Below, in pieces: positions 1 to 64,000 of a stretch of DNA of 64,000 bases (position 1 is its first letter; each line of letters opens with the position of its first letter). The position numbers were made by a program, and so were the translations under genes. The DNA comes from Ramazzottius varieornatus (Eukaryota; Animalia; Tardigrada), in NCBI GenBank assembly GCA_001949185.1, contig BDGG01000002.1, forward strand, positions 8,789,990-8,853,989. Reading direction: 5' to 3'. The notes beneath the pieces were generated by a model. That model worked only from the letters and a program-made list of their open reading frames with translations. It was not told the origin of the DNA and did not search any database.

Positions 1-982
1 AAAGACCACTCTATCGGTGAAAGGCTGGCTCCTTGCCCTCAGTCCTTGGGGGAGCTGTATCTCGTGCGGGAATCTGGATCCTGTCAGTATCGGCAGTCGA
101 CATTGTATCACGGTCGCCAATAGTATTGGCAAGAATATATGAAAAGACAAAAGTCCTGCTTGTTTCATGACAAGCAAATTACGAATCCGACAAAATTCTT
201 CATCAACGTCGTTTTCTCGAATCAATCAATGAGTCTCCTCTATAAACAATGAATTACTGGATGATTGCAGCCAACAGAACAAAACATATTCGACACGTAG
301 ACAAAATGTAACAAGAAAAAAAAGCCAAGATCAGCGACACCGGGTGTGAAGCAGCAATGCAAGCTCTTGAAATTCGTACGGACAATGAGATGAATAAAAC
401 AGCCGCACCTAATGTTGTAAAAAGTTCTGGTCCGTACACGGAAGAGTATTTTCATTTTACAGATTATAATCAGGTTGAGAGACGACAAATATACCTGGCG
501 TTGTCATCGAACTTATGAACGAACAGGCAACCATTACACCTGTCAACTATCCTAGCACTTACGATCTCATAACTTTCGAGCTGCAAATTCATCATGCATT
601 GTTTTAATAATATCAATATCAAAAGACAATATTGTTGTGATTGGCAGTGTCTTGATGGAAAGCCTCACTGCGCTTTTTAATTGTAATCCATATTTGTTCG
701 AGTCCTGCGCAAGGTCGTACATGTACGACGTGTAATTATGGGGGAATAAAAATTACGGTACAGGCGGAAAGGACGGCAATTTTAAATCCTGAATGCGATC
801 CAGAAATGAAAATCGATTGAATGACGTAACGCAGTGAAAACTAACCGTACAAAATTGTCATGAACAATGCCCATCAGCCGATCAGCTGTTTCACTTTTGC
901 GCTTCGAGGCTGCGGATTGTTCATTTATTTTCATCTAGAGACGCTCTCGAATCCATATCGTTTCTGTGACCGTTTTTGCATA

Positions 983-1062
983 ATGTCCCAACCCTTTAGG
1001 ACCAAGCGACCTCGACGGTACACCGAACAAACCATGAAGGACGCACTTTGTGCTATTCATTC
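983..1062 (+). pseudogene. Fragment of a psq-type HTH, probable pogo-family transposase N-terminus remnant
   Basis: MSQPFRTKRPRRYTEQTMKDALCAIH resembles the R-x-Y-T-E-x-x-(L/M)-x-x-A-L-x-A-I start of psq HTH domains; no intact continuation. Confidence 0.35.
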
Positions 1063-1904
1063 TTATATAATTATTGCACGCCAGATTTGCTCGCAGTCGT
1101 AGGGCACAATAAATTTGAGGTGACTGTGTCCTCAACCAAATGAGCACTTGCGCATATGACTTCCTTTCGCGACGTGGACCTTTAGAATTGCGTACGGATG
1201 CGGGATGCCACACTCTCCAAGGTCTTGAACTCTCTTTGAATCAATTAAATTAGCTCGCCGAGCAACTGTAACCTGGCAGCCTACTGCATGCATGAACGAA
1301 AACGATTCGCATGGGCTATACCGATGCAGCTGTTGTCCTTTTTTTCCTACCTAGCCAACTTCTAGGAGAAGACCTAACCTCGAGCTTTCAGTGCGTAACC
1401 GTGAGGTCTCGGTCTGACTTTGAGAATGTACAGTATGAGAATTCAGCCGTGCTCCGCAGTACAGGTGGCGCCACCGTCAATGAAGACCCGCTGGTCCTTG
1501 GGGTGTGAGTCACGTGACTAAACTGTCTCTTGTTAACTTGTTGAGGGAAGGAACTCCGAATTTTCAAGGCTCTGAATAGTGCTTCATGGAGTAGCGCATG
1601 ATGGAACGGACGACGGCTCATTGTGAAGGGCTCCCACTCCGACAAGACACCCAGGGACAACGAGCGTCCACAGTCGCATACACCGGTACCTATTTTTCAA
1701 AAGTCCAGGTTGCCACAATGCCTTTGCCACCGAGCCAACGCATGACCAACAAGAAATGGGTTTTGTCAAATGAGATTCCCTTTTTTCCACCAAATCCAAA
1801 TTGTTCAGGAGATGCTTTTTCAGATTTTGTGTTTTAAGTATTCAGCTGACCGTGCTCGTATAGGTTTGTAGGGAGTTTGACGGGCTATCGAACATACGTA
1901 ACAG

Positions 1905-1981
1905 AGTTGTCGGACAGNNNNNNNNNNNNNNNNNNNNNNNNNNNNNNNNNNNNNNNNNNNNNNNNNNCCTGTCCGACAACT
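1905..1981. repeat. 50-N assembly gap (1918-1967) flanked by a 13-bp inverted repeat
   Basis: AGTTGTCGGACAG immediately left of the Ns; CTGTCCGACAACT (its reverse complement) 1 nt right of them. Confidence 0.75.
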
Positions 1982-2479
1982 AGTAGAAAAGTTATGGAAG
2001 GAAGAAGGTTGGTGTCCCGTATCCTACTACTATAGACCACGCATGACGTCAGCGTGCGCGTGAAGCATCTCCTAGGGAGTGGGTGGGAACTGATGTCTGT
2101 ACCGGGTCGTACTTACGTGTACGATGACGTCATACGTGAAGCTAAGGGAGCCGTACAAGGTAGGTGGAACTGCCCATTGTAAAATCCTGCAGAGGTGAAA
2201 ATCTTTGGAAATTCATTTCTCCAAATCTAGTCATGTCATTTGGTGACAGCTGGTACCATTCGGCAGGCCTGAGTTTTCTCTACAACCTCACGTCAAAAAA
2301 GCAGGTCTCGGAATTCTCGTGAAAAAAGGGAATCTTGTTTGACAAAACCCAAATCGTATATCTACAACTATTGACGCTGGTTTTTGTTACTTGGCCGAAC
2401 TCGGACAGGCCGACTTTCCACCCCTCTATGGAAATGAACTTTCGGAGCTGACCGAGACACGTCTAAATTTCGAGTTAAC

Positions 2480-3120
2480 AGGATGGATATGCATGGAAAT
2501 TTTCGGCCACAATTTTCCCATCCATTCGCTTTTCGAATGTCCCCAGCATACGAACTTTGAAGTGTGATCTAGATAACTGCATAAGCGGTTTGGGCAGTTT
2601 GACTGACATCCCTCCAGAAAAAGTCGTTCCCTGGACAATCTGGAAATACTGCAACCTCGGTTTGCCCAAATAGAAAAACTAGCGTCAGTTGATCTTGCAT
2701 GGGTCACTCGAGCCACCATGGTCATTAATGCACTGGAAGACTTCAAGTACACCGACTTGTAAAGTAGTCGTGTTGCTATCTCCCATAAGTAATTACGCAC
2801 TGCTCATTTACCATGTTCTTCTTAGCAAGCAGGCATATGTATCAATCGTGATTTTACGGAATAGTCAAGAAAGAGTCTGTCAAGAGGCAAATACGAGCGA
2901 AATTCCTCCTTTGTCCTTGGGAGCCATGAAACACCTGTTGCTTGATTTCCGCTGAAGATGAGAAAGCGAGCTGGCTGACAAAGATGTAATTGCCCGTCCC
3001 TGGAGGCAAGGTGAGCTGCGGTCATCTCTCTCACTCTCTAACCATTACTAGTAATGGGAAAACCCAGCCATCATGCCTCACCGCCTGACAACTTGTCCAG
3101 CTGAACTGGAAGAAGATACA
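2480..3120 (+). pseudogene. Possible degenerate LRR-protein remnant
   Basis: Stop-interrupted frames give LRR-like pieces (SLDNLEILQP..IEKLASVDL; SEIPPLSLGAMKHLLLDF). Confidence 0.25.
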
Positions 3121-3322
3121 CAGAGGCATTAGTGATCAGCCGCATAGACTGAAGAGCAATGCTCTGGCCTCCAGCTACTATATCACCACCAGCAAAATCA
3201 GCTAAAGGTGAGCGCGCTGCAGGAGACTACCGTATAAAAGCCATCGCTCATTCTACCATAGACCTTCGCAAAACCATTTTCTTTCTGCTCGTCCACTGCT
3301 CATCATCCGCCCATCTTTCGAC

Positions 3323-4534
3323 ATGGAACGCGCTTTGGCCTTGTGTATTCTGCTGGGAGTAGCCGGCATCGTTAGCGCGGGCTACGGCAACACGGGCAAC
3401 TACGGCAGCAGCGGAAACATGGGCAACAACGGCAACGGCGGAAACAAGGGCAACACCAGTAGCAACTGTCAAGCCAAGCAGTACGCAGTGGAAGGCATGG
3501 TGGTGAGTGGAACCCTGGTGTTACATGGTTCGGGAACTCCGTGTGTCGAGCGAAAGTTTGACATGATTTCTTATGCTTGGTTCTGTTGTTTTCTAGTCGA
3601 AGCTGTTCTTAAATGCGGCTGATGCCAATGGAAAAAACAGCGGCTTCATCATCGACTTTCTGGAGCTGATGAAGGGCGCGTCCGGCGGATGGTTCGACTA
3701 CAATCTGACGGCACGAACAGACGACAACTACGGTGCTCTCGTTACCGATCTCCAGAACAAGGTAGGTTGGCGTCTGGTATACATTTCGATCTGGGGAATC
3801 AGCTACAGTATTTACAGCTGAGTTGATTTCGCTCTTTTTCCTCGTAGAAATTCGACATTGTGGCTGCCGATTTCACTGTCCGATCCGAGCGTCACGCCGT
3901 CATCGACTATTTGCAACCGTTTTTGCGTAGTCAGATTCGCATTCTAGTCAACAACAACCCCAGCGGATCGCCGACTGCCGAGGATGGAGTCGTTGGGGAC
4001 CACCCGACTTGGTACATTGAGGACGACGTCAGCGTTGTCAGCCTCCTGCAGGTATCCCTTCAGGTCCTTCTTCACGCCTGTTTTTTAAGCATCAATGTAA
4101 GGCGGAGTATGTCTTGTTGCAGATTAGCCCCAATGCCACCTTGAACGACATCTACAAGCAAGCCAAGGCCAACAACCGTATCGTCGATCGAGCCACCGGT
4201 GTCGCTGCCATTGTGGCCGCCAACTCGCCCACTGCATTCATCGCCACCAGCCCCGGTATCGTCATCTCCAATGCTAACAATCCCAACACCGCACGCAACA
4301 GCTTGACCCCAGACATCCTGGAAACCGCCTACTTCGCTTTCGCACTCCAGCAAAGTAAGCAACCAACTGTACTGTTTTTCTTGGATTTAGCGCATTCAGT
4401 AGTGATGGTGGGAGTTGACCATTCCTTTTCTTACAGACCAAAACCCCCTCCGTCTGTGCCTGAACATCTTGCAGTTGACAGTCCAGGAAACCGGACAATT
4501 GCAAACTCTGCGAAACCAGTATAATCTGAACTGA
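3323..4534 (+). CDS. Secreted stand-alone ionotropic-glutamate-receptor-type ligand-binding domain (type II periplasmic-binding fold), 292 aa, no TM channel
   Basis: Exons 3323-3502, 3597-3761, 3848-4051, 4123-4354, 4437-4534 with GT-AG introns and a continuous frame (879 nt). Signal peptide MERALALCILLGVAGIVSA; G/N-rich linker; S1-like motifs GFIIDFLELM..FDYNL..YGALVTDLQNKKFDIVAADFTVRSERHAVIDYLQPFL..IRILV; S2-like end YFAFALQQNQNPLRLCLNILQLTVQETGQLQTLRNQY*. Confidence 0.85.
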
Positions 4535-5693
4535 CTTCTGCGTTAACTGAAGTTGTATATGTATGGATTGTGCAGCCAACCTTAACTTTCTCTACCTGTT
4601 GCGATATCAATTGCTCGCGTATGATGCTGTTTTTTAGCTTTCTCCCTGCATTTTGTTCTTGACCGAGGTCTCCCTTGAGTTCAGCGTGATACAAGGGACG
4701 CCAGTATAAACAGTTAATCATTTTGGTTCAACCGAAGAGTAGATCACTGACGCATTGTTGGTCCCCTTCCTTCCGCACATATTGACCAGCCGATGAAGAG
4801 AGTCCAATGCCTAATAATAGAGTGTGCAGCTTTGAACTGGCAAAAAACCATTCAATTTTTTAAGAAAGACCTCTAGCCGTCTTCCGAAGGAGCAATGCAC
4901 ACTCATTGTCCGACCTAAGAAGTTTCACTAGCTGAATCTAGCTAGTTGATTTATGCGTAATTATAAGTAGCAGACAAGCAGTCAGCTGCTTCAACTTATC
5001 TTGTGGGTACAATGTGGGATCAAATACTTGGTCGAATACGAGTATTGTCTGCCCGCCTGTACGGCAGAGTACCCCAGTGTGTCCAGCACAATGCTTTGAG
5101 CGGGAAACATTGTCATGGTAGTGTCGACGTTGACGTTGTTTCTGATTCAGTTGATTTCCAACGTATGTAAGATTATGAAGCGTTTGGTGTACAATCCCAA
5201 CTAGAAGTAAATAAGTGTAGTTCGTAGACATCAAAAATTAGAAGGTACCTTGTCACTTTAGCCGCATTTCAATCTTGAACCGTTGTGCAGTGTGGAGCAG
5301 AGCCTTTCTCGCGGATATAAAATTATGGAAGGTTTACAGAGTTGTTTGCCGGCGTACTATACCCGAGCAAGTACTCTTGCAATTGTTTCAATGCTTCTAG
5401 TTTCAGCTTGCCGTGTCAACAAAGGGGAAGCAATGCCGAACCGCGTAAGTGAAGCCTTTACACGGATCGCTGAGACTCCCACAGTCTCACCTGGGTTCTT
5501 TAGATTGCTGTACATACCCCTATATATGCTGTCGCAGTTTTCAATACCCGCTGTGCGCTCGTAGTGTGATGGAAAGCTCCACCTGCCGCCAAATTAAGGC
5601 TGAAGTTGTTGAAAACCGACCCGGACGCCCAGTTGGCGCATTGGGTTGAGTCTGCTGATTGTGCAAGTTGCGCCAGAGTTCTCAGTCGGAGTA

Positions 5694-5890
5694 CACGCAC
5701 GATGAGAAATTATGGGCCAGTACAAATTATGGGACCAGGCGGAAAAGACGGCAGAATGGAAATTCAAACGTGGAAAAGTGTCGAACAGTTTATGCCGTCA
5801 ACCAATCGCGTACCTACGTGCCTGCGTACTGCCATAGCGAAAAGCCCTGGTCCCTAATTTGTACTGGCCTATGATTTCGCGTCGGGCGTG
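5694..5890. mobile_element. MITE family A (TA target duplication, Tc1/mariner-type), full copy
   Basis: TA|CACGCACGATGAGAAATTATGGGCCAGTACAAATTATGGGACCAGG...CCTGGTCCCTAATTTGTACTGGCCTATGATTTCGCGTCGGGCGTG|TA; homologous copies elsewhere in the window. Confidence 0.8.
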
Positions 5891-8800
5891 TACTCCATCT
5901 TGAATCTTCTGCGATGCTCGAAGGCCAGTGTACACAAGAAGGAGGACGTCTTTATAACTCCTGATTTAATGATATGTCCGCACGTAAAGACCCACCCCAG
6001 GCCGATCCGCTTAGTAGCGGAGGAGCAAGTTACCAACCAGCCGGCCCATACAACGCGAGCAACTGCGCGGAGAATCGGCTGTAGTACCATGGATAGTGTT
6101 ACAACAGTTGGAAGAACGGACGAAACAGGCGGAAAAAGGAAGAGGCAGAAAGCGGGCATTGAGCTAGATCAATCGATGGCGCAATGTACACAGATACACA
6201 CAGGGCGGATAAACTGTTCCGCTGCATGTTGGCCGATCATTGATGGCGACAGTTGCCGTACAAAGCCTGACACATTCCCTCTGTCACGGCCTTTTTTCCC
6301 CTTAAACAGCTCCCTTTTCACAGTCACTGCTCATCCCTTCGACCTTTTGCTTTATCAAACGCAGCTTGTCACTGCATGTAGGACTGTAGGACAGTACTAG
6401 GCCGCAGTACCATGCAAGTGCAGCTTACCAGCTTGTCTCGGGCCTATATGGGGATTAATCGATGGGCGACACCTGCTCCGATCATATGACGCATTGGAGA
6501 TTATGGTCTGATTAGTATGTGCAACCTATGACGTGCTTCCTGCACGGGGAACAATCCACCTTTTCCGAAAGACCCAGCAGCCATAAACGTTAGCTCCCTA
6601 TGGTGCGCTGAGATTGATTTATTGTATGGGGTAAAAGCGAAGGGAAGATATGGCCGTTTCACACACAGACATCGAAGAATAGATTTGTGGAAATACACTG
6701 CGTTCCGTCAAGTTGAGTATGAGATATATCGATGAGGATGGCGTAAAGGAGGAATAAGGAGAATGGAGGGAAAATAGGGCATGTTGGTTGGAGGAGACCA
6801 TCGTAGCGATGGCTTGTTGTTTCAAGTGGTGATTTATTTTTGGATGTTTAAGAATTGAACGGCACTCAGTAGCTAGGGTTTGTTATATTGCTTAGAGGAG
6901 CCATGCAGCTGCTAAACATGGTAGAAGCAGTGTACTCTTCAGACTTTAGTAGGCAGTCATGACAGGCTGTGTGATTGCGTCTGAAGCGCGGGGGAGTTCG
7001 ACGATGGCCAGTCCCCTCAGCTGCTGCACTGTTGCCACACTATCCCATCTCCTTCTGCCTCATCTTCTCCCATCAGCGCGCGTTACGACATACGGCGCAC
7101 TGAACAGTTCACTGCTCACTTGCCAATCACTTCAACAGCCAACGATTAACTGTTGGTAATACTGCTAACAGCTTTTTGCTCCTTCCGCCAGCGACTTATT
7201 TCTTTCGTCTGGGCATCATCTTCCACCGAATTTCGCGCTACATTTATCGCATCGTTTGCGTGTGGACATACTGATATCATTAATATCATAGCCGAATCGT
7301 CTTGACGACCTAGTGTTGGTGGCTGGATTTATTCAAAGGAATACCCGGAAATAAGGGATAACATTACTGTGGCCAAGCTTGATGAGGTACGTAAAGACGA
7401 TGTGCGCATGCAGAAATCGACCAAATGCGATGGTGTGGAGGGTCGCTTCTACGTAGGTAAGATCGATCGGCGACTGAAGAATAGCATTGACTTTCCGACA
7501 AGTTCGCGATGACGACATCGAAACGTCTTGTAATCGATCAGGCTGGCTCTGTTACAGTTTAGTGCCCTTTTGAAGAACATTTCCAAAGTCCGTCCAATAG
7601 ACAGCTTTTAATGGAAAGTGGCTTGCTCCAAAAACCTTGCCTACGTATACAGTAGTGTGCTCACTTGCACAAGGGCAGTTGCGCATAGCCATGCACCCGA
7701 CAAGTGACCAATCAAGGACCTCTTCCTCTGTCAGGTAGGGGAAGGAGAGGAGTCTACAAAGAAAGCGCTAACATTCAGAGAAGGGCTGTAGGCCTTTTTA
7801 GATCGTGACATTTCGGCCCAATTTTCCAGCGGGCCGACTTGGACATTTGGTTGGCTGCGGTGATATCAGTGGCAAAATTAAAGGCTATTCCCTGGCCGAT
7901 AGCCTTCCTGTCAAGCAGATTCAATATCGTTCCGCTCGATAAAGAGCCTGCTGGCATGGCTACAGGCAGATACAGAAGGAAGCGCTCCACTTTCCGGGCT
8001 GCAGATGATCTCTCTCCAACACTGGCCCTCCTTTTTCTGGTTCTATTTTTTCTGCTCACTTCCTCGTTGCTCAAGCAGGGCCAAGCGGACAAGACAAGCC
8101 TGCGGAATGTCTTGGCAGCCATTTCTGAAAGGTTCAAAATAGGCAACATTGGTGTTAAGTTTCATTTGTGCTGGATATGCTGTGTGAAACCTTAGTAAGG
8201 CGTTTAACGAGCAGTCAAAATTCCGAACGACTTGACTGAAATGAAATCCGCCGGTGGACAACGCCGAGGCAGCCATTACAGCCACAGCTGGCATTCTTTT
8301 AATGATGGCGCAACGAACCGCTAACGGTTACGACAAGCTAAAGAGCGAAAAGCCAAACTGCAACTTGATGTCATCATTAATAACGGGTAGCAAATGGCGA
8401 GGATTACGCCAAATATCTGACAATGGACTCCCGGCCGAAATGATCCCTTTGCTCTGATGGTCAAGCTCTCCTTCCAAATGTCCGCCTTGTAAGAGATCAG
8501 GAACGAATCAAGTACTCAGACATCGGTTTCCTGCCTGTGTGTGATCGTTGGGTACCGTATTTGATTGGTTGATTTGTGGCCAGAAAGTAGAGGGGAAGAA
8601 AAGGACGGTTACCAGCGTCTGCCAGCTTGGAGTTGGGAGGAAAACCAAATAGGGGGTGGTAGTTGATGAGTTTTCGGGGAACAGTCTTCATGTGTGGCTG
8701 AGCTGGCAAATGCAGCTTGAAATTAAATCACGGGCTTTGGCCGTGTATGTTTGATCTATGGGGTGTGTCCTTTGAGCAGCGTCATACATCGTCAAAAATG

Positions 8801-9801
8801 CGCAACGTTGCAGCTAGCTCTCCAGTGCCCCCCCCCCCTCTGCCTTGTCTCAATGGCCGCATCTTTACATTTTGTAGGACATGTCATAACTGCTCATCAA
8901 GCCTTTAATCGTTCAGCCGCCATATTTACCCACACAAGCCAGTCGATATATGATTAAAAATACCCCCTGTCCCATTCCATTTGATCGCCGATCGTCACTC
9001 TGCCATGTCGACCGAGATTTTATACCCTGCAGTCTGGCCAACCAGCGCGCCTTCCCATCACATTACTAATCTCCCTCCGCTACATTATTCATCGAAGCCA
9101 TATTATAAACTTACGATTAAAGCATTTGCAGGCTGCTGAATCGATGAGCAAGGAATATATGTAAAGCATACAGACACTGTAGATTCAGCCGAGAAAAGCG
9201 TTTTCTCCCCCAGCCAAACATTGGCAAAAGGGGGCAGAAGCTGGCAGCGCGGGCCAGCTATAGCATTGGGTCTCAAGTAAACCGTGAAGGACAGGCAGGA
9301 TGGCGCTGGATGAGGAGGACGTTTAACGTTGGACCATAGACTGTAAAGAGGCTTCTTTAGACCATTGATGAACTGTAAGACTGTAACCAGCGACATTTTA
9401 CATCATGTTAATGGATTAACTTTCCTCCTTCAAGCCCTTCCAACGGCAGCACTTCACATGCATTACGGTTGGCACTTGCCCGCACTTTTCTTTCTTCCAT
9501 GGAAGTCATTCTTGGCTTTATATTCTCTTGCAGAAGCATCATGAGCAAGTGGTTGGAAGCTTGGCGGATAGTTGAACTGTGTCATGGGTGGCTGGTGTGG
9601 TGCCCTTCACCGCAGTGACGTTACCCAGTGAGTACTGCCGTGAATGTCAGAGTGGCCAGCTCCGTGGCTTCTTGGGGACTTTGCTGCTGGAGGTTCGCGC
9701 CGCCACTTCCCGGATGTCGACTGTTAAATTGCCTCTGACGACGACGACGAAGCCGAAGCCAAAACGCAAGACCACCTTGAAGGAAGGGCCACTTCCTCGT
9801 T

Positions 9802-12425
9802 ATGTTGATGGATTGCAGCTGCCTTCGTCTACAGTCGGGTCTTGCCTTCCTCCTTGCCTCCTGTCTTACCTTGTGCCTCATTGACCACAGTAAGATTGAT
9901 CCATGGGACATGCGGCATATGGGGTTTGATGGACGTTGACTGTCTTGCAGGCTGTGGCTCGGATGACGAAGAACGTTTGGTCAAAGATTTGTTTGCCCGC
10001 TATAACCGCTTGATCCGTCCAGTGCGCCATATGAATGAAACTGTCAAAGTGGAGTTCACATTGATCTTGTCATTGCTCATTAACGTGGTAAGTCACTCCA
10101 CTTTTCCGACCTTCTCTTTCCCAGTCATTTCCTCCTCCTTTCCTCTCCTCCATCCCACAAAGTGCCCTTGATCACCCCATCATTTCCCTTCTCTATCTAT
10201 CATTCGCAGCAAGAAAAGGAACAAGTTATGAAGACCAACGTCTGGCTCCAGTTCGTAAGTAACCCACTTCAAACCATTTTCTGCTTCGTTGACACAAATA
10301 TGTCTTGATACGGAAGTCGCCACCAAATTAATCTATCAACAAATGACAAGAAATTCTTTCCAGAAAACAAAACTTTTTGCAGAAAAATCCCTGCAGAAAA
10401 ATGAATCCCGCTGCAGTTAATAGGTGAATGATACGTTTGTTCACCGCGGTGACGTCATTGTGGAAATCGATGTAAATGTTTCGGGTCTATTTTTGGCCAG
10501 ATCTTGCCGGCATCTATCTAATAGTAACTATCAGTAGGCAGATTGGATAGTGGTATTGTGACAGTTGGTTGCCATTGTGGTTTTTCTGCAGAAGTGGATA
10601 GATCCGCAGATGACATGGGAGCCGGCCAACTACGGGGGCATCCAATCGATCCGCCTGCCGGTGGACAAGATATGGACACCCGACGTTGTTCTCATCAATA
10701 AGTGCGTAAAGTAGCCCCTAAGCTGCCTGCTAAACGCCACTTTACCAAATCCCCGTCCTTCTGCCTTGGCACTTGGAAGGGGCTGCTGTTACAGCTTGTG
10801 CTCAAATCTTCGATGCACGCGCTCTTCAGCCTCTTCTCCAGCCTCGTTAAACAAATGAAACCTGGGCATTTCCATCAAGACGACCGCGTCTTTCTTTTTT
10901 GCAGTGCTGATGGCAAATACACCGAGAGCTTCAAATCAAACATCGTTGTCCAATCCACCGGCGACCTCCTCTGGCTGCCGCCTTCCATTTACAAATCAAC
11001 CTGTGATATTAAAGTGCAAAACTTTCCGTTCGATGTAAGCCTACTCATCATCTACTTGGTCCTTCCGCGGAAAAAAACAACATTGGTTTTTTCCATTGGA
11101 GAAATTCTTTAAAATAAAAAAAGAAGTCCCTGAAGAAAGTTTGGCCCAGAACAGACAGTGATGTGGGATGTTGTTGTAGGAACAAATATGCGATATGAAG
11201 TTTCAATCGTGGACGTACAACGCCGACGAAGTGATGCTAGAGTTCCCGGCCGGCATGGCCAACGAGATTGAAATGTCCAACTACCAGCCTTCGGGGACAT
11301 GGGACGTGGTCAAAGCGCCGGGCTTCCGCAATGTCTACCGCAAGAGTCCGGCCGAGGCGCGCCAAGCCGACATCACCTACAAGATTATCATTCGGCGCAA
11401 GACGCTTTTTTACACCATCAACCTGCTGATCCCCACCGTGCTGGTTAGCTTCCTGTCGGTGTTGGTCTTTTACTTGCCGACCATTGCCGGCGAGAAGGTG
11501 GCCCTGTCCATCTCCATCTTGCTCACCCTCAACGTCTTCCTACTACTGGTCTCCAAGCTGCTACCCCCCGCTTCCGACTTACCCCTCATCGGCAAGTTCC
11601 TCCTCTTTACGTTCCTAATGAACCTCGTCTCCATCATCATCACCGTCGTCACCATCAACCTCAACTTTCGCTCGCCCAAGACTCATACTATGCCGTCATG
11701 GATCAAGAAGGTCTTTCTGGACTGCCTACCCGTCGTCCTACTGATGCGACGACCCAAGAAGCCCAAGCGCCACAACCCTTATGCAGCCCAACAATCGCGC
11801 CTGGCTGCCAACCATCGGCCAACCACAACCGCCTTTAATCCCTCATCGGCAGCGCCTCTCTCCGATGGCTACCGCGAGGCCCATGAAATGGTGGAGTTTC
11901 GGGCCAACGACGCCCGCAACAGAGCGATGCCCGTCCCCTCCTCCACCACCACTTCGGCCAACCTGGGACATTCCAGGGCCTTTGGACGGCAAGTCTATTC
12001 CGACACCCCTCCGCCAGAAGCATCCTTTCAGCCCTCACAGCGCTACAACGGCCAGCCTCCGTTGGATGAATGCGAGGAGTGGCTGCTAAAGTCACCCGAC
12101 GTTAGATTGGTGACCAATTCCATCGAGTGTATCGTTCAGTATCACCAACAGAATGACGCCATACAGGAGGTTAGTGCCAGTACTGCCTTGCTTCGACAGC
12201 TCTTGGCCAGTATTGTCGTTATCAGCGTGGTAGGATGGAGATAAGTGGTTATCCTCTGTGTTGTTGCAGGTGGAAGATGATTGGAAATACGTGGCCTTGG
12301 TTGTCGATCGCCTCTTATTGTGGATATTTTTTATAGCGACAACAGCTGGCTCCTTCAAGATTTTGCTCAGTGCCGACACCATATTTGAAAGTCTGGAAGA
12401 GGCCAAAAATAGGAAATACTTTTAA
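9802..12425 (+). CDS. Nicotinic acetylcholine receptor non-alpha subunit (arthropod beta1-like)
   Basis: Exons 9802-9889, 9951-10087, 10210-10254, 10592-10701, 10905-11034, 11180-12169, 12270-12425. Signal peptide; SDDEERLVKDLFARYNRLIRPV; WTPDVVL; Cys-loop CDIKVQNFPFDEQIC; no vicinal Cys in loop C; RRKTLFY-M1; GEK-M2; M4 preceded by DDWKYVALVVDRL. Confidence 0.95.
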
Positions 12426-13402
12426 CTTTTCCATGGCTAAAGTCTGGTTGGCAATAAGTTCTGTATCTGCCCCGGTGTAGGGTTTTGTATATATTTCGCT
12501 CATACATCATCAAACGGTTCTGCCGCACATTGTTAAACCTGAGGTCCTGCCACCAATGGACAAAATAAATCGCGCCGCTGGGCGGCATTTTCCCATTAGT
12601 CCAAGCAGGCAACTCGATCAAACAGTAATTATGTCGCAGCAAATTGTTCATTAATCTTGAGAATAATTCCAAATGGTTGCAGTTCTGCTACCAGTGCAAA
12701 CAAGGCTCTCTTGCGTAATCAGACATGGGCAAATAATTCCCCTGACAATCGATGGATGGGATGGGAAATTGGCTTTGATCTGGCGTGGAATGTCCAAAGC
12801 CAGAAACTTGTCAGCCGGAACCGCTGGCTCATGAAAGCAGATCAAATAAGCCATGGCCAGCCTGTGGTTCCTCATTCCAGGCTAATAATGGGTGAAGGCA
12901 TGGGTTTCTGCTACATGAGGAAATCTGATTGATGGTGATGGATTAGTCGCTCGATAAGAAAAGCAATGAAGACAGCTAGGGCGACTGTTGTAGGCCGCAA
13001 AAGAGGCTGACAGTCGCTGTTCCGTACACGGCACGTACACGGAAGTGGCGAGCGAGGGACATGCAGTGGTGGTAGATCGAGCAGCAAATTGTTTGAAGCC
13101 AGCCAGCGTTTTGGGCTAGTTTACAATGTGACCGAGTGTGGACATTGTACCTTGTGTACCCAGTACCAACATCCCTCTCTAATTTGCTGACACACGGCAA
13201 AAACTGAAACATACCAAGAAGGCCATTCTTGTTTCTCTGAAGAACATTCTGGCCAGCTAGCTCCCAAAGTATAAAGCTAGAAAAGCTCTTGATACCTGCG
13301 TCAGACATACAGCTAACTCAATCACCATAACTTTCTTCATTGGTATTCACTGTAAACGACCCAAGTTCCATCTGCCTGTTATCTTTTGAACCATTGGCAA
13401 AA

Positions 13403-14401
13403 ATGGCGACTTTTCTGTATATTTTGACCCTATGTACAATCTGTCTTATATTGGGTGGAAGAGCCAATGCGCAATACGGAAGCCAGTCTTATGGCACCAG
13501 CGTTCCATCCTCATCGTACGGCCAGAACGGGTACGCTAATCATTGATAAAAACCATGACGATACTGCTTTCATAACACACCCCCTGTTATATACCGCGTC
13601 TCGCAGACAATACGGAACACAGTACGGCTCGCAAAGTGGAGGCGGTTACAACGCCAATTACGGCAGTAGTTCGCAGTATCCTTACAACAGCCAGTACGGC
13701 TCTTCCAGCAGCTCGTCGCAGTATCCCTATAACAGCCAGTATGGCTCTTCCGGGTACGTTCATCGACTCATATCCCATCTTGAGGGACAATTTGACCCGG
13801 CACTATTTCTGTAAAGAAAAGTCTCACGTGTACGAGAGAACGTTGATGATGTAACTTGCTTGTATTTTTTCACTGTTTACCTTTCCGCTCTCTGCATTCT
13901 TTCAGATACGGACAAGGTACAAACGGACAATACAATGCATACAGGTAAGCCTTCACGTTGTGCTCACGTGTGTTTTCTTCGTCAAAAACATGTCGAGAAA
14001 AGATCAAGACAGCTGGCACGTTTTGGCTTTGTAGTTCATCATATCCCTCGTCGTCATACGGAAGTGGGTACAATAGTCAGTACGGGCAACAACAGGGGTG
14101 TGTATTCTGATTTTTTTCTGTTAACGATAACATCAGCCACTCCCTTCAACTGTGCTGATTTTACATGGTGCGTCGTAGGTCGTACAATCCCTATGGATCG
14201 CAGCAGTACGGTTCGTCGCAGTATGGCAGCGGTACTGGCTATGGTAGCGGCAGTAACAGCGGCTATGGTTATGGTGGCACTTCTCCCTATGGCAGCGGCC
14301 AACAGCAAGGAATGAACAGCTACGGAAATGGCTACGGTACTGGCTACAACAGTAACGCATACGGTAGTGCCTCAGCCGGAGGCTCCTACGGCAGAAAATA
14401 A
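13403..14401 (+). CDS. Secreted Gly/Ser/Tyr/Gln/Asn-rich low-complexity protein, 199 aa
   Basis: Exons 13403-13530, 13607-13753, 13906-13944, 14035-14097, 14179-14401 (600 nt, all introns phase 2). Signal peptide MATFLYILTLCTICLILGGRANA; repeats QYGS, YGSSSQYPYNSQ, GYG; ends GGSYGRK*. Confidence 0.85.
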
Positions 14402-15989
14402 TGTCCTCATGGATTTAGCCTTTTAAACCCATTTTCAAACGAGCCCGACAGCAAAGTTCTATTCATACCTGCCTGTCAACAAGACAATTGGACAAACGAC
14501 GAACTGAATTAGTGACATTTCGAGATAAACTATCCGACCTCGAATATGACTGTATGTCATTGAAACTGATAGCAATTAACAAAAAGCTAGTCTGGTAGAA
14601 AGAATACCGGGCAACCTGGTTTGGTGTGGCACGCAAGATAAATGATTTTGCGGCCTTCGGGATCTTCCGAAAGATGTTGCGCCGGCGTGGGCGCGGCTTG
14701 GCCCTTAGAAATCAACTTAGTTACGGCTTGAGGTCAGTCTGTCACCGCAAATCCATCCATACCACTCTCTGCATAAAATGGCAAAGACTCAAAGCTTGAC
14801 TCAGAAGAAGCTTGTATGTACTTAGCAGTGTATTGTACTATACGGTAGGCGATACTGCATGGCAGCAGGTTTCACCTTTGGTGTCTGTCCGTTGGAGCGA
14901 CGAAGACTTTCTCTGAACATGTGCATGTAAAGATGTAAGGGGAAGGGTGGTCTCTGTCTCAAAGCTGTGATCGAGAAGTAGTTGCATCTCACGACCGTCA
15001 ACCGCCCCATCTTTGCTTTGGTGTGGACAAAGTTTCCTCTATATGACCGATGGACGCTGCGGATGGTGAAGCCAATACAACAGTCTGTTACAGCAAAGTT
15101 GTCCCCGTTTTATAAAACGATCCACGAGTTCAAAAAATTTTCCCGACGACGAAACTATTTCTAAACGACACAGCATTCATCTTGAAACCTAAGAAACCCA
15201 TTTTTAATGCTAGCAAGTCTTTCTCAAAAATTTCAACGTGCGAGGACGACGCCCTGGTAGGCACAAAAGATACTCGTAGGTGGGAAAAGAGAGCTCGGAT
15301 ACCTCATCTTTCTCGAAAGAAATCTTCTTCCCCCAGTACGGGGCCACGGGCAGAGCAGATTTTTCAAAACTTCAAACAGTGAACGAAGACACTTTGGCAC
15401 ACTCACAGAAAGTGTCCTTGTTTGAATTCATGAACACTACGACCGAAGAAATGGGAAAAAGTCACTACCCCACTACACTGGCGCACGTTGGTCTCGGCAA
15501 TTCTCCACCTTCTTCTTCAACAGATACTTTTTTCTGTAAAATCCCGAAGGATAATTTTTTTGCTTTCTTTTCCGGTACTGATAGCCTAAAGGTACTACAG
15601 TACTACAAAATAACCCTGTTGCCCGTGTGATGGTGCAGCTGACCATGCGACAAAACAATCGTAAACTGGTCCTGGTTAAACATGCATCGCTATTATTCTA
15701 CTAGCTAGTCCTGACTACTCCTGACCACTAGGAAGGCCGAGCGAATGCGATAGCAACAAAAGAGCAAACAAGTAAGGAGGATGACGGATCAGGCCCTTCT
15801 GACCACTGAACCGCCTTCCCCCTCCCCCTTTGTTGCCAATGTTTTTTGCGGAAGGCTTCTGAAAACTTGCAAAGTCTTTCTCGTGGTCGGATGTTTTTCT
15901 CAATGCTCCCATTAGTGAGGTTGATACGGAACTCGAGCAGCACAAGAAATCCGAGTAGCGTAAGACTTTGGACCCTCCCATTCCTTACT

Positions 15990-16580
15990 CTACTCGGCTG
16001 AGGTTGAGACCCGCTACGCGGTCCAACCGATTAGCGTAACTTCTCCGGAAGGTTTTGCAAAACCTCCATCAATTTTCGTAATTAATGACTTTTTGGTAAG
16101 ATGCGATGTCAAATCACACGAGGTTTCCAGTTCTGATACAGCAACGGAAAAAGTAATTTCCAGTTCCGACTGCTTAAGATTTAAGTGAATCTTGATACGA
16201 AAAGCAGCAGATGAAGGCAAAGTAAAATCCAGAAAGTGGCAAAAGCCACAGTTAGAGACAGTTCTTAGTGTGGCAAAAGTCACAGTTGAAGTTGCAGTCT
16301 CATCGAATTTTCGAAAGCCAAAGTTACACCCACAGTCAAACGGAGGTTTCCTTCCTTTTTCTAGGCTGACAAAGTCACAGTCAAGCGTGCAGTCGTTGCT
16401 GCAGTTTGACGAATAATTAATAACCGACGTTAAACCTGAAAGATGCAGTTAGAAGGGCAGTTGGCAGCTCGGTGGGACGTTTCGAAAGCAAATCTAAGGT
16501 TTTGAAAAACTTTTGGGAAGAAATACCCACAGAAAAGCTTAGTTGGAACGTTACTCGGATTTCTCACGCAGTCGAGTAAT
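15990..16580. mobile_element. Old degenerate inverted-repeat element (MITE-like)
   Basis: Left TACTCGGCTG..GGAAGGTTTTGCAAAACC roughly matches the reverse complement of right GGTTTTGAAAAACTT..CAGTCGAGTA; internal degenerate AAAGTCACAGT repeats. Confidence 0.35.
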
Positions 16581-16737
16581 GGCCCATATGCATTACTCGG
16601 GAATTAAGCACCGAGCACATTAGTGGGTGCAGTCGGTTCGGCTCCGCCCACGTGCTATCTTTCAATTGGCTCATTCCTACGCTAATCCGATTTCTTGCTC
16701 TGCTCGAGCGCCGTATCAACCTCTGGATTGTGGCAGG

Positions 16738-17384
16738 TAGTGCTGGGATAAAAATGGTATATCGTATCTTATCGAGATATATCACATCACAGTGATTCGA
16801 TATGACACAAGTATCATATCGAAATATCGATATGGACGGAATATCGCTGAGCGGAATATGATAGATGAAAATATCATATTGCGGTATATCGATATATTTC
16901 TGATATATCGATAAATCGCAAACCCGTACTTAAGAATCGGAACTTCGGAAGTCAATACTCCGGTTCGGTACCGCGCAGGCAGCGCAGCCTCGCCCCTAAT
17001 GTATCGCGCACATGCATCCAAGCTGACTTCGGAGAAGTGAACAGTCAGCGTACCTAGGTGCGTAACGACAGACCTTGATAGATTGAGCAACGCACACACT
17101 CGCGTACACGAAGACATCTGAGTTTTGTTCTGACTCGAACGTAGTGAACGACAGCCGTTTGTTTCTCTTTGGCTCTTTCTTGATTTCGATAGGTTTCAAC
17201 ATGATACTGGCTTGAGATATCGATATATCACTGCAATCAAATTCGATATATCAACAATAAAATATCAGGAACGTATCATATCGAAATATCCATACGTGGT
17301 TGATATCTAAAACGAAATATAAATATTAAAAGATATTCATTAGAAAATATCATATCGTATTTTATCGTATTCATCACAGCACCG
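16738..17384. mobile_element. Non-autonomous hAT-like element
   Basis: Ends TAGTGCTG(G)GAT..ATC(A)CAGCACCG; 8-bp flanks GTGGCAGG (16730-37) and GTGACAGG (17385-92); dense ATATCG/CGATAT subterminal repeats at both ends. Confidence 0.7.
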
Positions 17385-18116
17385 GTGACAGGCATATAGA
17401 GTTTGCTTAGGAGTGCGAATAAAAAGTTTTTGCAACCCCGGTCAACTCGCGCATCGTTTTACATAACAGTTTGCGATATTAGAAAGCTTCACCATTTGCG
17501 ACACACATTGACTTTTCGACAGACCTATAAAGGACTCGCTTCGCTCGTCCTGATAATTCTTCATACGCCCCGTTTTTTAACGTTTCAAGTGGATCCTGTC
17601 TGCAAAAAAACCCGAGAAGACCTCGTCACTGGAGTTGGACATTAGCCGAACTTCAAAATTCGTATTACGACTTCGGAACGAGATTTTGAAATGCGACCCT
17701 AAAACACGGCAACTTCATACTGAAAGACCTAATAGAAATGGGTAGCGAGCAGAAGAGGTAGCCCAGCGGACTAAAGATGGTTTCGACGACCAGCGACGTG
17801 CGTGACAACAAGGACAGTTGCGACAAGCATACAAAGACCTCCGTGAAGTACAGGCCGATGACGAACCAAGTCTTTGGCAAGAGCCCATCGATCAGGATGG
17901 CGATGAGCAAGGCCCAAGCTTGTTTCTGCCTTCGTTTGGCCCGATGTCCACCTATACGAAGCGAAGAAGCCTCCAATAGGTATTTCGGACAATGTTGCAA
18001 GTCAAAGCAGGTTGTCGAGCTTCCTATCGTATTGCAGTTCTCTTGGAAGCGCCCTTCCCTAAACTCGTCTAATTCCCAAGGGAGAACAGTTTGCCAGTAA
18101 GTTAGCCAAGTTGGTA

Positions 18117-18341
18117 CACGCACGACGGGAAATCATGGGGCCAGTGAAAATTATGGGACCAGGCCTTTTCGCTACGGCGATACGGAAGCACGTATGTACG
18201 TGACAGATTCATAGTAATGCACTTTTGGACACTTTTCTACGGTAAAATGGAAAAGTGCACTTTTGGACACTTTTCAATTTTACCGTCTTTTCCGCCTGGT
18301 CCCATAATTCTCACTGGCCCCAAAATATCCCGTCGTGCTTG
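18117..18341. mobile_element. MITE family A, full copy
   Basis: TA|CACGCACGACGGGAAAT...ATCCCGTCGTGCTTG|TA; ~45-bp TIRs; internal duplication of TGCACTTTTGGACACTTTTC. Confidence 0.85.
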
Positions 18342-18553
18342 TACTGGGAAAGCTGAGGACATCAGTAGAAAGTGACCTTCTGACCTACACGTACGATCCA
18401 GTGGGCGTCTAACTTTCACAACTTTGCCAGCTGGAAAGCGTCCAGAAGTCTTCTGCTGACGATGTCAGAGCATTTGGTCCCATTTTAATATTCAAAAAAG
18501 CCCTCTGCCGTTAAGGGCAATGTGGAGTCAACAGCCAAGTCAAAATCACCGTT

Positions 18554-20866
18554 TTATTCTTTTCGTTGGTTCGAGTCTGTCTCATCATCCATGTGAAATA
18601 CGGCCCCTTCACGGTCATCATTGATAGCACTGGGGTGTCTGGAGCTCTGTGCCGACCCACTGGCACTGGCGCCTTCACGTTGCAGCTTCAGCCGCTCAAC
18701 CTTGGACTGCAGCTCATTGTTATCCTGAAACTTGCCTCGCATCAATATTCGAGCCGACTCATCGACAAAAGTATTACTCGGTGTAAAGGGTTCATTGGGT
18801 GTCCGACTGCTGCCCATCTCTGCCTCTTCCTTCTGCCCTCGGCCCGTTGTTTCCAGCTCTTGCTGCATCTTGCGGTTGACACCGGCAAAGATGGCGTGGG
18901 TGTCGTGCTGCAGGAAGCTTTGGCCGATGTAGCTGTTGGGCGGCGTGACGGTCCCACTGTTGGCTCCGGTGAAGGCTGAAGTGCCCTCCGAAGTAAAGGG
19001 AGACTTGGGTGGTGAAGCGCTAGCGGCCTCGCCCAGAATGTCGGCCAGCAGAGGCAGAATCTGCTTGCGGGAAGCCGCCACGTTCGTCTGGCTGTAGTAG
19101 CGAAAATTCTCATTAGATGGTCGGAAAGCCGCTTCGGAAGTGGCAAGACTTAGCGGAGGGTTGGTCGACCGTAATAATCCACCACTTACCTAAGCCATCC
19201 AGGAAGACAAAAGATTAATTTCAGGGGTAAAAGAACCGAAACAAAGCCAGCTTTGACCAGACAGATGGGAGCTGGGCAAAGAACAGCCGTCCCGACAGCT
19301 GCCCGAAGTGGCGCACGCTTCCGGTGTTATTGACCGAAGTCGTGCGCCACTCGGGAAAAGCCATGCGGCGGAGCTTGTTTGCTCACTGGCTCCATTCTGG
19401 GTCATAGGATGTCATTTGTGATCTTGGTTCGCACTTTGGATAAGAGATTCGCGTCGGCAGCATATACTAGTAAATCTCTGGAGATATTCTTGGACTTTAT
19501 GGAGACACCCAGGACGACGGCCAGCTGCGTCAGCTGCCTCAGCTCCTGCTGTCGCTTCTCATCGTTGAAATAATCCTAGTAAAAATCAGTAGACATGTCT
19601 GGCTGAGATGACAAGGAGGGGAAAAGGGCAGTTTGGCTTACCTTGACGAGGATGGGCAGGGAAGAAACCATGACAGTGCCGGCGGCGCTGCTTAACATCT
19701 TTACGTCCTTCCTCAGCAGCTGCGCCGTACTCAGGCTGCCGACGTCGGACTTGGCGTCGTTCAGCTGTGCCAAGATGTCGGCACGGCTGGCCTTTAAGCC
19801 GCTCTTGCCCAGCTTGGCCTCCAGCTTGTCGGCCATGTCCACGTCTTTGGCCGTGGCCTTCTTGGCCGACGGCGAAAAGTTGACCGTATCCAAAATGATG
19901 GTTTCGTACAGCAGCGTCAGCGCGCCTTTATCCGTCAACCAGCCCAAGACTTTCTCAGCAATCAAAGTGGCGCACGAGCCCACCGCCTCTATTGTCCTCT
20001 TCTTGACGTTTCTACAACGGGAACAAGACAAATGAAGACAAGCTGGGGAATTGCTCTCGAAGCTTGCTTGGGGGCAATCAGGGCGAATAATCCCAGCAGA
20101 TTAGGAAAAGTTAATCAGGAAAATGGGTGGATGAAAATGAGGGTGAGGTTTATACTTTAAATATAGGGCATCGGGGTGTTGCTGTTGGAAGGGGTGATGA
20201 TCGACAATTTCGGTGACAGCCTTCATTTGGGCCAGCTTGCCCGTTGGGACATGGTGATCAACCAAGGTAAAGTCCACTTTGGAAGCAAGTGGCAGCAGCT
20301 GCACCTCGTCCAGGAAGATCAAGCAGCTCTCGTCGATGCCCTGCTTTTTCAGGGCAAAGCGCACTTCACTCTTTAATGTAAAGTCCTCTTGGGGGATATT
20401 GAGCAACGGGATGGTGAAGCGGTCCACCCTCGACTTGGCCTGTCTCTGCACAAGTATGTACTCACAAATTATTGCTCAATATATAATATTATTCACCCTT
20501 ATGGAAATGACGCTATGCACAAATGTAAGGTGATCAATATGCCACACATCTCCCAGCAGGAGAGGTGGGATGCCAGGGATAATGAGAACTGGAGGATACC
20601 TCTTCGCTGGTCTGGATGTAGTAAGCGTAGATGAGGGCGGAAACGCAAGAGTCCAGGTCGCAGGCTTCATTTCCCACCACGATGTGCACACGAGGGAACT
20701 TGTCCAAATCTTTGTCCAGCTGCAACGGAAACGAACCTGAATTATACAACCGCTTTTGGTCTTCCCAACACGTGAACACGGAAAGAGCGCAGCCTAGTGC
20801 TTTTTTTCTGTAATTTCGCATTCCGATTTTCCCAATTTCCTCGAAGCTCCGCCTCGGACAATACAT
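18554..20866 (-). CDS. PRUNE1: Prune exopolyphosphatase/phosphodiesterase (DHH family); start codon uncertain (20866 or 20821)
   Basis: HIVVGNEACDLDS, LVDHH, IVDHH, IEAVGSCATL, TIILDTVNF, LLRKDVK, YSQTNVAASRKQILP, C-terminal tail with TPPNS; multi-exon. Confidence 0.92.
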
Positions 20867-21072
20867 AGTTCAAATGTGAAGGTCAGTCTTCATTACTCCG
20901 AGTTGCACTTTGTGTCTGTATTGTTGACTTTGTAGTAGTTTCTGTCCTTGCTGTAAGCACCGGAAGTGGCGCTGTAATTTGCCGATAAGCGGCATGGCGC
21001 CGGCGTTCAAAGGTTGTTACATAACCCAATATTATACCGTATGGTTTTCACCACTCTCGCATGACTAACGTT

Positions 21073-21564
21073 TGGGTAGCTGCGGCCCATTCCCAGTACA
21101 ACCAACCGACCTCTGACCAAATTGTTCAGGAAACCAGTTCTAAGTTTTAGGACCCCAAAGGCAAAGTTGAAGTGCCAACGCTATCTTACGTAGCAGACAT
21201 CGCGGAACACGATGGTGAAGTCCATTTGGCCGTCTGACCAGTGGTCAGATGGCTACGTCGGAAAAGTCTGAAGCGGTGCGAATTTTTCACTGAGAAAGAT
21301 TTGACGTTAGGATGACGTCATGTAGCATGAAAATGCGTAGGTATTCGTTCTGGCATCAAGCCCCCTGACGGGGATGTTTCAGTTATTGTTTACTTCTGAA
21401 ATTTTCCAGAGTGTCTTCCCAGAACATTTTTCAGAAACTTTGAACCACGGCGAGGTACGGCAAACTTACCGCACGATGCCCCTTGATATTCCCAACAACT
21501 TCAAGTCAAAAACGCTACTTCGGAAGCAAGATTGATTGTACTGGGAATGGGCCGCAGCTACCCA
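21073..21564. mobile_element. Non-autonomous TIR element in the prune/KIN17 divergent intergenic region
   Basis: Perfect 29-bp inverted repeat TGGGTAGCTGCGGCCCATTCCCAGTACAA / TTGTACTGGGAATGGGCCGCAGCTACCCA; TSD unclear. Confidence 0.8.
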
Positions 21565-22305
21565 TTTACACTTGGAGTTTGTTGCCGAAAATTTCCTCGG
21601 CTCATATACCAGCGACCTCGACGAGTGGTACGTTCTAACCATATGTTCTCTACAGCTGTTCGGACACGTGATCTTGCAGGCTTACTGCTACGCTGCTGGG
21701 CTTTCGCCACGTTATTGCACGCAAAAAAAACAATGCGATCTCATGTCTCAAAATCACAAGGGATACGACAGAAAAGAAGGGCGTCACTTACGACAGTTTT
21801 CTTGGTCATCCGTAAATATTCCCGCAGTGTCTCTTCCGGTCGATCCATCATTCCAGTCCGCTGCTCCCTCTCTACAACAAACAAACTGTGCTTCAGATAC
21901 CCGGCCTAGCCCCAGTAGCATGCCTGTCTTTCGGAGAAATTTCCACCTCAAGCCACGAATGTTAGCAGGACGAACATCTGCATCCAGTTCACTGAACTTT
22001 TTCGGCGATGAGAATTGAGAAAGAATCAGCTGGGGACTTATTTACAAAACTAAAGCTTGGTGCCATGCTCGGAGCTGAAACCGTGAAGGCGGAGCGAGGT
22101 CCAAGGACCAATTACGCGACGGGCTCTAGGCGGTCGACGAACCAAAACACTGCTTTGGACGACTAGCACGAGGTGGAGCCTCTTGCGCATATAGCGACGA
22201 TATATCTTGCGGGTTTTAAGTTTTCGCTCCTTGACTTTATGGACGTCACTTTACCTGCTGTTTCTTTCTGGGATCGTGTCTGTCCCTTTGTAGGATCGAC
22301 GGAAG

Positions 22306-23955
22306 ATGGGCAAGCACGATGCCTTCTCACCAAAGGCGATCGCCAATCGGATCAAGTCGAAAGGGTTGCAGAAGCTGCGTTGGTACTGCGAAATGTGTCA
22401 GAAGCAGTGTCGCGATGCTGTAAGTGCTGTCATTATCCTCTGGCATACTGAACATTTGTCCTCATCCATGGGTCTTGTTGCAGAACGGATTCAAATGTCA
22501 CACAACCTCGGAAGCGCATCAGCGTCAGCTCTTGCTTTTCGGCGAGAATCCCAATGGCTTTCTGGGCACCTTCTCCTCGGATTTCGAGAAGGGCTACATG
22601 GACATTCTTCGTCGTCAGTACGGTGGTCGACGAGTGGCTGCCAATCAAGTCTATCAAGAGTACATCAAGGACAAGCAACATGTCCACATGAACGCCACCA
22701 AATGGATGTCTCTGACTGGCTTCGTTACATACCTGGGCAAGAGCGGTGAGTACAAACTCTGCAGTAATATCTGTTTCCGATGACATCATGCGCTATTTAA
22801 TGAGATAGCGCATGCTTCGGCTTGTTTTGCAGGGAAAGCCGTGGTGGACAACACGGAGAAGGGCTGGTTTATCAAGTACATCGAACGAGATCCCGAGGAA
22901 TTAGCGCGTCAAGAGTCTCTGAGGAGGCGGGATAAAGTTGAACTGGATGATGAGGAGAGGACGCAAAAGGCCATTTCGGAGCAAGTACAGAAGGCCCTTG
23001 AGGAACGGCCGTCGACGTCTACAGGGTACAGCGAACTACAACGCGACGAGGAGCACAAAGGTAACTCTTCGCCTTTTCTAACGTGAAACAAACTTCTCAG
23101 TTGGTTTGTGATCTTTCTTTGTAGTGAGCATCTCCTTTAAACCTGTGATAAAGAAGGAAGAAAACCCCGACGGCGAACGTCTTTCTTCCACTTCCGCTTC
23201 CGGTTCGACAGCCGAACTTAGGTACAAACGGCTTTCGTAACTTCAGTTTGATACCAGAATGAACGGTGTATCTTTTGGGAATAGGCCGCCGTTGAAGTTT
23301 AACGCTCTGAGCCAGCTGAGTCGGACGTCTGCCTTGTTACGAGAACCTTCGCTAGCCAAAAGTACAAAAAGTGGGACTACGGAAAAGCGAAAAAGCAGCT
23401 TGGAGCAGATCGTGGAAGAGGAGATCAAGAGAAAGCGTATGGAGGAAAGAAAAGATTATTGGCTGTTCGAGAACATTGTCGTCAAGTTGACAACGCGGCG
23501 ACTGGGCGATGAGTTGTGGAATAAGAAGGGAGTGGTAAAGGTAAGTTCAGCAGCTTCGTTCCTAGCGCGATGACGGCTGACGACCCCTTTCTTTTACTGT
23601 AGGAACTAAAGGACAAACATACGGCTTTGGTTGAACTGTTGGACGACAAGCACACGAGGGTACAGCTGGACGATGTTCATGTGCAGACCGTCCTACCAGC
23701 CTTGGGCCGAACGGTGATGGTAGTCAACGGACCCTACCGTGGATCGGAAGCTACACTGAATTACATCGACGAAGGCAAGAACACTGCTTGTATAAAGCTC
23801 ACTACGGTAAGTTCAGCATACTTCCAGCTTTCGGCTATCGATATTGAAACCGACTATGAACACAGTGATCATCTTTGCAGGGACGCTTCAGAGGGACTGT
23901 CGTGGAGGACGCACGGTACGATGATATCAGCAAGCTTCATGTCAAGAAAGACTAG
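22306..23955 (+). CDS. KIN: KIN17 DNA/RNA-binding protein
   Basis: KAIANRIKSKGLQKLRWYCEMCQKQCRDA|NGFKCHTTSEAHQRQL zinc finger; HVHMNATKWMSLTGF winged helix; C-terminal KOW/SH3-like region ending YDDISKLHVKKD*; multi-exon. Confidence 0.96.
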
Positions 23956-24322
23956 ATCGACCCGATGGGATGTAACGAAACGTTTCCTTACTGTCCTTTT
24001 CTAATTTTGCACATTCATTCTTCTCAAAGTAGCATAGCTTCAATGACTGTTTGTTTCATCAGATTCCAGTTAGTTTACAGTTTTTGTTGAAAATGGACGG
24101 AGATACGAAGGAATGCAGTGCGTCGTCCACATGCGTAAAACCCGCGCAAAAATGAAATGGGTGGATAGCGCGGATGGAGAATGCTCCTGGGTATAAAAAA
24201 ATGTTTACCGATCGGCAGGACAGACAGCGAATGGCTGCGGAAGCTAAAGCCAAAAACATCATAAATTCTACAGAAATTCTTTGAGCTAGGAAACCGGAAG
24301 CACGGCGAAGAATCAATGTGGT

Positions 24323-24526
24323 TCAGGCGTATCCTCCATCAAGATGGCTGGCGTCGGCTGCGCGCTTCCGTGCGTAGGCACCAAGGCAAGCGCAGAACCC
24401 CATAATTGTCAGCGTCAAACCCAGCATCAAGCAGATGCCGTCTCCTGCATCGAAGGCTGACACAAAGGGGCATATCCATAAGAAGGCCAACAGAACGGCG
24501 ATGAGAACAAACTGCGGGCGAAGCAT
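24323..24526 (-). CDS. SMIM30: Small integral membrane protein 30-like microprotein, 67 aa
   Basis: Signal-like N-terminus then AFDAGDGICLMLGLTLTIMGFCACLGAYARKR, matching the SMIM30 pattern A.DAGD.I.L.LG....I.G.CACLG.YARKR; probable 5'UTR intron ~24549-24605. Confidence 0.85.
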   Translation of the reverse strand: MLRPQFVLIAVLLAFLWICPFVSAFDAGDGICLMLGLTLTIMGFCACLGAYARKRAADASHLDGGYA

Positions 24527-25521
24527 GACTCCGTCGGACAACTGGATCCTAAAACATCAGAGAGTCAGATAGTTTCCGAGTAGCCAGATCCACGACTCTT
24601 CTCACCTCACAAGCAGGTTCCACACTCACACTTCAAGCCGGACATAAAGCTTCCGTACGGATACCTCTGATAGGATGGATTCCTTCTTCCAGAGATGTTG
24701 ACTTTAGAGAGATGTCGATTTCAAAGAAGTGAAATTTTAGAGTTTGTCTAATGTGTTTGGTTTGACTGGGTGTGGCCTATACAGCTGCGTGCAGCGATGG
24801 ACGGATGATTTTCTCAGTGAATTATTCAGAACACAGAACGGCTCCGCAACAGAAAGTGCAGCCCAACTCGCAAACGGCAATCAGTCGATAGATCATAGAA
24901 AAATACCGTTCCAAACGTCGAGTGTTGGCCAGAAACACAACTACAAGCCCTAAAAGGCGCAAAATACAGGAAGCTTTAATCCCTATAACATTACTATACT
25001 ACTATACTACATTACAACAATTATCTCCTTAAGAGCAATATTTTAGACGTAATGCTGCGTAATAACCCCATTAGAGTGGATATATTACACATGATACTGT
25101 GTTATATACACATACGTACGTATATGTACACCGTGTCGGTGTAACATACAGTAAGAAGATGGCAGGAGAAGGGTACAAAGCAGAATTCTAAGAACATAAC
25201 ACTCATACATTACTTTGTAAAATGCAGTAAAAAGGAAGACAGCAGGATAGAGCATACGGAAGAACTTTTCAAACATTACGATCTTACATTACTATATTAG
25301 ATATTGTAACAAGGTTAGAGCGAGGAGCTCAAGGAAGAACCTTTCAAACATTACGGTCTTACATTACTTTGTGAAAATGCCCACAACAGCAAATACTTTT
25401 GCACGTAACGGTCTGCAATATCTCCATAATGATGGACACATTGCAGATGACACTGCTGAATGTGTACTGTGTAACTCGTAGTGATAAAGGTTGAGCAGAG
25501 AAGTGCAAAGATAAACGTTAA

Positions 25522-28500
25522 CACTCGGAACACGGGGGGTACAACTCGCTTTCGCACCGCACAGTAACCGAGTTGTGGAAAATTTCTCATCCAAGTTATC
25601 TGGCCCATATTTTTGGTTTGCTTCAATCAACGGCATCCCTGTAGAACACATCTGGTAACCGATGACTAACAGTTACCCATAAATTAAAAAATTGAAGGAA
25701 GATCTATAGACAAATCGCGATTATCAGATAAATAGCGCCGCTACAGACTCACCACGTGCGGAAATAGTCCGAAAATAATCTAAAACATTCTTGGCACGAT
25801 TGTGTTCAGAATAGAAATCTTTGTGTCGTTGCGGTGACTGTCCTGTGGTCAGCAGCAAAATCGGAATTTATTTTTATCGATTCATTACTCAGCGCATCCT
25901 GTGACGTCACTGACGGGATGACTACTGGTGGCGCTGTCACTGCTACCAGATGAAAACTCCAAAATTTCATTCTTTGCGTTTTAGTGTGATACAGGTTGTT
26001 CTGCTTTCTTCATATAACTGTTCTTGATATCTGTTTCGGTTTACCGCTTGAGCATTAATTCAGAAGAAACATGTCAGCGAAACAGGAGTTGGCGACTGCG
26101 TTTGGGAATCAAGGGTATGTACAATTCAATCTGTTTCTCACAACTGTAATCGAGTGAAGCGATCTTGTTCGTCAATATAACCTGCTGACATGCTGATTCT
26201 TCCGCGAAACTTGGTACCGTTTATCGAAGCAGTCTCACATGGACTGGAAGGCAGGGAAGCTCGTTTCGCTATCTACGCTGTTTTGAGCAGTCAGATACTG
26301 GTACTTTTTTCTTTGAAACTGCGAGAATAAAATGGGCGTCGGGAGACTATGGCCTTACCGCTGTAATTACTGTTGTTTACTGTTGATGGAATGGCGCATT
26401 TCCGACTAATTTTTCTTGTTGATTGATAAGCTGCTACTTTATTCATTGATTTGGCATGGCAGATACAGTCTGGCTCAAAATGTCGGTGATGTTCTGACCG
26501 GTAATCTTCTGTTACCATCGTATTGTACTACTGGATTAGAGTTTACTGGCGTATAAAACGATAAAAACAGATCTACTCTTTGACAAGTGATCGAACTGTT
26601 CCGTTATTGTGGTGAGGATTGTATTTACTGCAAGGATACATCCTTCATTATCGCTTAGACTTTTTTTGCCCGAATCATAGTATGGACGTCGATGACGAGG
26701 ACGGTGTAAGTTCGGAGACCGGAAGCTGTGTGTCATTCCTTCCGGGAGACGATTCAGAATTGCTGGATGAGCTTGACTTGGTGGAAACCGGCGACGAGCA
26801 AACGGACACGGAAAGTGATGATGGCGACATACTGTAGCGAAGCTGGGCGAAACTGGACCTCATCTTAGTAGGAATGGTGCCGTCAAATGGGCTCGTTTTC
26901 CTACGGTCAGCGGAAAAGCTCGTTCAGTCAACCGAATGACAGGACCTGGAGGAGTGACTGCTCGAGCTCGATCCCAGGTATCGAAAATTACGGACAGTTT
27001 AGGCCTGTTTTTTACTTCTTCCATAAAAGATATTTTAATTCAATTCACGAACGAAGAGACTGAACTGCGATACGGGAAACAGTGGGCCCCTTTGGACGCT
27101 ACGGAGCTCGACGCTTACCTTGTTACTTTACTGATCCAAGGTGTTTATCATGATGGTACGGTACCTATTTCGGAGTTGTGGAGGGAGAGTGACGGGAAGA
27201 AAATTTACCAAGCTCGTATACCTCAAGAAAGATTCGCGCAGGTTACCTGCAGTTTACGATTCAACGAAAACCGTGCTCGTAATGAACGACTGAAGACAGA
27301 TAAGATGGCTCACGTGAGAGAAGTTTTCGATTTGTGGTCGGACCGTCTAAGAAGCTCCTCCTTTCCCTACCAACATATGTGTGTCGACGAACAGTTATTC
27401 CCTTTCAAAGGACGTTGCGGCTTCAAACAGTACATTCCAACCAAGCCTCGGAGTTATTACGACCTCTAGCTCTTCCTTCTTTTTTGCTGTCAAACCTCCT
27501 ACTGCTGCAACATACAGCTTTATACGGGAAAACCCGTAGGAGGAAAGGCAGAGAAGAACCAGGGGAAACGAGTGGTACTGGATCTTGTGGAACAACTCGG
27601 CAGTAGTTCAGGCCGGAATGTGACAACAGACAACTTTTTCATTTCTCTGGCCTTAGGCGAAGCTCGTCTAGAGAGAAATATATCTGTCATTATGAGCATG
27701 AGGCAGAACAAGCCGGAAATCCCATCCGCCTTCCTTGCTAGCAAACTGCGCGAAGTCTTCTCCTCGCAGTTCGGTCACACCTCAGGCTTCACTCTTGTCT
27801 TGTACGTTCCGAAGAAAGGCAAAGCGGTTATCCTCCTCAGTTCTATGCATCCCGACGCGTAAGTGATTCCATGACGTTGACACCTTTCGTCTGCTTGTCT
27901 TGTAGTGTACAGCAATGTTTGTTTTTAGCCGTGACGTCATACGTACCACTGGCGAGCGTGAGTTCTGAGACTATATCGCAAGCGACGTATGACGTCGGGT
28001 AAATTACGACATTCTGGCTCACCTATTAGCCCTTAGAATATTGCTGTCTGATGTCACAGTTCATTTCCTGTTTTTGAAGAAATGGACGAACTTTCCAACG
28101 AAGAACTACCGGAATTTGTCTATCAGTATCGATACCTTGGATCAGCTAACAGGAAACTACAGTCGTCGTCGTAAAACATGCCGTTGGCCAATGGCGTTTT
28201 ACGACCTTGTGGACATCTCTGCCCTGAACGCGTACGTAATCTGGTGCGAAGTCAATGGGGAGTGGAATCTCACATTACCAACGAGGCGTGGAATCTTCCT
28301 TCAGGAGCTGAGCAAGCAGATGATGAAACAGCAGCTTTAGCGTCGAGCGACAGTGCATTCATATCTTCGATGTTGCAGCAAAACGGAATTTCCATTCCTA
28401 TCGTTCACACTCAACTCATATTCCGTCAAAGAAATCAACCAGATGTCGGTATTGTCCAAGAAAATCTGCACGATGGACAGTGATAGTTTTTGACGTCTGC

Positions 28501-28811
28501 AACACTCGGGTTTGTGCTGGACATAGAATTACAAAGCAAACTGTTCTCTGTTTAGATTGTAGCAAGAAGAAGTCCAAGTGAAGTGTGAATAATGGTAAAT
28601 GAAATGATTTCAAATAAAGTGGCTGAAGCTACACCCGCGTCATGTGGCGCCATATAACGGTAGTTTAGTACGTCATCGCTCGCGGCATCATCTGGGTGCA
28701 CGGTGATTGGCCGGTCTCCGCCTCTTTCATTTTGCAACCAGTTAAAAACGTGCGAAACTCAGTTGTACCCTTCGCACTCTGCAGGTACGAAATTGCTTCG
28801 TGTTCAGAGTG
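25522..28811 (+). mobile_element. piggyBac-family DNA transposon, full length, inactive
   Basis: TTAA on both sides (25518-21, 28812-15); 13-bp TIR CACTC(G/T)GAACACG; inner IR GGGTACAACT..TTTCGCAC with asymmetric spacers (2 vs 28 bp). Confidence 0.9.
26682..28581 (+). pseudogene. piggyBac transposase, disrupted
   Basis: Acidic N-terminus; CVDEQLFPFKGRCGFKQYIPTKP; NVTTDNFF; DTLDQL..YS.RRKTCRWPM; C-terminal CRYC..C..H..CLDC. Stops (26835, 27467) and frameshifts; probable intron from 27859. Confidence 0.88.
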
Positions 28812-29383
28812 TTAACTTAAATAAGCAAAATTGGAATAAGACCCTACGGTCGATTTGAATTGGCGCATTAATGCCGCAAAATCACAAATTTATGTTTGCC
28901 AGTTAAATCTACAACTGTCAGCATTAAGCCCGCAGTACAATCCGCTAATTTGTTCCCGGATTTAGCGCATTCAGGAGCCAGCACATCGGGGCTTATTTTC
29001 GCAGTCTGGCTCTCACGACTGCGTATCATTGACCGTTGGTTTAATGAGGAGGTAAATTCGGAAAGTATCGCCGGAAGTGAAACATAGAGTTTCAAGTGAC
29101 CTTGTGAAACGATCAGAACTAATCACTGATCTGTCATTTCGAGACTGACATCTCAATCATCGTCAAGAATCAGAACAACAGAAAGCGGAAGTCCGATGGC
29201 AGAGGATGGTTAAGAAGCCTTTCTTCAGCAAATCTCCTAAAGAATCCGTCGTGGACTTAAATCCACCGAGAGTTCCGTGCCTTCACCGTCACCGTCTGCA
29301 ATGAGCTGAGCCTTTCTGTTGGAACTCCGAACGGTGGATTCCCAAATGTAAAGACGTCTGCAGGAGGAAAGAAGAAGTTCGTA

Positions 29384-30860
29384 CTATACTTGAAATTGAA
29401 ATAACCAAACGACGTCGTAATAACCCAAATAATTCGAATTGCTGCCGGAAGCTGAGTTTCGATTAATCGTAATCGTCGGGTCAGTAACGATGCACTGCTC
29501 TTCCATATGAGGGAAAAGGCCTTTTTCTGACCACTCTAAGTAGAGCGTTTTGGTCATCTTCCCGGATGTCGGAGCAGTGACATACAGATTATCAGCCTTG
29601 AACATCGTTCTCGACACGATTGGACCAAACACTCTTTTCTCTTCCTTCAGCGTTGGGAAAAGAACAGGAAGAAACGTACGCCTGCCCGGGGAGACCGCCA
29701 TCATCACAGTGTAGATATGTGTCATGGTATTCTCCGACTGGGTGATCGCTTCCACGTGTTTCACTCCAGCAGTTTCCAAAGTTCTTCCCGGTCTCATCTC
29801 ATATTCAAGGCCTGACTGATCCGCATTCCACAGACAGTCTAACCCGTACTGTGCGATCCTTGAACTGAAAAGCGAAACGCAGGCTTCAGCACTTTCCTTG
29901 ACGGGAGGCGCTTCTTGTATGCATTTCTTGGTGACGAACTTGGTTATTTTCCGGTCAACGATCCCATAATATCTAGAAAAAAATTAATTTCGTTTTTGAA
30001 GGAAATCGAAGCACAAAAAACTGTTGGTACCGTTTGAGTTTTCCGATCTAGTCTGGGGAAGCAGTGAAACCGGCCAAGTTCACCGTTTCGTTCGCAGGGA
30101 GAGCCCATCGACGTAAGTCCAAATCCTTGACCACTTGCTTTTTCCTGTTAGCGAGGAAGAACCGCTTACCGACATCCAAACGTAGAGCCTTCAACTCGTC
30201 CAGCCTGCAACCGCCTTCCACTACCTGCTTTTCTCAGTCGTACAGCTGCCGTATGCTGGTTACTTTGCCAAAACTTCTCTGAACAGTGGCCAACGTGAGA
30301 CGTTTCTCCAGTATGTAACCGCACGTTTCTTGTACTCCAAGTTGACTAACTGATCCACTGGAAGCTTGGGGTTAGGAAGTCGTGGGATGTATAGCTCATG
30401 GGAAGAAGGTTCAGTTCAGCTGGAAACAGGCTCAAGCAGTCTATCAGGTTCCGTATCAGGTCCGTCGAAGTCTGGTTCACTCCGGCCATTCAGCAGGTTG
30501 CACTGGACAACAGATGCTTCGTAATGTTCAAATGACTCGACGCGGATCTGCAGATCATACTGGAGGTCTTCTTCAACGGCATACACAGGAGTAACACTTT
30601 GGGTGATCTTCGAGTCGATGAAATCTAGGAAAGATTACGAATCAAATTAGTATCTTTTTTGTTTTTGAGCTCCAGTGCACAGCAAGAGTACCTTTAACTG
30701 TGTCGTTGAACTGCCTGTCAGCTTCGCTTGGAAAGTCGTCGATACAATAGTGCAGTTTGTAGTCCCATTCCAGCAGCTTGATAACATTCAGCAAGTTGAT
30801 GGATTCCATTTCAGAGAAGCGCAGGAATGAATGAGCAAATGAGAGAAGGTTGAAAAACAA
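29384..30860 (-). pseudogene. pogo-family (Tc4/Tc5-like) transposase remnant
   Basis: FTASPDWIGKLKR (CENP-B-type HTH), RKITKFVT, WNADQSGLEYEMRPGRTL, THIYTV, FGPIV..MF, SGKMTK; stops, frameshifts, truncated DDE end. Confidence 0.7.
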
Positions 30861-31389
30861 CAGAAAACTTGATGAGCAGGAAGCACAGGCTCAATCAACA
30901 ACCGAATCAACCATCGAACAATCAAGTCATTGTTCATTACTCTGCTTATATACCGCCCTACTTTTGACGTCACTCCCGAGTCTCTGTAGTTTGTTTCAGG
31001 ATCGACGCGGGATTTAGCTCACTGGCTCAGATCCTAGAAGAGACTCTCCTCTCTCGTTCCGCCAGGACAGTGACCAAAAAGAGGTGGGGACAGGCATAAT
31101 CCCCTCGTTAGTATTGCGGCTGGATTCTCTATTAATTTTACTGTCGTAGTAAAATAACACTGATGGCATGTCGTACGTGACAGCCGACAAAATCTCGATA
31201 TTAGGCTGAGAAAATCATCCGTCCACCGCTGGCTGTGTTGATGGCTGATTGAGTTCCGTAATTGATCAACGAAGAACGAAAACAAACTCTTTGTGTTCGA
31301 ACTTTCTCACTTCGCAGCTCCTCCCGAGTCCCCAAAACAAATTTAACCTTGCCAAGCACTTTGACACAACAGAATTTGCCGATTAGGAC

Positions 31390-32336
31390 ATGGATTCTGG
31401 AATGGCGGAAGATCTTGCCGTCAGCCCGGAATCGACGGTCGGGGTTGAGGAGATACCTCGGCCTGATTTGGACGAAAGCATTCCTCCTTCCGTAAGTGAA
31501 ACTATTCTCCATGGTCTGTCACTTCCACGCCCTATGATAGACGACGTTTCGGTATGTTGCAGAAATCTATGGACCGCTCACTGGAACTGAAGAAAGAGGG
31601 AAATAGAAAGTTTGGCAGCGGGGATTTCCTGGCTGCGATCGACGTTTACAGTGAGGCACTCGATATATGTCCAGAAAATCTAGAGACTTGCAAGCATCGC
31701 TCCATCCTTCTCTCAAACAGAGCCGCCAGCTACCTTCAACTTGGTATCAAGGAAAATTACGAGGCAGCAGTTGCGGACTGCACAACAGGTAGGAACCATA
31801 AGAGCGTACCTCACACTCACAGACCTAAGCTAATGCCGCGCACGACGTCATAAGCCTTGTATGTTGATAGCATATTATGACGTCATGAGCGAATTGCAGT
31901 ATGTTAGCTGGGCAGGCAGACTGCAGTTACTACACTTCCGGTGTGATGGTGCAACTACCGTAGAGGATGGTTCCGCTACGAAGTTGTTTGTCGTGCGTTT
32001 TCGCTAGGTTTGGAACTGGACCCTGATAACGTCAAAGCACGTGTGCGGAGAGCAAAGCTGAATGAACGACTTGAAAACTTTGACGAGGCTCTTGCTGACT
32101 ACAAGCTTCTGGCCGAGCGCGACAGGACCATTCCCGGGGTCGTTGAAGCGTGCATACGTCTGCCTCCGCTCATCGAAGAACGCAACGAGAAGATGAAGAA
32201 TGAAATGATGGGCAAACTCAAGGACCTCGGGAACCTCGTGCTCAAACCCTTTGGCCTATCGACGGATAACTTCAAAATGGAACCACAAGCATCCGGTGGA
32301 TACTCGATGAAGTTCGAGCCAGGAAAGAAGAAATAA
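31390..32336 (+). CDS. TTC1: Tetratricopeptide repeat protein 1
   Basis: Exons 31390-31491, 31563-31788, 32008-32336; three TPRs (LKKEGNRKF, LLSNRAASY, VKARVRRA); C-terminus EKMKNEMMGKLKDLGNLVLKPFGLSTDNF..GGYS. Confidence 0.93.
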
Positions 32337-32444
32337 TCTAACCATTTCAACCATTAGATTCGTATTCCCCCGTTGTATATGGGATAAACTTCGAACAGTT
32401 TAAACTGTACAGTCGGCCTTAAAGAATAAAAGGTAAAAAGAATA

Positions 32445-33600
32445 TCAGGCTACACGAGTGACCCAATACTGGGTGTTGTCTTCAACAGGAAAATCGTCAC
32501 CCAATGTTGCAGTTTCTTGTAGAAACCGGCCAGTGATTTTCTTTATCAGCATGACATCGCCATTAGCCTCTTCCGCATCACGAAACAGCAGATAAAGCAA
32601 ATTTTGGCTCTTTTCAAAGCCGGTGTATAGCCATATTCTGCCGTTCAGTCCGACGGCAGACTCGAAAGGAAACTTTGCACCCACTTCCATGATCATGGAG
32701 TGTTCGGCACTTCCTTCGGTCAGACACCTTAAAGATCAGACCGGAGCGGTTAGAACATCCGAGTCACTTTAGACTAGAAGTTTGCCGAACGTTACTGTAC
32801 CGTCGGACGAAAGAAAGCTTGGCTCTGTACAGCGCGCCTGTCCTTCGAAGTGGTCCCCAAAACTGCTCCTTGGTGTTGTTGCTGGTGCATGTCAGACGGA
32901 CAGGTCCGTCGACTGTTGTTTTCCGTACACGGCAGTAAACTAGATCGCCTTTCTGAAAAGAAAACCGTACATTAGAACGCTTCTGTCGCTTTTATGGTTC
33001 AATCGACCGTGTAAAGAACGACGCAACCTCCGGTCGCGCATAGCGTCATAGATCAACAGACACTAAACACAGAGTTTACATGACGTCATGGTTGATAATC
33101 TTACCTTTAGATTCGGCCGGTATCGTTTCGTCGCCCCTTTGAAAGCCAAGATGGGCAGGACTCCTGTCTGTCGGCTGGTATTTTTACCGAAATCAACCAT
33201 GTAATACTGTTCCAGCACTTCCTGGCCTCGTCTTCTGACCACCACACCCACGATGTCGTCGCCAGTGGCCGGCAGATACTGGAAGTAAAACTACCTGAAC
33301 CAAAGAGATATTCAACCCTGGAAAGAACATTCATGAATCATGTGGCTCGCTTACTGAATCGTCGCTTGTATCCAGGAAGAATGTGGCAGGAGGACGGTAG
33401 CGCAGGACACCACACCTGGTAGCAATGAGGTTGTCTGCCTCTTTCCGCACTCCAGGGCCGAGGAAGAGTGTGCGAGTGGAAATGGTGTCCAGACTAAAGA
33501 CGACATCGCCGGGAAAGCTCGTCTTCTGTCCTGGCTGCTCCCGGATAGCTGCAGTGTCCTCTTCCTGTTTCATGTCCATTTCTCTTTTCAGCAATGGCAT
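32445..33600 (-). CDS. EXOSC3: Exosome component Rrp40, divergent; start 33600 or 33579
   Basis: FPGD..LGPGVR, YLPATGDDIVGVV, LAFKGATKRYRPNLK|KGDLVYCRV, FPFESAVGLNGRIW; 4 exons. Confidence 0.88.
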
Positions 33601-33732
33601 CAAGCGCAATCGAATTAATTACCTCGCAGCGCTACGAAATCGTAGCGCACTAAAGCGTAGCGCACTATACCGGCTGCACGGCCGTGCTGTGAATAGCCAG
33701 CGTTTTTGACGATACGTACATGAGCTTAGCGG

Positions 33733-33752
33733 GTGAGTCATCGATGACTCAC
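33733..33752. promoter_or_regulatory. Perfect 20-bp palindrome with two AP-1-type sites upstream of EXOSC3
   Basis: GTGAGTCATCGATGACTCAC. Confidence 0.4.
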
Positions 33753-33811
33753 GATAGCCGTGAAGTAGTTTTAGCCGTAGCGCTCACCAACGCCGTAGCT
33801 ACATGATTGTA

Positions 33812-35553
33812 CAGTCCTACCTCCGAGATGTGTCAATTGCTTTAATTTGACCGAATCATGCAGATCACCGTATCGCTAACCAAAAACATGGCGGTCCATA
33901 GGGACTACAAGAAATTGTAGTTGATTCCCCATTCACTTGATTCGTTCTACTCGTGCAACAAGCACCGTTGCACATTTGACTGATTGCTTCTTTCTTAATT
34001 CGCAAGCAATCTCTCTCTTTACTCCTCAAAGCTTCCAGACATTGTTACTGTATTCCACCATGGCTACGCAGATGGAGGTTAACACGGCTGGACGAGCACG
34101 GAAACGTTTGACGCTGAAAGACAAGAAAGAAATCCTGCGACTGTATCCGAAGAAGGTAAGCCTGCGCTTGGCCAAAGTCATCGATTTCATCGTTCGAGAT
34201 TTTCTACCGTGCTGTTGTGATCTCGCGATTGGTTTCAGATGTGTTTGAATGAGGTGATGTGAATATTTAGTATCAAGTCTAAAACCACGGTGCGTCGATT
34301 GGACAAGAAGAGAGTTGTTTTTGTCAGCTCCAGAGGATGACAAAGCTCCGAAGAAGATCATCCCAATACGAAAGTTCGAAGAAGTGGAGAAAGCACTGCT
34401 GAAGTTTGTGGAGGACTGTCATGCGAGAGACATGCCGCTTTCCAGGAATGATCTGAAGCAAGAAGCCCTGGATATTGCGCAAAGACTGCAGATCAAAGGA
34501 TTCACCGGAAGTAACGGATGGGTACATAAATCGATGAAGCGATATGACCTCGGATCCGTCGTGCTGCACAGTAATGCTCTGGCTTTGAAAATGAAATTCT
34601 CTCCTTCTAATTTCTCTAGGTTTCGTTACTCATGTTATCAGGTGAAGAAGCTTCTGCGAGTCAAGACGTTGCTGACAGCTGGATATCCAACGACATCCCA
34701 ACCATCATACAGTCTTACAAGAACGAAGACATTTTTAACTGTGACGAAACTGGGACTCAGTATCGTGCTCTACCGAAGAAGACTCTGACGAAGAAGGGAC
34801 AGAAGAAGAAAGGCGGAAAAGTCAACAAAGAAAGACTGTCAGTTCTTTTTTGTTGCAGCGCAGCCGGAAAGAAATTGCCGCCCCCCCCCATCATTGGAAA
34901 TTCGAAGAAACCTCGCATCTTCACGAAAGCCAAGTTAGATATCCAGAAAGCGGGCTTCAGTTGGTACGCGAACTCTACTGCATGGATGAAGACAGGAATA
35001 TTTGAAGAATGGCTTACGAACCTCAATAACAGCATGAAAGCCCAGAAGCGAAAGATCCTGCTGCGTCTTGATAACTTCTCAGCCCATCGCGTCGATAGCA
35101 AGTCGAACGTCAGACTTGTATTCCTTCCACCGAACCTGACAAGCAAGGTTCAACCTCTCGACAAAGGCATCATAGCGTCCTACAAGAAGTACGAGCAAAG
35201 ATTCAAGGCTGAACATTGAAGAAAGAGCCTGTATAATTTCAGTAGTGCTTCTGACTATACGAAGTCTATCAACGTTTTGGATGCGGTCAAGTGGGTTGTC
35301 AGAGGATGGGCAGAAGTCAAAGAAAGCACTATTCGGAACTGTTTTAGAGCTGCTGGAGTGTACCACATGACTGAGAGAAGGTGAGTTCGTGATCTGAACT
35401 TCTGACTGTGATAGAATACTTGGTATTAAATGGCAGCTTTGTACTGTATGGCTAACCATATTTCGGGCGCTCTGGTTTGCCGTGTAGTGAACAGATGGGC
35501 CATTGCAAATAGGAATCAAGGGTTTGAATTGACACATCTCGGAGGTAGGACTG
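33812..35553 (+). mobile_element. Tigger/pogo DNA transposon with perfect TIRs
   Basis: TA|CAGTCCTACCTCCGAGATGTGTCAATT...AATTGACACATCTCGGAGGTAGGACTG|TA (27-bp perfect TIR). Confidence 0.93.
34060..35380 (+). pseudogene. Tigger-type transposase (psq-HTH, CENP-B HTH, DDE_1), intron-containing, disrupted
   Basis: RKRLTLKDKKEIL; FTGSNGWVHK; IFNCDETG; LRLDNFSAH; FLPPNLTSKVQPLDKG; frameshift near 34310, stop at 35217, orphan splice donor at ~35381. Confidence 0.87.
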
Positions 35554-35989
35554 TATTATTGTCAGTGCGGTGTATTGTAATGTTACAGTAGGTGTGCGGC
35601 TCGATTGCGCAAGCCGAAGCGTGTGTATCATCGTGCACTTGGTATGCTCTGTCCACAGTGCGAGCACGTTGATCCGCCCCCCGTTTCGAAAAAGACTGTG
35701 AAATACTGTGGGACTACTTTTTCGTATAGCTATAATCACGGCCCGGATGAGATTATGAGAAACACGAATGGGCTGAGGAATCAAGCAGTATCAATCAACC
35801 GTTGACAGTGTGCAGCATGATTGATTGAAGATAAGTTGACTGACTCGACAAGACGTTTTTTCGTTCAAAATTATTTTTCTTGTCCATTTATATGATATCT
35901 TGGATGTCGAAAGGAAAGCTGCGGCCTTTCGTCCTTGAGGGCTGATTGAAGTGCGAGTGTGTTACGGCAGGGTTTAAAAGGATTCGGGA

Positions 35990-37458
35990 ATGGATTTAGA
36001 CGATTTTCTGGAAGTGGAGCTGTCTACCATACCGCAGGTTGAAGATGTGGAGAGCGACACACGGTCGGAAGTCTCGAACGCCGATAGCATGGATTCTGAC
36101 GCTGCCAACGACTCCTCCGACGCTATCATGAGAGCGGCGGTTGTTGGAGTATCTAGGGAAAGTCCTTTCGTTAACACCCTGACCGAGTACGGTGAGAGCG
36201 GCCTCCATGCGTCGTCGCGCAGACGCTCTTCTCCTTGATTCGTTTTTTTCGTGGTCCATGACGTCATATCGAATGCACACAGAGACGTGGTAGACGCGCA
36301 ATGGCTTCCTTACGCCACACGCGGATTCACACGCCCACGGTGATGAGAGTCTTCGTTTCGTAGGTTCCTCGGGAATGGCCGCAGCAACGGCCATTCTCTC
36401 CGGCGCTCGCCGTGGTTCGTCCAAGGAGCATCACTTTGAAACCAACCCTGCCGTGAGACGACGGCATCAAACACGACTACTGCGGAAGATACGAGCACTG
36501 TGTCACGAATACAGTGCGCGTGTTGGGCAACAGGCAGTCTTTGTGGCGGCCCTGCCAGCCCAACAAGGCGACCCGGAAACTGAAACGTTCAAGATTGTCG
36601 GATCGAGCCCTTTCGATACTGTCGTAGGTTTATACTGTTCGATACTGTTTGTAGTGTATCGTGGTCATTCGCAATGGGCATGATTTTCTGCTTGCAGTTG
36701 AGGAACATCAGACAGAAGCTGATGATGGACCTCAACACTAAACTGACCCAGATTCCTCCTAGGAAGGCGCAAAGCTCAGGAACTCGTGAGGAAAGAGTAC
36801 ACGACAACAAAAGTACTGGACAGAATTCGGTGGATCTTCCTTGCTTGTTAGCGAATGGCATACCGGTTTCGCTGAACGACATGACACAAGCGATGCTGCG
36901 CAATTTCATTCCCGTCATACTGAAACGTAAGTGCCGCGTGGTGAAGCCAATAGCTGGTGCATACGGGATATATACAGTTTGACTGATTGCTACAGATTCG
37001 ACGGGTCGAGGTAAGGCAGGTTGGGGGAGGCCAAGCCTGATGCCGCTGTGGTGGCCGGAAGCCATCCTTCCCTGGGCTTCTGTCCGCAATGATACGCGAA
37101 GTACGGAACAGAAGCAAAGCCACAGCTGGACTTTCGCCCTGAAGGAATCTGTCAAAGCCTGCTACAATTATCACCATCAGGAGTACAAACTAGCGCCATT
37201 CCCCGCAGCGACAGAGCCGCCTGCTCGTCAACCGGAAGTGGCTCTACCACAGACCACCCACCTTCTGCCTAGCCGCATAACAGGTCGTTCCGCTAACCGA
37301 ATGACAGCTAAGTCTGTTAGGACAGTTGAGGGACGAGTGACCAATTGGGAAAATTTTCAGGTATGAATGGCGATGGATGCCAGACAGGCTCGGCTTTCCA
37401 GATGGTGGAGCCTTTGTTGACGGACCTTAACGGAGCTCTGGATACTAACGCTTGCTGA
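35990..37458 (+). CDS. NRF1: NRF1/erect wing family transcription factor, short and divergent
   Basis: GMAAATAIL..HHFETNPAVRRRHQTRLLRKIR..EY.ARVGQQAV; LP.L..NGIP.SL..MTQA.LR.FIP; STGRGKAGWG..P.WWPE..PW..VR.D.R; 5 exons. Confidence 0.88.
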
Positions 37459-38875
37459 AACTGAAACTCCTGGCAGTTTAACATCTGTATCCATCCAGCC
37501 GTTCCGTCTTTCGTCGACCGATAGAGTTATTTCTGTTGGAAACCAATGCTCCCAAGCTTCGCCTTCGGGCGCTGCGGATAAGTCCGAATTTGCCCGAAGC
37601 GTCTCGTCTGGGAAGACAGCTGAGATGTTTTCTTATAGAACTGTAATACGGTAACAACCTTGTGTTGTGTTTTCAACGAGATGTGACGCAACGTCGCTGG
37701 GTCAATTTCGACCAGAAAATTTCTTGCAGGACTGTGGCAAATATAAAGAATGGCCAATGCTGGGTCAGGGAGGCAGCTGGCTGTCCTTTATTTACTGATG
37801 GTGGCCAACTGGGTACACGCAGTTCTGTTTCTGGAGAAATCTGGGTTTGCTGCATGTTTCAGACGCAAGACAGCATGAGGTATTTTGAGGTACAAAATCA
37901 TGAAGAGCATCACACTGTTCGATACGGGCGACTGGAGAACGACTTTGTGGACAACTCGAACGTATCTTCAGTGACCAACTCTCTGATTAAGGGTTCCAAG
38001 TTTACCCATATCCAACCCTCTCTTCTCTGTCTTTCCTGATCTTCACTCGCTTAGGTTATTGGCAGCACTACAGGTTGATTCAGAATGACTGGCCGGACTT
38101 TAGAGTGCTGCAGCAACATCAGTACTGATCCCACAGCCTTCCAAATTGACGAACAAATAGCTCAGACACTTGAAATCATTGTGCTAGGTTTTGGTGCAGA
38201 TTGTGCAAATCCGAGAAAAGTTACAGGATGAGGTGTCAGGGACCCGGAAATGGGATGCACTTTTGAGACCATAAGGGGGTCGCACCAAAAATATTTTTGC
38301 TTTTACGTGCGAGCTTTCAAAATTTTTCCGCTAACGCTGTACCGTTTGAAACTCCGCTAGGCACAGGGAAAAGATACATCTTGTCATGGTATTCTGAACT
38401 GGTGGGTTTTGCAATGGCAAGTCGGGACTTATCGAGTAACTGCAGCAAGAAAATTTCCATCCATTTCCATTTTTTTATTATTATGCGAATTGAAGAGGAC
38501 AAACTGTGGTTTAGCAAAAAGCTCTGGTAGTTGTCTGCAAAACAAAAATTGTTTGGTTGGAAACGCTGGAGTTGCGTCTCAGCTATAAATATTTTAAATA
38601 AATCGAGAATTTTTCGTCGAGAAATGACCACTGCTCTCAAAATATCCCTGCCCAAACACAAAACGTTTTGCTCAAAACGTATACTGATGGTCAAGAGCCT
38701 AGAGTATGTTCTATCGATTGGGTGGTACATCGGCGAAAACAACCAAGAAAAAGCTCTGCTAGCAAAATCCAAGTCAGATGAGTAGTGTTTTTCGGGTAGT
38801 AACTATTTTTTTCCCATGTTTCTCAACATGTGCATGATTCGCACAAAACTTTCGGGAATCAGTTCTGAATAGTTA

Positions 38876-39029
38876 CTGTAGTGCTACCAAATTATCGCGC
38901 ACTCAACCACGTGAACAGTAAATGATGCCCCGGGGGAAAGCGACAGAGACGACATTGAGTCATCTGTCCGTACAGGGCAACGATGACTCATCACGTGGTT
39001 GAGTGCGCGATAATTTGGTAGCACTACAG
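38876..39029. mobile_element. Short MITE, TA target duplication
   Basis: Perfect IR TTACTGTAGTGCTACCAAATTATCGCGCACTCAACCACGTGA (38873-38914) and its reverse complement (38991-39032). Confidence 0.85.
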
Positions 39030-40399
39030 TAATATATCGTCGGACTGAATTTGGAAGCAGCGACACCATTGCCGATTTTTCTACTGGACTTCAAAGTCCG
39101 GCCAGTCAATCTGAATCAGCCTGTAACTTGTCCATTTCCCGGTTGAATCTTGCACAATCTGTCGACCCTCGATACAGTGAAAATGAGCAAAAACTACTTC
39201 ACACGGACATGACAGCTGTCGACATGCTCAAAGGGAGCGCCTGCACTATCCTGCCTGTTTTGGACCTCTCCTTCAACTTCCTGGTCTCCCTCCCTGAGAG
39301 CGCCTTGCAGAGTGTGGCCTTTCCTTGTTTGAAGTAGTTGTGATTGTTTGAAGTAGTTGTTGTGTTTTATACTTTGTCTCTGGCTCTCTTGCCGCATTTT
39401 TCAACTTGTGTCTAAGGCTGAGCTATTTTGCTGGCGACAATACATGAGTAAAACTATATATCTTCCTTGTCGAAGAGCTGGACTTGTCGGGCAACAGCCT
39501 CAACCCCGTCCAATTCCTTCAAGGCAACGATGTCTTTGTCCCTCTTGTTACCATTCCTTCCCGTCGAAACCGACCTTCATAGCCTTCCCTTCGCTGAAAC
39601 ACTTGAGGCTGTCGTATAACAACTAGACTTGCTGGAAATTCTCAGTTTTTGGCGAATTTGGCGAACGAAGGAACAGGTGTCGAGCGCAGGTGTGCAGTGA
39701 GCATCAGAGCCTGATGGCACGCACCTAAAAACAGCGGGTCCGTCAGCGTTTGAATTGATTGAATCCACTCGAACGCTGAACAACCACAAGACTGTTTGGT
39801 TGACGAAAATTTGCACTGCGTGCATTCAGCCGTTAAAGAGGCTGAACAAAGCAGTTGAATTGAGCCAATCGCAGATTTATTCAGGAAATGGAGAATTTCC
39901 AGCAACTCTAATAACAACTTGACAATGCTGACGCATTTGCATGCGCTCGATCTAAGCTGTAATCGATTCTGCTTCATAGCCAAGGATTTCTCTGACAGTC
40001 TGCCACGCTCCCTAGGGTACACTCCATCAACTTGACCATGTGTTTAAGTGAATAGGAGGACCCGCTGGTTGATAAGGATGCCTTTACGACCGTCGACCAT
40101 GTGACGGCTCGAGACGCTCATCTGGGCTAGAGGCAGCTTTCGAAACTGGCTTTTCACTCGGCTGAACTAAATTCCCAGTCACTCTTGGCGCTAGAAAACA
40201 TCTTCTTGCAGGTATCTGATACAGTTTAAGCCAAAGTAAACGATAAAATTAATAGAAAGTACGATAGAACAGAAAACTGAGTGCAGGTTGTTTCTCTATA
40301 CCAGTTCCAAGCATTTGTAAAGAGTTCGGGCCATTTAAAAGGGCAGGTTTTCAGGACAACAATATTCACCAAACTTCACTCAACCATTCATTATTTAGG

Positions 40400-40552
40400 T
40401 ATAGAAGGCTCGGCGAAGCTAAAATAAGCCGTTTTACCCGTTCTTAGCCGTGGCTAAAAATATTGTAGCTGCGGCTAAAGGAGCTAAAATATTTTTAGCC
40501 ACGGCTAAGAACGGCTAAAGCGACTCATTTTAGATTCGCCGAGCCTTCCATA
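40400..40552. mobile_element. Foldback MITE with perfect 8-bp TSD
   Basis: TATTTAGG|TATAGAAGGCTCGGCGAA...TTCGCCGAGCCTTCCATA|TATTTAGG; almost the whole element is one hairpin. Confidence 0.85.
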
Positions 40553-41663
40553 TATTTAGGGAATCGCTACACAAAACTGTACAAGATGACTTTGCCAAGT
40601 GGCGCACGTTGTCGGTGTCATTGGCTGGAAATGTGCGCCACTTGGATAACTGATCCTGTCGTGTTTGGTTGCCCAAGTCCCACATATGACAATGGGAAAT
40701 TGTAGGTGACCGCCCCGATCTTCATTAGTCTCAGCGACGGGTCAGATTTGGCCAGCGCGGTTTAAAAGAGCCTTTCGCCAGTGGTAACCACCTCTATTGC
40801 GACTTGGCGTTTGAATCGGGAGTCTTTGAGGCCGTCCCAGCCGTAGGGGATGCCGATTGGAGACAGTTTGACTCGGAATAGGGCGCTCGCACCAACTTGC
40901 TACCACCTGTCATTTCCTCGAGGAAAACTCGGATTGCTTCTTTTTCGCCCGTTCTTCCACATTATCCATATAACTTTCAAGCTGTTTCGTTTGAACTAGG
41001 AGCCGATTTATGATACTGAACAGCAGCTTGAAGAATTTGACTAGTGTGACTTCCGGTGGGGAAGACCTATCGTAACGAGCAAACCTATTGTCCACAGGAC
41101 TCCATGTTAGAGTTTCGATCCGACATATGCTATCAACAGGCCAGAAAGTGTCTTGGTTGTACGTGGAAATCAAAAAGATCCGCGGGAATATCGAAATAAC
41201 TCAGTGAACGAATATCAAACAGCGAATTCGGCCATTTTGCAGGCAAACCTTGCTCTATGAAAGAAATTTCAGCTTTCGACCTGATCGGCAGATTCTTTGT
41301 TTCGACCTCTTTTCGATTATCCCAGCTCGTGGCATAATCGTTTTCGGTCACAGTGCCGCATCAACGGAACACTGGAAAAATAATTTTTGGAAACGACCCC
41401 AAAAATTCCGAAAGTTGATGGACTTTTGGCTTCTCTCCCTCTCCAGCTTGAAGTCGCTTACGTTTCTTCCTGAAAAAATTTCGGGTCGGTCGTTTTTCAC
41501 GAGGTTGAAAACAGAATGTCAAACCGGGAAAAGTTAGTTTGAAAGTTGAGTAATGATCCAGTCGAGAGAGCCATGAAACTTGAAAATGATGACGCATAAC
41601 TTGTTATGTGCCGCCAGCGATCAGAAGACTGACATGTCTACCAGTACTAGCCCTCAACATATA

Positions 41664-42021
41664 TGCGTGACGTCGTCAGGCCTACGAGAGAAAGGTTTTA
41701 AAGTTAGCCGCCCCTTACCGGATTTGCAAGTTGTCCGTCCAAGTTCGCCTGTTCCCTCCTACTCAATCCCAAACTTTTATGGATAGATTGGTAGCTTAAC
41801 TAATAGGCTGTCGAATGGTATTAGGTACAGTCAACGTGAGAATTCAGAGAATCCAGGAGATCCGCAATTGAAGAAACGTTGAAATGCCATGTTGAAAAGG
41901 CAAGTGTGACCATCAAATAGTCAATGGAGCGACAAACGCTACAGCCGTGGCTAACTTCACAAAACCGGTATGGGGTGGCTAAGTTTACAACCTTTCCCTC
42001 GTTAGACTGTTGGCATGCGCA
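41664..42021. mobile_element. Degenerate MITE with long imperfect inverted repeats
   Basis: ACGAGAGAAAGGTTTTAAAGTTAGCCGCCCCTTACCGG matches the reverse complement of CCGGTATGGGGTGGCTAAGTTTACAACCTTTCCCTCGT. Confidence 0.6.
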
Positions 42022-42090
42022 GTGGGAGGAAAAGTTGTGTGCTGCTCCAGCAAGTGGATTATTGTAAATAAGCTGAAGTCATTTTGGATA

Positions 42091-44678
42091 TCAATCTGAG
42101 TCGCGGTACGTCATCTCCGCCTTGAAAGGCCCAGGTGCGAAAGTCAAGCCCACCGCCTTTTCTTGAGCGTCCTTTAGTTCGGCAGGGTGGCCGCGGACTT
42201 CAAAGTTCTGCATGATGTTGGCAAAGAAGAGAAACAGCTCCATGCGGGCCAAGGGCTCGGACAGGCATAGGCGTTTACCTAAAGAATTGACAAACGGATT
42301 AGGCGAGTATTGTGGCCGGCAGGGAAGGTCGGATCAAGTGTTGCATCGTACCGACGCCAAAGGGAAAAAGATTTTGGAGTGGGACAAGACTTGACCGTTG
42401 TGGTCTAGAAAATGTTCGGGGTACAGGTCGAAGGGCTTCTGTCACAAGTGAAGATGGTGGTGGATAGCGTAAGCGTTGGCAAAGAGCGTGGTACGAGGGG
42501 GAATGGCATATCCGTCAACGGTCATGGCTTGGTAGTTGGTTCGCGCTACACCCAACGGTCCGACCGATGCCAGCCGTTGGATATCATTAAGGGCTGCCTT
42601 CGAGTACGGCAATACCGCTGGCAAGCAAAGCTACTCGACAGGTCAACTTCTTGTCGGGTCCATGTTGCTGCCAATGCTCGCCGGCACTCACATCGGCCGG
42701 CCATTGTGATCGGACGATTACGGCCGATTTTAGCGTCGATTTCGGCATGGATCTTCTGCTGGACTTGGGGGAACTGGCCGTAACAAATCATAGCCCACAT
42801 CAAGGTGGCTGCTGTCGACTGCGAGCCGGCAGCGAAAAGGTTGTAGATGCAATATAGAAGTTGCTCATCTGTTAGAAAGACGGACGACAACTGTTGGGTA
42901 AGAAAATTGGCAAAGCAGCAAAGTCGGTCGAAGAAGGGGATGAAGACAAAGGCATTCCTCACCGGTAAAGGTATCGTTAGGATTGCAGACATGAAGCCGC
43001 CTTTTCTCTTTCTTTCAGATAGGCCATAATATAATCGTCCTTCCCGTCGACGCTTGGTTGGCCACTTCCTGCAGCAGCTGCTGCCAGCCGCCTCTTTTGC
43101 AGTTCCTGTTTGCGTTCTTCCATGAAGCCACGGCAGAAGGCAATAATGGCGTTAGCTTCGCCTTGTAGTTGCTGCAGCAAAGGCCGAAAGCGCAGGCCGG
43201 GAATATACTTGAGGAAAGGGAAGGCCTGGATGGGCAGTAAAGCGTTAACCAGCTTTTGGTTCTCGGCGAACAGGTTGCTCAGCGTGAGGAAACGTTGGTC
43301 GTTGGGGTCGAAACGCTGGCCAAAGACCATGGCGGCCACAACGCTGGCCACACAGCTGGTCAGTAGTGGCTTGTGGTCGTAGCGCTGGCCAACATGAGCT
43401 TTGAATGTGCCCACCACTTCACGCACTTCCAGCAAGATGGCCTCTTCCATCCAGCCTTTCCCCATGCCTAGCTCTTGCACGGCACCCATGGTGAAACGAC
43501 GATGCTCCCTCCATAGCTCACCTTCGCTTTGCAGCAAACCTCAAAAAAACACCAGCTTCCAGTCGGCTGATACACTTTGATTTATTCTTGGTGTACGCAC
43601 GACTATAAATTATAGGCCAGTACAAATCATGGACCGGGCCTTTTCGCTACGGCGGTACGGAAGCATGCACTTGGATGACTCATTCACACTAATGTACTTC
43701 CGGTCATTTTTCTACGGTTGAACTTTTGTTTTGCGGTCTTTTCCGCCTGTCCCATAACTGTTACTGGGATCATAATTTTTCGTCTTGCGTGCAGGGGCGG
43801 ATTGACCCATAAGGCTGGCGAGGCTCAGCTTGTCCCATTGTCCAAAATCAATCAAAACCGCAATATCGGGACTTATACCAATACAAAACACATATGTTGA
43901 AACCGAGACAGTTTCATATGACGTCTTGTGTCAGAGCACCTTGAGTTTTATCCAAACGTACCACTATCAACCCCATATATTTTGTCTGAACTTACGAGCC
44001 TTGCGAGGCTCGCCCGCGATTCTTCCGTGCCTCGAGGTTCAAAAAGCCAGTTTTTTCCAGCCTTACCCATCCTCAGGACCTCAATCCGCCCCTGCTTGCG
44101 TGTAAACTATTCTTCTATTCTATATTAATACTAATTTTGGGAGTAAAACGAAATACAACACTGTCGTACGTGTACTTTCACGTACAGGTTACATTCTTTA
44201 TGGTGCAACAAATCTCAGGTTTTTTCTGGATCCAGAAGCTGTGAGCCATGGAACCATTGATGGTCATTCAACCTACCTCTGCCTTTAAAGATATGGTTGA
44301 AGACGAGATTGCGATCGCGACCGGTGATATTGTCGTCATTGAAGACAGTACGGGCCAGTTCGGGGTCGTGGATGACCACCATGGGTCGACTTCCCATCCA
44401 CAGGCCTACCGTTGGCCCGTACTCCTGGCTCCATTCGGCGATCTTCGAGCTGGCTGTCGACCGAGCTGAGTCAGATTGCCCACAATAGGGTACCCTACAG
44501 CCACAAATGCAGAGTTTTTTCTCATGGTGCAAATAGTCCAATGTCGAGATCAAAAAGTTGGTGCATCTCTGCCGAAAGGTACCTGCTGGTCCGGGTGGTA
44601 GCTTAACATTGGAGAAGATATAAGTCGATAGACGATGGCAGCCAGCACACAGGCCAAGACTACGTACCAGAAAGCCAT
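42091..44678 (-). pseudogene. Cytochrome P450 (CYP2 clan) pseudogene
   Basis: LPPGP, GYPIVGNL, WxxxR (WREHR), AGSQST, DIQR (ExxR altered), PEHF, PFGVGKRLC. Frameshifts in exons 1 and 2 and before the heme motif; in-frame TGA at 42442-44. Confidence 0.88.
43594..43791. mobile_element. MITE family A copy in a CYP intron
   Basis: Homologous to the 18117 copy (CCTTTTCGCTACGGCG..CGGAAGCA; GTCTTTTCCGCCTG). Confidence 0.75.
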
Positions 44679-45514
44679 GATGCGCTTCTTGCCGATCTGA
44701 CCGTATTCAGGGAAGAAACTAAGGCGAGAACTAGCGTTGTTGTCCGAGGTCTGTGGGCTTTCGAAGACACAGCTAATGCTCCGGGAGATTTATTAGCCAC
44801 CGGAAAGAGAAAGCGTGTATCCTGCGGCAGATAAGGTGCGCCTTTCACCGTCAGACGTCGGGCGGTCTGTCTCTTACAACCTGGAGCTGACTTGTCTTGT
44901 CAGACATCTGATACTGAGACTGCAGCTTCGTCGTTATTTCACTCGTACACGACGGTAGCGTGCTTTATTGCAATATAAAAATATTAATGCTTGACGTTGG
45001 TACCTACAGCGAGACTTTTCAGAACTTGCAGATGGCGGTGCACGATCGTCTCTGCAGCAGGATGGGTTCTTTCCTATCGATATTATTGCTGTGTTTGCCT
45101 TTGTGATGCGGTTTTGCAATTATGCCATTACCTCGTGATCCGTGGGATACACCAGCATTGAGTTGCACTGCGAACTTTTAAAACTTTACATACAAAATTT
45201 CAGTAACAAACGTGCCTGCAAACCTGTTCAAAGGCTAGAAGCAACGTCACCAGAGACAGGCAAAACGAAAGCGGTAATGAGCAAAATCGGGCATTTGAGT
45301 CAAACAAACTATACCACAGAAATCTAAACCGAGATAAAACTTAAAGGAGCTCCTTACAGTCTTGGTTTCTCATGTGTCTGCAGTAAAATATGGATCAACC
45401 AGATACGAAGAAGATAAAGGCCATCGTTCCAAAAGGCGCTATATCTTTGCTGAAAGCCTGTATATTTCTTTCCCATATCTCAACCTGAATTTCTTCCGCA
45501 GTTTTTTCAATATC

Positions 45515-48095
45515 ATGCCGCAAAATATTAGCCTAATGACCTTTAGATCTGAGTCGCAGACGGCTGATCCTTTACTACCGAACGGCCAGCATGACAATAG
45601 CTTGAGCTCCACAGTAGCGGTAGCATCTTCCACTGCAGGACATGAAGCCGTACTTGACGAGCAGACGCCAGTGGATGCCAAGGACGCTCTCAAGCCTCGA
45701 GGACAGTGGGCCAGCCGATACGAATTTGTCCTTTCCCATCTGGGCTTTTGTATTGGCCTAGGCAATGTCTGGCGATTTCCCTACATTTGCTACAAAAATG
45801 GCGGCGGTGAGAAATGACATCTTATTGTCTTAGTTCATTATGAGTGACTGAGATTAATAGGAAAGTTGCTTAATTGTCGTTTTTCTCATCTTCAGGAGCG
45901 TTTTTCATCCCCTACATCATTTGCCTATGTTGCGCCGGCATTCCGGTGGCTTTCCTGGAAGTTGCTCTAGGACAATATTTTGCTACAGGGGGCATTTCTT
46001 GCTGGGATATCTGTCCACTGTTTCGAGGTGGGTAAATAAGCGTTACTTGGAAGTATAAGGAATGTTATGGTGGAATTTTCTACAGGTATCGGCTACGCCT
46101 CGACGGTTATCTTATTCTGGCTAAATGTTTATTACATTGTGGTACTGGCATGGGGAGCTCTGTATCTCTTTTACTGCTTCTGCTACATCGGTTACGATCT
46201 GCCTTGGACAACCTGCAACAACGAGTGGAACACGCCGCAGTGCTACGCCAACTTCTCCACCGACCCCCACGCTCGCTTCTTCTCAGCGCCCTCTGGCGGC
46301 GGACCCAACCGTTCCGTTCTTCAACATGCACCGGTCGATCCCGCCACCGAATTTTGGGAGTAAGCGATATTATAGGCTAGCTTAATCATCCGCCTACAAA
46401 TCAGCCATAGCGCTTAATTTCCAGGCACAAAATACTCAACATCTCGGACGGTATCGACAATATCGGTAGCCTGAACGGACATTTATCCTTATCGCTACTG
46501 ATCGTCTGGATCGTCTGCTTCTTCTGTGTCTGGAAAGGTGTCCGCACTGCAGGCAAAGTATCTGTCCATATGTTCAATGAGTAGTTGAAATGTGAACCTT
46601 TTGCAGCCTTGGCTTTGCAGGTCGTTTACGTTACGGCCATTTTTCCTTACGGTATGCTGGCCCTGCTGGTTGTCCGCGGCATGACACTGCCCGGTGCTTT
46701 TGATGGCATTTATTACTACATGAAACCGGACTTATCCAAGCTGGGCGATTCCTCAGTGTGGGTCGACGCCGGAACTCAGGTCTTCTTCTCCCTGACAGTG
46801 GGTCTCAGTTCCCTTACAGGTCAGCCACCCATTTTTCAAAGAGCGCACTCGACCTGTCCTGGCTTACAGTATGACTTTGCAGCCTTGAGCAGCTATAACG
46901 CCTTCAATTACAACTGTTACAAGCACACCCTGTACCTCTGTACCGTCGACGTCCTCACCAGCTTCTTTGCCGGTTTGGCCGTCTTCTCCGTACTGGGCTT
47001 CATGGCCGAGCAGCTGAGAGTGCCGATTGAGACGGTGGCCGAATCGGGGCCAGGGCTGGCCTTTGTGGTCTACCCCACGGCCATGGCGCAGATGCCCGGT
47101 GCCATAGCCTGGGCCATCTTTTTCTTCGTCATGCTCATTCTGCTGGGCCTGGACACTCAGGTACGGCGCAGCACGGCCTGCTCATAACCCCTGCCCATTA
47201 GACGCCTTGCTACAGCATGTCTTTTGGTAGTTTGTAGGAATGTACGGCTTCGTCAGTGCCATAGTTGATATCTACCCCAAGGTCTTTCGCAAAGGATACC
47301 GCCGAGAATGCTTGACCCTCTGCCTATGTCTGCTGTGGTACGTCATGGGTCTGTGGACCATCACGGAAGTAAGTGCCACCAATTATTATCAATTGAAAAC
47401 GCTTAAGGCTGACTGACTGTTGGTGGTTTTCTTATCGCTGCAGGGAGGAATGTATGTCTTCCAGCTGTTCGATCACTACTGCACCAGCAGCTTCTCCTTA
47501 CTGTGGATCGCCTTCTGGGAATGCATTGTTGTGGGATGGTTCTACGGTGCCGACCGCTTCTACGACAACATACAGCTGATGGTTGGTGAAAGGCCCAGTC
47601 CTTGGATGAAATGGAGCTGGCAGTATGCCGGACCGACTTTTACACTGGTAACGCTAAGTACTCGGTAAAGGTCAAGAATCAAGTTGTGCCATGATTGGTG
47701 TTGATGGCAAATGGTTGCAGGTTATTTTTTGCTACAACATTATTCAGTACGAGCCGCTGGTCTACGACCGCATATACGAGTACCCACTGGGCGCCCAAGT
47801 CTTCGGCTGGCTCTTGGCCTTGTCCTCCATGCTATGTATTCCCGGTTATATGATTTACAAGCTGATCAAGACACCCGGCTTATTCAAGCAGGTTGGCTGA
47901 CATTTCCCACGCAAAACGATTTCTTCTGTGTATGCTCATCTTGAAACGACGACAAGACTGTCCATTTAAATCCTCTAGAGATGGAGAGCGTCGCTGATGT
48001 CAACCTTACCGGACCGACCCGAAGCAAAGATGGCCAAGCAAAACTGCACCGAAGAGCTGCTATTCATCAGCGGTGGTCGCAGACAGTTTCTGTGA
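45515..48095 (+). CDS. SLC6 Na+/Cl- neurotransmitter/osmolyte transporter (GABA/taurine/creatine-like group)
   Basis: [10 protein letters not shown]; [22 protein letters not shown]|AFFIPY; [12 protein letters not shown]; [11 protein letters not shown]; [12 protein letters not shown]; GLDTQF; [10 protein letters not shown]; multi-exon, ends RRQFL*. Confidence 0.93.
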
Positions 48096-48630
48096 ATATT
48101 TACTGCTCCACTATAGGTTTGTATAAATGTTTTCGCAATGGCTGACCAGACACAGGAAATTAAGAAGAGCAAAACTCTTGTGGATACGCAGGTTTGCCCA
48201 ATGTACACCGATGAACATTTTAATTTCATCTTACTGAATAAGGCCGCTTTCCAGTCTAGAAAATGATAAGAATGTGAATCAGAGACGGCATAAGTCGCTC
48301 TCGACAGGTTTTCAAGCAAAGCAAGACGTACTCTGACGCCCAAAATCCTGGAAGGTGATGAAGGACATTCCTGATAGGCGGTTGCTGACTGAAAAGGGCC
48401 CCGGAGAAAATATCGGAATTTGGTTGCCATATCTGCTCATGACACGGTAGTTCGATACTAAGCGGAAAGTGTTTTTACCAAATCAGGCTTTATCCTCCAC
48501 GCAAGAAACGGATGCTATACAGCTGGAAATAAGATAAGAATGACGTTACGCCGAGACACAATAACGCCGTTCGATCATGCCTTTGTTCCGTCACTATCGG
48601 ACAGTGCTTACCAGCTGGTGGAGATATTTC

Positions 48631-50250
48631 TTAGTTGTACTTCCAGATCCAAAAGTTCAGCGACGTGGCGATAGAGAGCCAAATGAGGTAGGGAACCATC
48701 AAAGCTGAGGCTAGCTTATTCAGGGGAAGAAATGCAAAAATGCACAACGCGACTACTATCCACAGAAGGCTGATGTCGACCAATGCCTGTTGAACGAAGA
48801 AGGTTGAATTGTTGGGGGGAGCTCAGGCCTGTAACCTAGTACTGTCATAACTTACCCCGGTGATCAGGTGTCCGTTGAAAAAGAGCGGCGACCACATAAA
48901 GTTGAGTATCAACTGGATACAATAGAGAATTAAGGCTAATAGTCGTGTGGCTCCTTCCGATCTGAATATCAGCCAGGAGGCCAAACCCATGCTAGTATAA
49001 ACAAAGGTCCAGACGATGGGGAAGGTGACGGGTGGCGGTGTCCACCAGGGCTTGTTCAGTGTCTGTGGGATGAAGACCCAACTAGGATTTGGCCGATATA
49101 TTATCTGGTGGCAAAGTGTGAGTTGTCGGTTTTCGAGGGGACACTTTAAGATTTGTTTTGCAAACTTCACTTGTGGTTTATCGATTCTCTCGCATGTCTG
49201 GTGTTTTCAACAGACACTCTACGTTCTTTCACGGCAGGACATAAGTTAACATGTTGACAACTGAGAGAGAAAGCCGATTTTGACATCACACGACGAAGCT
49301 TTTCCCGCCCCGTTTTCAGAAATTTCTCTTCTGGACATGGATTAGCTGACTCAGGTACGAAATGTCTCATTCTGTAGAACTAAGTTAGGTCTCTCTGATG
49401 ACAGTCAGAAGTCCTCATTTTACGACTTCTGGAATTTCGACTGCAGAAACCATCCGTGAGATGCGCCACTTTACATTTACAGGCATTTTCACAGGCATTA
49501 CACTGTGCTTTAACTGGGGTAATCAAAGTCAAGTCGCAGACCGGCTGTCTGAGCATGGCGAGCTTTGCGGTTAACTTTGAATGATGTTCGCGTTTTAGAA
49601 ATCCAAAAATTTGGTACGGATTTCGAACGACCGGACTGTACACGCATAAATATTTGAAATTTCGTTTGGGTTCTTGCTCGGAAAGCTTGGGCAGTGAATG
49701 CTCTTCCAGGATACTGGGCACTGTTTTCGAGAGAGAGCGCTTGTCGAACTATGGTTTTATACTAGCGCATTTTTGGAGGGATTTGGGCGCTCACGAAAAT
49801 TGTTCTCCCGAACGTACGGGGATTTTGACGAGAATCCGTCTCCGCTAAAGCGACCTTATAACTCGCGAAGTACGAGTGTATTGGATGGTCCGGAGCAAAT
49901 CTGGGAGCCGATGGATGGTAGATCAATTTCACTACGTGCGGGAGCAAAAGTTCGGGCCAGAAAAGGATTTTCGAAGCTGGTGCCCGAAATACCCGACAAA
50001 CATACTTTCCCACCTGATACTGTGGAAGGGATGACGCGTGGACTTACTTCGTACCACGTTTCCACTTCCTTCATCGTCGTGAAAGCGATGATCATTCCTC
50101 CCAGGTTGGGAACAGCTATACTGCAGTGAATATAGATGGACGCTGCAGAGCATGTTTATTGTGGCAGACCCTTAAGCCAAAGTTGAACACTCACCATGGC
50201 AAAATCTGCTTGAGGAACACTCCCAGTGTGATTTGAGGTATAATGCCCAT
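48631..50250 (-). CDS. TSPO: Translocator protein (TspO/MBR), 163 aa
   Basis: Exons 50250-50195, 50120-50048, 49062-48856, 48786-48631 in frame; WYE|TLNKPWWTPP..FPIVWT..YTSMG; QLILNFMWSPLFF; ALVDI; LMVPYLIWLSIATSLN. Confidence 0.92.
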
Positions 50251-50649
50251 TTTGCACAATGGTGGATTGGTCACGTTGTCACAGTAAAGCAGGAAGAAGG
50301 AAACTGGCTAGAGGCTCTGCGGCACGCTGTGGATAACACGCCGAATATCGACAGTGTCTTCTCGGTGTGGCGCTCACATTTTTCGCAGCCTGGCTTCTAC
50401 AGGAAGTGAAGCATGCCACTTGTTTGCATAATTCATAATCGTTTCCAACAATGAACCATGAAGGCCTCTGGGTGACACACGGTTCATGGTCCGAGGTGCT
50501 GATTATTGCACGAAAACGCTTGTCGGTCCATTGTACTGATTACGTTGAGAATCACGATGACACAGCTGTATGTGCGCACAGCGAGGAAGGAAGAGTTCAC
50601 TGTTTATTATATAGGGGGGCTCGTTTATACCTGAGCCTTTTTTTGCCCA

Positions 50650-52439
50650 TCAGAAAAGCTGTATCTGATCAGCGTAGGTGGCTAGAAAGTACATTGAGCA
50701 AATGCCAGTAGCCACTCCAAATATCTGCAGAGCCAAGGTCATGACAGCCTTTTTGGTGGCCAACTGACTGGCCTCTTCCACCGCCGCCACCATCTCTGGT
50801 AAGATATTGGCGAAAGATATGTAGAAAAACATGCCGGCAGCCAGGGCAAAGATCCAGACGCGGGCGGTGGGCAGTTCGCCCAAAAAGACGCCGACGGCGA
50901 AGCCCAAGAAACAGGTCAGGCCCGAAATCGTGTTGTACAGCACCGCTTGCTTCAAGTTCAGTCCAGAGCTGAGCAGGATGGCCAGGTCGCCCAGCTCGTG
51001 GGGCAGCTCTTCACAGAGAACCGCCACCGAGATGGTCAAACCCTCGACGATGGAAGAGGAGAATGCAGCGCCAATACTCAGACCATCCACACTGAAAGAT
51101 CGATCATATAAACAGTCTACAGGAACGTAGTACAGTTTAGAAAATGCATCCCAGCTGCAAGTACCATTTCTCCGAGGAGAACATGGCGGACTTGTCAGGG
51201 TCAAACTTTGTGCCTTCCCTTCATCCGAATGTTCAGATTTCAACTTGGTTTGATGGATAGAGACCTAAGTATTACAGCAGTTCAAAATCAGAAGATTCGG
51301 ATGAGGGGAAGGTACTAAGTTCGACCTGACAAGCCCACCATGTCTGATAAGTCCGCTATGTTCTCCTCGTGAGCAGTATTGCCAACTGGACATGGGAAAA
51401 AGCAGCCAGATGGAAGAGCGTAGGCGGCAGGGCATGCCAGGGTTTTTCTACACTGTATTTCTAGCTGGCTGCCGATGCACTCAAATGGCCACTATCAGGC
51501 ACAGGTGGAGACCTTGTTGTCTGTACTTACAATTTATGTCTGTAAGAGAAAGAAAGACATGAATTACTTGATAGACGCTGTATGCCAACATGACAATTAG
51601 TCTTACATGCTGTCGCCGGTCAAAATTAGCCAAGCTATCGTCTTCAACGGCTGGGCGGAATCATGGCCATGGAAGTGAATATGATCGTGGGACAAGCGCC
51701 GAAGAACATCCTGTGAGTTGAGATGTCTCTTCTCTGCAAAGTGCCCGCTGTCCTCGGTCGTCTCCGAGGACTTTATGGAATGCTGGAAGTGAAGAGCGGA
51801 AGGCTGCAAGAGCGAGCCCTGTAAAACATCTCCTTCCTGTTCAGCGCTCAGTCGCGATTCGATGCCGCTGCTGGGACTGGTCGATGACGACGAATCCAGC
51901 CTTCGCCTCTGTGCGGCCACCATCTTGAAAATTCGTTCGGCCACATAAAAGGCAAAGACAGCGCTAATGATCACCAGACATTTACGTAAGTACTGCTCAA
52001 TCTCTGCAGGGGACTCCGCCGGCATCTCCATGGCCTGGGGCATCAGCTGGAATATGGCGATGCCACTGAGGCAGCCAATGGCTAGGCCGACCATCCACGT
52101 TAAGACATGCTGGAAAAACTTTGTCTTCATAATGGGGTACAGACACAAACCCAAGGCGGCACAGCTGCAGACCACCAAGACCGAGGGCAGGCCATAACTC
52201 CAAATCTCCAGAGGCGATGGACGCTGGTCGACAGATGTAACGGCGGAAGCTGTGGTGGCGGACGGAGAAAAGTGGCATGTCGAGATAAAGTCTGGTGAGC
52301 AGACATTGTGACACAATGAGCAACAAGCATTGCTGCTACTGGTCAAGTTGAACATTGGCTTCCCTGTGGAGACCAAGGGATGGCTGGCTTGCTGTAACTG
52401 CCAACAATCATCTGATGCTCCACTCCGAAAACGCGCCAT
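50650..52439 (-). CDS. LIV-1 subfamily ZIP metal transporter (SLC39A8/14-type EEXPHE); true start may be at 52572
   Basis: Exons 52441-51607, 51539-51531 (microexon), 51091-50650; LAIGCLSG..FQLMP; His-rich loop HDHIHFHGH; GDSIHKFVDG; CEELPHELGD; AAGMFFYI. Confidence 0.9.
51165..51375. mobile_element. Foldback MITE in a ZIP intron
   Basis: CGAGGAGAACATGGCGGACTTGTCAG..TCATCCGAAT pairs with ATTCGGATGA..CTGATAAGTCCGCTATGTTCTCCTCG. Confidence 0.6.
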
Positions 52440-52837
52440 ACCTAGCGCAAGTCGAAACGTAATTCTAAAGATGAGGAAACAGTGATATGCGTCTGACCGT
52501 ACAACCGTAACGGTTTGGTAACAGATGGCGGAATTGAACAGCTTCGACTATGTAACGTCGGCGGAAATGCATGGCTAATCTAAGTTAAAAGTCTCGTCTA
52601 GCAAAGAATCAAATTATGCCCGCGGGCAACAAACCGGTTTAATTTTCACGTGGGGAAAGTCGCTGTCTTCCCTCAACCGTGTGTCGGCTATATGTTCAGT
52701 CGGCGACTTCCTTCTTGTGCTTTACTATGATAGTGTTGCAGATATTTCGAGTCAGTTTTGAGTTCAACTGTTCAAAACTATATCATAGCACGATATTGGT
52801 GCTTATGTCCTGTCCTAAATTTGTCTTTACTTTCAAG

Positions 52838-55003
52838 ATGGCTCCTGTCGTCTTGGGTTACTGGGGTTGCCATTGGCGTAGGTGGGACCCAAGTAGCAGC
52901 ATAACTGAGGCAATGCTACCAACATTAGAAGCAACCGCATCCACCTGTTGCGCCGTAGCGCAAACACGGCTTCCGTTCGCGTACCAGACCCTGATCGTAT
53001 TAATATTACAGAAGATTACACAGTTACGCTCCTGTTTGTGCATCACAAGCACCAAATAGGTGGCAGCTGTAAGCGCTTACAGTACACGCACGACGAGAAA
53101 ATATGGGCCAGTAATGATGCTGGACCAGGTGGAAAAGTCGTCAAAATAGAAATCCAACGGTCGAAAAGTACATTAGTGTGAATAAGTCGCGGACGTACAT
53201 GCTTCCGTACCGCCGTGGCGAAAAAGCCTGGTCCATCATTTTTACCGGCCCATAATTTCCCGTCGCGCGTGTACGAGCTACGAGGTAGCGAATATAATTC
53301 GGGCATAGCGATTTTCGCATCATAATTCAGGCATAGTTTCTCTGAGCTCCTGTTGCATGCAATCACGTGTTCCTTGTAATTTTACCCCTAAACCTAGCTG
53401 CTAGAACCCAAAGCAGGGATCTGAGGCGAAAACCCAAAGCGAGAAAGTTGGAGAGATGATAGAAGAGATTTACACAAGCAGGAGTGGATAGTCAGATGTC
53501 GAAGAACGTTCGCACTGAGGCGGAAAGAAGAAGAGGTTAAATAGAAGAAGAAAGCAATAACTGTCAGAAAAGATTAAAAGAGAGAGTACTCATTAACAAT
53601 GACTAAAGAGACATTAGTGCACAAAATGCTAGGCGGCGCTCACGTCGTGTACGCAGTGCACGACGTGAGCTATGGCTAGATTTATACGTAACATCCTTGT
53701 TTCCAGAGGTAGACCAATCTTTCTCCCCAAGGTCCAAACAGGTTTGGGAACGATGAAATGTTGTAGATCAGAAGAATCTATCGCGAGGTAGAGACGGGCC
53801 GGCCCAATGCAAAAAAGTCTAAAGTTGCATCAACAAGTGTACGATGAGAAATAAATCAAGGGCCGATAATCTAGCATAAACTTTCGCATTGCCCGAATTA
53901 TGTTCTGTACCTCGTAGTCACCACCACAAGTTGGGCTCAATTTTGTCGAGCCTCAATACTTTTGAAAACACCGCCCTAGGTGCTTCGCTGCCGCGGCCAT
54001 GACTTTACTGTTTTTCCCTGTTCAATTTTTCGCATTCATGGATACGAGTATCTGTATACCAGCTGACCAGCTGATGGCCACTGTCCATGACAGTTTTCTA
54101 CTGTTGAATTTTACTACGTTACGTCATTTATCCGATTTCTGTTTCTGAGTTCCATACAAATTGTAATTTGCTGTCTTTTCCGCCTGGCCCGTAAAATCTC
54201 GTCGCGCATGTACCGTAACTGGGGCAATGAAAGTCCCAGCTGGATGGAGCAGAAATGGAAGCTTGGCCGTCGTTTCCCTACCGTAATCCTTCTCTGTTTT
54301 GCCGGTCAATTTCCTCGTTTTCACCTGTACAGGTACAATCGATATTAATTTCTGTAAGCTTATTCGTCAGCTGCCGTATCTGATTGACGGCGATGTTCAG
54401 CTAACACAATCCAGTGCTATTATCCGCTATCTGGCTCGCAAGCACGGCCTGGACGCCAAGAGCGAATCGCAAATTCGCGACCAAGATCGGTTGGAGAACG
54501 TACTGCACCATTTGGTGGTGGGCATGGCCATGTTAAGCTTTGGCTATGTAGCCGGAGATGCCGAGGAGAACAAGAAGCAGTTCGTCACAGACTGATGCGA
54601 TGCCTGTGCTGAACGAATTAGACAGCCAACTGTCGACCAACAAATTCTCGTTGGGCGACACGCTCAACTTCACTGACTTTGTTCTTTTCGAGGTACGTAG
54701 ATATATCAGAGTTCCTGCCGTAGCTATTCCAAATGGAACGAAATAGCATAAATTAAAATTAATAATGATATTCGAAGAGATTAGACGCTGGATTCAAGGA
54801 CCTTCTGCCCATGTTCCCCAGTTTGCAAAAGTAATATGAACGAATGATGGTATTAACAAGTCAAACAGCGTTTGGTCACAATGTTGTGATGTCGTACACT
54901 CTTCGTCTAGGACCTGAAAGGTATTGGAGAGTATGTGACGTCGGATCGCATGCCGAAAGAGGTGGCTCCCATGAAAAGCCAGTTTAATACCAAGAACCGC
55001 TAG
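52838..55003 (+). pseudogene. Glutathione S-transferase (mu-like) pseudogene
   Basis: MAPVVLGYW; LPYLIDGDVQLTQSSAIIRYLARKHGL; FSLGDTLNFTDFVLFE; FPSLQK*YERM. Frameshift/stop at ~54593; expected second exon not found; MITE insertions. Confidence 0.8.
53085..53271. mobile_element. MITE family A, full copy (partial copies at ~722-790, ~54165-54212, ~55040-55150)
   Basis: TA|CACGCACGACGAGAAAATATGGGCC...GGCCCATAATTTCCCGTCGCGCGTG|TA. Confidence 0.85.
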
Positions 55004-55992
55004 CGAATTCGAGCTGACCTCGGCTGGATATTATGCAGTACACGATCTACGGCACTTCTCGACACTTTTCTACGTTTGAATTTCCATTTTGCCGTCCTTG
55101 CCACCTGGCCCGTAATTTTTACTGTCCCATACTTACGCCTCCTGCGTGTATATGATGGGCTGTCCGTGTAAGTTCGATAACTGACATATCTTCATGCTTT
55201 TCAGTAATTTCACGGAGCCAATGCAACGAGCCCAGTGCGCGTATGGCTGTTAGGAAATCCGAGCAGCGCACGCCTACCCTTTTTTATCATGTTCTGTCCA
55301 AGAGTGACCTCTATTAGTTTTGGTCAGTCCGGCATTCGAGAGACCATACGTTCTTACGAACTCTGCTATACATCTCATTACGGTATAAGGCTTTAACCGC
55401 CCCGATACCCACCTCTCCATATGGGTCATGTTCCTTGTAGCCAACGTGAGTTTCATCACCACGGTGTCATATCTTTATGCTATTGTTCTTTTTCTGCCCT
55501 TTGCCCGTCTACGGATGTCGTTCAAGCAGTGATAGGGCTTTGGGCAGGCGAATTAACTTCGATACAGTAGATCTTTTGCAAATTTGGTAATGGTGGTAGC
55601 GGACCATTCTGCAATAAAGGCACAGTGGGTTCCGCGGCGACAACACTGCAGCCGGCTCTGCCTACGGTAAACCAAGGCGCAACCGCAACATAGAGGTGCC
55701 GCAACTGTCGGTTGCTACGTAAAGCAAAGAAAGCCTAGGAGTAAGAGGCTAAACGTTAGAGCGACATCCGTTAAATTCTCAGCGTGGTAAAGGAAAAAAC
55801 TCTTACTTGTAATATATTGACCTCTCTTGCAGGACCATAAATTGTATTCGATCTCTGTCTTACTAACTGCCATTTGCTAGTCCACATCTCGTATTGGCGT
55901 ACACCCATCAGCATTAGGATGATGAAAGGTGCTTGTGATGGTGTTTGCGACAAACTTTAGACTTGGAGGTACTCCCTGCCCGTTTGTTGACC

Positions 55993-56655
55993 ATGTCCCT
56001 TTATGGCACAGCTGGGTTAGTCTTTGTACTGATACTTGAATACTCCATCAAGTTGATCCAAGGTGGCGATGTCTACACCATTGCGTCTTGCCACTGGTGC
56101 AAGCTGACAGGACGAAGCGACACTTCCAGCAACTGTAGTGCCGGCCAGTCTGTAAGCGAGCGCGGCTACAACAGCGACTGCAGCCCGCAAGCTCCCTACC
56201 GCTTCTGTCATGGGCCGACCTTGGCCAACCCCGGTCCCCTGTACCACGGCTGTGCCGTCTCTCGCCCGCTGGATCTGGCCCAGTACCCCGAACTGTGCAC
56301 CTACGACGACTTGAAGCTGAAGCTGGCCGACAAGGCCGAGTGCGTCTGTGACAGCGGCCTAGCCAATGCCGACACGCAACAACTGCTCCGTGGATCGACC
56401 TGCCAAATGGGCGACATGGCCGTGGAGTGGAAGGTCACCGTCACCAAAGAAGAGGAAGCGCCCAGCTGTCAGACCGGCTGTATTGCTGGCATCTGCTTGG
56501 GACTAGGCTTTTTCGCGGCTATCATCACTTGTCTCTTCTACGGTATTCACCGCAACAAGAAGGGCGCCAAAAGCAAATCTTCGCCGCCACAAGCGCCAGC
56601 TGCAAACGCCTCTGCTTATCCTATTCATCCCACCGGACCTGTTCGCCACAAATAA
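55993..56655 (+). CDS. Single-exon Cys-rich type I membrane protein with a Ly6/three-finger-like ectodomain, 220 aa
   Basis: Hydrophobic N-terminus; CHWC..C..C..C..GC..C..CVCDSGLAN; TM CIAGICLGLGFFAAIITCLFYGI followed by basic HRNKK; P/A/S-rich tail. Confidence 0.75.
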   Translation: MSLYGTAGLVFVLILEYSIKLIQGGDVYTIASCHWCKLTGRSDTSSNCSAGQSVSERGYNSDCSPQAPYRFCHGPTLANPGPLYHGCAVSRPLDLAQYPELCTYDDLKLKLADKAECVCDSGLANADTQQLLRGSTCQMGDMAVEWKVTVTKEEEAPSCQTGCIAGICLGLGFFAAIITCLFYGIHRNKKGAKSKSSPPQAPAANASAYPIHPTGPVRHK

Positions 56656-59600
56656 ACCCACATAACCCTATACACAATTATTACTCAGTGGCTCATGAAT
56701 ACCCAGGTTGCTGCTTGTTATCAATAGAGCAGTAGACCCTTTTTTCTACAGTACACATTCTGTAACGGGCTGACCGAAACGGGATAAAGATGAAGCCTGC
56801 AGTTGCTCTCCTCTTTCCCAGTTTTATCTCGCTTTATAGGCCTATGCCTGCAAAAAGTGATAGAGGCGAACCTGTTTTGATTCTGCATGTTTTGATAACA
56901 GTGATGGCTATCGCCATATTTCCCCGTAGCGTGGACAGATTCTGCCACTTCCAGTTTCAGGATGTAGTCAAGAGCTCATTCCTAGTTCTGAGAATGAAGA
57001 ATGCAATAATAGGCTGGATATAACACGGTAGTTTCACTCAGATAAAAGGTCTCTGTTCAATCCCTTTCGATGACGTCATGCGCCACCGGGAGACAACCAG
57101 CTGTTATTAAAGCTAGCATAAGGCTGCTCTTTCGCATTTCCCGGGCAACGTTCTGCACCCGGCAGTAGAACTACCTTCATGCTACAGTTTGACACCTGGA
57201 CACATCCAATCTTACCATTGTGAACTAAGATATGAGCAACTACTCTCCGCTAACAAATTACCGTGTCCCGCAGTCGACCGTTCGACGCTGGATGAGCACA
57301 ACATAAAGATAACTTCCGGAAGTTGCGGAGGAAGCTCCCTGGACATGCTGCAGGACATCTCGTAAATCCACAATCAAGATAAAGTGGGTTTTCGGTAGAC
57401 TGGATGGCAGTAAAAATACGGTCGTTCCTAGCGAGAGATTCAGGTACAGTAATTTCGTCAAAGCTGCAAGCAATGCGTTTTCGCTCGAAAGCACTGTCGA
57501 GCTGCTAAACCGACCAGCCCAGTATGGATCGCCAATCAACTTATTGGTGGTTCAGCAGCTCATCAGTGCTCGAAAGTTAGCAAAGTTTAGCTGGTCCGAT
57601 GCTCAGTAGAAATCAGGTGAAAAGTGCGATGGCACGCCGAGGCACGCCATCCCAATCGCGTATCATTTCTACTTGGTCTAGCCCATATGTGGTTTGGTGG
57701 CATAGCTTGCTCTGCCCTCTGCCGAAAGGGTGCTTCCTAATATCGGACTCCATGTTCGAATGGCTTCCTTTCTGGAATTTCTCCCGTCGTGATCTCCCGC
57801 CGGTTTCCGATTCTGTCTGGCTTACAATAGAGCAAAGTGGTAGGGGATGCTTAGGAAAAGATTTGGCATTTTAGCTCCTCACGGTAGCTGAGGTATTTGT
57901 CAGTTAGCCAAGTATTCGCCAGTTTAGCGAGTTAGAAAAGTTAGGTTTCGCTCGTCGTACCTATTCCTCGGCGTTGCTAACAATGCGGCTTAATTTCACA
58001 ATGGCCAATTTGTCATTTATACAGCATTTCATACTTCAGCTTTCAGCTGCCCGTGAATTTTGGTGTGTTCAGCTATATGTTGTGGAGAGGTGTTTACTAT
58101 TATATATGGTGTATTGTATGGAGGCGAAAAAGTTTTAACGATCGTCCATCAGTTGCCAGTTGATTGAGTAGCGGAAAGAGCGGCCCGCCCGCTGAGAAGC
58201 GGCAAGTGATGCAAATATTATTTGCTCCATATCCGGCACTGATCTGCCGCTCTTCCGCAATATGGAAAGTATGTTTGGGGGAGAGCTGGTCGTTGACTTT
58301 AATTGAGTGAAGGGCGGCCTTTGAACACGACATTATTCAATAATCTGCGCGCATCATCATCTTCCGGAAACACGCCTGTGCCTCACTGATGACTTCCCAT
58401 CTCTTTCTTCCTTTGTCCATCCCCCCTCTCTCCTTACTCGTAACGTTCTTTGCCAGCTGTAGCTTTCCATCGCCAGGTCGGTCCAGATCCCCATAAAAAG
58501 GAGCTTTCCATTTGAAGGCAATGTCGACGATTTTGAGCCGCTGATTTGGGACAACCTGTCTCTCTTCGGAAGAATACGCATTTGCCGTGAATACGGAGTT
58601 GCCGTATGTACGAGCCTCGATGGCGATTAGATAGTGGAACTTGGTTGGCGAATGTGATTAGCTGTAGCGGCGCAGGGCGAGTGGGATGAAAAATGGTGGA
58701 AAAGACATTTGTCACCCGCTGGCGTTGGCCGATATTAAGGGCCCGTAATTGTCCTTGGCGGGAAGATGGATAGGCCCGATAGTTTAATGGTATGACTTGA
58801 TCAGTGCATCATTAAAGGCAAGTGGTTTTACAATGAAGTTGGCGTGTTAGTCAGGCCCGTGTCGGTCGCTACCAAAGAGAGCGATTGAAAAGAACGCAAT
58901 GATATCGTTACGACTTTGCACGTCACAATAAGCCAAACTGCATTAATCTCCACTTTGTTCACACATTGCCCTGACAGACACTACGTACTCTTTTCATTTC
59001 TGCAGCGTAACGCTGAGGTTGATTGTTGGTCGCCACTACTATGTAATTATCTCACGCTTACTTTCGACCATAAATCTCATTCTTCACCCATTTTGGCCAC
59101 ACTGGACTTCTTGTCCTGAATGTTTTAACCTTCTAACATCTTTGATTAACAGGCTCTTTGACCCTTTGACTAGGATTTTTTACCAAAGGACTGGCAGGTT
59201 CGTGCCTTGCACGGACCTTTCAGTCAGTTCTGTGGCAAAAAAGCAGGTTCAAATCGCGGCCTACAGCTTTGTTCTCCGTGTGCTCATGTTACAGTGCGGC
59301 CATGCAAACTTTGGGCAACCGTTTTTTCTAAAGCCATCTGAAAAATCATTTTTACAGTTTCCTCGCTTGCTGTTGCTACAAGAACGATGGCTCTCGTTTC
59401 CGACTCTGTCTGTCGCTGCAATATTCAAATCTGCGATGGGAAGATGAGGATCAAGTGCAGCTACTGATCCGAGCGAATTCCAACTTTTTTGTCGAAATTA
59501 TAATCCAGCGACACTCGCATTGAGTGAAGTCAAAAAAAAATTGGCTCATTTAATGTGATTTTATCATCCTGTATTAGCCCTTATATCCAAAACGATGAAA

Positions 59601-61905
59601 CGAGTTTGGAAAAAATAAAAGCACTATTGCTGAATAATTAAAACAAATCAGTTCCTGCGCCTCTTTCGCGTTCTGTCCTCTGACTTTTCCAGTCGTAAGT
59701 TTAAGTATCGAAGTCAGAATATGGCCTTCTGAAAGAAGATAGCGCCGGCTATCGGACAAGTTCCACTGCTCATTTTGTATGTCAAACGAATTTTTTTATA
59801 GTTGCAGAATGTTTGCATGGCCAAACTGTAGCTGGGCTAGTGCCACTATCCTTTAGGCAGCATGTTGGTATCCCGTATATCCGTGTCTCCTACATAATAT
59901 CCAGTACGAAAGTATACAATAACAGGTGTCTCTAGTGACGAGGACACTGCTACAGTAATTTGAAACTTGGCGCTGCGAACGTTATTTTGAGGTTATTTTG
60001 AGGAAGCAGACGGGGTCAGGCAAAGGATGAGCTTACTTCATCAAGAGTCAACTATGATTGTTATCACATTTTACGGCCAGTGAGCAAATATACTCTGCCG
60101 TTGGCGTAGCGAATGTGCGCGGGATAATTAGTTGTCATATGGGCTAATCAAGGATGGGGAACGGGCTCACTGACGCTCGCTGGTCAAGACATAGACTCGA
60201 CACCTCTCTCCTCTTTGTTCCGGACGTGTCATCAGTGGGCCCATGGCTCGACGTACACTGTGCTGATCGGCTTGTGATATCGAATTAACGCCGCTCAAAT
60301 TTGAATGGCAAATGTGACATGATTGCAAAGTGTCTATCCCCTCCCTCGGGGAATACCACGTCCATAATATCCTCTTACAAGTAAAATTATTTACATTTGG
60401 CTAATCCCCCTCCTATCAGCGTTATGCCTGCAACTTGCAACGGCCTTCTTTTTTATCTCATCCCAGCTACTATCAACTGCATTCTTTCGATTGGTCCTTC
60501 TAGGTAAAACGGTTATCACACCAAGAAAAGCGGTCTTCCGCGTCGAGCTGAAAGAAGGGCATTCCTCATCTGCTCCCGTCTCAAATTTTTCACCGATCGA
60601 AGATAAAAACAACATAAGTTTTGGAGTGTTCTTCCCAGAGGTCACACTTGAGTACCGTCAAAAGATATTGTGCGATGTTGGAAAACACTGTTTGGTCACA
60701 TGTTTGAGAGAGGGAACTTGAAAGGCTGGGATAGAAGGCAGAGTGATGGTCGAAGCAAAGGGGATCAAATTGGCAGTGACAGTTATAGGGCCTGATGCGA
60801 TTGTTAGTCTAGGCCAGTTGACGTTGTTGCCGCTGCCTCGCTTCCCTCAATTTCCCCAGCGACGTTCAAGCAATCAAATTATGCCCTTTGATACAATTTG
60901 CACTGCCTGTAGTTGGGATGTAAAGTAATGGACTGTAATGATGCATAATATGATTGTGAACGAGGGGAGTGGGCGCTGGGGCCACCCGGGACTGTTGGCC
61001 CGCTCATTGGCCCATCGACACCGTCTCCTGCCGTCAATGTGCCCAGCAATAGCACTCCCTGCTGCCAACGTCCTCCATCTCTTCCTTCTACTCCCATCAA
61101 GTCGGCCATCATTATTGCATTGCTGGCTCGCTATCCCCGCAGCAGTAGTGATTGCGCCAAGTCCTACAAGAGCATGGCAGGCACTGCTGGTCAGAGTAGG
61201 AGACAGTGTGTGCGCTGAGGCTGACAGAGCCAGTCTTGGCTTGTTTTGTGTAATGTCTGAAGAGGAGTCCAGAGAGTTGATATGCAGCAGCATGCTGCCA
61301 AATGAGGCATGACGATGCCGACATGCCTCTTCCCCTGTCCCTGCCCCACTCCCTCTCCACCAGCATATCCGGACATTTAAAGCACCATCCACAACATTAG
61401 CGCCGTTATGCTCTTTGATTGCTATTAAACTTGTTTCCATTCCTCCTTTTCAATTGCCTTTCCGCCAATCCATTTTCCTGGCACTATGTCATTACTGGTC
61501 GTTAAGTTTATAACAGAAAGAAGCAGTAGAGTTTTTCTCATCTTTGGCTTGAGCTGTCTTGACTCTGTCGCCGACACGCAAAAGGCCCATTTTGTACGTT
61601 GGTCGCCTATCGGCGTCACGAAGGAGCGCTTGTAGCTTATGTATTGCCGGTCAGATTGACAAATAACATTGCGATTAATCAGAGATGTAATCGAGTCTTG
61701 ACTGTCGTCCGCCGTTTCCGTTCAGCACCCGATTTCACGCCAGTCTTCCCTCTCCCCCCGAAACGGACGTCCATGTCGTTAGAAGCAGCCAGTCGTGCTT
61801 GTAGCCAGTTCCGCAGCTAACTTGTCTTTCCGACATCCAAACTTGACCCGATCAAACACTTTGAATAATCCTCGCTCTCTGGCCGAACGACGCCATATCA
61901 GCAAT

Positions 61906-63953
61906 ATGTTTTGTTTCCACTGTCCACCATTGCTGCCGCAGCAGCTACGCATGCCAACATTGGACTACCATTGCTTGCCTACACATCCATGTAAGTATTT
62001 TCTGAAGACATTTCTATGCCTAGGCAAATTTCTATATACATATCTTGAAAAAAAACTTTGACAAATTTGAAGAAACATTTCAAAAGTAGAAATTAACTGC
62101 AAGAGATAAATAGACTAAGATGCTATAGAGTGCATTAGTATCGAGCAAAGATGAAAATTCGATGGAAAAAGGAATGTTTTAGATCCATCCATTTCGTACC
62201 ATTCTTCGGACTTGCAAGATGACGCGTATCCTCGTCGAAAACAACGGCGTAACCGAACGACCTTCACGGTGCAGCAGTTGGAGGACCTGGAAGCGGCTTT
62301 CACCCAGACGCACTACCCCGACGTCTTTACTCGCGAAGACCTGGCCATGAAGATCAACTTGACCGAAGCCCGCGTTCAGGTAGCTTCTTCATGATCATCG
62401 ACTCTTGCCCAGTTCCCCACTTGATCGATGATCCATTCTTCATTGTACCCTTTGTATCGTCTACGGCACAGGTTTGGTTCCAAAATAGACGGGCCAAATG
62501 GCGCAAGCACGAGAAGGGAAGTGACAAGAAGAAAGGTCAGGAGAAGGCCGAAGATGAGGCTTCGACAGGTGCTGACAGCAAAGAAGGCATGACGGCCGAT
62601 GCCGACCTTGTCCGGCCTCAAGGAAGGAGAGCCAGCTCTGCCGAAAACGTCTCGGATACCAGCTCAGTTTCATCCTCTCTTTCCGACGGTAAAGCCTCTC
62701 AACAACCGGCGGCGGCGGACCATCCGCAGCAAGAGCCGCTTGATGTCTCAACCAAAGAGGAACACGTCTCCTTGGTCCAAGCACAGAGAACCTCCAGGTA
62801 CACTCCTTCCTTTTCAAGCTCCATGATGATTGCATGTTTGTGTCGTGCACTGCTCCCTCAATCTTCTCCCTAAAAACAAAATTAAAGTTCTCCCTGGCTG
62901 AGGAACTCGATAGTCCAGCGCACTATTACCGGGCCATCAGCTAGTAAAGCGCTTGTACTTTATATATATTGATAGCAGTTTTGCCTTTCCGCTTGATAAT
63001 ATGGTTGAGTTTCATTCGATTCAAACCTGCCGCGGGGTGTATCAAACTGGGTTTGGCCAGAATTGATCAGAGCATTTTCTGGGGGTGAAAATAAGACTAT
63101 TAGCGAAGAGGCGCTATATTGAGTTCATTTGCCTAATTGGCGGCTGGAGCTGTGAAAGCAACAAGATTAGCTCTTCGTTACAAATCAGTCAGATGTGACC
63201 GAAGGGATATTAATCTTTGATTACTCCATTAAGGGCAATTTTCTAATTTGGCCAATAAGCTGGAGACGGCGGCTTGATCCGCGCCCAGGCCGAGACCCAA
63301 TAAAAGGGCATAACTGTACTCGCATCCGAGTGCCATTCAAAGCAGATTGCTCTCTGCTCCACTGAATGTCGTTACATGTATAGCCGATATCATGATTAGG
63401 CTGAATAGACGCTCATCAAACCCTAGTCCGCTCCCCTGAGACCAGCCACCCTTTCTTCCCCAAAGTAAACATTTATTTCCAAAGTAAAACCCGCAACCTT
63501 CACCACAACACCAAGTGGCCACCTTCCCTCAAAACCATTCCTGGAAATTCTGGAAACCTACGTACAACAAGGCCGTGCAAAGTGCCACCTGTCGTTTCGT
63601 GATAAAAGAGGCCAAAGGTCATGAGAGCTCTCAGCTACACAATGACTTGGTTACGGAAACTTTGGGTTTTTGCAGGAAGCGGAACAAGGACCCTTCTCGT
63701 TCCACGTCGAGGTCTCCGTCTCGAGTGGAAACTGCAAGTTCCCCTTGCTCGCCAAAAATGGCCGCTAACATTCCCAGCAAGCCGCCCATCGGTACAGGCA
63801 CTTCTGTCGTGCACGTCACAAAGGGCGCAACGCTGCCACCATCGAGCACGGCCATCAATCATCCGCCGTCGTCGCGAGCCTTTCTCCTCTCGGCTCCGCC
63901 TGCAACGACAGCAGCGGCCATCAACATGGCCGCAGTTATGTCATTGGGAAGAG
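61906..63953 (+). CDS. DRGX: Drgx/Prrxl1 paired-like (Q50) homeobox protein; 3' end probably beyond the window
   Basis: Exons 61906-61990, 62183-62379, 62472-62797, 63676-63953; N-terminus MFCFHCPP; [51 protein letters not shown]|[12 protein letters not shown]. Confidence 0.92.
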
Positions 63954-64000
63954 GCAAGTGCTGCACAGCTTATTTGTCAATGCAACTTTATGCAGTCCAT

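What the first reader, a model, noticed from the sequence alone, without database searches (positions are those of the whole stretch)
3323..4534. Secreted, channel-less iGluR ligand-binding protein: candidate soluble amino-acid/glutamate-binding protein
Seen: five canonically spliced exons give an intact 292-aa ORF with a signal peptide, a short G/N-rich linker, and S1-like sequence running directly into S2-like sequence before a stop. There is no amino-terminal domain, no M1-P-M3, no M4 and no hydrophobic GPI tail. The alpha-amino-acid anchor motif is kept (ADFTVRSER; iGluR APLTITxxR with the carboxylate-binding Arg). The six-frame ORF track breaks the gene into unrecognisable pieces. Known: animal iGluRs and IRs always have the channel inserted between S1 and S2; S1S2-only architecture is that of bacterial amino-acid periplasmic binding proteins and of engineered S1S2 constructs; molluscan AChBP is the precedent for a secreted receptor ligand-binding domain. 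Inference: a natural S1S2 protein acting as an extracellular transmitter buffer, carrier or chemosensory binding protein, the iGluR counterpart of AChBP. I do not know of a described animal family like this but cannot search to confirm novelty.
Basis: partly seen in the sequence, partly recalled or inferred. Interest (0 to 1): 0.88.

Follow-up and report, generated by a model that had tools for sequence, protein, structure and literature searches.

The report
Secreted channel-less glutamate-receptor binding domain
A tardigrade gene encodes only the ligand-binding clamshell of an ionotropic glutamate receptor, with a signal peptide and no ion channel, and it descends from a real receptor gene; whether it still works is untested.

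Summary
Five GT-AG exons (3323-3502, 3597-3761, 3848-4051, 4123-4354, 4437-4534, + strand) give a 292-aa ORF. It is identical to GenBank GAU94614.1 (RvY_06352, Ramazzottius varieornatus, "hypothetical protein").

The protein has a signal peptide, a G/N-rich tail and S1 fused directly to S2 inside exon 3. It stops three residues after the last S2 helix. There is no transmembrane segment, and no Lig_chan match lies within 200 kb.

The predicted fold is a type II PBP / iGluR ligand-binding domain (Z about 22 to GluK, GluA and GluRIIB LBDs and to GlnBP).

It descends from an animal iGluR, not from a bacterial binding protein. All four introns match, in position and phase, introns of real iGluR genes in the same genome. 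Paralog copies keep the iGluR-specific loop.

It is one of five channel-less loci. Three are clear pseudogenes and one has a non-GT splice donor. Pairwise dN/dS of about 0.14-0.23 shows the channel-less protein was long under selection.

The carboxylate-binding Arg130 is kept. The acidic alpha-amino anchor is Thr225 here, but Glu in two dead copies.

Expression could not be checked and no orthologue was found. The function as a ligand binder is inferred.

The parts
3233..3238 (+). TATAAA box, 90 nt upstream of the ATG (candidate core promoter)
   Evidence: Motif scan; its function is inferred only.
3323..3502 (+). Exon 1. Signal peptide at residues 1-19 (3323-3379). G/N-rich low-complexity tail at residues 20-48. 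Cys49 (3467-3469). First S1 strand KQYAVEGMV.
   Evidence: donor GTGAGT. The same exon plan is seen in paralogs L010, L009 and L163.
3597..3761 (+). Exon 2: S1 core (GFIIDFLE..GGWFDYNLT). The iGluR loop is shortened by 8 residues compared with the paralogs.
   Evidence: Pfam Lig_chan-Glu_bd positions 23-62. The acceptor position is shared with iGluR genes L005 and L007.
3848..4051 (+). Exon 3: end of S1 with the ligand-binding Thr125 and Arg130 (3890-3892). The S1-S2 junction is at residues 151-161 (3953-3985), where the channel would sit. Then the start of S2.
   Evidence: Pfam Lig_chan-Glu_bd positions 79-113. Arg130 is invariant in alignment A2. The acceptor is shared with iGluR genes L006 and L007, and the donor with L012.
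4123..4354 (+). Exon 4: S2 lobe. Thr225 (4246-4248) sits at the position of the alpha-amino-binding Asp/Glu.
   Evidence: The phase-1 donor A|GTAAGC is at the same position as in iGluR gene L012.
4437..4534 (+). Exon 5: last S2 helices (LRLCLNILQLTVQETGQLQTLRNQY), Cys268 (4457-4459) and the stop at 4532-4534, which comes before any M4.
   Evidence: In iGluR gene L012 the same exon runs on into M4.
4705..4710 (+). TATAAA, 171 nt after the stop. It is the only poly(A)-signal-like hexamer nearby and is a weak candidate.
   Evidence: not tested.

Best explanation
RvY_06352 is a lineage-specific derivative of an animal ionotropic glutamate receptor that has lost every part except the ligand-binding clamshell.

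How it arose: an in-frame deletion fused the 5' part of the exon holding the S1 end and M1 to the 3' part of the exon holding M3 and the S2 start. This removed M1-P-M3. A stop codon now ends the protein three residues after the last S2 helix, before M4. Exon 1 supplies a signal peptide and a disordered G/N-rich tail in place of an amino-terminal domain.

The product is a roughly 29-kDa secreted type II PBP clamshell (mature pI about 5.2, three N-glycosylation sequons). It has exactly two cysteines, C49 and C268, which probably staple the N- and C-termini of lobe 1 together.

Shown: the architecture, the fold, the iGluR descent, and past purifying selection on the channel-less form.

Inferred: that it is secreted; that it still closes on a small carboxylate-bearing ligand through Arg130 and Thr125; and that, having no pore, it acts as an extracellular binding protein (buffer, scavenger, carrier or perireceptor protein). 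Thr225 replaces the acidic alpha-amino anchor, so the ligand need not be an alpha-amino acid.
For: Gene model and identity.

No channel:
- S1 and S2 are contiguous in one exon.
- The genome-wide PF00060 scan has no hit in the window or near any paralog; the nearest is 210 kb away.
- tblastx of four iGluR loci against the 64-kb window matches only exon 3.

Fold:
- AF2 with a 37-row alignment gives pLDDT 71, pTM 0.70.
- Foldseek best TMq is 0.65-0.66, rmsd 3.6 A, to the Drosophila GluR1A, KaiR1D and GluRIIB LBDs.
- VIA Z is about 22, rmsd 2.3-2.8 A over 220-230 residues.
- The ESM Atlas model has pTM 0.67.

iGluR descent:
- All four introns coincide in position and phase with introns of real iGluR genes in the same genome.
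- Exon 2 of paralog L010 hits only animal iGluRs in the PDB, through the YG..(W)NG(M/L)I loop, and only Lig_chan-Glu_bd in Pfam.

Past function:
- All five loci share the channel-less plan.
- Pairwise dN/dS is 0.14-0.23 with dS of at least 1.4.
- The lesions in the dead copies are independent of one another.

Binding site: Arg130 is invariant.

Cysteines: C49 and C268 co-vary. Both are present in the window gene and L010, and both are absent in L011 and L163.
Against:
- Three of the four paralogs are clearly dead and the fourth has a non-GT donor, so the family looks dispensable in this lineage.
- The window copy is not more conserved than the dead ones. It has 6 lineage-specific substitutions in 111 columns, against 2 and 8 for two of the pseudogenes.
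- It also carries an 8-residue deletion in loop 1, an 8-residue net insertion at the S1-S2 junction, and Glu->Thr at the alpha-amino anchor.
- No orthologue or other relative was found among 5.8 billion or 1.84 billion proteins, in prokaryotic genomes, or in metagenomes.
- Lobe 2 of the model is of modest confidence (pLDDT 50-70; residues 168-185 are below 50).
- The S654/T655 equivalents cannot be mapped unambiguously. The iGluR-style and SBP-style alignments differ by 11 residues there.
Confidence: 0.6

Rival explanations
1. It is a relic. The gene is the last still-open copy of a decaying family. It is no longer expressed or needed, and its ORF is intact only because too little time has passed.
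For: Three paralogs carry frameshifts, stops or lost splice sites, and a fourth has a non-GT donor. The window copy has as many private substitutions as the pseudogenes, two 8-residue indels, and has lost the acidic anchor residue that two dead copies keep. No orthologue was found anywhere.
Against: All five exons are open and all eight splice sites are canonical. There is a TATA box and a good start context. Each dead copy has at least three lesions. The gene was called by the genome's annotation, in which RNA-seq-based models were merged with ab initio models. None of the paralogs appears in the protein databases.
Confidence: 0.25
2. It is functional, but not as a small-molecule binder. A soluble LBD could pair with the LBD layer of membrane iGluRs or IRs as a decoy or auxiliary subunit. 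Alternatively, it could be a matrix or cuticle-associated protein anchored by its G/N-rich tail.
For: From general knowledge, iGluR LBDs dimerise back-to-back through lobe 1. The alpha-amino anchor is lost. The N-terminal low-complexity tail is longest in this copy.
Against: Arg130 and Thr125 of the ligand pocket are conserved. No interaction was tested.
Confidence: 0.1
3. It is a mis-modelled fragment of a full-length iGluR or IR, whose channel exons lie elsewhere or are alternatively spliced.
For: Gene models in compact genomes are sometimes split. About 5.3 kb of unannotated DNA follows the stop.
Against: The S1-S2 junction lies inside a single exon. There is an in-frame stop after the last helix. 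No Lig_chan or other iGluR similarity exists anywhere else in the 64-kb window. The same architecture and stop position recur at the paralogous loci. The next gene downstream is an unrelated Cys-loop receptor.
Confidence: 0.03
4. It is a bacterial periplasmic amino-acid-binding protein acquired by horizontal transfer and later given introns and a eukaryotic signal peptide.
For: Pfam SBP_bac_3 scores slightly higher than Lig_chan-Glu_bd. In pairwise phmmer, some prokaryotic SBPs reach 32-35 bits, against 23 bits for the tardigrade's own iGluR S1 exon.
Against: All four intron positions and phases match iGluR genes of the same genome. The paralogs keep the iGluR-only loop and the (D/E)xP(Y/F) start of S1. 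No close prokaryotic relative was found. The higher SBP scores arise because this copy lost the iGluR loop and so aligns without a gap. The SBP set was also pre-selected by a motif from that same region.
Confidence: 0.02

Closest known systems
Engineered iGluR S1S2 ligand-binding cores (e.g. GluA2 S1S2J; Drosophila GluR1A and KaiR1D LBD constructs, PDB 5ict, 5dt6, 5dtb)
   Same: Same fold. S1 is cut just after its last strand (..RILVNN here..IMIKK in GluA2) and joined to the start of S2, and the protein ends just after the KW-helix. These constructs are the best sequence matches in the PDB (E about 1e-5) and the best structural matches (TMq 0.65-0.66; Z about 22).
   Different: This protein is natural and genomically encoded. 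It has a signal peptide and a G/N-rich N-terminal tail. It lacks the conserved S2 disulfide and has a different Cys pair (C49/C268). Loop 1 is shortened. Thr replaces the E705-type acid.
Bacterial periplasmic amino-acid-binding proteins (SBP_bac_3: GlnBP, ArgBP, LAOBP)
   Same: A stand-alone soluble type II clamshell of similar size. Pfam PF00497 scores 44.4 bits. The Arg is invariant. Structural scores are tied.
   Different: It is not of bacterial descent: the introns are shared with iGluR genes and the paralogs carry the iGluR loop. There is no ABC-transporter partner or operon. The conserved ligand Asp is replaced by Thr225.
Molluscan and annelid acetylcholine-binding protein (AChBP)
   Same: [quoted passage not shown]
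   Different: It belongs to an unrelated superfamily and fold (Cys-loop beta-sandwich pentamer). AChBP function is demonstrated; here nothing has been tested.
Protostome variant ionotropic receptors (IRs) and vertebrate kainate-binding proteins
   Same: These are iGluR relatives without an amino-terminal domain. Many IRs also lack one of the R/T/(D/E) ligand triad residues.
   Different: IRs and KBPs keep M1-P-M3 and M4 and are membrane proteins. This protein has none of those segments.

Membership tests
Ionotropic glutamate receptor superfamily | S1 ligand-binding signature (Pfam PF10613 above the 30-bit gathering score) | tested here: met
   42.2 bits, E 1e-10, residues 68-151. Exons 2 and 3 hit it collinearly.
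Ionotropic glutamate receptor superfamily | Bilobed type II PBP fold of the LBD | tested here: met
   AF2 pLDDT 71, pTM 0.70. Z about 22, rmsd 2.3-2.8 A over 220-230 residues to the GluK, GluA and GluRIIB LBDs.
Ionotropic glutamate receptor superfamily | Common descent with real iGluR genes (shared gene structure) | tested here: met
   All four introns have the same position and phase as introns in the tardigrade iGluR genes at C2:6.46 Mb, C1:3.41 Mb and C4:3.86 Mb.
Ionotropic glutamate receptor superfamily | Pore-forming M1-P-M3 between S1 and S2 (Pfam PF00060) | tested here: not met
   S1 and S2 are contiguous in exon 3. There is no PF00060 match in the window or within 200 kb and no iGluR TM similarity in the window.
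Ionotropic glutamate receptor superfamily | M4 transmembrane helix after S2 | tested here: not met
   The stop comes three residues after the Tyr at the KW-helix Trp position. Maximum hydropathy outside the signal peptide is 1.38. In iGluR gene L012 the homologous exon continues into M4.
Ionotropic glutamate receptor superfamily | Amino-acid ligand triad Arg / Thr / Asp-or-Glu (GluA2 R485, T480, E705) | tested here: inconclusive
   Arg130 and Thr125 are present, but the acid is replaced by Thr225. Paralogs L009 and L011 have Glu at that position.
Bacterial SBP_bac_3 periplasmic binding proteins | PF00497 above the 26.4-bit gathering score | tested here: met
   44.4 bits, residues 68-289.
Bacterial SBP_bac_3 periplasmic binding proteins | Prokaryotic descent or context (close bacterial relatives, transporter partner) | tested here: not met
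   No relative in 185,579 prokaryotic species genomes by pattern plus tblastn. NCBIfam scores are far below the cut-offs. The spliceosomal introns are shared with iGluR genes.
AChBP-like secreted receptor-LBD proteins (functional class) | Secreted, no membrane anchor | tested here: met
   By sequence only: an N-terminal h-region with VSA|G, no other hydrophobic segment, no C-terminal hydrophobic tail, and three N-X-S/T sequons. Secretion was not shown experimentally.
AChBP-like secreted receptor-LBD proteins (functional class) | Binds the transmitter or a small ligand in the extracellular fluid | not testable with these tools
   Needs a recombinant protein and binding assays.

The most novel reading that the evidence does not exclude
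RvY_06352 is a functioning natural S1S2 protein: the first known secreted, channel-less iGluR ligand-binding domain in an animal. It would be made by the same two cuts that structural biologists use, and would act as an extracellular binding protein for an amino acid or carboxylate, as an iGluR counterpart of AChBP.
Probability: 0.45. Interest if true: 0.8.

Novelty: new variant of a known kind. Interest (0 to 1): 0.6.

Why it matters
iGluR ligand-binding cores have been studied for 30 years as engineered S1S2 constructs. A natural gene with the same boundaries shows that evolution can release this domain as a stand-alone soluble protein, and that it kept it under selection for a long time.

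If the surviving copy is active, it would be a naturally soluble, crystallisable iGluR-type binding protein with an altered pocket. It could also point to a transmitter- or metabolite-buffering mechanism in tardigrades.

The clean intron evidence also gives a worked example of how to tell receptor-derived binding proteins from horizontally acquired bacterial ones. Raw similarity scores were misleading here.

Tried and rejected
- AF2 on the single sequence failed, with pLDDT 34. An alignment of exon fragments from the paralogs (A1) was too badly aligned to use.
- Full-length and region searches of 5.8 billion proteins returned only the protein itself.
- The exon-3 search of 1.84 billion representatives returned the protein itself plus three repeat-protein artefacts.
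- Scans of prokaryotic genomes and metagenomes for relatives gave only chance matches.
- Pairwise similarity as a test of origin was rejected. Prokaryotic SBPs scored as high as or higher than the tardigrade's own iGluRs.
- A count of private substitutions did not separate the intact copy from the pseudogenes.
- Supplementary tables of the two tardigrade genome papers contain no entry for RvY_06352 in the text held.
- The automated query-anchored alignment of the paralogs was noisy. I replaced it with coordinate-defined blocks.

Full report
**What is there**

The window is part of scaffold C2 of a 55.8-Mb, 200-contig genome. That size matches the published Ramazzottius varieornatus assembly, and the database names of the encoded protein agree.

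On the + strand, five exons (3323-3502, 3597-3761, 3848-4051, 4123-4354, 4437-4534) are joined by four GT-AG introns of 94, 86, 71 and 82 nt. The introns are in phases 0, 0, 0 and 1. Together the exons give 879 nt, which is 292 codons plus a stop.

The exon-3 search of 1.84 billion representatives returned a 292-aa protein, P0001, with 100% identity to exon 3. Its printed sequence equals the joined model, and from then on I used that id. P0001 is GAU94614.1, "hypothetical protein RvY_06352", UniProt A0A1D1UY86. Inside scripts, the joined translation was built from window.fa and used only for local comparisons with fetched loci.

**Anatomy**

- Residues 1-19 form a signal-peptide-like segment (charged n-region, hydrophobic core, VSA|G).
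- Residues 20-48 are a G/N-rich low-complexity tail.
- Cys49 precedes the first S1 strand.
- Pfam on the whole protein gives SBP_bac_3 (44.4 bits, residues 68-289) and Lig_chan-Glu_bd (42.2 bits, residues 68-151). Both are above their gathering scores.
- No 19-residue window outside the signal peptide exceeds a Kyte-Doolittle mean of 1.38.
- The mature chain is about 29 kDa with pI 5.2. It has three N-X-S/T sequons and exactly two cysteines, C49 and C268.

**No channel**

The end of S1 (..VIDYLQPFLRSQIRILVNN) and the start of S2 lie in the same exon 3, so M1-P-M3 cannot be spliced in between them. The ORF stops three residues after the Tyr that occupies the position of the KW-helix Trp.

A genome-wide six-frame scan with Pfam Lig_chan (PF00060) found 24 matches. 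None is in the window or near any paralog, and the nearest is 210 kb away. tblastx of four real iGluR loci against the whole 64-kb window matched only exon 3. The next gene downstream, from about 9.8 kb, is an unrelated Cys-loop receptor.

**Fold**

AF2 on the single sequence failed, with pLDDT 34. I then built a 37-row alignment from the protein and 36 prokaryotic SBP ORFs fetched by a motif scan. With it the model reached pLDDT 71.2 and pTM 0.70. Lobe 1 is above 90 and lobe 2 is at 50-70.

Foldseek against the PDB returned at least 500 hits at E of 0.001 or better. They were led by ArgBP and GlnBP and by iGluR LBDs. The highest query-normalised TM scores (0.65-0.66, rmsd 3.6 A, up to 22% identity) were to the Drosophila GluR1A, KaiR1D and GluRIIB LBDs. 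VIA-align gave Z of about 22 with rmsd 2.3-2.8 A over 220-230 residues for kainate and AMPA-type LBDs, and for GlnBP, within a tie. The ESM Atlas's own model (pTM 0.67) has SBP_bac_3 clusters as structural neighbours.

**Origin**

Raw similarity does not settle the origin.
- In the PDB, the best sequence hits are arthropod and rotifer iGluR LBD constructs (28.7-26.6 bits), closely followed by bacterial proteins.
- Against the fetched prokaryotic SBPs, the protein reaches 32-35 bits.
- Against the tardigrade's own iGluR S1 exon, it reaches only 23 bits.

Two other lines of evidence are decisive.

First, the introns. All four are shared with real iGluR genes of the same genome, in position and phase.

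| Intron | Phase and position in the window gene | Same intron in iGluR genes |
|---|---|---|
| 1 | Phase 0, immediately before the (S/D/E)xP(F/Y) start of exon 2 | C2:6.46 Mb (..tag\|GAGTCGCCGTAT, ESPYVM) and C4:3.86 Mb (..cag\|GAAGAACCATAC, EEPYMM) |
| 2 | Phase 0, before K/E-x-D, 15 residues ahead of the ligand Arg | C1:3.41 Mb (ILNG\|KADLAV) and C4:3.86 Mb (LVRK\|EADMVV) |
| 3 | Phase 0, after ..SLLQ | C2:6.46 Mb, after ..KFFE |
| 4 | Phase 1, splitting an Asn codon, donor A\|GTAAGC after YFAFALQQ | C2:6.46 Mb, after GYGVAFPK, with the same donor |

Second, the paralogs. They keep the iGluR-specific loop (..YGNSVNGTNSGLIADL, compare GluD1 ..YGHQLHNTSWNGMIGEL). Exon 2 of paralog L010 hits 46 PDB chains that are animal iGluRs, plus one unrelated hypothetical protein, and no bacterial SBP. 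In Pfam it hits only Lig_chan-Glu_bd. The window copy has lost eight residues of this loop, which explains why it aligns so smoothly with bacterial proteins.

Comparison with the C2:6.46-Mb iGluR gene shows how the gene was made. Exon 3 fuses the 5' part of the exon holding the S1 end and M1 with the 3' part of the exon holding M3 and the S2 start. The last exon is truncated by a stop before the stretch that continues into M4 in the receptor gene.

**The family**

Six-frame searches of the genome found four further loci with the same five-exon, channel-less plan.

| Locus | Lesions or state |
|---|---|
| C2:0.96 Mb (-) | Frameshifts in exons 2 and 4; no recognisable exon 5 |
| C2:2.58 Mb (+) | +1 frameshift in exon 2; lost intron-2 donor; frameshifting deletion in exon 4 |
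| C13:0.25 Mb (-) | In-frame stops in exons 2 and 5; a degraded exon 4 |
| C2:1.05 Mb (+) | All exons open, but ..TACAGT\|gggatg where the intron-2 donor should be |

The lesions differ between copies, so the copies died independently. None of these paralogs appears in the protein databases, although their exon 3 would have scored well.

On 113 well-aligned codons, pairwise dN/dS is 0.14-0.23 with dS of 1.4-2.7. dS is saturated and the blocks are conserved ones, so these ratios are rough. Even so, the duplicates are old, and the channel-less protein evolved under purifying selection for most of that time. The pseudogenisations are comparatively recent.

The window copy has no fewer private substitutions than two of the pseudogenes: 6 in 111 columns, against 2 and 8. 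Its present constraint is therefore not demonstrated.

Cys49 and Cys268 are both present in the window gene and in the 2.58-Mb copy. Both are replaced in the C13 copy (by R and F) and in the 1.05-Mb copy (by N and F). This pattern suggests a disulfide that ties the two termini of lobe 1 together. It is weak evidence, because most of these copies are dead or doubtful.

**Binding site**

Arg130 aligns with the invariant ligand Arg in 36/36 SBPs and in the iGluRs. Thr125 aligns with GluA2 T480. Thr225 occupies the position where 33/36 SBPs have Asp and the iGluRs have Glu or Asp (GluA2 E705). The 0.96-Mb and C13 copies have Glu there.

The S654/T655 equivalents are uncertain. The iGluR-style alignment, which is supported by the shared intron 3, gives V176-S177-V178. 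The SBP-based alignment gives G165-D166-H167. That stretch is of low confidence in the model.

The pocket therefore keeps the carboxylate clamp but not the alpha-amino clamp, as in many odour-sensing IRs (my own knowledge of the IR literature).

**What could not be done**

- No orthologue was found in 5.8 billion or 1.84 billion proteins, in prokaryotic genomes, or in metagenomes. Other tardigrade genomes are not directly searchable here.
- Literature searches found no description of this gene or of any natural secreted iGluR LBD. Subscription journals are not covered.

**Verdict**

Descent from an animal iGluR by channel deletion is about as firm as sequence analysis can make it. That also answers the scan's companion question, s1-794287.

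The proposed role as an extracellular binding protein is plausible but untested. It is weakened by the decay of the rest of the family and by the altered pocket.

I class it as a new variant of a known kind. The gene model is already deposited as a hypothetical protein, but I found no description of it as a natural S1S2 protein in the literature searched.

Noticed in passing
window 9842-12244 (+): A Cys-loop ligand-gated channel gene (Pfam Neur_chan_LBD and Neur_chan_memb, E 1e-41) lies about 5.3 kb downstream of the channel-less iGluR-LBD gene, on the same strand. It is a separate gene.
   Followed up: partly
window 4535-9840: About 5.3 kb have no recognisable coding similarity, in a genome whose mean inter-CDS distance is about 1.1 kb. 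The 170-aa ORF at 5888-6400 has no Pfam hit.
   Followed up: partly
window 1918-1967: A run of 50 N, an assembly gap or masked stretch, lies 1.35 kb upstream of the gene.
   Followed up: no
G000:C2:1049700-1050900 (+) = L163:5710-6897: The most divergent family member. All five exons are open and it has its own signal peptide. It has no G-rich tail, neither Cys, Asn at the acid-anchor position, and a shorter C-terminus. The intron-2 donor is not GT, so it may be a second live gene using an odd splice, or a fresh pseudogene.
   Followed up: partly
G000:C2:961900-963000 (-), C2:2575300-2578060 (+), C13:246400-247300 (-): Three independently inactivated channel-less paralogs. They preserve ancestral features that the window copy has lost: the full iGluR loop 1 in all three, and Glu at the E705 position in the 0.96-Mb and C13 copies.
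   Followed up: yes
G000:C2:6463300-6464700 (+) = L012: A real AMPA/kainate-like iGluR gene that shares introns 1, 3 and 4 with the window gene. It is the best candidate for the parental type. In it, the S1 end, M1 and part of M2 lie in one exon, and the last S2 helix and M4 lie in another.
   Followed up: partly
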